Below are positions 1-59,681 of a stretch of 59,681 nt of DNA, one piece after another (position 1 is the stretch's first letter; each line of letters opens with the position of its first letter). The notes under the pieces were generated by a model, which saw only the letters and a program-made list of their open reading frames with translations, did not search any database and was not told where the DNA came from. Origin of the DNA: Octopus sinensis (Eukaryota); assembly GCF_006345805.1 (NCBI RefSeq), contig NW_021832977.1, forward strand, positions 1 to 59,681, read 5' to 3'. The position numbers were made by a program, and so were the translations under genes.

Positions 1-128
1 ATACATGCATACATACATGCATACATACATACATACATACAACATACATACATACATACATACATACATACATACATACATACATACATACATACATGCA
101 TACATACATACATACATGCATACATACA
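1..128. repeat. (ATAC)n microsatellite
   Basis: Near-perfect tetranucleotide array. Confidence 0.95.
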
Positions 129-864
129 ATGATGTTCATCACATTTTCCTCGCTCGTTTACAATGAATCAAACAGGATATGTACTATTCAAAGGAAACAG
201 TCAACATGATGCGTCAGTCATGTGACTACCTAAAATCTTCCTGTGTTTCGTGGTACCCGTTACAATATTAGCAAAAAGCACTGGTTAGTTATGTAATACA
301 TTGGCAGGGAAATCATTAACGTACTTTTCCCGGAACTAAATCTATTTATGATTTGGCTAGAAACTTCAATGAGTCTAGGTGCTAGGCTGGGTGACTAACC
401 TCTGAGTGATGAGGACATTCAAAAAGAAAAAAAAAAGAAAAAGAAAAAATATAATATATACAGGAATAATAGGAAAATGAGTGATGACTGCGGTATGAAA
501 AGGTGTATCGTGTACACTTTCATGTGTTAGCATAAATAGCAAACACTTCATTGAATATTTCTTTATAGTCATTTTACCGCTGCACCTCTCTCTCACACTT
601 TCTCTCCTACTCCGCCACTCTCCATTTCCCTCTCACTCCCTCTCTCTCCCTCTCTCTCTTTCTCTCTCTCACTCATTCTCCCAACTCTCTCGCTCTCTCT
701 CCCTATATGTACATGCTGTATGTGCGTACACAGGTATATGTACATATATATATATATACATATATATACGCAGACATGCATGCACACACACATACTTGCA
801 TGTACGCATATATGTTGTGTTCGAGGCAACGTATATATATGTTTATATATATAAATGCATATAT

Positions 865-899
<35 letters not shown>

Positions 900-1029
900 C
901 ACATACGACGCACACACATATATCCATACCTGCATATATACACATTTGTGTCGTTGTGTTCAACTTTAAATATCCGTGTCTGGATTTTAAATGCCTTTGC
1001 ATGTGGTTGTATGTACATAATTATATGTT

Positions 1030-1182
1030 CCTGTGTAGTAAGTTACTTGCTTCCCAACCACATTGTTCCGGGTTCAATCCCCCTACGTGACCACTTGGGC
1101 CAGTGTCTTCTGCTATAGCTTCGCGCCGACCAAACCGTTGTCAGTGAATTGGGTAGATGGAAACTGAAAGAAGACCGTTGCA
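1030..1182 (+). mobile_element. tRNA-like SINE family A, 5' half
   Basis: ctgtgtagtaagttacttgcttcccaaccacattgttccgggttcaatcc...gaaactgaaagaagaccg is shared with more than 10 copies in the window; B-box-like GGTTCAATCC; followed by (TATC)n. Confidence 0.85.
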
Positions 1183-1268
<86 letters not shown>

Positions 1269-1300
1269 ATCTATCTATCTATCTAGCTATATATATATAG

Positions 1301-1473
1301 TTAATCCAAACATGAAAGCACAAAAAAACACAACAACGCGAGGACGTGGAACAAATATAATATTATTTGACGCTCAGGAAAGAAGGTAAGAAGGAGGGTT
1401 TAACGTTTCGAGCGGAGCTCTTCGTCGGAAACAGAGGAGAAGGAAAGATCCCGAGAAGGGAAGACAGAGGAAA
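1301..1473 (-). mobile_element. Non-coding HHR-bearing module (PLE pLTR/retrozyme-like), copy 1, in (TA)n
   Basis: aatccaaacatg...gaggacgtggaacaaata...tttcgagcggagctcttcgtcggaaac is homologous to 14591-14737 and 18340-18500; TA repeats on both sides. Confidence 0.75.
1398..1432 (-). ncRNA. Minimal type-I hammerhead ribozyme-like motif (U4->C variant)
   Basis: Minus strand: GTTT-CCGACGA-A-GAGC tcc GCTC-GAAA-CG-TT-AAAC. Stem I GTTT/AAAC, stem II GAGC/GCTC, palindromic AACGTT at stem III. Confidence 0.65.
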
Positions 1474-1625
1474 TATATATATATATATATTATATATATA
1501 TATTATATATATATATACATACATACATATATCTATATCTATATATTCATATACATACATACATATATACATATATATATATATCTATATATATATATAT
1601 ATATTATATATATATATATATATAC

Positions 1626-1685
<60 letters not shown>

Positions 1686-1699
1686 ATATATATACTTAT

Positions 1700-1866
1700 A
1701 TACGACCGGCTTGTTTCAGATTCCGTCTCCCAAAACAACTCACAAGGCTTTGATCGCTTCGAGGCTATAGTAGAAGGCACTAGCCCAAGGTGCCACGCAG
1801 TGGGACTGAACCCGGAACCAAGTGGTTCGTAAGGAAGCTACTTACTACACAGCCAACCCCCGCTCC
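1700..1866 (-). mobile_element. SINE family A, 5' half
   Basis: Reverse complement of the 1030-1182 consensus. Confidence 0.85.
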
Positions 1867-2082
1867 CATTGGTTCTGTGAACACTGCGATTTTACTCATT
1901 CAAAACGTGGTAGTATAATAATAATGAGAGCCGTATAATAACTTGCGTACCTAAACAATTCTAAGTGTGTATGCCAAAAAGGATTCAAAATTTGAAAGGT
2001 CCTCAGTATATTCAGAGGAACCTAATTAGGTCTAACAGCTTTTTAACTATGAATGTGATCAAACACACAAATGAGAGCACAA

Positions 2083-2770
2083 TACCAGGTCTGAGCAATA
2101 AGTATTCGGGCTGTTGTCATAGTAACGAAGCTAAAGCACGCAGAGTAAAGCCACTTGGCACAGACTGAGTTGTGACTCTACTCTGCATGTGCATTAAGTT
2201 TCAACACTCTAGCTCACTTCTGCTTAGAAGAAAGGTGTTTAGCCTGTGAGCATCGCATTGACCATGCCCAGAGGCATACGCAAAGTTGCAGAAAGGGTAT
2301 GGAAAGAAGTGTATGAGCTGCACACAAGTGTATTAGTGGTTCAGACATTTCGAACATGGCCGAAAAAAAAACGTCGATATAGACGAACGTTCTAGATCTG
2401 CAACCAGCAGAACTGAGAAAAACATTGCAGATGTGTGTGCAACTATGAAGGGAAATCGTCCACTCAGCATCCACGAGTTATCAAGGATGTGCAGATTAGT
2501 TACGGTTCAGTTCAGTCCATTATTATTGAAGATTTGAGTATGAGATGCGTGTCTACCAAATTTCTGCCAAAATTGCTTTCAGCTGATCAAAACTTTGGAG
2601 TGTCAGTTGTACAATATCTCCTTGATTGTGTCGAGATCGATGAAAATATGTTGTAAACCTTGCGAAGGTTTCTGAGCAGGTATCGTCAAGCTTTGGCAAA
2701 ATTTGATGTAGACTCTCTGCTCAACGTTGTCATGTTCAATGCGGTGATCGCGCGTTACACACTTTGCTTC
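2083..2770 (+). mobile_element. Degenerate mariner transposon fragment
   Basis: TIR-like start taccaggtctgagcaataagtattcgg; peptide IIIEDLSMRCVSTKFLPKLLSADQ resembles mariner LGMRRVSAKFVPKLL (WVPHEL region). Confidence 0.7.
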
Positions 2771-2824
2771 CAACCACGTATGTTTAAAAGAATTCTATTT
2801 CATTAAAGAAAAAAAACTTTTATC

Positions 2825-3084
2825 TTTTACGGGTTTCAGCCAATAGACTGTGGCTATACTGGGGCACCGCCTTCAATAATTTTTAGTCTAATGAATCGTC
2901 CCTTGTACTTATTTTTTTCTTTTTTCTTTTAAGAGTGATCATTGCTCTGTTGGTCTCTTATGCCGAACCGCATAGTTATGGAGACGTAAACACACCAAAT
3001 CCGGTTGTCAAGCGATGGTGAGTGACAAACGCTAACACAAAGACACACACACACATACACATATATACGTATATATATACATAC

Positions 3085-3167
<83 letters not shown>

Positions 3168-3275
3168 ATATTGATAGAAATGGCAAGACAACAAAGAATA
3201 AAAGAGACCTCGATAGTAAATAGAGGAATTTATCTGTAAATATATGTGGGCTACCGAATAATTGTCACATATTAT

Positions 3276-3363
<88 letters not shown>

Positions 3364-3545
3364 TATATATATATGTGTGTACGACGGGTCTTTTTCAGTT
3401 TTCGTCTCCCCATTCCACTCACAAGATTTTCGTCGGTTCGAGGCTATAGTAGAAGACATTAGTCCACGGTACCATACAGTGGGAGTGAACCCGGAACCAT
3501 GTGGTTGGAAAGCAAGCTTCTTCATATGCACCACCACCTGCGCCT
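2825..3545 (-). mobile_element. Full SINE family A split by expanded internal microsatellites
   Basis: Head 3380-3545 and tail 2825-3045, separated by (TA)n/(CA)n that contain a unique ~110-bp insert (3171-3280). Confidence 0.75.
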
Positions 3546-4129
3546 GTAAGTAAAGATTTTAAAATTTTTTATTTGATTTCGGTAAAGATTTTTTAAAAAT
3601 ACTTTTTTAACTGTAAGCTTTAGGCTTCTCTGATTTAAGGAAATCCCTTATACTTGGGGAACACAAATTAGGGAGTCCTTGGTCATGACATTTATTCGCT
3701 CCTAGGTAAATCTGGCTCTGTTCACATTATATGTCGTTTAGAAATAATAGTATACCAGTTGCACAGCGTAATCAGTGGAGCAGCTACTGGAAGTGGAACC
3801 TAAAATGGCCCTTGAATGTGTCGCCGATTCCACCACAACCACCATCTCAGGGCCTCCAACCAGTACAAGCTTTATACAGCAGACAAAAAAATTTCACTTC
3901 CCTAAAAGCGTCGCCCGAGGCTGATGGAAACTTTGGGGACGTTAAGTACGTCATAGTTACAAAATCGTTAAAAGAAATGGAGAGCGCATCGAAATATCGA
4001 AATATTCACTGTCGCAACCAAATACAGTGATTTGTGTATAAATGTAGATATATTTCCCTGTTATATGTATATATAAAAATACGTGCAACAGCATGCATGT
4101 ACACATATACATATGCCATGCGCCTACAC

Positions 4130-4133
<4 letters not shown>

Positions 4134-4188
<55 letters not shown>
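4134..4188. repeat. (CT)n microsatellite
   Basis: Perfect dinucleotide run. Confidence 0.95.
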
Positions 4189-4191
<3 letters not shown>

Positions 4192-4580
4192 TCACAAACA
4201 CACATATATGAACACGTACATATACAGGCACACATATATAAACATCTGCATACATATTTATATACATATAAATACATATGTGTGTGTGTGTGTCACTGTG
4301 TGTGTGTTTGTATGTGTGTGTATGTATTTCTATATATGCATGCATATGTATGGCTGTGTGTGTGCAATTATGCATATGTATATATGCAATATATCATGAT
4401 ATTGAGTTATGTTATATAGATTATTATAAAGATGTTTAAATGAATTTTTTTCTTATGTATGTACTTGGATATTCTATATTCTGTCTTTCACTTCAAATAT
4501 TTCCCTACACACACACACACACACACTCATACACACACATGTGTATACATATATACACACATATATGTATGTATATATAT

Positions 4581-4661
4581 ATATATGCATCCACATCTAC
4601 CTTTACATGTATGCATATATGTATATATATATATATATATATATACATACATACTTATATA

Positions 4662-4720
<59 letters not shown>

Positions 4721-4880
4721 GTGTGTGTGTGTATGTATGTATATATATAAATATATACATATATGCATACATGTAAAGGTAGATGTGGATGCATATACAT
4801 ATATATATATATATACATACATACATGCTTATATATATATATATATATATGCATCCACATCTACCTTTATATATATGCAT
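4581..4880. repeat. Direct-inverted-direct triplication of a ~35-bp unit
   Basis: tgcatccacatctacctttacatgtatgcatatat at 4586-4620, its reverse complement at 4760-4794, and direct again at ~4850-4880. Confidence 0.9.
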
Positions 4881-5319
4881 ACATATATAAATGTATATAT
4901 ATCTACGCATACACGTGCATACATACATCATATATCGATATATGTGTAGATACTTGTCCACACATTTAGAGAAAAATTGAGATGTACAGACATGTATTGT
5001 GCACATACATACACACAGATATACACACCCTCACACACACACACGGATACACACGCATGTGCATAACACACATATACACGCGTATTCACACAACCACACA
5101 AACACACCCTCATGCTAGTATCAGCGAAGATATATGCATGTAGTAACATGAAATATACTCCCTTATTATAGCTGTACATCCATATTTTTGCAGGAACTGC
5201 ATGTAAAAACAATAAATTTACTTGTTGATAATTTTATTAAACATTAAAATCTCTTTGATGTTGTTTTTTCTGTCATTATATTGACTGGCGCTTCAATTCA
5301 ATCATAGCCATCTAGAGCA

Positions 5320-5890
5320 GCAACAGCGCCGCTATTAACAACATCAACAGCGGCAACCACCACCACCACCACTATCAACACCACCACCAACACAACTGTC
5401 AGGAACATCACCATTGCCATCGCCACCAACGCTTCCACCAGACATTATTACTATCACCATCGTTAAGACAGCACCAGTAACAAAAGCCACCACTACCAGC
5501 GCCCTCACCAACACCACCACCACCACTAAATAATAACAACAGCAACTCTACTACTACATCACCAACAGCAGCCATACAATTACAACTACCGTCAACGCCA
5601 CCACCACTTATCGAATGCCATCTTTAATACCACCACCACCACCACACCATTATCATCATCGCTACAACCACTGCTACCATCAATACCTCTACCACCACCA
5701 CCAACACCATAGCAACAAATTCCATCATTACTACTACTACTACTACTACTACTACAATACCACCACCACCACTCTCACCATCGCTACTACCACTTCCACT
5801 AACAACAGCAACTACGACAATAAAATTAAAATAACATTAACAACTATACAATCACCACCACTTACCTCCCACCATGACGACCACTCCTTT
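5320..5890. repeat. Degenerate (ACC/ACT/AAC)n trinucleotide low-complexity tract
   Basis: Mixed caccac/tactac/caacaa runs. Confidence 0.85.
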
Positions 5891-5909
5891 AACTACGAAT
5901 ATCCATTCG

Positions 5910-6120
5910 ACCATAGACCTAAGTCTTGAAATTTGGTAGGGAGCGGGTTAGTCAATTGCATCGACTCCATTGCTCGACTGGTACATATTTTATCGTGTCA
6001 AAAGTATGAATGTCAAGGTCGACCGCGGCAGAATTTGAAATTGGAGCATAAAGACGGACGAAATGTTGCTTAACATTTTATCTGGTGTGCTAACGATTCT
6101 CTTAGAACACCACCTCAGTA
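5910..6120 (-). mobile_element. SINE family B
   Basis: gtcgacc(t/g)cggcggaatttgaa...gacgaaatg...aacgattct motif recurring about 20 times in the window. Confidence 0.8.
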
Positions 6121-6354
6121 ACATCGGTTTCGAATTTTGGCACAAGGCCAGCAATTTCAGCGAAAAATGTTCTCCATGACAAAACACAGCGAATGTCTTG
6201 CTTACGAGTTCGAACGTATCACTGGCATATTCGAACTGGTAATAACTTTGCATTTATATACATCGCTGCTTAGAGCTCCCATCCCGTTCCACAAATAGAT
6301 GCAGCATTCCCAACACTGCCATGTACACTACCATTAACACTACCACCACTCAGT

Positions 6355-6490
6355 TTTATTTACAAAATTTCCTCAGAAACCATGGGTCGGCTCGGGGCCT
6401 TATCAGAAGATCTTTGTCCAAGAAACCACGCATTGACACTTAACCCGGAACCACGCGGTTGAAAAGCGTGCGTCTCAACTACACAGCCGC
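6355..6490 (-). mobile_element. SINE family A head, diverged
   Basis: aacccggaaccacgcggttg...actacacagcc. Confidence 0.65.
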
Positions 6491-6967
6491 ATGTATAAAA
6501 AGAATGGAAAACTGTACGAAGCTTAAGTGGCTTTGATTTTACTTTTACACAGGCAAGATTGCATCGGTTCTAAACACCAAGAGTAGCATCATGTGCCTTA
6601 TATTCTATTATCCCAGGTCTTACTGAAATCAGAAACACGGTCGTAATTACATAAAATGCAAGCACTCTTATGTTTGGAGCAGTTATCCATAGAATTTCTT
6701 AATCTTGAACGAGTTCTTAACGTCTTTTGGAGGCCTAACCACCAAAGCAGTATATAGAATTGACATTTATTTTTTGAAACAACTACAACAGTTTTATTCT
6801 ATTTTATTTAATGAATGTCTTGAGGGAGATATTCCACCAATATCTTTGTTTGAATATAAGTTACGTAACCAAAGAATGCGCTGGCATGAGTTTGATTCCT
6901 CTAAAGATCTAGGCGCTCTAAAGTTCTTAGCTTTATGTAAAAGAAAATACAGGAGGCTCATTTGTTT

Positions 6968-7062
6968 ATGATTTTGCTCAACATATTCCTCTCTCAGATT
7001 CACACATTCAATGCAGCGGTCCTTGAGTTTTTCTAAGCTCTGTGAAAGGACTCAGAAGGTTA
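6968..7062 (-). mobile_element. Mariner transposase C-terminal scrap
   Basis: Minus strand LEKLKDRCIECVNLREEYVEQ resembles mariner KL..RW.KCI...GDYVE. Confidence 0.5.
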
Positions 7063-7384
7063 GGCCACCAGGCAGGCCTTTCACGGTACCCTTAAAGCTA
7101 GGAACTTTTCAGCACCGCCTTGTAAGATTATACAGCAGACAGAAAACTGCCGTCCTATAAAAGCATCGCCCGCCTCTAGCTACGCTACAGATCTAGTTTT
7201 TCTTCATCTTATTCCAGTGTAAACTGTCAAGTGTTGGCTGAACGATACTTGGTTGCTATTTCTAGCAAGTAGAGTGACAGCATAGTGATTCCAACCTAAG
7301 TTGGTAATAGATGTAGCTGTCATAGTATGGATTTTAGTGTTGATAGCGCTTAAGGTACAAATAGGACGGTTCGTAAACATCGGT

Positions 7385-7570
7385 TTCAAAATGTAGCACA
7401 AGGCCAGTAAGTCGATTGCATCGAAGCCAGTACTCAATTGTTACTTATTTTATCGACCCCAAAAGATTAAAAGGCGAATTCGACCTAGGCAGAATTTGAA
7501 CTTGGGACTTAAATGCGGGCGAAATGCCGCTAAGCATTTTGTCTGGTTTGGAGACTATTCTGCCAGCTTC
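7385..7570 (-). mobile_element. SINE family B
   Basis: ttatcgacccc...aaaggcgaattcgacctaggcagaatttgaact...ctgccagct. Confidence 0.8.
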
Positions 7571-7663
7571 ATGGATTGGTAAATATTACGGTAATGACAT
7601 TAGCTGCAAGGGTGTTTGTGATGGATCTCATGATATTATTATCATCATTATAACATCATAGTA

Positions 7664-8030
7664 TTATTATCTCCGCCTTGGCAGAGGCGGTGGTATTGTT
7701 TTTTCAGTTGTGTTTGTTTGTCCGTGGACAAAATATCTCAAAAACCACTGGATGCATTCGGATGAAACCTTCAGAAATGTTTGGCCTCGTGACTAGCACG
7801 AACTTATTAGATTTTAAGATCAATCGGGGGCTGAGCAAGGATTCTGAATAATTTTTCCTGTTTTCTTAATTAATTTTTGAGAGCGGTCGAGTTCATTTTT
7901 AATATTCTCGTTTGTGAGAGCAGTCGAGTTTATTTCAGATATTCTCCTTTTAAAAATCATCCCTGGCTAATCATTGAGAGGACGTTGATGTTGCCTTGGC
8001 GTAAGTTTGCACTCTCTGAGTGCTCTTGTT
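7664..8030 (+). mobile_element. Non-autonomous Helentron-type (HINE/DINE-1-like) element
   Basis: 5' ttattatctccgcc subTIR with nearby partial inverted copy; 3' ccttggcgtaagt followed by hairpin GCACTC-tct-GAGTGC (8009-8023); T-rich flanks. Confidence 0.6.
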
Positions 8031-8067
8031 ATTATTATAATATCATGATATTATGAAATAATATCGA

Positions 8068-8650
8068 TCTGGCAGAATCGTTACACTCCCGGCAACATGC
8101 TTAGCGGCATTTAATCCATTATCACGTTTTGAGGTCAAATTCTACCTTGCTTTTCAGTGTCAATAAAATAAATATCAGTTGATCAACGTAATCGACTTTC
8201 CAACTCCGCCCAAATTTCAGGATTTGTGCCTATATTAGTAAAGATTGTTAAGGCGGCCAGCTGGCAGAATCGTTAGGACACATGAGGAAATGCTTAGTGG
8301 TATTTCGCTCGTTGCTACATTCTGAGTTCAAATTCCGCCAAGGTCGAATTTTCCTTTCATCCTTTCGGGGTCGATAAATTATTACCATTGAAACACTAGG
8401 GTCGATGTGGTCGACCAGGACCCTCTTACAAAATTTCATGCTTTGTGCCTATAGTAGAGTGGATTATCAAAGCGGTGAACTGAGCGAAATGCTTAGAGGT
8501 ATTTCGTCTGCTACTACGTTCTTGTTCAAATTCTACCAATGTCGACTTTGCCTTTTATCATTTCGGAGTTGATAAAACCTATTTCAGGGTTGATAAGGTC
8601 TATTTCGGGATTGATAAAACCTATTTCGGGGTTGAATGGACTTACTTTGA
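8068..8650 (+). mobile_element. Three tandem SINE family B copies
   Basis: Heads ctggcagaatcgtta at ~8069 and ~8261; a third copy from ~8470 ends in a minisatellite. Confidence 0.8.
8560..8635 (+). repeat. 21-bp minisatellite (3.6 copies) derived from SINE B core
   Basis: atttcggagttgataaaacct / atttcagggttgataaggtct / atttcgggattgataaaacct / atttcggggttga. Confidence 0.85.
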
Positions 8651-9244
8651 AGTAAGTGGCGGTGGATAGACGAAGGACACCTACTGGGGTGCCCCTTGGT
8701 TGTACCTGGGTGTAACACCCATCCTTTGGAGGTATTTTATTGTGGAATTGTTGTCGGTAGTTGTTCATGTTCTACTTTTGTTATACAAAATTTTGTGCTA
8801 AACCTCACTTGTCAATTGTGTTGTATTGCACTTTTTTTGTTTTAATATCCGCCCCTCGGGCAAATAAAGAAAACATTATTATTATTATCATTATTATTAT
8901 TATTATCATCAGCATCATCATCATTATTATTATTGTTATTATTATTATTATTATTATAAATGTGGCAAGCTGCGTTCTGACAGACCTACAACATCACCAA
9001 CTACTCCAGCAAAACAAATCGTCAACATACCTTCCGCTGTCACAACCAGGTCCACGAAGACTACGACAACTGCAACAACTCACGAGAAGAAAACTTTTCC
9101 AGCAGTAACAACCAACTATAAAAACACATAACTTCATGAGGGTTAACAAAGTATTCTCATATCACGAAGTACATCGAGAGAGATGTTGAGATCTTCGGCA
9201 CTGTCAACATGTTAAACGTCAGAATCACCGACGATGGTGCGTAT

Positions 9245-9400
9245 GCGTCGTTGCGTTCTGAATTAAAATTCCACTGAGGTCGACATTGCTTTTCATCCTT
9301 CCGGAGTCGATAAATTAAGTACCAGTAAAACACTGAGGTCGATGTAACTGACTCATCCCCTCCCCACAAATTTCAGACCTTGTGCCTTTGGCAGAAATGA
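9245..9400 (+). mobile_element. SINE family B, 5'-truncated
   Basis: cgttctgaattaaaattccactgaggtcgac...tcgataaattaagtaccag. Confidence 0.8.
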
Positions 9401-9610
9401 TTATTATTATCATTTCTGTCTAGAGCTGCCGGTCGTGTATTTGGAGGTCTGTGAATTTTTCTTTAAATTTGTTGTTTTACGTCTTGTTTTTTCCAATTTC
9501 ATTGAACTGTTGTGTTTGTAGCTGAGCTCGCCACAAGCATTTTTGAAATTCTTTTCCCTCCACTTCCAAATGCGGTTGAGGGGGAGAGGAAGAGTAGCAG
9601 TAACACCACC

Positions 9611-9642
<32 letters not shown>

Positions 9643-9739
9643 CAAAAACAACAACAATCCCGTTAGCACTGACGGCAGCATGAGGGAGGAAGCGGAGGAG
9701 ACAACTAACACCGCCACCACCACTGCCATTACCAGGACC

Positions 9740-12105
9740 AACCAAACAACAAAAATAAGCAGGAAGATGAAGAGAAGGGAAGAGGAATTCCTTCAAGTGA
9801 AGCACCTGCATTTGTTGCCACCGCTGCCACTACCACATCAAAGAAGGGAGAAAGCGGACTTGCAGAAATGTGCCGCAGGATGGAAGTGGTGAAATTGCCA
9901 GAAACTGTCTTGGCTAGTGCAAATATGCATCTAACAAGAACTGGAGGAGCAGTCCATCAGAACACGCCAAAGGAGGTGAAAGAAGAGAGACGGAAATAGA
10001 CTATAATATAGACATGTATATCCTTAAAGACGGCCCTAAGATATGACGGTAAAAAACAAAATCCGTCACAGCAACAATTTGAACACAAATCAACACCAAC
10101 ATCAACATCTTCACAAAACAAACCTATTTTACGAACACATTCACAACCACAAAAATAAAAGCACCCGAGAAACAATATGACCAGCAGTCACACTCTCGGG
10201 TACGTGCTTCCTTTATCAGATTCACTGTTGTTCAGAAGAGCAACATTGAATTGATTGAGGAAGTAATTAATAATAATAAAAAAAGAACACTATACGTGGA
10301 GAAGGTTTTGCGGAACATCTAGAAAACTCAACCGCGCAGTAGGTTAATCCAAACAGACACAGATGCGTATCTTGATTTGAAAGAGAAAGTCCCTCAGGCA
10401 TTGAAGGGTTTAGCAAGTACCAAATAACGAACTTTGTAGAAAATCCCTTCCACGCTACTTACTCCATCAAAAAGAATTCTGTCAACAGTCATCCATAGAG
10501 ACCAAAGAACGTAACTCCATTTTCCCGATTTAGAGTTGGTCGTGTAAATGTTCGGGGCCTGGGTTTAGCTTGGAAGCAGGGTCACCTGCGCATCGATCTC
10601 AGGTCCCTCAATTTAGATGTAACAGGAATTAGTGAGACAAGAATTGCTGGGAAAAATTCACTTTTAAACCATTTTGAAGTAAGGGTAATCTTAGACTCAG
10701 ACGGTAGGTTGGTGGTCTTAGATGTGAATGGCAGTGAAGGTAATACCTTTAGATTGGTGGCTGAGTATGCTCCGCAGGGACTGGGAGGCCAGATTTCTTC
10801 TGGTGCCTAGAAATATTCCTGGGAACGTCTTGCACTTCAGTACTAGTGGTGGACTGAAATAGTATTTTGGATGCACGGAAGGACTGTATGGGTTTAGCAA
10901 ATAGGAGTAGAGAATGTAACAGCCTCGAAAACCTGCTCAGAAACTTCCTGCTTTCTGACAGATATCGACTGGAATTCCACCACACTTAGATATCGACTGG
11001 AATTCCCTGATGTGTCAGTGTGGAGCAATCGAAATAGGTTATCCAGATCGTATCCTGATGGAGTATTTGTTAGGTCAGTGGATAAGGATAGTATAGGGTG
11101 TCCATAGTTCAAATTGGTCGGCTACACAACCACAAATTTGTGATCTGCACAGTCGATTTAGATAAGATGCCTAGATAGGCACCCGGTTACTGGAATTTGA
11201 ACGCGTCCTTTTCGACGCACAAAGACTACAGGGACCGGATTAGCGAACTAGTTAAGCGGCAGTTGACGGGTTGACGGGGGAAATCGTTAATCGCAACTAT
11301 TTGCTGGGGGCGATAGGTCAACGACGATAGCGGACTTTAGTTCATCCCTAGATGATCTGCCACGGCTCTCGGCAGTGGACGTGAGGTTCTGCGAAAAGCC
11401 GATAACGGCCACTGAATACGAGAGGTGATGAGCGATTGCACAAGTCACAAATCGCCAGGTTTAGATGATCTGCTCTTTGAATTCTATGTATTCATGCCAG
11501 ATTTCTTTGAGGACCACTTGGCAGACGGGAGAGTTCTCACTGCTGTTAGTCGGGGTGTGGTGTTACTGCCGGAGAAGGATGCAGACAGTGGTGATATACT
11601 AGAGAATATTCGGCACATAATTCTGCAAAACATATAGTATGCAGTGTCTGCATACGTGGACAACGTCACCGTCATGGTGTGGAGGCCTCTAAAACGGAGA
11701 CAGTTGACTCCATTCCAGAAGAACGTGAGTCTGTGTCAGTGGCTAAAATCAATGCCGAGAAGTCAGCGGGCTTGCGACTGGTGGCCTGAAGAGGCAGGTC
11801 GATGTCGTCGGACGCTGGACTGAGGGACCAGTTAAACTGCTCGGGATCTGATTTGGTCCCAACCTCCAGGTGGTTAAGAACTGGGATGAGGTGACGAACA
11901 GGGTGGTTGAGTCTTACCCAGAAATGGGCTATTAGGGGGCCGTGCTTGAAAGGTCGGGCAATGATGGCGAATGCCTACCTCACCTCCGTTATTATTTATC
12001 GTCTAACCGCCGTACCTTGCCCAAAGTGATTGCTTGATGAAGTCGGAGCGTCATTTCTTCATGTCCTAGTGGAAGGGATGCGTTCCAATGCACCATAAGG
12101 TGGTC
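9740..12105 (+). pseudogene. Degenerate Tx1/L1-clade LINE (possible ORF1 remnant, APE endonuclease and RT remnants)
   Basis: GRVNVRGLG...DVTGISETR (~10540-10640), DSDGRLVVLDVNGSEGNTFRLVAEYAP, GYWNLNAS, KSPGLDDLLFEFY, AYVDNVTV; many stops and deletions; ends at the ATT element near 12110. Confidence 0.8.
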
Positions 12106-12120
12106 AATCTTATTATTATT

Positions 12121-12639
12121 GAGCGAGCGAGCAGTGAAAACCATCAAAGTGACACTGGGGTAAAATATACGAAGCCCAGTATACCCATCAGGACTACCCG
12201 TCTGATAAGGGTACACTAGGCACATGCATCACAACCATGTGCGCTACATGGTGATATCATATCAAGATAAACAGCACATGACCTTGCAGGTGGGGCCCAG
12301 TTAGAATTTTCTTCTGGTCGAGTAACCCTTTTCGCTCAAAAGGTCCCTGAATAAGGATCTTGAACGAAACACCCATGTTTCCTGAGGTGAATTATTCAAA
12401 CTCGAAAGAATCCCTCTCAATACATGGCTATGATGCTCCCCCACTACTGCTGCTCGTGATCAGAGATGCACATATCGTCAGCCGCTAAGGGGCATGCTCA
12501 ACTGGTTAAGGTCAAATAACTGACAAGCATATCTGTGGTATTGAGTAGAATATTTGCTGTAGCCCATCATTTATGCCAAGACAAAACAATGTACATGATA
12601 ACACTTTCAATCAGTTAAGATCAGAAGCCATGAGAGCCA

Positions 12640-12640
<1 letters not shown>
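12121..12640 (+). mobile_element. ~520-bp (ATT)n-flanked non-autonomous element, copy 1 (orientation arbitrary)
   Basis: Closely similar to 36085-36523, 36952-37285 and 37458-37770; bounded by ATT repeats on both sides. Confidence 0.85.
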
Positions 12641-12700
<60 letters not shown>

Positions 12701-12746
12701 ATTATTATTATTAATATTATTATTATTATCATTATTATTATTATTA

Positions 12747-12824
<78 letters not shown>

Positions 12825-12833
12825 TATTATTGT
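12641..12833. repeat. (ATT)n microsatellite
   Basis: Direct read. Confidence 0.95.
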
Positions 12834-13017
12834 TAATCATTCGTAATCGACTTTAATGTCGCTTTCGGCGTCGGTAAAATATGTACCAGTTGAGTACTGT
12901 GTTCACCCTCCCCTCAAAATTTCTGGCTCTGTGCCAACATTTGGAGAAAAATATATCATGATCATTATTATCGCTATCATTAAATGTTGTTGTTTTTATT
13001 AATATTATTGTTATTAG

Positions 13018-13108
13018 TTATAGTAGTAGTAGAAGTAGCATAGGAGCAGCAGCAGTAGTAGCACTTGCAGTAGTAGTAGTTGTAGTAGTAATAGTAGTAG
13101 TAGAAGTT

Positions 13109-13185
<77 letters not shown>

Positions 13186-13197
13186 GGTGGTGGTGGA
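13018..13197. repeat. (TAG)n/(TGG)n microsatellite
   Basis: Direct read. Confidence 0.9.
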
Positions 13198-13539
13198 GTT
13201 AAAAGATGTGTATAGCAACAGATTTATCGGTGGATGGCGACTGACTGGTTATTGAAGTTTGGTTGGTAGTGGATGTCTTGGTGGCGGTTTTAGGGTAGGT
13301 GTGGGTTTTGGGTAGGTACCATGATACTTGCGTACGATATGATATGTGCGTGGTATGATTTAGTGGAAGGGTGGAGATTGTGATGCCAATGGGGTGGATG
13401 TGGAGATATTTTTATTAAAATTTTCAAAACCTCTACCCTATGAAAACATCTATCAAAGAAAATGAAATATACCAAAAATAAAAAAAAGGAAAAAAAGAAT
13501 TACATTTTGACAACTGACAGATTTAATGTACACTATATC

Positions 13540-14285
13540 TCCTTCGACACCATCATTGCGGCTACCACTAACGTACATCTGCCTATACTATTATCATCAC
13601 AACCGCCACTACTGCCTCGTCATATGTCGTCACCCTAACTATCATACCTATGGTCATTATCATCAACACTACACCATCACCGCAACAATCACCATCGCTG
13701 CTACTTTAGTACTATCACCACCACACCACATCACACCACACTACACCCGATACTGTAACTATCACCACAACTATAAACAACACTACCAATATTAAATATT
13801 GCCAACTCTGGCATTGATTCAAAGCCAACGCTACCCCCACCACCAAAACCACTACCACCACCAAAACACCACCACCAACACCACCATCACCACCACCACC
13901 ACAACCACCACCACCACAACCACCGGCGCCGCCGCCGCCGCTGCCACCATCACCATCACCATCGCTACCATCATCGCTACCAACAACATAACTACAACCA
14001 ACATTACCAGTACCACCACCACCACCATCATCATCACCACCATCACCACTATCACCCCCACCGTCATCACCAGAACGACAACTACCACTAACACTACCAC
14101 CATGGCGCTAACACCATCACCAATTTTACCATCCACACCATTATCAACGTCTCTACTAAGGCTGTCATATCAACACCACCTGTACGACGACGACCTCCAC
14201 AACAACGTATTACCATACACCAACCAATACTGTATCCACCACCGACATAACTTTAACTTCTATAAATACAACTTACTCATCCACC

Positions 14286-14331
<46 letters not shown>

Positions 14332-14332
14332 T
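13540..14332. repeat. Degenerate (ACC/ATC/ACT)n low-complexity tract
   Basis: Source of the spurious Thr/His-rich ORF 13799-14500. Confidence 0.85.
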
Positions 14333-14409
14333 CAGGATCTTATACCCAATGACGGTAATTTTGCAAACACATTTATGTACATATATTTGTGTGTGTGTTG
14401 TGTGTGTAT

Positions 14410-14456
<47 letters not shown>

Positions 14457-14509
14457 TATATGTATATTATATATATGTATATATATATATATGTATATAG
14501 ATATATATA

Positions 14510-14569
<60 letters not shown>

Positions 14570-14590
14570 AAGAGAGAGAGAGAGAGAGAG

Positions 14591-14737
14591 AATCCAAACA
14601 TGAACAAGCAAGAAAAAACAAGAACGCTTGGACGTGGAATAAATACAGTGTTATTGAACTCTCGGGAAAGGAAAGAAAAAAGAGGATTTCACAATTCGAG
14701 CGGAGCTCTTCATCAGAGATAAAGAAAAAGTCTAAAG
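14591..14737 (-). mobile_element. HHR-bearing module, copy 2
   Basis: Homologous to 1301-1473. Minus strand ATCT-CTGATGA-AGAGCTCCGCTC-GAAT-TGTG-AAAT at 14686-14720 has a canonical CUGAUGA but a damaged GAAA/UH. Confidence 0.7.
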
Positions 14738-15474
14738 AATCTGCAATCAGAAAACCATTACTTTCAAAACAAACGCTGCAAAGCGTTTGCAGTGGAGTAG
14801 AAACCTACAGAATTGGTCCTTATAGCAATGGAAGTATGTTGTTTTCTCGCACGAGTCATACTTTACCATATTTCTGACCCCCGGCCGAGTATACGTGTAG
14901 AGACAGCCAAAAAAAGCATTTGATCCAGACTGCATTCTTCCAGCTGTTAAACATAGAAGAGGATCTGTGATTATCTGGTGGGGATATATCTCTGAAATCC
15001 ACTGGTCCAATGGTTTCCCTTCATGGCAGAATTAATAGTCAAGCCTATTTAAGCATCTTATCTGATCAAATTCATCCTATTGTTGCGGAAATGTTTCTGG
15101 AGGGAAACGCAATCATTCAAGATGGTAATGCGACAATTCCCACAGCTAAAGTCGTTACTGAATGACACAAGGAACATTCCAGTGAAGTTAAACATCTTAC
15201 CTGGCTACCACAGATCTCAATTTTATTGAACATTTATGGTGCATTTTAGAAAAACAGGTAAGGAATCGATATCCTCCACCATCATCACTACAAGAACTGG
15301 AGACTGTTTTAGCAGAAGAATGAACACAAATTCCCCTGGACACAATTCAAACTATGTACGTGACCATATGTCGTAGAATTCAATCTGTAATTATTGCTAA
15401 AGGCTGTCCTACCCCATATTACAATCAACTTGTTTGAAATTTTAAGGTGTTTCGATTATTTTGTCCAACCCTTG
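14738..15474 (+). pseudogene. Degenerate Tc1-like transposase with right TIR
   Basis: AIRKPLLSK, VVFSHESYF (FSDES), AVKHRRGSVIIW, QDGNA, EHLWCILE (DDE motifs); terminal gattattttgtccaacccttg. Confidence 0.8.
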
Positions 15475-15619
15475 AATATATATATGTGTGTGTGTGCATG
15501 TCTGAGTATGTGTGTGTGTATGTACGTACATATGTATATACATATGTATGTATGTGTATATATATATATATTATATATATATATTATATATATATATATA
15601 TATTATATATATATATAAA

Positions 15620-15724
15620 CTTCAGGCTTCTTTCAGTTTCCGTCTACTAAATCCACTCACAACGCTTTTGACGGACCGAGTCGGTAGTAGAAGATATTTG
15701 CCCAAGGTGCTGGAACTGAACCCG
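15620..15724 (-). mobile_element. SINE family A fragment abutting the Penelope remnant
   Basis: ggcttctttcagtttccgtctactaaatccactcacaa...actgaacccgg. Confidence 0.75.
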
Positions 15725-16754
15725 GTGAGAGGATATCCACGAATGAGTAAGTGGCGAGCCATGGGTTGCGACTGAGTCTTAAAGTCATATTTGTAACTGC
15801 AGAGCCTGTGCAGGCAGCAGAATTGGGAATAGGGTATGGAGAGCTTGGTATGGGTAGTGTGGGAGGAGTAGAAGTTGGGGTATGAGTGTGAGTCATTGTG
15901 ATTGTAATGGATGGCAGTAGTGAGAGCGGTGTTGTGGATGTTTACCAAAATGCCGAGAAAGACAACGGAAGTGTTGGAAATAGAACAGGAGAATTCGAGG
16001 GCAGGATGGATGGATTGGGCAAAGGAGAGGAAGGAGTCTAGTTGTTCGTGGGAGAGTGAGGTCGCACCAATACAGTCATCAATATAACGACCATATATTT
16101 CAGGAGTGAGACCAGTGAATCTTGAAAATATTTGGGCCTCAACGTAGCCAACGAGCAGTTTAGTATTGGCGAGGGCCCATTCTCATTCCTATGGCAACTC
16201 CCAAAATATGTTGGTAAAATACCCCACGAACGAAAAAAATGTGAGGGAGAGAACAAGTTCAGCCAGACGAAGTGTGGAGTTTTCAGGGTGAGGGTTGGGT
16301 CGAAGGTCTAGGAAGTGTTTGAAGACAAGAAGTCCATCTTTGTGTGTCATCACCATATATAGACTCTTGATATCGAGAGTGAAGAGAAGTTTAGATGGGC
16401 CATTCGGGAAGGAGAAAGAGTTGAAAAGACGGAGAGCATATTTAGTGTCGTGGATTTGAGAGGGAAGCCACTAGGGGGCAAAATCACTGTCGAGGTATTT
16501 CGAGATCAATTCCGTGGGGCAGATACAGGCGGAAACGATGAGGCAGCCAGGGTTGTTGGGCTTGTGGATTTGGGGAAGGAATCATACGTGGCGGTGCGTG
16601 GAGTGCAAAGGATGAGGTTGGAGGCGGTGGGAGGGAGACGGGAGGAGAAGATGAGGTCATAGATAGTGGAGGACACAGTCTCTTGGTAGCTAGGCGTGGG
16701 GTTTGAGGGCAGAGGGTAATTGAAGTTGGTGGTGAGCTTCAGCCTTGTCGAGGT
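15724..16754 (-). pseudogene. Penelope-like retroelement reverse transcriptase remnant
   Basis: Minus strand PKIHKPNNPGCLIVSACICPTELISKYLD, LLFTLDIKSLY, GMRMGP, DDCIG, DSHSYPNFYSSHTTHTKLSIPYSQF: PLE RT core and thumb motifs, frameshifted. Confidence 0.88.
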
Positions 16755-16791
16755 CTACGCGCCACACCACCACGGGTCTACTCTTGTCAGC

Positions 16792-16836
16792 CGGCTTTCT
16801 GATGATGTCTTTGCGGCGTCAGAAACATTAGTGCCG
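16792..16836 (+). ncRNA. Minimal hammerhead ribozyme in inverted pLTR of the Penelope remnant
   Basis: CGGCTTT-CTGATGA-TGTCtttgcggcGTCA-GAAA-CA-TT-AGTGCCG. Stem I CGGCTTT/AGTGCCG has one mismatch; core 16799-16805, GAAA 16822-16825. Confidence 0.75.
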
Positions 16837-16870
16837 TGAGTTCGGACGGGGAGATGCTGAGATATTGATG

Positions 16871-16913
<43 letters not shown>

Positions 16914-16950
16914 ATGTGTGCAAATATGTATATCTATACATATATATATA

Positions 16951-17001
<51 letters not shown>

Positions 17002-17049
17002 TTATTTATATATGTGTGATTTTTGCGTGTGTGTGTGTATTGTTTCTTC

Positions 17050-18277
17050 ACAGATAAACAGACGTCGGACTGTTCAAAGAAGGCATCAAAACTAACTATG
17101 AGCATTTCATTTGAAAATCAACCAAATTTGGCATCGTGGCGCTGTGACGTAATTGCAGAGAAATGTCTTAACCCCCATTGACGTATGTACTGACATGGCT
17201 GCTACATTAGGGAATCACACTTCAGCTTTATCAAATGCAAAAGTGAGAAAAAAACCTCGATCACCACATGGTGACAGATGACAGGTGATTGACTATAAAT
17301 CGAATAGCCAATGCTATTAGTGTATCCGGAGAGAGAGCTGATAATATTCTGCACACGAACTTGGCATGATGAAGGTTTCATCTCGATGGGTGCTACGACT
17401 TCTGATACCTGATCAAAAACGCACCAGGCTGATCACATCAAAGGGAAATCTGATATTGTTTGAGGCAGACCCAGCTGGTTTCCTTGAAAGTTTCCCAAGA
17501 CAGGATGTGTGTTGGTTTCATTATTTTGAGCCAGAGATAAAGAGAGAATCCATACGGTAGAAACAACCGCACCTACATCTGCTCCAACAAGGCAGAGAAA
17601 GTTTATCTACAGGGAAGTTTATAGTTTCAATTTTGGATGATGCAAATTGCATTGTGTTTATTGACCACATCTTCACCTTACTACGCCAACATCCAGTACG
17701 ACCAAAATTACCATCGCTAAAAACAACAACACCACTACCGCCGCCATGACAAACACCATCAGTAGAACTATAATTAAAAAATACAAACACTACTACTACT
17801 ACTCTACTACCACCACCACCACCACCACCATGATGACCAACACCGTGATCTTATACCCATTAACGCTAATTTTACACACATATACACACAAACACGGCAG
17901 TAAACAGCCGAACGCCCCACTGCACAACTCCTTGGTTTCAATAGGTGCTGTGCGTGACTGTAGTTCTTAACAGGTTGATAAACCCCACTGTTATCTTTAT
18001 TTCGCCCATATCTGATTATCATCTGCTCCTCAACATAACAAAAACATGTAATGGGTGAGAAGTATCACAGTGATGATGAGAACATATCTGCTGTTGAAGA
18101 CATTTGTGACCAACAAAATTAAAGTTTCATCACAAAAGAGTTCCAAGCACAGCAACACCGATGAAGGAAGTGTGTTGAGAATAAGTGGGACAATGTTGAA
18201 AAATATATATATGTTACTTTCGTCATGTTCTATGAGATTATGGTGGTCAACCTATGGACTTTCCAGACGACCCTAGT
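17050..18277 (+). mobile_element. Degenerate mariner interrupted by simple repeats
   Basis: LGMMKVSSRWVLRLLIPDQKRTR...QDVCWFHYFEPEIKRES; C-terminal RKCVENKWDNVEK; TIR-like end cctatggactttccagacgaccctagta. Confidence 0.8.
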
Positions 18278-18339
18278 ATAAATGTGCATGTATGTCTGTG
18301 TATGCATTTATATATATATATATATATATATATGTAGTA

Positions 18340-18500
18340 AGTTGAAAAATGTACAAACACAAAAAACACAACACTGTGAGGATGTGGTACATGTAATGTA
18401 TTAGCAGAGGCTCAGGGAAGGGAAGAAAGATGGTTTAACCTTTCGAGCAGACACTCTTCTTCTGAAACAGAGGAAGGTCCAACAGAAGGGAAAAATGAGG
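18340..18500 (-). mobile_element. HHR-bearing module, copy 3 (diverged)
   Basis: Minus strand GTTT-CAGAAGA-AGAGTGTCTGCTC-GAAA-GG-TT-AAAC at 18433-18468; starts next to (TA)n. Confidence 0.6.
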
Positions 18501-18669
18501 TTTTTTGATTTTAGCTATTCCTTCTAGCGTACCAGGTATTTTATGATGGTTACCTCTTATGTGTTTAGATGTACACTGTATTTATATGAATAACATATAG
18601 TCTATTGACTAATTTTTCTACACGCTAAGCTACTGGTGATAAAAATTTCAAACTTTTTTCTTACCCTAT

Positions 18670-18748
<79 letters not shown>

Positions 18749-18869
18749 CAAGACAGTGGGATAAATAGTGTGATACGTCAAATATATAAATTGAAGTCTA
18801 AGTTTGAATTGTTGACCTCTACTAAGTGCCTCATATTCAGAGAACATCTGGATGTCATCTTGAAATATC

Positions 18870-18900
<31 letters not shown>

Positions 18901-19059
18901 TATATATATATAATATATATTTATTATACATTTATACACCCTCTCCCTCCGTTCTGAAAAGAGCTGTCACATGATATAAAGACCAGTGAAAGTGGCCCCC
19001 TCCTCTCTAGGTACAAGATCTGAACGTACACATAAGTAATCCTTTCTACATTCTTGTAT

Positions 19060-19445
19060 AGACACGAGGCCTATAATTTTGTGGGAAAAATATCTAGTTG
19101 ATTACGGTACTTATTTCATCCATCTCGAAAAGATAAAAGGCGAAGTCGACTTCGGCAGTTTCTTATCTCAAATCATGACGGAATTACGCTCGGATTTTTG
19201 TCCTGCGTGTGCGAATTCGCTGCGTGGGTGAGCTCATAAATCATCGTTTCCAATTTTGGCACAAGGTCAGGAATTTCAGAAGAGGGAGGAAGTCAATTAA
19301 ATCGACCCCAGTGTACAACTGGTATTTATTTTATTTTAGACGGATTTTGAACTCAGAAAGAAGAGACGGACGAAATAGTGCAAAACATTTTGTCCAAAAT
19401 TTCCTAGACTAGCTCTGTGTAACCATTCTGCAAGCTCTCCGCCTT
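19060..19445 (-). mobile_element. Two diverged SINE family B copies
   Basis: aaggcgaagtcgacttcggc; tcgaccccagtg...gaactcagaa...ccgccttg. Confidence 0.7.
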
Positions 19446-19822
19446 GACGAGAACATAGATAATAGGAGAAAACTTAAACGGACATGAAATTAGTCTTCCT
19501 TCATTTCATCAGTTATATACGTTTCTGTATTCGGAAATGTATGATGTCGCAGTATAAATAGAACTTATAAATACAGAATACATAGTTCTAGCGAACAGGT
19601 TCGGTTGACAAGTGGTGGACGGACAAACGAAAATACACACACATATACGCACGGACGCATCCCGCGACACACACATAATACATACATACATATAGCTTAT
19701 AAATGAAAGAGATATTTTCCGTATAGATTACACTTCGTCGTGCTCAATAGATTTAAACTAGTGCGGGTAGTGGAGAAAACCTGAGTACAAGCAAGTGAGG
19801 CAAGTCGATATACAAAAAAAAT

Positions 19823-20402
19823 ATTCTTTTCTAATATAGGCACAAGGGCCGAAATTTTGGGGGCGGGGGCCAGTCGACATTATCGACCCCAGTACGCAAC
19901 TGGTACATAATTTATCGACCCCGAAAGGATGAAAGGCAAGGCCGACCTCGGCAGCATTTAAAATCAGAACTTAAAAACAGACGAAATACCTATTTCTTTA
20001 CAACCCACAAGGGGGCTATACACAGAGAGGACAAACAAAGACAGACAAATGGATTAAGTCGATTATATCGAGCCAATGCGTAACTGGTACTTATTTAATC
20101 GACCCCAAAAGGATGAAAGGCAAGTCGACCTCGGCGGAATTTGAACTCAGAACGTAGCGGCAGACGAAATACCTATTTCTTTACTACCCACAAGGGGCTA
20201 AACACAGAGAGGACAAAAAATGACAGACAAACGGATCAAGTCGATTGCATCGACCCCAGTGCGTAATTGGTACTTAATCGACCCCGAAAGGATGAAAGAT
20301 AAAGTCGACCTCGGCGGAATTTGAACTCAGAACGTAGCGGCAGACGAAATACCGCTAAGCATTTCGCCCGGCGTGCTAACGTTTCTGCCAGCTCGCCGCC
20401 TT
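19823..20402 (-). mobile_element. Young SINE family B with internally triplicated core
   Basis: Core tcgacccc...gatgaaagg...gacctcggc...agacgaaatacc occurs three times, joined by a repeated linker tatttcttta..acccacaagggg. Confidence 0.88.
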
Positions 20403-20569
20403 GATATTCAAAAAATATTAAATACAATTATGGAATCAATTTACAATCATTTTTTGGGCCACCAAGCCTCCAGAAACTGTTATTTGACACATAAAATTCT
20501 CATTCAACCCCTTTAATTCCTGGTATCATTTCTATTCTGTGTAAGTCGTACCTTTTACATGTAAGTATA

Positions 20570-20868
20570 TGTCCGTTGTTTTTCCTTCTCGAGCCACGCC
20601 TAGCTCATAAAGTTTTCCAGTTTCCTTGGTGTATAGGTTTCCCATCTAGAAGGGACGCTGGTGCGTCGCAGGTGAGCTGCAAGATGCAGGAGAAAAGAGT
20701 GAGAGAAAGTTGTGGCAAAAAAGTCAGCAGAAGTTCGCTATTCTGCCGGAGCCGAGTGGAGCTTAGGTGTTTCGCTCATAAACACACACATCGCCCGGTC
20801 TGAGATTCGAACCCACTATCTCTCGACCGCGAGTCCGCTGCTCTAAACACTAGGCCATGTGCCTCCAC
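20570..20868 (-). mobile_element. tRNA-derived SINE family C
   Basis: Minus head gtggaggcacaTGGCCTAGTGttTAGagc...GGTTCGAATC with A- and B-box-like motifs. Confidence 0.8.
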
Positions 20869-20996
20869 AAGAACATGTACAACTTTTGCATTGAACGTAT
20901 TTAATGTTTTGTATATCGACTTGCCTAACTTGCTTGTACTTACATTTAATCGTCAACATACACACACACAAAAAACACACAGACATATATAAATAA

Positions 20997-21133
<137 letters not shown>

Positions 21134-21134
21134 G

Positions 21135-21290
21135 CATCACACAGTTCCCATCAACCAAATCCTCTCATAAGGTAATAGTCCCACATGATCTGTAGTGGAA
21201 GTCACTTGCCCCAGTTGCTCTGAAGAGTGACCGAAACCTAAACGCGTGGTTGCAAAGTCAGCTTCTGAACCACATACACATGTCTGCGCT
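21135..21290 (-). mobile_element. SINE family A head, diverged
   Basis: cagttcccatcaaccaaatcctctcataagg...aaccacatacacatgtctgcgc. Confidence 0.6.
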
Positions 21291-22030
21291 TGCAAAGGAT
21301 CTAGTCAGATACTTCACAGTTCTTGTCAATCATCTTACACTATCATGAAATAATAGGTCCTAATATAGCCACAAATGTATATATACATATTGAAGCACCG
21401 AACGTATATGTATGTGCACATTGTGCCAAGGAACGAAACAATCAATCAATGCAATCAAATGTTACTTTAATTCTATCGATCCAATAAGGATGAAAGAGAA
21501 ATCAACTTCGGTCGAGATTTGAACTTGCAACCCAAAGGAATATAAGTAAATACAGCAAGATATTTTCCCATCGATCTTTTACAGTCATTTTTACCCTGCC
21601 CCTCTCTCCATCCACCATCAATAAGGGAACTAATAACAATATTTAAAAACCACTAGAAGAGGCAAACAACATTCCATTAGTTAGAACCATCCATCAATCC
21701 ATACGAACCCACCCCATCCATCTAGCCAGCCATCTCCCTCACCACATAAGTATCACCTCCCTACTCCCTTACACCAACCTGTCTTGCATTCAACAATAAA
21801 TATATATCTTACATCACTTTTCTACATACCTCGTTCTCCACCCTACAAATGTTTCCCTCTGCTTCTAAAATTTATGTATGTATATATTTCAATTGTTTCA
21901 TTTTATTTAATTCTAACTTCAAACGCTAATGATAGCTTACAGCTAGAAGCTATTAAATAAATAACTTATACACCAATCTCTTTTGTCTGTGTTCTTTAAC
22001 AAAATAATACACACACACATATATACATAT

Positions 22031-22122
<92 letters not shown>

Positions 22123-22249
22123 ACACTTACAATATGTATTTATATGTATATAGATTGCATACATACGCCGTATAAAAGTGTATAAGAATATATCCGAATG
22201 ATATTATATATCAATATGTATGTTCCTGTAGACGAGATATGACTATAAA

Positions 22250-22498
<249 letters not shown>

Positions 22499-22877
22499 TA
22501 TACATAATCACAAATTTATACACACAGACACACATAAATATATTCATACATATACGAATAAAACTATTACATGCGTGTGGGGTGTGTGTATATATGTGTG
22601 CATGCATTCTTATTTAAAAAATTCTGCATATTCCGTCATGTGGCTATGTAAACGTGTGTAGAAATGTGTATAACATGTACAGTGTTTATACAGTGTGTAC
22701 AAGAAATATCATTCTTTCATATATGAACCAATACTTCATTGATTTTTCTAATTTTGTCACTTCATTTCGCAGTCAGGAATGAGTTTCGTGGTATACAGTG
22801 GGGAAGGGCTGGGAATCAGGTACAGTTGAAGGGAGTGGTCGCTACGAATATATACGTGTGTGTGTGTTTGTGTGTGA

Positions 22878-22919
<42 letters not shown>

Positions 22920-23290
22920 TCACAAATCCAATAAATTACTGGGCAAAAAGAACCTTTGATTTCTTTGTGGGGCTCAAAGTGAGCTCTGTCTTTTAGGTAA
23001 GTGATGTCTATTGAATAGATTCTTAAAACTGGGTGTAGTTATACAGTGAATATATTTCTTGTAGTATATATATAAATTTTGTTCATTCGATTAGATATTT
23101 CAATGTGAATGTATACACACACACATACACTTACACACTGATAAGCACATGCATATATATGTATGTATATACCATAGGTATACATGTATTTTAGTGTACA
23201 TGTGTATTTCTATATATGTATACATATATATACACATACATGTGTATATAAATATATATATATACATATATCCATAAATATACCATATAT

Positions 23291-23327
<37 letters not shown>

Positions 23328-24158
23328 GCATTTCAAATATATTTAGGCATATAATATCTATCTATGTATACACACACATACACTCACACACACAACACAC
23401 ACTCAGATACACACATATCTGGGCGTGTCTTGAAATGTGTGTACGCTCGTGTGGTCTAGTATTGCACATGTGCTCTAGTTTTAGGTTGTTAGTATCACAA
23501 TCTTATGATCGTGTTTCGATCCCACACCGGGCAGTGCTTGGCAAGTAAACACGTCATTTCACATTTCTCCAATCCTTTCAGCTATAAATGCATTTCAGCA
23601 ATAACTGGGGAGTCAACTCCGCAATAAGACAAAGTTCGGTTCCAGTGGGGATTATCCTTGTGACTTATACACCATGTGTACGCTGTAATGTTAACAGACC
23701 TCGGGCTCATCACAGATGTTTATCTTGTAGATGCAATAATACATAGACACATAAATATCTAATCAGACATATATGTACGAGGTGGTATCAAAATATTCCC
23801 GGACTAGCTCTGTGGCGACCGGATCTGTGAAGAGCGACGAATAGGATTCTTCACCGTATTCTCCTCACTCGTGAATTTCTCACCAACCACAATCCGTATT
23901 GCTTTCGCACTAACCTTATTCACCAGGTCTAACCCCTGCGGACTTCCATCTCTTTCTCACGATGAAAATGTGGCTCAAAGGTCGCTGTTTTAACGCCGTT
24001 TTAGAGATCCGAACAAATTGCTGAAGGTCTTCGACTCGCTTACGGAAAACGACTTCCAACCAAGATTACAAAAGTGGCAGGAACGTTTGTGGATTGTTGT
24101 GCAATGGGACTATTTCAAAAGAGATGATGCTAAAACTTAGGTAAATAAGTTATTTTCT

Positions 24159-24391
24159 TATTTCTTTACTACCCACAAGGGGCTAAACACAGAGAGGACA
24201 AAGAAGGACTGACAAACGGATTAAGTCGATTATATCGACCCCAGTGCGTAATTGGTTCTTAATTTATCGACCCCGAAAGGATGAAAGGCAACGTCGACCT
24301 CGGCGGTATTTGAACTCAGAACGTAACGGTAGACGAAATACGGCTATACATTTCGCCCGGTGTGCTAACGACTCTGCCAGCTCGCCCGCAG
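24159..24391 (-). mobile_element. SINE family B with 15-bp TSD
   Basis: TSD aataagtta(t/c)tttct at 24144-24158 and 24392-24406. Confidence 0.88.
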
Positions 24392-24414
24392 AATAAGTTA
24401 CTTTCTATTAAACA

Positions 24415-25630
24415 CTAGCAAACGCACCCGTCTTTTGGATGGTTTAAGTTGCTTTGGTGGTATTTTATTCAACAAATAATTGAACTCTCGATAAGGTTTA
24501 TGAGTCGCACGGCAATCTATGTTTCTGATCAACCCAAGAAAGTTGAAGGCAAGTCATTGTGGAGGGCATTGCACTTTAATGATCATAGAACATACAAGTT
24601 TGCAAGCGATGCAAAATAAAGCGACTGAAGTGTTTTGGGAGTAGATTACGGTAATGACTACAAAACATAGTTGTTTTACATGAAAGTGAAATTTCTTATC
24701 AGAAACAGCCACATAAATTGTGAAATGAAATTCAAGGAAGACATTGAAACTTCCTCTTTGCGTGTTTATGTTTTTTCAACAGAAAAGGGAGCTATTTTTT
24801 GGTGAGATAATCTAACAATACCCCTTTATTCTGTGTTCCAAAATAGCCTACGCATACTCTAACAGCGAATGCTGCATGAAGTTAGATTGGTATGGCATTT
24901 TCTGAAAGATGCGTATAGCTTTCGCTAGTTGAAGCAAAACTGTTATTTAAAGGTTGATTTTTTGGGGAAGAATCATATGTGCTTGTTTAAAAAAGGCTGG
25001 AACGACAATGCTAAATCATTTGAAACAAGCGTCAGCAATCGAAATGTTTAGATGGCAGAGTAAATAAGCATCCTTAAAGTGAAACAACGCATTGGTAGGT
25101 AAACAAAGATATCAACAAATAGAAGAGAAGGAAGGTAACATCACCTCTCAGAGTAGGTAAGGGTAAGGTTGCCAAGGTTTGATGCAGTTTAAATATGGGG
25201 ATTAAGATTGTTGGGTATTGGATAGTCATGGCGTACAGTGTTCCTAGTCAATTTAATCACCGTGACAGTTAGAAATTCGAAATAGATAAAATCATTTTCC
25301 CTTTTATAAAAAAGATTAAAAATGTATGGCAATCCCTACATACAAAAAACAATGTCCATTTACGAGGGGTGTGTGAAAAGTCTTGAGTCTCAAAAATACA
25401 AAACATGGTACAAGACTTCTGATGAAGGTGCAAGACTTCAAGGCTCAAAGCTTTTCATACACTCCTTGTACGTCCATTTACGCGGGGCTCTGGGCAAAAT
25501 ATTATAGTGCATGACCTTACTTGGGACTTAGGTGACGTGTGTGTAAAGTTTGATGAAAATCGGTTGAGAATTGTGGAAATGTATGTGTTAGTTATTATGC
25601 ACACAGATCCTGTGATTTATATAAACTAGA
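24415..25630 (-). mobile_element. Non-autonomous Helitron
   Basis: Minus strand 5' A|TC...CTAG|T 3' with no TSD; imperfect hairpin ccatc-caaaa-gacgg about 10 nt before CTAG; removal rejoins attaaaca|taactaatccgg next to the mariner right TIR. Confidence 0.8.
25363..25468. mobile_element. ~106-bp mariner-type MITE inside the Helitron
   Basis: TIRs cgaggggtgtgtgaaaagtcttgag / ctcaaagcttttcatacactccttg, with TA on both sides. Confidence 0.75.
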
Positions 25631-25665
25631 TAACTAATCCGGAAACATTTTGATACCACTTCGTA

Positions 25666-26320
25666 TTTTGGCACATGGTCAGTAATTTTTGGGGAGTGAG
25701 GGTAAGTCGACTATTTCAACTCGAGTGCTCTACTGGTATGTATTTTATCGACACCGAAAGGATGAAGGCAAAGTCGACCGCACCGGAGTTTGAACTCAGA
25801 ATGTAAAGATGGAAGAAATGTTGCTCAGTGCGGTAACAACACTGCCAGTTCACCGACTTAATCTATATTAAAATATTGGTTCCAAATTTTGGCACAATGC
25901 TAGCAATTTGGGTGGGGGTGGATTAGTCGAGTACGTCGACTGCAGTGTTAACCTGATTCTCATTTCGTCGACTCCAAAAGGATGAAAGACGAAGTCGACT
26001 TCGGTGGAATTTGAACTTGGAGGTAAAGACGGACGAAAAGCCGTTAAGCATTTTTCCCGGCGTGCTAACGTTTCTTCCAGCTTGCAGTCTTAATATATAT
26101 ATCGGTTTCAAACTTTGGAACAAGGCTAACAATTTCTGGGAAGTGGGTAATTCGATTTACATCGAACCTATTGTTCAGCTGTACTTATTTTATCGATCCT
26201 GAAATTGTCAAAGGTAGATTCGGTCTCGGCCGAATTTGAATTCAGAAGGTAAAAAACGGACGAAATACCGCCAAGGAATTTTTCCCAGAAAGAAAAGGAA
26301 TCTGCCAGCCTTCCCCCATT
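25666..26320 (-). mobile_element. Three head-to-tail SINE family B copies
   Basis: Repeated tttggcaca...tcga...aaggatgaa...gtcgac...ttgaact...gacgaaa...ccag units. Confidence 0.8.
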
Positions 26321-26731
26321 GAATATATATTAAAATATTATATAACGTGCCAAGCATTTATGGTATGCAGATTAGTTGCTATGGTTCTCAAAAACGTTCG
26401 GTTTTGTTGTTGTATATAAACAGATACAGATTGGCTGCTTGCTTTTCTGGCATTGGTCATGAAATGTTGAACTTTGTGATGAGTGACCAATAAAGGTCGA
26501 AAATTGATTTAGGTTGTTTATCATTGTTTTCATTCTACAGGGAAAATGCGCGCATGTCTGCTACGTATAGTTACACATACACGCACACACACACACAAAC
26601 ACACGCACACACGCACACTGACACACGCACACTGACACACTCACATACACACGCTCACATATACTTCTATAGGCATAAATATATGTAAAAATATATATGT
26701 ATATTTATACATATGTATATAAATATATATA

Positions 26732-26786
<55 letters not shown>

Positions 26787-26866
26787 CATATATATACACA
26801 TATATTTACATACATTTAAGTATATATATATACATATATATATATGTGTAAATCTAATACATAAGC

Positions 26867-26920
<54 letters not shown>

Positions 26921-27424
26921 ATATTCGCGTGTGTATGTGCATGTGAATGTGTGTATATGTTTGTGTGTGTGTGTGTGTGTGATATTTCGATTTAAATCGG
27001 GCTAAATGAGGGGAAACATGAACCTAACGACATGAAATAACAAAATAAGAAAGGTTTCTAATAGTGGGAAAGATAGAGGGAAATTTCGGACAATATACAC
27101 GAGCATTGATCGTCTCTGGAGTACTCTTGTATTGAGTACTTTTTTTCTGTACTCATTATCGTAATCTACTTGTGATTTCTACTGTCAAATTGTATTATTT
27201 CCTAGCCATGAAGACATAGACCAACTACTTCATTTAGATTACCTTTCATATATTAGGGAAAATCACGCACATTGTAATGTATATCGCCATCTGTACTATT
27301 CGTATAGTATACCCGATCAAACCTAATATAGGGTTAAAGATCATCATCATCATCAAGAACGACAATAAAAGCAAAGACACAAATTTGGAATACCCGTTTT
27401 TGTATTCCAAATTAAAGAACAACA

Positions 27425-27752
27425 CTATTGGTACTCTGTCGGTTAGGACGACGAGGGATCCAGTTGATCAGATCAACGGAACAAACTGTTTGTGGAATTA
27501 AGGGGGAGGTAGCTGAGCACTCCACAAACACGTGTACCCTCAATGTAGCTCACAGGGAGATTAAGCATGACACAGAGTGTGACAAGGTCGGCCCTTTGAA
27601 ATAGAGGTACTACTAATTTTTTGCCAGATGCGTGGACTGGAACAACATGAAATAAAGTGTCTTACTCAGGGACGCAACATGTCACCTGTAATTGAACTCT
27701 TTACCTTACGATTGTGAGCCGAATATCCAAAGCACTAATCGACGCGACTTCA
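27425..27752 (-). mobile_element. tRNA-derived SINE (family C/D-like)
   Basis: aacatgaaataaagtgtcttactcagggacgcaaca shared with 46940-46985; inverse of 28780-29095. Confidence 0.75.
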
Positions 27753-28779
27753 CTAAATAACAATAAACTAGCAATAACCACACAAGACCATTCCTAATTA
27801 TATTATATCTGTAAGTTCATACAGGTGCTACATCACGTACACACCCAAGTATGCTCCACATTACTGCACTTGTATGTGCAAGAACATAGAAGGCCGTCAC
27901 ACCAAATCATTGGCACAGCCAAAGAGAAGAGGCCACAACACCAGTCACTTCAACGATTTTAATTCTGGCGAGCGAAAAGTCTTCTTGGATTTATCTCTAA
28001 TACCAAATAGTTAAGTGACAATCAGTTTAAAGATGCATAGGCCCAGCAGCGGCGCATATTTGCACTGGTTACTTTCCTCGGCCATAGTCGTAGCTCTCAT
28101 TCAGTAAATTCAAACGTCCGAGATGTTAGCGAAAATATCGATGACAGTGGCATCCAGATTAACGAATGGTCCTGTTCGGATATTTGCCCACAACGCTGAG
28201 CAGTCCGTTTACAAGCTAGATATTGTTAGGCACGTATATATTCTGTAAAAACCGCGTAAAAAAGGTAGCGTAATACGCAACTTACCTAACGGAAATAGCT
28301 AACTGTAGTTAGCTAAAGAGGGAATCTCTAAGTTGAAATAGTAATGCATGTTAAATCCTAGCAGTTTCGGTTCTGCAAATTATTTGGTAATTTTCTACCA
28401 ATTTACGACAAATTCTGTCAATTTCCTGCAATTGCCATCAATTTTTGACGATCAATACCAATATCCGGCAGTCTCCATCAATGTTTATTAATTCTCGGTC
28501 AGGTCTAGCTGGCAATCAGCGGCAATTTGCATCATTCTCCATAAGTTTCCATCCAGTTACTGACTATTTCTCTCAAACTTCTATATTGTTTTATCAATTT
28601 CCAACAGTCTCCGGTAGTTTATGTCCATACCTACTAATTTCTGGTAAAGTCAGTGTAGACACTGACGAAATTTGAGCTGACTAAAGACGCCTGTCACCTC
28701 AGCTCAACTCCCGATGATCAGGTGAGACATCCTTTGGAATAAGTCATGTATGTCTAGGAGTTGTACAACCTTATCATGA

Positions 28780-29095
28780 AGGAGCGTAGTTAAGTAGTTA
28801 GGATATTCGGCTCACGATCGTTACGAGTTCGAATCGGAGCGATGCGTTGTCTCCTTAAGCAAAATATTATTTTTCACTTATCACCAGTCCTCTCAACTGG
28901 CAGAAATGAGCTTTACCTGTAATTCAAATGGTCAGCCTAGTCATATTATGATTCGCACCAAATCTTGAGAACTACGTTAAACGCACGCGTGACTGTAGAG
29001 CGATAGGATACTTTCACATTAATTTCATAAGCAGAGTGTTCTGTTAATCGGATCAAGTGGAACGCTGGTCATGTTAACCGATGAACTGCCAGTTT
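28780..29095 (+). mobile_element. tRNA-derived SINE (family C/D-like)
   Basis: ggagcgtagttaagtagttaggatattcggctcacgatcg...gagttcgaatc head. Confidence 0.7.
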
Positions 29096-29339
29096 GTTCA
29101 TTGCCTTATAATTGTAAACTATTAAACCATTTCAAGGACAGCTTCCTCTTGGTCCATTTCCGTGCTATACTTCTTACTTTCTTCTATACATTGACTCAGA
29201 TCTTCTATTTGATTTCTTGATGAACGATAATTTACAAACCTAAAGAACTTTAAATATAAATGAATGAGCCAAAGTTACTTCCTTAACGAACATCATGAGA
29301 AATATTTTATCTAATTCAACGATTACGCACTTAACAATC

Positions 29340-29900
29340 ATAGATTATGTTCTCTTTGGGAAAGTTGGATTATTTTACCTTGGGGGAATTGGGAAAATAT
29401 TTTCATGGATTTGTTGGCAAAAGTTCCTCACAACCAAGAAATTACACTTGCTGATGCTTCCTGGTGGATTACAGTGACTACTCTGAAGGGATCCAAGTCA
29501 GCCCATGCTACATTCATACTGCTTTTTAATTTGACAAATGAAGATGTTACATCCAGCATCAATAAAAATGATTGGGATGAGGTTATAAAATGATATAGAC
29601 GGGTTATTTGTGGCAAAGATACTATATCACACAAATCTCTGAAGAGGATACTGCAAGGTATCCACAAAAGACTGAGAGGCCCCATTAGTGTGTAACTGTG
29701 GACTCAACAGACATGCAACGAAATCTTGTCAAGTGGCGGCGCAAAGTTATCTTATCATCGATGATATGCAAAAAAACAAATTGCTGTTGTACATAGATAT
29801 GTGGGCCAGTCTACATCTATGTAGAAAATTCGCTAACAATTTACTTCTGAAAGCAATGGAAAAGGTTAAATGAGAAAGGAAGACTTGAATTTGAGTAACA
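29340..29900 (+). pseudogene. Helitron Pif1-like helicase remnant
   Basis: GLFYLGGIGKIF (resembles FFLDAPGGTGKTF, Walker A), then LLAKVPHNQEITLADASWWITVTTLKGSKSAHATF (resembles LAVASSGIAATLL.GGRTAHSTF). Confidence 0.7.
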
Positions 29901-30149
29901 ATAGATTCTGTAGAGAAACTGAAAAATATTGGTCCTCCCAATCATTCTCTGGGAATAATCAGAAACACAGGTTCTTTTATTAAAGAGTAATACTATATAC
30001 AATGGTCTTTGCTACCAGTCATTAACATACAGCTTCAGCACCAGTTAATTGATAGGGACCACTGCTAAGCTTCTTGATCCTAATCAAGAATTGCTCTGTT
30101 GAACTTTCTACTCTAGTAACCACTCCAACAGCTCTAAACATGTCTCCCG

Positions 30150-30400
30150 CTACTCTGCCTAATCGTGTGTTTTCCCTGTTGAAATTTCTGTTAGTACACA
30201 AGTCCTGTTATTATAATAGCTTCATTCTTCGAACAACTGCCCTCTTGAATTCATTACCATCGTCTTGTTTTCCATTGGAATATGGTCGTGTTTTGAATTT
30301 GTAGACCCGTTTTTTTTCTTTCCTATTTTATTGTTCTTTACGCAAAAATGGCCCCAGGTTTTGTTTGGGACGGAATCTTATAAGGATAGAACCAAGTGTT
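30150..30400 (+). mobile_element. Possible CR1/Jockey-group LINE 3' end
   Basis: SFILRTTALLNSLPSSCFP resembles SF.PRT..LWNSLP..FP. Confidence 0.45.
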
Positions 30401-30919
30401 TCAATATAAGCTCTAGATTCATTAAAACATCCTCGAGATCTGTGTGTACTTTATAACAGAAACATCCCTCTTGCTACTTCGTAATTTCGATCCAACATAT
30501 CTATGCAATGTGATAAGACTAGCAGTTACAAATCACTCACCACGTGTTATTGAGATTACAATTCCATTTGGAAGTAGAACAAGATATACATATATATTCT
30601 GAGAATCACTATTAGTCAAACTGATTTGCAATTTGTATTCAAGAGACTATAAATTCCCATATGTGCAAGCTTTGCAATGTCAATCAAGAAATTTCTGGAT
30701 TAAAAGTTGTAGATAACTTTGTTATGTTAGAAGTAAAAACGACCTTTCTATCGTTGAAAAAAGTTGCAAAACTAAGAGAACTTTGTTTATCACTAAGCCA
30801 TTTGCTGAGAATTGCTTGCTATTGTTCTGCAAATAGTGTGACATTTTGAACTGTGTTATCTGTTACAAAGAAAATAAACATTGTGCTTCAAGAAATGCAA
30901 GAGTAAGCAATAGAGATTC

Positions 30920-31050
30920 TGTTAGGAAGCTCACTTTACAATCACGTGCCTTCGAGTTCAATGCCACTGGGAGGCGTCTTGAATAAGAGCCTTCGTCTGT
31001 AGCATCTGGCCGATTAGAACCTTGTGGGTGAATTTGGTGGATAAGTCCAT
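30920..31050 (+). mobile_element. SINE family A head, diverged
   Basis: ttcgagttcaatgccactg...ccttgtgggtgaatttggtgga. Confidence 0.6.
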
Positions 31051-31183
31051 CTTATCTATCTATCTTGCTAGCTAGCTAGCTATCTGTCTGTCTGTCTCTC
31101 TCTCAGTCTGTCTGTCTGTACATATATATTGATATATATATACCTATACATACAAATATATGTATACATACATATATATAGAC

Positions 31184-31262
<79 letters not shown>

Positions 31263-31289
31263 ATATATAATTATATATTCATGCATACA

Positions 31290-31640
31290 CAGGACTGGCT
31301 GTGTGGTAATTAGCTTGCTTACCAACCACATGTTTTCGGGTTCAGTCCTACTGATTGGCACCTTGTCAAGTGTCTTCTACTATAAGTCTCGGGCCGACAA
31401 ATCCTTGTGCGGGAATTTCGTAGACAGACACTAAAAGAAGCTCGTCGCATATATATGTATCTGTGTGCGTGTGTTTGTCTTCATCATAGCCTTCGACATC
31501 CGGTAATGGTTTGTTCATGTTACCGTCAAACGCGATCCATTGAGTTAGTACCTCATAAATAGGCACTAGTGCTAACTAGTTCGATAAAAGATTCCCCGGG
31601 CAGTGCCTCAGCATGGCCGCAGTAAAATAACTCTAACAAA
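31290..31640 (+). mobile_element. SINE family A, full length
   Basis: ggctgtgtggtaattagcttgcttaccaaccacatg...cagcatggccgcagt. Confidence 0.85.
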
Positions 31641-31904
31641 AGAGTTATGGCGCGTCAACATCAACAAAATTACTTGTTTCCCTGTCGGCGCCAGGTACCT
31701 TGCAACTGTATATATATTTACACGCACGCATACTTAAACACACGCACTGACAATGATCGCCAAATCTTACATAATTTATGGTTATATTATACTGTTATGT
31801 ATTATAGTAGCCACTAATCGCCTGGTGGGTATTGAACAACAATACTTGTGTTACGAAGATTTCTATCTCATAAAGTCATTGTTGGGAAATGATATAATAA
31901 ATCC

Positions 31905-32061
31905 AGGAGTGACCGTCTGGTAAGAAATTCCCTTCCCAAACGCACGGTTCCGGATTCACTCCAATTCTGTAACAACTTGGACATGTGTATTCTACTATAA
32001 TCTCGAGCCTACTAGAGCCATGTTAGTGTACTTGGTAGATGGAAACTGAAAGAATCCTGTC

Positions 32062-32100
<39 letters not shown>

Positions 32101-32386
32101 TGTGTGTTTGTGCGTGTGTATATATTTGTGTGTGTGTGTGTGTGTGTTTGTGAGCTTGTGGCTGTGTGAGTGTGTCTTCTGCCTGTGCTTGACTCCCACA
32201 CACCTCCACTTGAAAAGCGGAGTTGGTTTGGTTTGTTAATGTCATCGTAACTTAGTGGTTTGGCAAAAGAGGGCGATGTAATAAGTACAAAGCTGAAAGT
32301 ATCTCGTGGAATTCATTCGTTTGACTAAAATTGTTCAAGATGGTTCCCCAGCATGGCCGCAATCCGTTGATGAAAGACGTAAAAGT

Positions 32387-32387
<1 letters not shown>
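31905..32387 (+). mobile_element. SINE family A, full length with internal (TA)/(TG) repeats
   Basis: Head and tail match the other copies; followed by (GATA)n/(GA)n. Confidence 0.8.
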
Positions 32388-32440
<53 letters not shown>

Positions 32441-32734
32441 AGAGAGAAAGAGAGGTGGTGGTTGTCTACTCCTTATGCAGCGTCTCACCACTTCTTGTAC
32501 CTACACCTTAGAACCATCATGGCATCTGATGTGGCTTTTTAAAGCAGACAATGTTTTGAAAAGACACCAACATAGATTGCATATCCGATTTGGGTCACCA
32601 AGAGCTGCAGTTAAGTTCTGATCCTTGTGGATCTTAAAATGTCTTTTGAGGCATTTTAAGATGTATGAAATACATCATTGTGTGTATGCTCTTTATGGAA
32701 CTTTGCCGTCACAAATCTGTTTTTGCTTACTTTA

Positions 32735-33015
32735 TAACTGTTGACAATTCTGAAAATGCATTTCCCAGGTGACAACTGGCTAGATTATACGTTTTGTAAT
32801 TCCGAAATATCGCCAGTTGCTAGAGAAGAAAATACAAAAATCTACCCGGATGCTTTCTGCTATATTTGTGTGTATTACACTTTACCTAGGCAGCGAAACA
32901 AAACAGCAGATTTTATGAAGAAAGCTCACATTATTTACTTTGGTATGAAACTGGGTAATAAAGACAGGCGCCCCATATAGTGTGTAAAATATGGGTTGAA
33001 ACACTGTGACAGTGA
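32735..33015 (+). pseudogene. N-terminal fragment of a DNA-transposon-like protein (superfamily not assigned)
   Basis: PDAFCYICVYYTLPRQR...FMKKAHIIYFGMKLGNKD...HIVCK is a CxxC/HxxC pattern I recognise from invertebrate transposon-like ORFs. Confidence 0.55.
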
Positions 33016-33261
33016 CTGTTTCACATACTGAAGCAGACAGTTTCCAGCTTTGATTTGTTTTGTGAGAAAATTATATTAGGTGTGTTTGATAGGAAATAGA
33101 TTGGGTGGGTATATCAGGATGACTAGTCTTTGGAGAGCATATCTTGGATGGAATTCTTGAGCTGCAAATCTGTCATTGTTATCATGATATCTAAGACATT
33201 AAATTACTAATAGAAAACTTAGGTTAAATTTGATGCTCTTATGTATGTATGAATATGTATA

Positions 33262-33310
<49 letters not shown>

Positions 33311-33319
33311 TATATATAT

Positions 33320-33356
<37 letters not shown>

Positions 33357-33459
33357 TAACAATATAGGGTGAAATTAATTAATTTGGAATAAATATTAAT
33401 TACACCAAGTAGATTTCGGCATGTAAAAGCCTCATTCGAGGAAAATTTAAGTAATACTA

Positions 33460-33535
33460 AGCAATTAAGGGTTTAGCAATTGCTATTTCTAAATTCGGTG
33501 TGTGGTGAGGCAATTCGTTGCTAAACCCTTAATTG

Positions 33536-33537
<2 letters not shown>
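33460..33537. repeat. Perfect 20-bp inverted repeat in a (TA)n-flanked module
   Basis: agcaattaagggtttagcaa (33460-33479) / ttgctaaacccttaattgct (33518-33537). Confidence 0.9.
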
Positions 33538-33587
<50 letters not shown>

Positions 33588-33805
33588 GTTCTTCTTTCTC
33601 TCTCTCTCTCCCACTCCTTAATTCTTTGTCCCGCTTTCTTTCTCTCTCTTCTCGTCTCACGTGACCGCTGGCTGACGACTGGCCTTTTTGGTTTTGTCAG
33701 CGGTCGCCGTCACATCAACTATTTACCTCTGTCGTAAGGCTTAATTTCTAACACACCAGCTGAATTCAATTCGTCTCCAGTCGAAAGACGCCTGTTGCGA
33801 TGTCC

Positions 33806-33875
<70 letters not shown>

Positions 33876-34144
33876 GTTGCTTTTTGTATTATTTTTGTAT
33901 TTATATTCGTGTAACATCGTCCGTTTTTCCGTCCTTGTTTCGTATACATTCGAAGCTTTTTTCGAAGGAATCTAAAGCTCTTAGCTTAGTTTTTCCTTGG
34001 GGCTGGCCACATTGGTGCAATCCCTAGATTAATCAGCTGAAATTGCGAGGATGGTCCGGTTCTTGACTGAAGATTAATGGCTTCGAATGACCCGTCCGTG
34101 TTTTTGTATCGTCTTCTGGATGTTTTGCGTTCTTGTCCCATTTC

Positions 34145-34200
<56 letters not shown>

Positions 34201-34664
34201 ATCGTACATACGTAGAAACAATTTTAGGTCTATAAGTACAGAAGTATACACATGTATGTTTTTCAGCTAGAGTGTACATATATTTTGCATCTAAGCATGG
34301 AGGTTTTATGAAGATATTTGTATAAATATCCATATATATCTCTATAGAAATAAAAAAGAGAATATATATATATATTTATTAGCTGCAGCATTATTTATGA
34401 TTTTAAATGTATCTTTGTATTTGAAGTGGAAAATCTTGATTTCAGGGATGTTGGTTATTGTATATGTTCGTTTCTGACAGTTTCTTACAGATAGATGATA
34501 CTATGGCCATATATTTACGTGTTGTTATATGTTTATATAATGTATACGTCCGAACAACAGTCACTCGACAGCTATAACAATACTCACATTTACAAAGATA
34601 GATAGACAGATAAAGGCATATATCCACGTATACATATATATCTATACACATATACGTACACCAT

Positions 34665-34730
<66 letters not shown>

Positions 34731-34986
34731 GAGACGCATGAATAGGAGTATATATGTGTAATGGAAGCCTTTGTAATTTGAAATGTGTTGGTAATGATGT
34801 AACTATAATATGTAGAAAATATATGAATATGCTAATTGCAGCAACGTTTACTGTGTGCATCATTATTTTAACAAATGTGTGTATAATTCTGTTATATTTG
34901 CATACTTCTATCCAAATTCATATTCAGATAATGCTTGTCTTTTGTTACTAATGCAAAGAAATATATAAGGCATATCACACCATATT

Positions 34987-35033
<47 letters not shown>

Positions 35034-35035
35034 TT

Positions 35036-35080
<45 letters not shown>

Positions 35081-35151
35081 ATATATTTATTTATACATAT
35101 ATATATATATGTATATATTATATTATACAAAAATATATAATATATATATGT

Positions 35152-35204
<53 letters not shown>

Positions 35205-35754
35205 TATATATATATATATATATTATATATATATATATGTATATATATTTATCTCCACTGTTATCCAACATCGGTTTTCCCTTTATATTTTATTTCTTTT
35301 CTCTTGGCATAGAATGAAAAATCAATTTTTATAGCTTTACCTATAAATCTAACTCCCTCAATCTACAAATTGTAAAGAACTATTGCTGCGAGAGAAAATT
35401 TTGTATAGGATGGCGTGTGGGTTTAGTCTATGATTATACAATGCCATTCAAAACCTGCTAAGAACTACATATATACGTTTAAAGACATATACATACATAC
35501 ACTCATATATACATACATACATTCATACATACATTCATACATACACAAACACACACATATTTGCCTGTGAGTGTGCGTTTGTGTGTACGGCTGTGAATTT
35601 GCAACTGTATAGAATTGATATAAATATAATGTAAAATAAAAGAAAATCGAAAGCAAATATTTCAAATGATACTTTTGACGAATGTGATATATTCGTCAGA
35701 GAGCGAATATAAAGTAACATTTAATAGATACATTACTTAAAATAATGATATCAA

Positions 35755-36084
<330 letters not shown>

Positions 36085-36523
36085 GAGCGAGGGAGCAGTG
36101 CATGCCATCGAAGTGACACTGAAGTAAAATATACGAAGCCTAGTATACCCATCATGATTACCCGTCTGATAAGGGTACACCAGGCACATGCATCACAACC
36201 ATATGTGTGCGAGTGCGACATGGTGATCTCATATCAAGATAAACAACACATGACCTTGCAGGTGGGGCCCAGTTAGAATTATCTTCTGGTCGAGTAGCCC
36301 ATCCCGCTCAAAAGATCCCTGAATAAGGATTGTTTAAGGATGTTGAAAGAACCACCCAAGTTTCCAAAGGTGAATTATCCAAACCTCTAAGAATCCCTTT
36401 CAGCACACGACTATGATGCTCCCTCATTACTTCTGCTCATGATCAGAATATTTGCTGTAGCCCATTTTTTAGATCAAGACAAAACAATGTACATGATAAT
36501 ACTTCCAATCAGTTAAGATCAGC
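36085..36523 (+). mobile_element. (ATT)n-flanked element, copy 2 (internal deletion)
   Basis: Matches 12121-12640 with a deletion at gatcag|aatatttgc. Confidence 0.85.
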
Positions 36524-36524
36524 A

Positions 36525-36565
<41 letters not shown>

Positions 36566-36687
36566 TATTTTTATTATTATAATTATAATAATAATAATAA
36601 TTATTATTATTATTATTATTATCATCATCATCATCATCACCATCCTCATCATCATCATTTTTTAAAATAATAATAATAATAATAATA

Positions 36688-36755
<68 letters not shown>

Positions 36756-36951
36756 CATTATTATATAGTATTCTGCTGAACACCACACTTTTGCTTGTCA
36801 GTTGCTTAACTTTAACCAGTTGTGCATATTTCCTTCACTTAGACTATTTCTAGCTCATTATAAATAGTGGTGACATGATCCACCAAAGTTTCTTCGTTCG
36901 AAAATGGAGAGAAAGGTAAGACATGGTGCACTACCACAGAATGTGGTAATT

Positions 36952-37285
36952 GCCCTGATGCAGTACCAGGCAGTGGCTCTCATGGCTCCTGATCTTAACT
37001 GATTGGAAGTGTTATCATGTACATTGTTTTGTCTTGGTATAAAAGATGGGCTACAGCAAATATTCTGAGCGGGATGGGCTACTCAACCTGAAGAAAATTC
37101 TAACTGGGTCCCACCTGCAAGGTCATGTGCTGTTTATCTTGATATGAGATCACCATGTCGCGCACATATGGTTGTGATGCATGTGCCTGGTGTACCTTTA
37201 TCAGACGGGTAGTCATGATGGGTATATTGGGCTTCGTATATTTTACCCCAGTGTCACTTTGATGGCATGCACTGCTCTCTCACTC
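36952..37285 (-). mobile_element. (ATT)n-flanked element, copy 3 (inverted, internal deletion)
   Basis: Reverse complement of copy 1; deletion at aatattctg|agcgggatggg; runs into (AAT)n. Confidence 0.85.
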
Positions 37286-37295
37286 AATAATAATA

Positions 37296-37352
<57 letters not shown>

Positions 37353-37357
37353 CAATG

Positions 37358-37457
<100 letters not shown>

Positions 37458-37770
37458 CCTTGATGCAGTACGAGGCAGTGGCTCTCATGTATTCTGATCT
37501 TAACTGATTGGAAGCATTATCATGTTCATTGTTTTGACCTGTTATAAAAGATGGGCTACAGCAAATATCTTGCTTAATACCACAGATTTGCTTGTCAGTT
37601 GCTTGACCTTAATCAGTTGAGCATGTCACCTGGTGGCTGACGTTATGTGCATCTCTGATCATGAGTAGAATTAGTAGTGGAGCATCACAGCCACGTATTG
37701 AAGGGAATTCTTTGGAGTTTGGATAATTCCCCTTTGCAAACATGGGTGTTTCGTTCAACAACCCTTATCT
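37458..37770 (-). mobile_element. (ATT)n-flanked element, copy 4 (partial)
   Basis: tgatgcagtac...gtggctctcatg...aaacatgggtgtttcgttcaaca. Confidence 0.85.
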
Positions 37771-37773
37771 AAG

Positions 37774-37862
<89 letters not shown>
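37774..37862. repeat. (CTA)n/(TAG)n loop-less palindrome
   Basis: Strand switch centred on CTAG at 37818-37821. Confidence 0.95.
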
Positions 37863-38409
37863 AATATTATTATTATTGTTATTGCACTTATTACCGATAA
37901 TACTTGGATATATAACAATATTAACGTTCTTTACATCAAAACATATGAAGAGTATTTTAGACAATATGCATATAAAATGTTCAAAGATAATTACAAAGTA
38001 TTATACAGAAATGTCCAAATGATGTTTGCAAATACTCAGTATTGCTCTTTTCAGAATCTTGCAATGTCTACCGTTGTTATCAATCTTTGTAGCCAGAGAG
38101 GATATTAGATATCATTTCAGCAACAATTATAACAAAGGGGATGGTGAACACATTCCGTTAAAAGTCCTAATTTGTTTCGTTTATACTAATTTCGCCTCTG
38201 CAATCCTTTCTGTTTTCAGATCGTTTCTACACAACAAAGTAGTAGTCTGGTATTGCTCTGTGGAAGATACGTACATTATAGATATTTCGTTAGGAAACAT
38301 CAAGTTAGCATTATGTTCTTTTAGCATAATGTAATTTTCTTTATTGATGGTGAAATGAAACGCGCATATGTAGCAGAAAGCATTACTTTGCCTCCTGGGT
38401 GTAAAAATA

Positions 38410-39050
38410 TGAACCGTACTTGAACGACATGAAGTTAAATGTTGCGAACTTTAAATTATCAAGCAACTTGCAAAGATTCCATGATGCTATAGAAAGTATC
38501 CATCTTGACCCAAACAATCTATGGGAAGATTTCAAAACAAAAGTATTTCAGGCTGTAAGTTCGTCAGTGGGATTTAAATCACATAAGTCCAGTGACTGGT
38601 TCACAGACTGATCAGCAGAAATTCATGATCTACTTTTAGAAAAACAATACACTTCTTTCTCAGTCCTTGAACACCAACTCAAACGAAACTTACAGAAAGC
38701 TGAAAAGGCAAATTCAGACTTCTCTAACGAAAATTAAACAGGATTTGTGGAATGATAGAGCAAATGGGGTACAAGAAGCAGTTGATAGAAAATGACGCCA
38801 AGGGTTTGTACTTTTATGTTAAGGAGATATATGGTCCAAAACCTTCTTCAATAGCTCCAGTGAGAACAGCAAATGGACGTTTTCTTCTGACTGATACAGC
38901 TTCTATTCATGAGCATTGGGTGGAACATTTTTCCGCATTTCTGAATAGCCTATCATCCGTTGACATGAGAACGATAGAAAAACATGGAAAACCTTCCAGC
39001 CATAGAAGAGATGGCATTTGAACCAACTCTAAATGACATTTATTTACCTC
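38410..39050 (+). pseudogene. RTE-clade LINE remnant (EN-RT linker)
   Basis: LWEDFKTKVFQ...DWF; NDAKGLYFYVKEIYGPKPSSIAPVRTANGRFLLTD...HWVEHFSAFLN. Confidence 0.75.
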
Positions 39051-39092
<42 letters not shown>

Positions 39093-39559
39093 CATATAAT
39101 AAATAGATACATACATAGACAGACATGCATGTGTCTGTGTCTATGTATCTATGTGTGTGTTTGCATGTGCATTGCATGTGTGCGAAGCATACTAAGTCGA
39201 TTACATCAGTTTTTATGATCAATGTCAATTCAGCCTCATTTTCCCTACACTTACTGATTGTATTTTTGGAAACTATTTTAAGACACTTCCCCACAAAGAA
39301 GAATTTAATAACATTTTCATAGAGGTTTTCAATTATCGTTCCTTAACTGTGATTCTTTCTCGAATTAGTTATTTTTAAGATTGGGATTAAGAAGTATTTA
39401 TAAGTAATGTGCGGGAAAGCAGAGTAGAAGTAGACGGTGGGGAGGTGGTTTGTGTAAAGAAACAATGATGTACATAAATTCTAAATTTAGTGAAGAAAAA
39501 CGTTGAAACACATCTGATGTTAAATAATAACAGATATCTGTGCACTTATACAGTTATTT

Positions 39560-40460
39560 TCCAAATGTCTTCATTTTTCTAACAATTCATATCTGGCATT
39601 AATTATCGATTGCCCTTAGTAAAATATTTCAGCATTTTCCTATACTCTGCAGGGCCAACGTCACACATATTGCTTCCTATTTTCTTCTGTTTGAAACTCT
39701 GTACAATTTTATAATTGGTGCCGTTGTTAAAAAACTGTTTCATTTTAATGCTTTTTAAATTTTATCAGCCAAATTTGTTGTTTTTCATCATATATCTAAA
39801 ATAGGATGCATTGTTATAATATTTTCTTGAACTTCTATTATGCTTATCGTATACTTATATAATTCTTTTACACTGAAATCGATAAAGGTGATATTAACCT
39901 CGTAAAATATAAATTCAGCCTTGCAGATTTCATCTAGCAAGCAAAGACCTGGCTTGTTTCATAATCGAGCTGCCTCGGTTTTGTTGCAGGATGTAGGTAG
40001 TATTACATTTTTTATGCTCATGTAGCAACTGTAGCTTATATTTAGATTGTGTAAGTAAAATGTTTTTTAATATCGGTTGTTAGGAAGGGAGGGTTAGATT
40101 CTAGACCGGAGAAAAAAGAAATTGTACGGCGCATATGATATATCGCTACCACCTTTCATTTCCTTTTTGTAGCGGGTGAAAGAGGCTGAAAGTATGATGT
40201 GTGTAGCAGCTAAATTCGACTGTGAATCTGATGAATAGTAAAACGTTAATGTTGGTTGGTATGCCTTATCGAATATTTTCTTATCGAGGGAAGACTAGAG
40301 ATCATTCTGATATAATAGTGCTCATGAGGTTCTTAAAAATTATGGAAGGTATCATAATCTTTTGTTAATAAAAGAGACATTTTCATTCGTTTTTATACAA
40401 CCTCTATGTCAGCCAGATGTTAAATCTAGTGTAACGCGAATGAAGTCAACGATAGCTAGG
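39560..40460 (-). pseudogene. Highly degenerate Penelope-like element (RT thumb and GIY-YIG region)
   Basis: Minus strand [14 protein letters not shown] (resembles VNFLDVTLDL.TG), KNLMSTII, and distal GSNMCDV (resembles C.LC motif). Confidence 0.5.
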
Positions 40461-40514
40461 TTAATGGCCATATATGTATGCGTATATATGCGTGTGTCTT
40501 TGTGTCTATGTGTG

Positions 40515-40680
<166 letters not shown>

Positions 40681-41108
40681 GAGAGTCAGAGGTTCATGGA
40701 AGTGGTGAGAAGAACTGGTGCGTAAATAACTTCAGGTCCTTTTTGTGCACTAATCACATTCTCAGATATATACTCAACATACGAATATACCCTTCAATGT
40801 AGAGAAGCACACACGACGAACACACGTGCGTGCGATGGCGCGTGTGCATACGCATTGGAACACAATAGATCACAAAAACTTGGTTCAGTCAAAATTGGAA
40901 CAAAAGAATTTTATCATTTTGTGAGGTACCAAATCCTCTTCTGTTGTATAGGAAATAATACAAAGCATTTTACACAATATTCATATAAACACACACACAT
41001 ATTTATACATGCACACAATTATATACGCACAAGAACACACAGGCACACACTCACAGATAAATATACATACATAATATATACATGTATATAAATTTATATA
41101 TATATATA

Positions 41109-41159
<51 letters not shown>

Positions 41160-41478
41160 TCCCTGCATACATACAAATATACGCAACACACATATATATA
41201 TATCTGTGATTTTTCCGATTTACATTGTTGTCTTTTTCGTTTAAAGGGGAGGGTGTGTTGTGATTTGGCAATTATCATTATTCTGATCAGCTCAGTCCAG
41301 CTAGCTGTAAAATAGATTTGTAGTTCGTTCTTTACAATAGGCCGGGCATTGGTCGGTCATGAAATTATAAATGGTGAATGGCGAAATGTCCCACGGTTTG
41401 GTGCCAACACAGAACATTACCAAGATGATATTAGAATACAATAACAAACATATAAAATTTCAACGCAGTTATATGCAA

Positions 41479-41512
<34 letters not shown>

Positions 41513-43724
41513 TATATATGTGTGTGTGCGTGTGTGTGTGGTGCGTGTGTGTATATATACATCTATATATATATATATATATATATATTATTATATATAT
41601 ATTATATATACATACATACACACACACATATATATATATAACATATATATACATACACATACGTACATACACTTGTCCTAGTGCATCTACCTGCTTAGAA
41701 ACAACAATTTTGTAGTACAAATATTCACATATAAACCGATACACTAAACTTCACATTCATATACACTTTAACATAAATGTACTCACCCCCACTCACAAAG
41801 GTGAATATATAGATATATATATATAAGATATATATATATATCATATATATATATATACATATATTATATAGATACATATATATTATTTACATATATATAT
41901 ATACTAACACAACACAAACCACACCACACACATCATATATGTATATATATATATATATATAATATATATATATATATATTATATATATATATCTATATAC
42001 ATTTTCACGCGAAAATAAAAGACCAGCATACACTAACGTACAGAGAGGTTCATACACGCACAAAAGGATATAGTTTTTAATCATACATATACATACATTT
42101 CTAGTTATACACGTGTACAACAGATCACAAAAGACTGAAATACATACATGCCACGCACAGATGTACAATCAAAAGTAGCTATATATACAAACACATCATA
42201 CATGAGTACCTTAATATATCCACACTTCTTGCGTGTATTTGTGTGTGTTTATGCACACGCGCACACACTACTATCTCGCTCCCTCTCTCTCTTTCCATCT
42301 CTCACACTCTCTCTATACATGTATGTATATTTGTGTGTGTATATATATATATGTGTGTATATATATATATATTGTTATATATATATTGTTAAACATATAT
42401 ATATATATACGCACGCATATATGAAGAGTGGGAGGGAAGGGGAGAGAGAGACAGACACTAGGAAATGTTCAATACATACACCAATATTTGTAGATGTTTT
42501 ATATTTGAAAAACTGATTGACTTCGAGATACTTAGTGAATGTGTATGTGTAATAGTGTATGCCTACGTATGTATGCATCTGCGTCTATATCATGAGTATA
42601 TATGCGTACGAATACAATCATATATATGTGTGAGTGTGTGAGTGTGTGTGAGTGTGTGCGCGTACATATGTGTGTATATATATTATATATATAATCATAT
42701 AGATATATATTATAGATATATATATACATACATACATATATATATATATATATGTGTGTGTATATATATATAATATATATAATATATATATATATATATG
42801 ATATATACTTATGCATACATACACGAATACTCACACGTTGGAAACACACACGTACATATAGATTTACATATATGTAACTTTGTTTAATTAGTTTGGTAAC
42901 CAGGCAACAAGTAGGTGATTTAGCAAAGAATGGTCAAATGTGAGCTGTTCTTGTATTAATGTTTTCCATCGTTGCTGTTTTTTAAAAAGTCTTTTGTTAA
43001 TTTTTTTAACTAATACCGTTTGTTATGTTCTTTTTATATACTTTATTTTATATTTTTATATTATTTTTACGACAGTTTCGACTTTTTCATCGGCCGCTTT
43101 GAAATAGTGCTTTCTTTTTATATTTTACTCTATAAAACAATAATACAACCGAATAATTCTCTGTTCGTATTATGCGCAGCTACCGTTATTCCAAAAGATT
43201 ACTAACATACCCGACTATCAAAAGACGTAGAATGAAAAGAGACCTACAAACTATTGAATTTTTTCTACCATAGGCACAAGACCAGAAATTTTCGGAACCT
43301 GTAACGGCGTCACTATCAGTCACAGTTATTGACAGGTAGTTTATTTGATCAAACCCAGGAGAACGAAAGGTTATAGAAGTTGAGGGGTTGATTCGAACTC
43401 ATGTATATAGCCAAAACATTCACTGCAGCGCATTTTGTTCGATGAATTTCAACGTCAGACATGCGCAACTTGTTCTAGAAGTGGGCCGCATGAAACAGGA
43501 GTCGCAAAACAAAGAAGTTCAAGGTAATATTTCCTCAGGTAGTCACGTGAAGTTCAGGTTGTCTATGGCGATTCTAAAGAAATAGCAAAAAAATATTCTT
43601 CAGGTTACACCATACCACTTGATAAAGAGAAACTACTGACTGCATAATGCAGTCATTTTTAGACTCTCGCATGAAAGTCAAGGCGTGAGGCTCAAGGCAT
43701 GAGACTAAAGCACATATATATTGA

Positions 43725-43917
43725 TTTCAAATTTTGGCACAAGAGGAGGGGATAGTTGGATTACACCGACTCCAGCGTTCAACTGGTGCTTATTTTATCG
43801 ATCCGGATAGGATCAAAGGCAAAATCAACCTAGGCAGAATTTGAACTCAGAGACGGACGAAATGGCTCTAAGCAGTTCTTTCCGGTGCGGAAACGATTCT
43901 GCCAGCTTACCGCCTTT
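43725..43917 (-). mobile_element. SINE family B
   Basis: ttttggcacaa...aaaggcaaaatcaacctaggcagaatttgaactcag...ccgcctt. Confidence 0.8.
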
Positions 43918-43930
43918 AGGCACGTATATA

Positions 43931-44940
43931 TTAGATGAAGAGAAATTTCCTGAGAATGTGGGCGGTGGATATCAACACAGTGTTTGAGTCACATTAATTG
44001 TTGGTTTCCCAGGAATCTTGTCAAAAAGTTTGGCTGTACCTTTTCCTGGCCATTCTTAGGGCACGTACAACAACAAGGATTGATCTGGTTTTTAATTGCC
44101 ACGTCCTAGATATCTTAATCTCAAGGTTCTCATATTTCGAAAGCTTTTCGAATTTCTTTGCTGAGACGTTACTATCAATAAACAGTCAGATCAATAAAAA
44201 GGCATGTTGTATTTTGTCATACGTATTTGATGACGATGTCTGGTCTGTAGGCATTTATTTGCTTGTCTGTATTTATCTCATAATCCCAAACGACGATGAT
44301 AAGATTCTATCACTCTGTTACTGGCTCTGGGCGATGTCATGCTAGTTCTTCGGGTGTGGTATATCATAGTGACATCATATATTCCAGTGCAAGTATTGGC
44401 CAACTATATCACACCTGTTTTTCATATTCTGTAGGGGCAAAGATTGAGCAACTGGCAAAAATGTTGTTAGTAATCTCAAGTTTAACATTTCAGACTCTAC
44501 ACTTTGTGCCTACCTAATTGTATGTGGCATTAGGTTGATAGTTCTGAGCGAGGCGACCCTGTTTTGGGTTACTGGGATAAATCCTTCTGTTTCGGTTTTC
44601 AAACAAACACTCTGCGGCAACTGATCAGTTTCTCCAGCTCGTTTGTGGTATTACCAACGCAATGGGTTTTCTTGCCACAATCATGATATTTTCTTCAAGC
44701 TTTCCTGTTTGACTTTGGTTTTACAAATGTTTGCTGTGGTGTGTCCTCCTTGTCATCATAATCAGGGAGGTTAAGCTCTCGTCTGTATTTATATGCCTTC
44801 TTTGAGACTGAGTGTAGTTTCTTACTCTGTTTTAATGCACCTAAATTGTAGGGTATTTCTAAGTGTCCAGGTGTTTCTTCAAGTTGAGTGGTATTCAACT
44901 CAATGGTGGTATCAGTGACAGAGTGTCTAACCTCTCCTCG
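43931..44940 (-). pseudogene. R4/Dong-like RLE non-LTR retrotransposon, 3' ORF remnant
   Basis: Minus strand KKLHSVSKKAYKY, CSILAPTEY..DIVGQYLHW, RPDIVIK..CLFIDLTV..NVSAKKFEKLSKYENLEIKISRTW (PD-(D/E)xK endonuclease), ending VLISTAHILRKFLFI-stop at 43931. Confidence 0.85.
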
Positions 44941-45387
44941 TCTAAGGAAATTTTCGAGACAGCAGCTCTCTACTACTACTACTATACTACTACTACTACT
45001 ACTACTACACACACACATACGCACACACACGCACATGTATATGGAAAAAATAGAAGTTGAAAATGCACAGAGAATAGTTAAAAATTTGTTTATTAATATA
45101 TTTAAATCTTTAACCGGTTTCACAGTTAATACTCGTTTTCAGTGTAAATTGTCAAACAGGATAAAGCTTTAAATATATAAATAAAAAATATTTAAACTAT
45201 TCTCAGTGCATTTCCAACTTCTGTTTTACATTTTACCTATATCTCTACCTGTGTGGAATAAAATAACTTTGTTTTCTATATGTATATATATATACTTCCT
45301 GAGCGTTAAACTAATACATCTGTTTGTTGTCTACACTACCTGTCTTCGTCATTGTTTTTGTGAATTCTCCCTATATATATTTATATG

Positions 45388-45418
<31 letters not shown>

Positions 45419-45472
45419 ATGTATATATATATATGTTTATATATGTAAGCATGTAAATATATATATATATAA

Positions 45473-45512
<40 letters not shown>

Positions 45513-45517
45513 TTGCG

Positions 45518-45549
<32 letters not shown>

Positions 45550-46448
45550 CATATATATAAATACATATATATATATACGTATATGCATATATACATACAC
45601 ACACACATATATATATATATATATTATTATTTTTATTATTATTGTTATTATTATTAGTAATGAGTTGCAAGGCAAATTTAGGGAACGTCGTACAAAAGGC
45701 CTTGAGATTAGCAGTTACAATGTTATGTATTACCACTTCAGCTCTCATTGGTGCCAACATTACTTTTTGTATCCTTGGCGGGTTCTATAAAGTAAGTAAT
45801 ACTCAATCAACTACTTGGAATCGATTAAATTTACTGCAGCCTCTCACCATTATCTATTTATTTGTTGTTATAAATCATCGTTATTAATCACTCGCAATCT
45901 CTTGGACAGGTCAGTGATTAGTGATAACCACGGTTATCTCAAGCGTTAAGAAAACACTGATAGAGAGAGAGAGGTTTGAAACTGAGATGTTAGTAGATTG
46001 AACACTAATCATTGAAAGTTTGCTTCCTCAACACTTAAATCATACCAATATTACTAGTTACATACTGTAGTAACTGCCGCTAGTGACAGATGTAGTTTTC
46101 ACGATTCAACTTAAGCATTAGTACTGTTAGTGGTGCGTATGTGTGATAGTGCTAAGTAATACATTTTATTATAGACTACCCCGGTGTGGTCACGAGTGAT
46201 TTATGCCATTTCCAATGAACAGGATAATGCAAAATACCTTATATTGCCCTTCGTAGCCATTTCGCCTATTTCGCTTCTTTTACAAATTCATTTTTGGAAT
46301 AGGAATGCACATCACAATATCTACAATTCTCCCTTTCAAATCCATAGAACCAACCACCTTAGATTGATAGATTATCTTTGGGATGTATCAAGGAATATGC
46401 TACACACACAAACACACACACATTGATATATATATATATATATATATT

Positions 46449-46482
<34 letters not shown>

Positions 46483-46718
46483 GCTGATATCATAAACATT
46501 TTATAAACTTCGAGAGAACGTGAAATAATTGTCAATTCTCAAAGCATGTTACGTATAACTATGGAGTATATAACATGTAAATAGTAGGTTGAATTTTTTT
46601 TTGCATAGTAAATGTCTAAGGGTGTGCATGGGACATGAATCCACATTTCCTGTAAACGTATATATATATATGTACACCCCACACACATATACACATACTT
46701 ACATAAATACATACATAG

Positions 46719-47048
46719 GGTAAAGACCCCCTTCGGTCATGAATGACCATGGGATTGCACCTAGAAAGTTACCCTCCTAGACACAAGTCCGGGCAAGGTT
46801 GTTTATGGAAGACCAGCAGTCGCCCATGCATACCAGCCTCCCCTCTCCACGCCACCAGTGTTATCCAAGGGAAAGACAAAGGTCGATACAGCTTGGCACC
46901 AGTGACGTCGCAACTCATTTCTACAGCTGAGTGAACTGGAGCAACGTGAAATAAAGTGCCTTGCTCAAGAACACAACACGCAGCCCGGTCTGGGATTCGA
47001 GCTCACAACCTCACGATCGTAAGCTCGACGCTCTAACCACTGAGCCAT

Positions 47049-47050
<2 letters not shown>
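46719..47050 (-). mobile_element. tRNA-derived SINE, well preserved
   Basis: Minus head TGGCTCAGTGGTTAGAGCG...GCTCGAATCCC with A and B boxes. Confidence 0.85.
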
Positions 47051-47106
<56 letters not shown>

Positions 47107-47117
47107 TATATTATATA

Positions 47118-47193
<76 letters not shown>

Positions 47194-47228
47194 GTAATAT
47201 ATATATAGATTTTTTATTATATAGAAGG

Positions 47229-47278
47229 AGCTTCTACAGAACTAGAACTGTTTCATTCAAGAGAAATCTTCAGGAGCT
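47229..47278 (-). ncRNA. Type-I hammerhead ribozyme, left arm
   Basis: Minus strand AGCTC-CTGAAGA-tTTCtcttGAAt-GAAA-CAG-ttctagtt-CTG-TA-GAAGCT; intact core and GUA cleavage triplet. Confidence 0.75.
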
Positions 47279-47574
47279 AGTTAACAAGATTGTATTGGCA
47301 TTTATACATTTAGGCAGGTTTAAAGGGGTGTTGGTGGGGGACTTTTTGGGGGGTAGGCATAGCGCAAAAAATCATACTTGGGGAGTGGTCAAGGAGTCAG
47401 TGTTAATTAGATAGGAGAATAATAAAAAAATAAAAAATAAAAAAAAAAATAAAAAATAAAAAATAACAAATAAAAAATATAAAATATAAAAAATAAAAAA
47501 TAAAAAATTAAAAATAGAAAATAGAAAAATAAAAAATATAATAAAAATATATGTAAAAAAAAAAAAAAAAATAA

Positions 47575-47626
<52 letters not shown>

Positions 47627-48509
47627 ATTATATATTATATATATGTATAAAGGGGGGGAATAGAGTTTTAGGTAAATAAGGAGATTCTCACTTATACCTC
47701 TACACATACACACATATATATACAATCACACATACATATACATATCTACACATACACATATATAATGTATACATACACACACTCACTTGCATACACGTAT
47801 ACACACATGTATATATACACACGACCACACATACATACACACAATACACACAGAAAAATATATATATACACATACACACACATCTACTCACATACACGCA
47901 TACACACACAAATCCATACACACACATGCACACACAGCACACTAGTCCCTATATACCCATATATACACATACACACATATATACACCACCCAGGCATACA
48001 CATACATACACATATATATACATACATACACATACATATACACATATATATACATACACATATATATATATACACACACATATATATACATATGTGTACC
48101 ATGCATACCTACCACATACACACATATATATATACATATACAAATACAGACCCATCAGCTAATTTTAATTTTATTATCTTCGTTTATTACTTTTGTTATC
48201 TTTGCCGTTTGGTCACAAACACTTGGCTATGACAGCCAGACCATTTATCCGTCTACTGGAAAAACAATTACTCATTCACTCACGCACACTCTCTTAGCAC
48301 GTACACTCACTCATTCGTACACTCATACGCATACACGCACGCACGCGTTATATTCATACATACATACATCTACATACATTCACGTATATACACATACGTA
48401 CGCGTACCTACAGATTCATGTCTACACTCTTAGAAGGCTAGTCTATACATATACACCAATAAATATAAATACACACACATACATGTACACCTACATACAA
48501 ATACATACA

Positions 48510-48542
<33 letters not shown>

Positions 48543-48699
48543 CTAATATATATATTATATAATATATACGCGTACCTACAGATTCATGTCTACACTCTTA
48601 GAAGGCTAGTCTATACTATACCCCCTAAATATAAATACACACACATACATACATGTACACCTACATACAAAATACTACATGTACATATATACATACACA

Positions 48700-48754
<55 letters not shown>

Positions 48755-49060
48755 TATACATATTATATTCATACTAACATGCATACTCAAAAAATAAGTA
48801 AATAGTAAATATATATACGCGCAGTTATTCATACATGCATACTCAAAAAATAAATATTAAGTATATGTACGTGCAGTTACCTATTATATAGACGGATACA
48901 TACATATAAAAACTTACACACATAGATAGATATATATATATATTATATATATATATATATATACACATACATACACACACACACATACTATAAATCTATA
49001 CATACACACATACACCTACATATACACATACACACATACATACATATATATATATATAGA

Positions 49061-49093
<33 letters not shown>

Positions 49094-49879
49094 TACACAT
49101 ACATATACATACACATACATACATATATATACACATACTTACACATGTACATATAAATACACACATAGATAACTCTACGTACCTACACATACATAAACAC
49201 ACGAGCGTACGCGCATATGTACATATACAATATACCCATGCACACGCATATATATACATACATACATACACATACACACATGTATACACCACACTCACAT
49301 ACACATATATATACATACACATATATATACACATATATATATATATGTATACATATATATATATATATATATATATAACCACATATACATCCACACACAT
49401 ACACACACACTATATATACATGTGTGCAAACATACATACATTCTCATACAAGCACACACACATACATTTACATATATACACACACTTACACACATATATA
49501 TACATACACACCTACATATACACATACATATGCATACACACAAATATACATATATACATACATACATCTATACATATATACACACACACACACACACGCG
49601 CACATACATATATATATATACATACATATACACACACACATATATATATATATACACACATATATATATACACACATATATATTTTTTTACATACATACA
49701 CGCACACACACACATAATACATGCGTATAATCCTACTATACCCATACATTCTATACATATATACGATACACATCTACAAGCGTGCACATACAATATGTGA
49801 AAGGTCTTAGGAGAAAAGGTAATCGGGGGTGCTAGGGAACGGTGGGATTGGGGGGGTTTTGTGGTGGGGTGTCATCAAT

Positions 49880-50010
49880 CTGGTTGCCGGGTAGGTCTAT
49901 AGTTCTTGTAGTTCGCATACTTCTTATGCATACAATTTGGGAGTGTTCTGAGATTTTGTTAAGGAGAGGGCCTTTGGCGAACAAGATCTCTAGGCTCTCC
50001 GATATGCAGC
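49880..50010 (-). pseudogene. C-terminal end of a PLE ORF (GIY-YIG region tail), mirrored at ~50018-50130 on +
   Basis: CISESLEILFAKGPLLNKISE then, after a frameshift, LPNCMHKKY; resembles the PLE terminus C.LCL.EKL.I...LLNKRSE...CRH. Confidence 0.6.
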
Positions 50011-51101
50011 CTAGAGATCGGAGAGCCTAGAGATCTTGTTCGCCAAAGGCCCTCTCCTTAAAAAATCTCAGAACACTCCCAAATTGTATGCATAAGAAGT
50101 ATGCGAACTACAAGAACTATAGACCTACCCGCAACCAGATTGATGACACCCCACCCACAAAACCCCCCCAATCCCACCGTTCCCCTAGCACCCCCGATTA
50201 CCTTTTCTCCTAAGACCTTTCACATATTGTATGTGCACGCTTGTAGATGTGTATCGTATATATGTATAGAAATGTATGGGTATAGTAGGATTATACGCAT
50301 GTATTATGTGTGTGTGTGCGTGTATGTATGTAAAAAAATATATATGTGTGTATATATATATTGTGTGTATATATATATATATGTGTGTGTGTATATGTAT
50401 GTATATATATATATGTATGTGCGTGTGTGTGTGTGTGTGTGTATATATGTATAGATGTATATATGTATATATGTATATTTGTGTGTATGCATATGTATGT
50501 GTATATGTATGTGTGTATGTATATATATTGTGTAAGTGTGTGTATATATGTAATGGTAAGTGTGTGTGCTTGTATGAGAATGTATGTATGTTTGCACACA
50601 ATGTATATATGTGTGTGTATGTGTGTGTGTATGTATATGTGTGGTATATATATAATATATATATATATAATATATATATATATGTATACATATATATATA
50701 TATATGTGTATATATATGTGTATGTATATATATGTGTATGCGAGTGTGTGTGTATACATGTGTGTATGTGTATGTATGTATGTATATATATGCGTGTGCA
50801 TGGGTATATGTATATGTACATATGCGCGTACGCTCGTGTGTTTATGTATGTGTAGTACGTAGAGTCTATGTGTGTATTTATATGTACATGTGTAAGTATG
50901 TGTATATATATTGTATGTATGTGTATGTATATGTATGTGTATGTGTGTGTGTGTTATATATATATATTATATAATATATATATATATATATATTATGTAT
51001 GTGTGTGTATGTGTATATGTAGGTGTATGTGTGTATGTATATATTTATATGTATGTGTGTGTGTGTATGTATGTTTAATTATATATATATATATATATAT
51101 C

Positions 51102-51137
<36 letters not shown>

Positions 51138-51319
51138 AAGTTTATTATATGTATGTATCCGTCTATATAATAGGTAACTGCACGTACATATACTTAATAT
51201 TTATTTTTTGAGTATGCATGTATGAATAACTGCGCGTATATATATTACTATTTACTTATTTTTTGAGTATGCATGTTAGTATGAATATATATATGTATAT
51301 ATATGTAGTATATATATAG

Positions 51320-51351
<32 letters not shown>

Positions 51352-52674
51352 AATGTACATGTATGTATTGTATGTAGGTGTACATTTATGTATGTGTGTG
51401 TATTTATATTTAGGGGTTATATGTATAGACTAGCCTTCTAAGAGTGTAGACATGAATCTGTAGGTACGCGTATATAATATATAGATATATATATATATAT
51501 ATTAATATGTACAGTATGTATTGTATGTAGGTGTACATGGTGTGTTTATTTATATTTATTGTGTATATGTATAGACTAGCCTTCTAAGAGTGTAGACATG
51601 AATCTGTAGGTACGCGTACGTATGTGTATATACGTGAATGTATGTAGATGTATGTATGTATGAATATAACGCGGTGCGTGCGTGTATGCGTATGAGTGTA
51701 CGAATGAGTGAGTGTACGTGCTAAAGAGTGTGCGTGAGTGAATGAGTAATTGTTTTCCAGTAGACGGATAAATGGTCTGGCTGTCATAGCCAAGATGTTT
51801 GTGACCAAGCGGCAAAGATAACAAAAGTAAATAACGAAGATATAAAATTAAAATTAGGGAATGGTCTGTATTTGTATATGTTATATATATGTGTGTATGT
51901 GTAGGTATGCATGGGTACACATATGTATATATATGTGTGTATATATATATATGTGTATGTATATATATGTGTATATGTATGTGTATGTATGTATATATAT
52001 GTGTATGTATGTGTATGCTTGGGTGTATATATATGTGTGTATGTGTATATATGTGTATATAGGGACTAGTGTGCTGTGTGTGCATGTGTGGTGTATGGAT
52101 TGTGTGTGTATGCGTAGTGAGTAGATGTGTGTGTATGTGTATATATATTTTTTCTGTGTGTATATGTATGTGTGGTCGTGTGTGTATATATACATGTGTG
52201 TATACGTGTATGCAAGTGAGTGTGTGTATGTATACATATATAGGTCTGTAGGTGTAGATATGTATATGTATGTGTGATTGTATATATATGTGTGTATGTG
52301 TAGAGGTATAAGTGAGAATCTCCTTATTTACCTAAAACTCTATTCCCCCCCTTTATACATATATATATATATATATATTTTTTTTTTTACATATATTTTT
52401 TATATTTTTTTATTTTCTATTTCTATTTTTATTTTTTATTTTTATTTTTTATATTTTATATTTTTTTATTTGTTATTTTTTTATTTTTATTTTTTATTTT
52501 TTTTTTTTTATTTTTTATTTTTTATTTATTCTCCCAAGTATTCTCCCAAGTATTTATTCTCCCCCAAGTATGATTTTTTTGCGCTATGCCTACCTACCCC
52601 CCAAAAAGTCCCCACCCACCAAACACCCCTTTAACCTCCTAAATGTATAAATGCCAATACAATTCTTGTTAACT

Positions 52675-52724
52675 AGCTTCCTGAAGATTTCTCTTGAATG
52701 AACAGTTCTAGTCCTGTAGAAGCT
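52675..52724 (+). ncRNA. Type-I hammerhead ribozyme, right arm
   Basis: AGCTTC-CTGAAGA-tTTCtcttGAAt-GAA-CAG-ttctagtc-CTG-TA-GAAGCT; perfect 6-bp stem I, with one A of GAAA missing in this copy. Confidence 0.7.
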
Positions 52725-52806
52725 CCTTCTATATAATAAATTAATTTTACCTGCTATGTATTGAGTACCTTATTACTGTGTGGTTAACCCCGAATCAACC
52801 CGGGAC

Positions 52807-52849
<43 letters not shown>

Positions 52850-52859
52850 TATATATATA

Positions 52860-52900
<41 letters not shown>

Positions 52901-53449
52901 CACACACGCACTTTATATCCGTTCTTCACTTATTTATTACTGTTCTTATTTTAAGTCATGTCCATTGTCCGGAAATTTTTCGTTACACATCCGTGATCTC
53001 TTCAGCGATACTTTCCGTGCTTGTATATACCCCTGCTTCGCTTAATCCACACTTTCCTGCGACGTGTATTCTTATATGCACATGCGTTTCCGTCTGTATA
53101 TGTTTGTCTATGTGTGTGCGTGTGTATGTGCATGTGTGTGCGTGTGTGTGTATGAGTGTGCGTACACACATACAATTGAAAGCGCATGTTACAATCTTCA
53201 TCCGTGCTAGTTATGTTCATTGATCCATTACAAATAATAGAACAAAATGGAGTAAGCCGATCAGGAGCATACTCGAAGAGGGAAAGTGTCACTGGGAGGT
53301 CACAGACGCGTGACGAAAGATTTCCGGAAAATGGACATGAATTATAATGAGAACACTGAGAGACGAGTGGCGAACGAATATATAATTCGTGTTTATTTGG
53401 AAGACAAAAAGACCTTCCCGAAATATAACTACATATATATTCAGAATTC

Positions 53450-53800
53450 TGCATTTCATGCTTTTGGGGTCGATAGATAAAGTACCAGTAGAGCACTAGG
53501 GTCAATATAATCGGTCTGCCTGCTTCCCTGAAATGTCTGCACTTGTGATGAAATTTGAAATTATTATTAAAAGAGACAAATAAAAGGCGGTGAACTGGAA
53601 GAATCATTAGCAACCCAGGCAAGATGCTTAGCGGCATTTCGTCCATCTCTACGTTCCGAGTTAAAATTCCACCGATGTCAACTTCCCTTTCATCCTTTCA
53701 CGGCTAATAAAATAAATACCAGTTGAGTACTGGAGTCGATAGAATCGGCTTACACCCTGTCCCGAAATTTACAAGCCTTGTGCTAAATATTGAAACATTT
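53450..53800 (+). mobile_element. Two tandem SINE family B copies
   Basis: tttcatgcttttggggtcgata...; aaggcggtgaactggaagaatcattagc...gccttgtgc. Confidence 0.8.
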
Positions 53801-54397
53801 ACCAACAGAGACACTCAACGGTCTAGCTGAATCTATGTCACATGTCTCAACGAATTGATCTTTCTCTCCCTCTTTCACTCTTAAGTGACATGCTCATGTA
53901 TTAGTCAACATAAAGCATTAACCTTTACTTGTGGTGTTCACTAATGCACATTCGTGTCCAAACACATATTAATTATACACAGTGATTAATTTCCTTGCGT
54001 TGCCTTTATTACCCAATCCAACAAGTTATATTCAGAATATTCCTTCTCGTAATGTTCATTGCACATTCATCCATTAATTTTATGAACAAGCGTTTGTAAA
54101 TATAACGATACAGGTTAATAAAACATTATGAAAATTCTAACTTTAGTGTGGTTGTTGTCTACACACGCAACCTATTTCATACACTTAACCACCAAAGAAA
54201 TACATATGTGTAAAGACCATATTTTAAAAAATGGTTTTTAATAGAGGTAAATTTGGTAAAATAGCGGTCATTATCCTCTTATTTAAAATGGTCAGTTCTT
54301 TTGTTAGCGGATTTGGAGCGAATGGATGCTGTTATGTACGTTCCTATTCCAAATACTTATGGGAGAAAATGGGAAAAGTTTTGCATATCCCTCCCCT

Positions 54398-54512
54398 CTT
54401 GATGTTGTTGTTGTTGTTGTTGTTGTTGTTCTTCTCTTCTTCTTCTTCTTCTTCTCTTCTTCTTCTTCTTCTTCTTCTTCTTCTTCTTTTCGTCTTCTTC
54501 GTCTTCTTCTTC
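54398..54512. repeat. (TTG)n/(TTC)n microsatellite
   Basis: Direct read. Confidence 0.9.
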
Positions 54513-55304
54513 AATCTTGAGCTAGACATGGTTATTACTAACCAGTGACCCGTTAAGTGTTGGAAAGAATGCCTTGTGATAATTGCTTCGTTTCTCTGTT
54601 CCCTAAGTCTAGTCTTCGGGAGATCGACTTTGCTAAGTTTGCTATCATTCTTTCGGGTTCCATGAAAAAATACTAATGTAGGGCTATTAGAGAACGAAAA
54701 CAAAAACTTCGTTGTATCCGTTCCAGTTGTTTGTGTTCTAACAGCAACGATACGAGAGGTCAACTTCTAAAGGCTCAAATCCAGTGGACTTACACTGGAA
54801 TAAACGTCCATGAATATGGACGCAGATAGTAACATACACGTTCAACTGTTAATCTTCCACAAAAATACTTTGTCTAGGCCTGCACATACATGTGCAGATA
54901 CACAACCAATATTCATACAGACGGCGACCATACAACATGGACGATTAATCAAACACATTTACTTGGAAGACAGAGTCGATCTAATACATTCAGCATTCGA
55001 TTAGTAATATTTGTTACCGATCACGGAAGAATAGAAATGAAATTCACTCCTGGAGGGAATTGAACTAACAAACTCAAAGAAAGACCTAAATAACTGCTGC
55101 TTGGCATTTTGTTCTCGGCATTCTACCTAATCCTCCACACACTATCATTCATTTGTTATTAATAACAAAGCTACATTGTTCTTTAATTTATTGATCTCAG
55201 TCAATTATAATATTTTATTCGATATTCTTTATAGTGACACTATTGCCTGTAGTTCTGTATTGAAATGATTTCATTATCTTATTTTTTTCCCAAAGATCAT
55301 AGTG

Positions 55305-55405
55305 AGTCGTTGGTAAAGAGAAATATTTTCTCTGAATCATTGAACGTCACATGTGGTGTGATACAAAGTTCAGCTTTGAGGCCTGCACTATTTAACATTT
55401 ATTGC
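55305..55405 (+). pseudogene. Tiny LINE RT scrap (CR1/L2-like)
   Basis: VTCGVIQSSALRPALFNI resembles VTSGVPQGSVLGPLLFNI. Confidence 0.45.
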
Positions 55406-56257
55406 CTTTGGTGAATGATGTATTCTTCAAGTTTGGCTTTCACTTTCAGTCTATTGGTTAGTCTATTGTACGTTATTTTTTGTTTCTAACTTTTTATAAG
55501 GAATTTTCGCTATTTTTCTTCCCTTTTCTTTGTTTCCTTTCTTTTTTTTTTCTTTTTTTTTTTTTTGCTAAATATATTATTTGATACTAAAATTCTTCAT
55601 TATAAAGATTCATAGTATTTCAACGACGTGAAAAAACAACAGCAAAAAACAAAACAAGGAAAACAAACGAAGCAAAAATAACATTTCTATAGGAATACAT
55701 TCTCTGTTAAGCTCATTGCATCATAAAACGAAGTCGTAGCATTAATCGTATGTCTTTCTAGGAAACACTGCTTATTCAAAATGTTTTAACTTTTTGTTTC
55801 GTAAAGAACAGAAATAAATAAATACTAAACCAATTATGGATGCAGTTATGATATAAATGACATTTTCATTTGAATGAGAAGTCATTATTAAAAATACATA
55901 CGTTTTTTGTTCAATTTTAAATTTATCTTTAACATTGAATTTGATTAATTTGCAATAATTATAGTGAAAAAAGCGGAATGCATATGGATGTCTTAAAGTG
56001 AACGAGGGAATCTGATGAAGATCAACATTCATGGAATCTTGGAATAAAGAAATTAGAGTTAGTAATATTAATCTGTAAACCTTACTCATATCAAATTGAC
56101 AAACAAGAATTAATAAGTTTATTTGATAATGCTGTTTTATCACAGTAAATTTTTATTTGCATTAGAGATTGGATATACAAAAGTGGTTATTATTGCTGTT
56201 GTTTTTGCTGTTTTGCGTCGAGAATTAACAGCGATACAAATATGATACACATGAAAG

Positions 56258-56650
56258 GTGCAGGCATGTCGGTGAGGTAAGAAGCTTGCTTCCTAACGAT
56301 ATGGTTCCAGTTGGGTGAGGGTTTTCTACTATATTCTCGGATCAACCAAAGCCTTGTGAGTGGATTTGAGAGACGAAATTAAAGAAGTACGTCTTTTACA
56401 CACACACACACACATGTATGTATGAATATATGCGTGTGTGCGCGCCTTTGTGTCTGTGATGGTCCACCACCACCACCAATTGACAATCGGTGCTGGTGTG
56501 TTTACGTCCACTTAACACTTCGTTAAAAGCTACGGATAGTATGACTGCCAGGCTTTAAAAACATAAATCCTGCAGTCGATTTGTTCAGCCAAAACCTTTG
56601 AATGCGGTGTCCCAAAATGGCTGCAGTTAAATAATTGAAACAATTAAAAA
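56258..56650 (+). mobile_element. SINE family A, near full length
   Basis: aaccaaagccttgtgagtggatttg...tgacaatcggtgctggtgtgtttacgtcc...atggctgcagtt. Confidence 0.8.
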
Positions 56651-57084
56651 TTAAAAGCTAATATATGATCAATTAAAGCTAGTCCAGCAGAATCTTTTAT
56701 AAATTATAAACTTATTTAAAATTGTACCATTTTATAATGTATAATAATCCAATACATATATCTATACTTGAAATAATTCGATTATATATTATGATTCAAA
56801 ACACATTTTCCTGATATTTACACAGCTTTATACGTTTAATACAATCAAAGAATACTGATATTCAGCCGCAGCGATTCACTCTTTTGACAAAATTATTTTT
56901 CTCGAGGCCTATATAATCCTAAATGTTTTGTAAGCCACGACCGTATACTTATGACAAATATCAAAAGATTGTTCCTTTTCATATTGTTCTAGTACTAGTG
57001 AAACAGTGAAGCTTTGTGCGATTCAGATACTGGAAAATTTTGTTTCGTTTAGTGTTTTACTAGTATATTGAAAGTATGCTATAA

Positions 57085-57245
57085 GCGCAGGCGTGGTTGT
57101 GTGGTTGGGAAGTCCACGTTCCAATCACGTGGTTTCTGGTTGAGTGCAACTGAGCGATAGTTTGGGAAAGTATTTTCTTATATAGCACCAGGCCAATCAA
57201 TGCATGGTGAATGTATTTCCTTCTATTGCAGTAGAAGCTCGTTAC
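57085..57245 (+). mobile_element. SINE family A head
   Basis: gcgcaggcgtggttgtgtggttgggaagt. Confidence 0.65.
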
Positions 57246-58589
57246 ACACACGCACACATACCCAGACACACACACCTACACACCCACACCACGCGTGCAT
57301 AAATATTTATGTAAAAAACAGAAAAAAACAAAAACAAAAAAAATGGATATTATACAGTTACTGAGGATGACAAATCTTTCGGATACGCATTGGAGAGATT
57401 TAGTTCCATAGTTCAATCATAATCGATCAGTACATAGTCGACCGACTAAAATAATAGAGTACAACCATCATTCGCAATCCTCTTCAGAGTCACACCTGTG
57501 GCTCCTGAATGCTTCCATTGCATATCAAAAATATTTGTAAACCTCAATCTGTATAATAATCTACTCGTGCTTTTGCCCGTTATACTTTAGTTAGTTACTG
57601 AAGTGGAGGTGGAGTAAAAGTGTGTGTGTGAGAGAAGGAGAGTAAAATTATCTGTGTGAGTAGAGAAGAAAGATGTAAGGAAAAAATAGAGATGAAGGTA
57701 TAATAAGGCAAAATGCGTCATGTAGTTAGTTGAAGAGAAAGGTGAAGAGCGAGAGAAAGCAACAATGAGAGAGAAAAAGGGAGGGGAAAGTATTAACGAC
57801 GTGCTGTAGGATGGGGAGTGAAGGTAAAAAGAAAGAGATATGTTTAGGATACAATATTTAGTAGGGGGTAATACTCTGGTGGTGAGGTTAAAATAATGCA
57901 GATAAAGAGAGAAGGGCAGGGGAGGCAGTTACATTAAAAGTGAGACACAGAGAGCGTTATTGTTTCTTTCTTAAACAGCTTCTCTTAATTTTTTCATTCT
58001 GTTGAACTTCTACTGGCCCCACTAGTAAATCCATAAAATCCATTGTTTTGTGTGTATTTTCTATATCACTCAGTAGCAACGTAGCAATTTAACAGATTTA
58101 TAAATTTGACTGATGACGTGTTTTGAGGTGGAACTACCTGAATTCCAACATCCGTCACAGGATTTATTTGTTTGTCTAATACATCTTTATCTATAGAAAG
58201 GTTATGAAATATTCCGCCACGTGGATTATTAATCCCATATTAATCTCTCTTTGATTATATGATCTGATATACATATACATACACCATACATACATACAAA
58301 CATATATATATATTATATATATATATAGTATATATAGATATATATATATAATAATATATATATATATATAATACATACATACATACATACATATATACCA
58401 TACATACATACATACATACATACATACTACATACATACATACATACATACAGATACATTTATAAACAATGTATTATTAAGAAGCTCAGAGAAAGAAAGTG
58501 TAGTGAGTTTACGTATATATTTTTATGTATACTTACACACCCATATGACTCCACACCCATACTCATATGTATGTATGTATGCTGATGTG

Positions 58590-58745
58590 TGTCTTTGTTT
58601 CTGTTTTTTGTCACCCTCCGCTTTACAAATTGTCTTGTTTTATTTACGTCCCTGTAACTTAGCGATTTGGCAAAAGAAACTGATAGAATAAGTACTAGAC
58701 TTATGAAAAGGAAACGAATAACTACTGAGGAAGATTTGTTGACTA
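58590..58745 (+). mobile_element. SINE family A tail
   Basis: tttacgtccctgtaacttagcgatttggcaaaagaaactgatagaataagtactag. Confidence 0.75.
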
Positions 58746-59199
58746 CGATTATTAATAAGCGGGTAACCTGCCTTGTTACACCCAAGCCTCGAAAAAAATA
58801 AAAGAAACGTCTGTTGATCTATTCCTCACAGCCACTTCTTATTTCGCTTTATATCTTTCAGGTTACAAAATTTCTCCTCTGCTACCACCAAACCTTCTGA
58901 TTTTATTTTCTACTCCATCTCGTATACTATTTCCACTACTTCTCTCTGGCATTACCATTTCTCCTTCATATCTCTTGACATTATTTTCGTTCTTCATCTG
59001 CAATATTGCAACCAACGTGATAACACTTATCTATTTTCCCCAGTTTCAGGCGAAGGCTAAATGCTAGGAACGTTAGCTTATTTTGGTTCTCAAGAGATAA
59101 CAATCAACCGAACTCCTCTATACCTCTGCATTGGTTGACACATCGATTAGAAAACATTTCTTTATGCCCTTGTAGTGTTATTTTATGTATACAAGTATC

Positions 59200-59681
59200 G
59201 AGTCGATTTTCCTTAATCTCCTTGTTTGAAGAAATTGGCATGTCCCAGAGATAGAAACAATGTGATTGATTGTTTCCACACAACCTTGACATATATTTCA
59301 TATCTAAAAAGTTAGTTTTGTATTCTGTTTCATTCTATATTTTTGATTGTTCCTGGTAGTCTTGTGTCTCGTCGTAAAATTCCGATGCTTCGTAGCCAGT
59401 GCTGACTTTTGTTTTATCCAAATTCTTAATAGATATTTGCTTTCTGACTAACAATCTTAGAATGACAAATGATAATACGATTTTCAGTTTTGTAATGTTT
59501 TGTAGTACTTTTTAAAAAGTAATTTTTCTAGTTTTCTTTTTATCCTCCGACATATCTGTCTGTTACACGAAACGTTGTTCATATTTGTTAACTTCCATTA
59601 TAACAGAAAACTCTTGACTTTGTCTCCATGTTTTGTAGTTATCTGATTGTTTTGTTGTTCTATAGTAGATATACAAAGCCA
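59200..59681 (-). pseudogene. RLE-type (R4/Dong-like) LINE remnant, CCHC zinc-knuckle region
   Basis: Minus strand KSQHWLRSIG and EICQGCVETINHIVS (resembles CR.C...ETI.HIVSGC). Confidence 0.55.

Follow-up and report, generated by a model that had tools for sequence, protein, structure and literature searches.

Organisation of the locus

The window analysed here is a stretch of 59,681 nucleotides of AT-rich, microsatellite-dense DNA from Octopus sinensis (contig NW_021832977.1 of assembly GCF_006345805.1), in which a self-BLAST detected one large inverted repeat at 47054-52904, with an identity of 89% including the TA tracts. The features of this palindrome and its borders, from left to right, are as follows.

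47054-47212, no strand: (TA)n tract to the left of the insertion, after a repeat which we take to be SINE-like
47213-50008, minus strand: left arm, a 5'-truncated PLE-like copy of about 2.8 kb, antisense on the plus strand
47228-47280, minus strand: type I hammerhead-like motif of the left arm, core CTGAAGAT...TGAAAC intact
49832-50008, minus strand: open remnant of 58 codons plus stop, like an endonuclease C-terminus in a by-eye comparison with the supplement of PMC8557442
49985-49996, plus strand: 12-mer of the left arm, being either the template of the junction insert or its mirror
49997-50008, plus strand: end of the left arm, where 49997-50003 pairs with the right arm and 50004-50008 is extra element sequence
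50008-50019, plus strand: templated 12-nt junction segment, the net new bases being 50009-50016
50017-52740, plus strand: right arm, a 5'-truncated copy, sense on the plus strand
50024-50035, plus strand: native right-arm 12-mer, 16 nt after the junction copy
50230-52560, plus strand: 3' UTR-like region rich in microsatellites, with TG/TA repeats and a T-rich tract; its mirror image lies at about 47400-49790
52675-52724, plus strand: type I hammerhead-like motif of the right arm, with a six-bp stem I and one A missing from the GAAA core
52741-52809, plus strand: 69-nt extension of the right arm only, a candidate PLE 3' tail
52810-52904, no strand: (TA)n tract to the right of the insertion

The polarity of the arms, taken from the peptide remnant and the hammerhead-like motif, is that of two 5'-truncated copies arranged head to head. 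The insertion has (TA)n on both sides, the target expected of the Hydra clade, and the sequences beyond the arms are unrelated between the left and right flanks apart from low-complexity matches. No target-site duplication was found, the sole shared k-mer being a 7-mer within a microsatellite, and no tRNA genes were found in the window. The left arm ends about 22 nt past the predicted hammerhead cleavage site, and the right arm is followed, between the end of the homology and the right (TA)n, by the 69-nt extension, which is absent from the left arm and the left flank. Within the window there is no second copy either of this extension or of the element family. The extra 69 nt are probably the tail of the element; the usual PLE tail measures 30-40 bp, and a tail on one only of two inverted ends has been described (PMC3846280).

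The arms differ from each other by 85 indel events (59 of them of 1 nt) and 43 substitutions in 2875 columns, whereas two older repeat pairs in the window, compared over about 230 columns each, show 19 substitutions and a single indel apiece. Since their differences are dominated by indels, unlike those of the two older pairs, the arms are considered to be biologically near-identical and poorly polished. Indel-rich arms fit a young inverted repeat, but also thin read support. There are no substitutions in the first 300 nt, after which the divergence is roughly flat and highest near the outer end, a profile that does not discriminate between origins.

The arms also carry block differences at their outer ends. 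At 52520-52620, as compared with 47330-47425, about 30 nt of the left arm are replaced in the right arm by short tandem copies of adjacent sequence, and the same part of the right arm shows 4-nt and 3-nt duplications, a second slippage-like footprint. Both arms share an internal direct duplication with a period of about 165 nt (48399-48671 and 51366-51618) and a 21-nt duplication (48777/48833 and 51201/51256).

The raw-read-like consensus of the arms is also what would be left by an artefact, in which a fold-back read in one element copy was bridged by the assembler to a near-identical copy elsewhere; among nanopore genomic reads, about 0.6% are fold-backs, which can entangle an assembly (PMC12870357). 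Such an origin is nevertheless improbable, as each arm stops in (TA)n at what looks like an element boundary, the junction holds an exact templated copy of 12 nt, and the TA runs are broken as often inside the arms (4.47 breaks per 100 nt, 7 runs) as outside them (4.42, 40 runs). These equal rates fit an assembly that is noisy wherever polishing fails. A PacBio adapter motif has no match in the window. A plain mirror read is excluded because the mirror symmetry stops before the unrelated flanks, and the remark of the earlier sequence-only reading that simple read fold-back is no obvious source of the junction is to that extent fair, but it does not extend to a chimeric join between two copies of the family.

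Peptide remnant and hammerhead-like motifs

Read outwards from the centre in the left arm, the remnant starts CISESLEILFAKGPLLNKIS, and its first 20 or so residues resemble by eye the C-terminus of the Hydra-clade GIY-YIG endonucleases, which end in C-x-L-C-x-x-E-x-x-x-I...LN (Craig et al. 2021, PMC8557442). When CISESLEILFAKGPLLNKIS was compared by eye with the Hydra-2_Ajap row ending CIDEKLCILLSK--NPHL--LNKRS, 13 of 21 columns matched. A pattern built from the Hydra rows, chosen post hoc after the site had been seen, matched once in the six frames of the window, exactly at 50008, and once in 200 shuffles. For the CxxC that precedes the conserved E, the second Cys is in frame at 50008-50006 and the first lies beyond the truncation. 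The CxH after the conserved N, termed a 'possible' motif in the Hydra clade (PMC8557442), is absent: the remnant reads LNKISEHSQIVCIR, in which a Cys follows with no His two residues on. In the right arm a 1-nt deletion near 50062 shifts the frame, and past this frameshift the same residues are obtained. Both copies are truncated downstream of the expected position of the RT, with 58 codons left, and the regions for RWK, DKT, the CxCX5C linker and the CCHH loss are missing from both.

Database searches with the remnant gave no family in Pfam and, in a word-based search for homologues, none among longer proteins (four candidates) or among those of similar lengths. Two matches from a profile library were both rejected as unrelated repeat proteins, one a WD40 protein and the other a tandem-repeat protein. 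In bacterial and archaeal genomes, the one locus retained from 582 pattern matches proved to be a short chance match over an 8-residue stretch in the non-conserved end, and it has no DNA match to the window.

The hammerhead-like motifs lie about 2.5 kb outwards of the peptide remnant, beside (TA)n, in the layout of the Hydra hammerhead table. A search of the window with the core pattern of that table, again a post hoc choice, gave a single site where 0.01 would be expected. The two arms are each short of one base of the motif, and not of the same one: stem I of the left-arm copy is one base shorter than that of the right-arm copy, which itself lacks an A in the core. A strict hammerhead scan of the window yielded no sites, and an Rfam search returned no hammerhead, with sub-threshold matches only, which were microsatellite-driven. 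PLE hammerheads are treated in PMC4209133; the motif of the window differs from those of all the Hydra families listed in PMC8557442, including Hydra-1_Obim, and the 11-mer that opens it has no match in the supplement of that paper.

The likeness to the Hydra clade as described in PMC8557442 comprises the C-x-x-E-x3-I...LNK ending, the hammerhead layout with the core CTGANGAT ... TGAAAC, the (TA)n target, for which Hydra elements have an insertion preference, the inverted 5'-truncated copy, of which one Hydra element is listed with an example, and the continuation of the sequence past the hammerhead. With regard to the last, three of the six Hydra consensus sequences run about 90-110 nt past the hammerhead and contain a GAGCAC-like word; here, GAGTAC is found 45 nt past the predicted cleavage site and bears, by eye, a weak resemblance to it. 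Unlike the Hydra clade, the remnant has no CxH after LNK, and about 2.5 kb of microsatellite-rich sequence separate the stop from the hammerhead, whereas whole Hydra elements are generally shorter than 3 kb (PMC8557442).

Three weak, independent and agreeing features thus suggest that the family be filed as a Hydra-like PLE, and not as a proven Hydra member. The palindrome itself is likely to be a real inverted insertion of a PLE. A retroelement insertion appears to be its most likely origin, because of what the arms carry (the endonuclease-like peptide end, the hammerhead-like motifs and the (TA)n target) and not because of the junction between them.

The central junction

The sequence-only reading had described a 12-bp stem with an 11-nt loop at the centre of the palindrome and a recurrence of the same 12-mer inside the right arm, and both proved to be exact. 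By occurrence count, GATCTCTAGGCT is found once in the window, at 49985, and its reverse complement AGCCTAGAGATC twice, at 50008 and 50024. The segment 49985-49996 pairs with 50008-50019 in a stem of exactly 12 bp that does not extend further, around the loop 49997-50007, and the direct repeat 50008-50019/50024-50035 is likewise exactly 12 nt long, with no extension either way. The long arms, whose paired extent is 47213-50003 and 50017-52740, pair perfectly over 45 bp outwards from 50003/50017, which leaves 13 unpaired bases (50004-50016) at the centre.

A complex 12-bp hairpin anywhere in the window is not rare: 12 such 12-mer pairs occur at 3 sites, while 30 local shuffles averaged 1.8 and reached at most 7. 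The position of this one is another matter, for a random 13-nt spacer compared with the first 44 nt of the arm gave a 12-nt match in 4 of 200,000 trials; given its position, the match at the junction is not due to chance.

On the minus strand, 50008-50003 comprise a Cys and an Ile codon in frame with the Hydra-like C-x-x-E motif that they open, and the left arm is therefore 5 nt longer than the right. As the hairpin loop is in this way element sequence, every base of the junction is templated, the path being the left arm to 50008, the 12-nt copy at 50008-50019 and the right arm from 50017. The junction segment shares 1 nt with the left arm, or 2 if 50009 too belongs to the element, as it would were the preceding codon to end in C. 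With the right arm it shares 3 nt, the ATC at 50017-50019, which both closes the short stem and opens that arm.

The simplest description of 50008-50035 is a direct repeat with a period of 16 nt, from which the 12-mer could be taken as a natural tandem duplication within the element, with the right arm starting earlier than the left. This is very improbable because 16 nt break the reading frame; translation from 50008 leaves the motif, and the loop, read on the minus strand, supplies the conserved Cys in frame.

Polymerase at the junction

Since every junction base is templated, the two successive jumps through microhomology proposed in the sequence-only reading are correct as a description and account for the whole junction. 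Their attribution to self-priming at both steps finds no such support, as priming in trans or slippage on another cDNA gives the same sequence. Three routes would leave an identical sequence: the left cDNA may snap back and prime again within itself, it may prime on a second cDNA, or the right cDNA may slip by 16 nt before end joining.

An insert templated from adjoining sequence and flanked by microhomologies (1-2 nt and 3 nt) is also what is expected of SD-MMEJ and Pol theta. Snap-back synthesis followed by reannealing at a new microhomology is an SD-MMEJ product of host repair, whose cis and trans routes often yield the same junction (Khodaverdian et al. 2017, PMC5728401). The present junction resembles that system in its short primer repeat, limited templated synthesis, release and renewed annealing through another microhomology; it differs in that nuclease-cut plasmid DNA was joined there and retroelement cDNA would be joined here. 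The same footprint arises at DNA breaks in Drosophila (PMC5728401), and short fold-back inserts form at breaks in yeast (PMC11724301). Because host end joining leaves the same footprint, the latter is not RT-specific and does not point to an RT; the polymerase could be the RT of the element or a host enzyme such as Pol theta. Of the RT-mediated origin favoured in the sequence-only reading, the retroelement insertion itself is thus retained as most likely, on the features of the arms, but not the footprint as its proof.

Other retroelements offer parallels. In L1 twin priming and with R2 proteins (PMC11702581, PMC11371274), an RT extends both target ends, inversion junctions are closed by microhomology, as described for L1, and cDNA snaps back at 5' junctions in cells, as described for R2. 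The two arms of L1 twin priming derive from adjacent, mostly non-overlapping parts of the RNA (PMC11702581), whereas here the same 3' 2.8 kb are found in both. No description of templated inserts at PLE inversion junctions was found in the literature searched, outside which fell most subscription papers and preprint supplements; a 2026 retrozyme preprint and an Octopus vulgaris repeat paper, in their accessible parts, contain nothing at the level of the junction.

Formation of the palindrome

The origin favoured here, to which somewhat less than an even chance is given, is that of a young head-to-head insertion of two 5'-truncated Hydra-clade-like Penelope copies in (TA)n, joined by synthesis-dependent microhomology end joining. 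The polarity, the common element ends, the fully templated junction and the one-sided 69-nt extension are read directly in the sequence. Both strands of the (TA)n target would be nicked and each would prime a cDNA on the element RNA, the left cDNA starting beside the hammerhead and the right cDNA 69 nt further 3'. Both cDNAs would stop within about 5 nt of one point, probably a shared 5' end of the RNA. The end of the left cDNA would then prime through 1-2 nt and copy 12 nt, either by snap-back or on the other cDNA, and the new ATC end would pair with the GAT end of the right cDNA, fill-in completing both arms.

The 69 additional nucleotides of the right arm, probably a tail, favour the joining of two cDNAs, and a one-sided tail on inverted ends has been described as typical of PLEs (PMC3846280). 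In vitro, both strands are nicked and extended by a purified PLE protein, whose synthesis begins at two neighbouring sites on the RNA by which the tail is defined (PMC11167929). The block differences near the outer ends of the arms count for the same route, as does, weakly, the GAGTAC word. Against it stand a family that database searches do not support, the absence of the Hydra C-terminal CxH, a candidate tail of 69 nt instead of the usual 30-40, the error-rich sequence of the arms, and the additional assumption needed for two independent cDNAs to end no more than 5 nt apart after 2.8 kb.

That near-identity of the truncation points (within 5 nt, with a 13-nt centre after about 2.8 kb) is directly explained by fold-back, that is, by the route of the sequence-only reading, in which only one cDNA, that of the left arm, is made. 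After folding back and copying 12 nt, it would prime a second time in cis through ATC/GAT and serve as its own template for the right arm. The polarity fits such a course, the extra element bases being on the left arm; palindromes at inverted PLE junctions have been read as self-priming on an antisense template (PMC3846280), and cDNA made by R2 proteins does snap back in cells (PMC11371274). However, the 69 nt that only the right arm possesses, if they are an element tail, cannot be contained in a copy of the left cDNA. The first primer would itself be unstable (+2.3 kcal/mol), and the intramolecular second step would have to melt the 12-bp stem (-11.1 kcal/mol) for one of 3 bp (+1.5 kcal/mol), a cost of about 12.6 kcal/mol for re-priming in cis; the block differences at the outer ends would need later mutation. 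Self-priming of one cDNA throughout is accordingly regarded as unlikely, yet worth serious consideration.

A comparison can also be drawn with the pLTRs of Penelope elements in Adineta vaga (Arkhipova et al. 2013, PMC3846280), which share with the present insertion the inverted arms arranged head to head, the palindrome at the junction and a tail at one end only, and for which self-priming was proposed. The pLTR arms there measure about 200 bp as against 2.8 kb here, target-site duplications are frequent there and none is discernible here, and the insertion in the window has no full ORF. The templated 12-nt insert has no counterpart in the passages of that paper used for this comparison.

A single truncated insertion could also have been inverted and duplicated later by host replication or repair (fold-back, MMBIR or SD-MMEJ), with no RT at the junction. 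The footprints at Drosophila and yeast breaks cited above (PMC5728401, PMC11724301) agree with such a duplication, as does the inverted triplication that lies within a TA/CA tract of the same window, at 4580-4869. It would, however, have to stop at the 3' end of the element and add 69 nt that the left flank lacks, and head-to-head pairs are a routine product of PLE insertion (PMC3846280); a host duplication is decidedly improbable.

Other repeats in the window

The triplication at 4580-4869 consists of a complex stretch of 24-39 nt in forward, inverted and forward orientation (4582-4620, 4759-4797 and 4844-4869), lying inside the TA/CA tract; it is a template-switch-like footprint in which no element-like features were seen. 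A second repeat family occurs within ATT/AAT microsatellites at 35914-37768, where it comprises one forward and one inverted copy plus inverted fragments, with a relative at 12107-12835; it is considered older because the pair tested differs mainly by transitions. An imperfect palindrome of 181 bp at 45047-45227, about 80% self-complementary, may be MITE-like. Perfect inverted repeats are found at 33460-33537 (20 bp, 38-nt spacer) and 27382-27413 (12 bp, 8-nt T-rich loop), and a direct repeat of about 18 nt, at a spacing of 28 nt, at 10960-11005. Nested tandem fragments at 19817-20402 belong to a dispersed repeat that is also present at 8250-8577, 24159-24386 and 53584-53752. Short open frames at 38728-39021 (plus strand) and 44695-45138 (minus strand) resemble decayed LINE protein fragments.

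Implications for Penelope-like elements

Palindromic inverted junctions have already been described for Penelope elements (PMC3846280), and the seam in the window is most likely a structure of this known kind, a PLE-like inverted junction with an ordinary templated-insertion footprint. Craig et al. 2021 (PMC8557442) name the way in which PLEs form their inverted repeats as an unresolved task, and in the in vitro study of 2024 the later stages were left unvalidated (PMC11167929). As the loop can be assigned to one arm by its reading frame, the junction gives the direction of synthesis. A single junction in a noisy consensus decides nothing, and many such junctions could separate self-priming from two-ended priming.

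A more far-reaching interpretation, which is on the unlikely side, is that the way in which PLE palindromes arise has left its record in the junction together with the one-sided tail: two nicked target strands would prime on the same RNA, instead of self-priming on an antisense template, and the resulting cDNAs of the same polarity would become joinable only after a short copy made at one end provides microhomology, in what would be a new Hydra-like lineage with a microsatellite-filled 3' UTR of 2.5 kb. Should this be true and general, short templated inserts and nearly coincident truncation points would be expected at head-to-head junctions of PLEs and could be counted in any accurate assembly.
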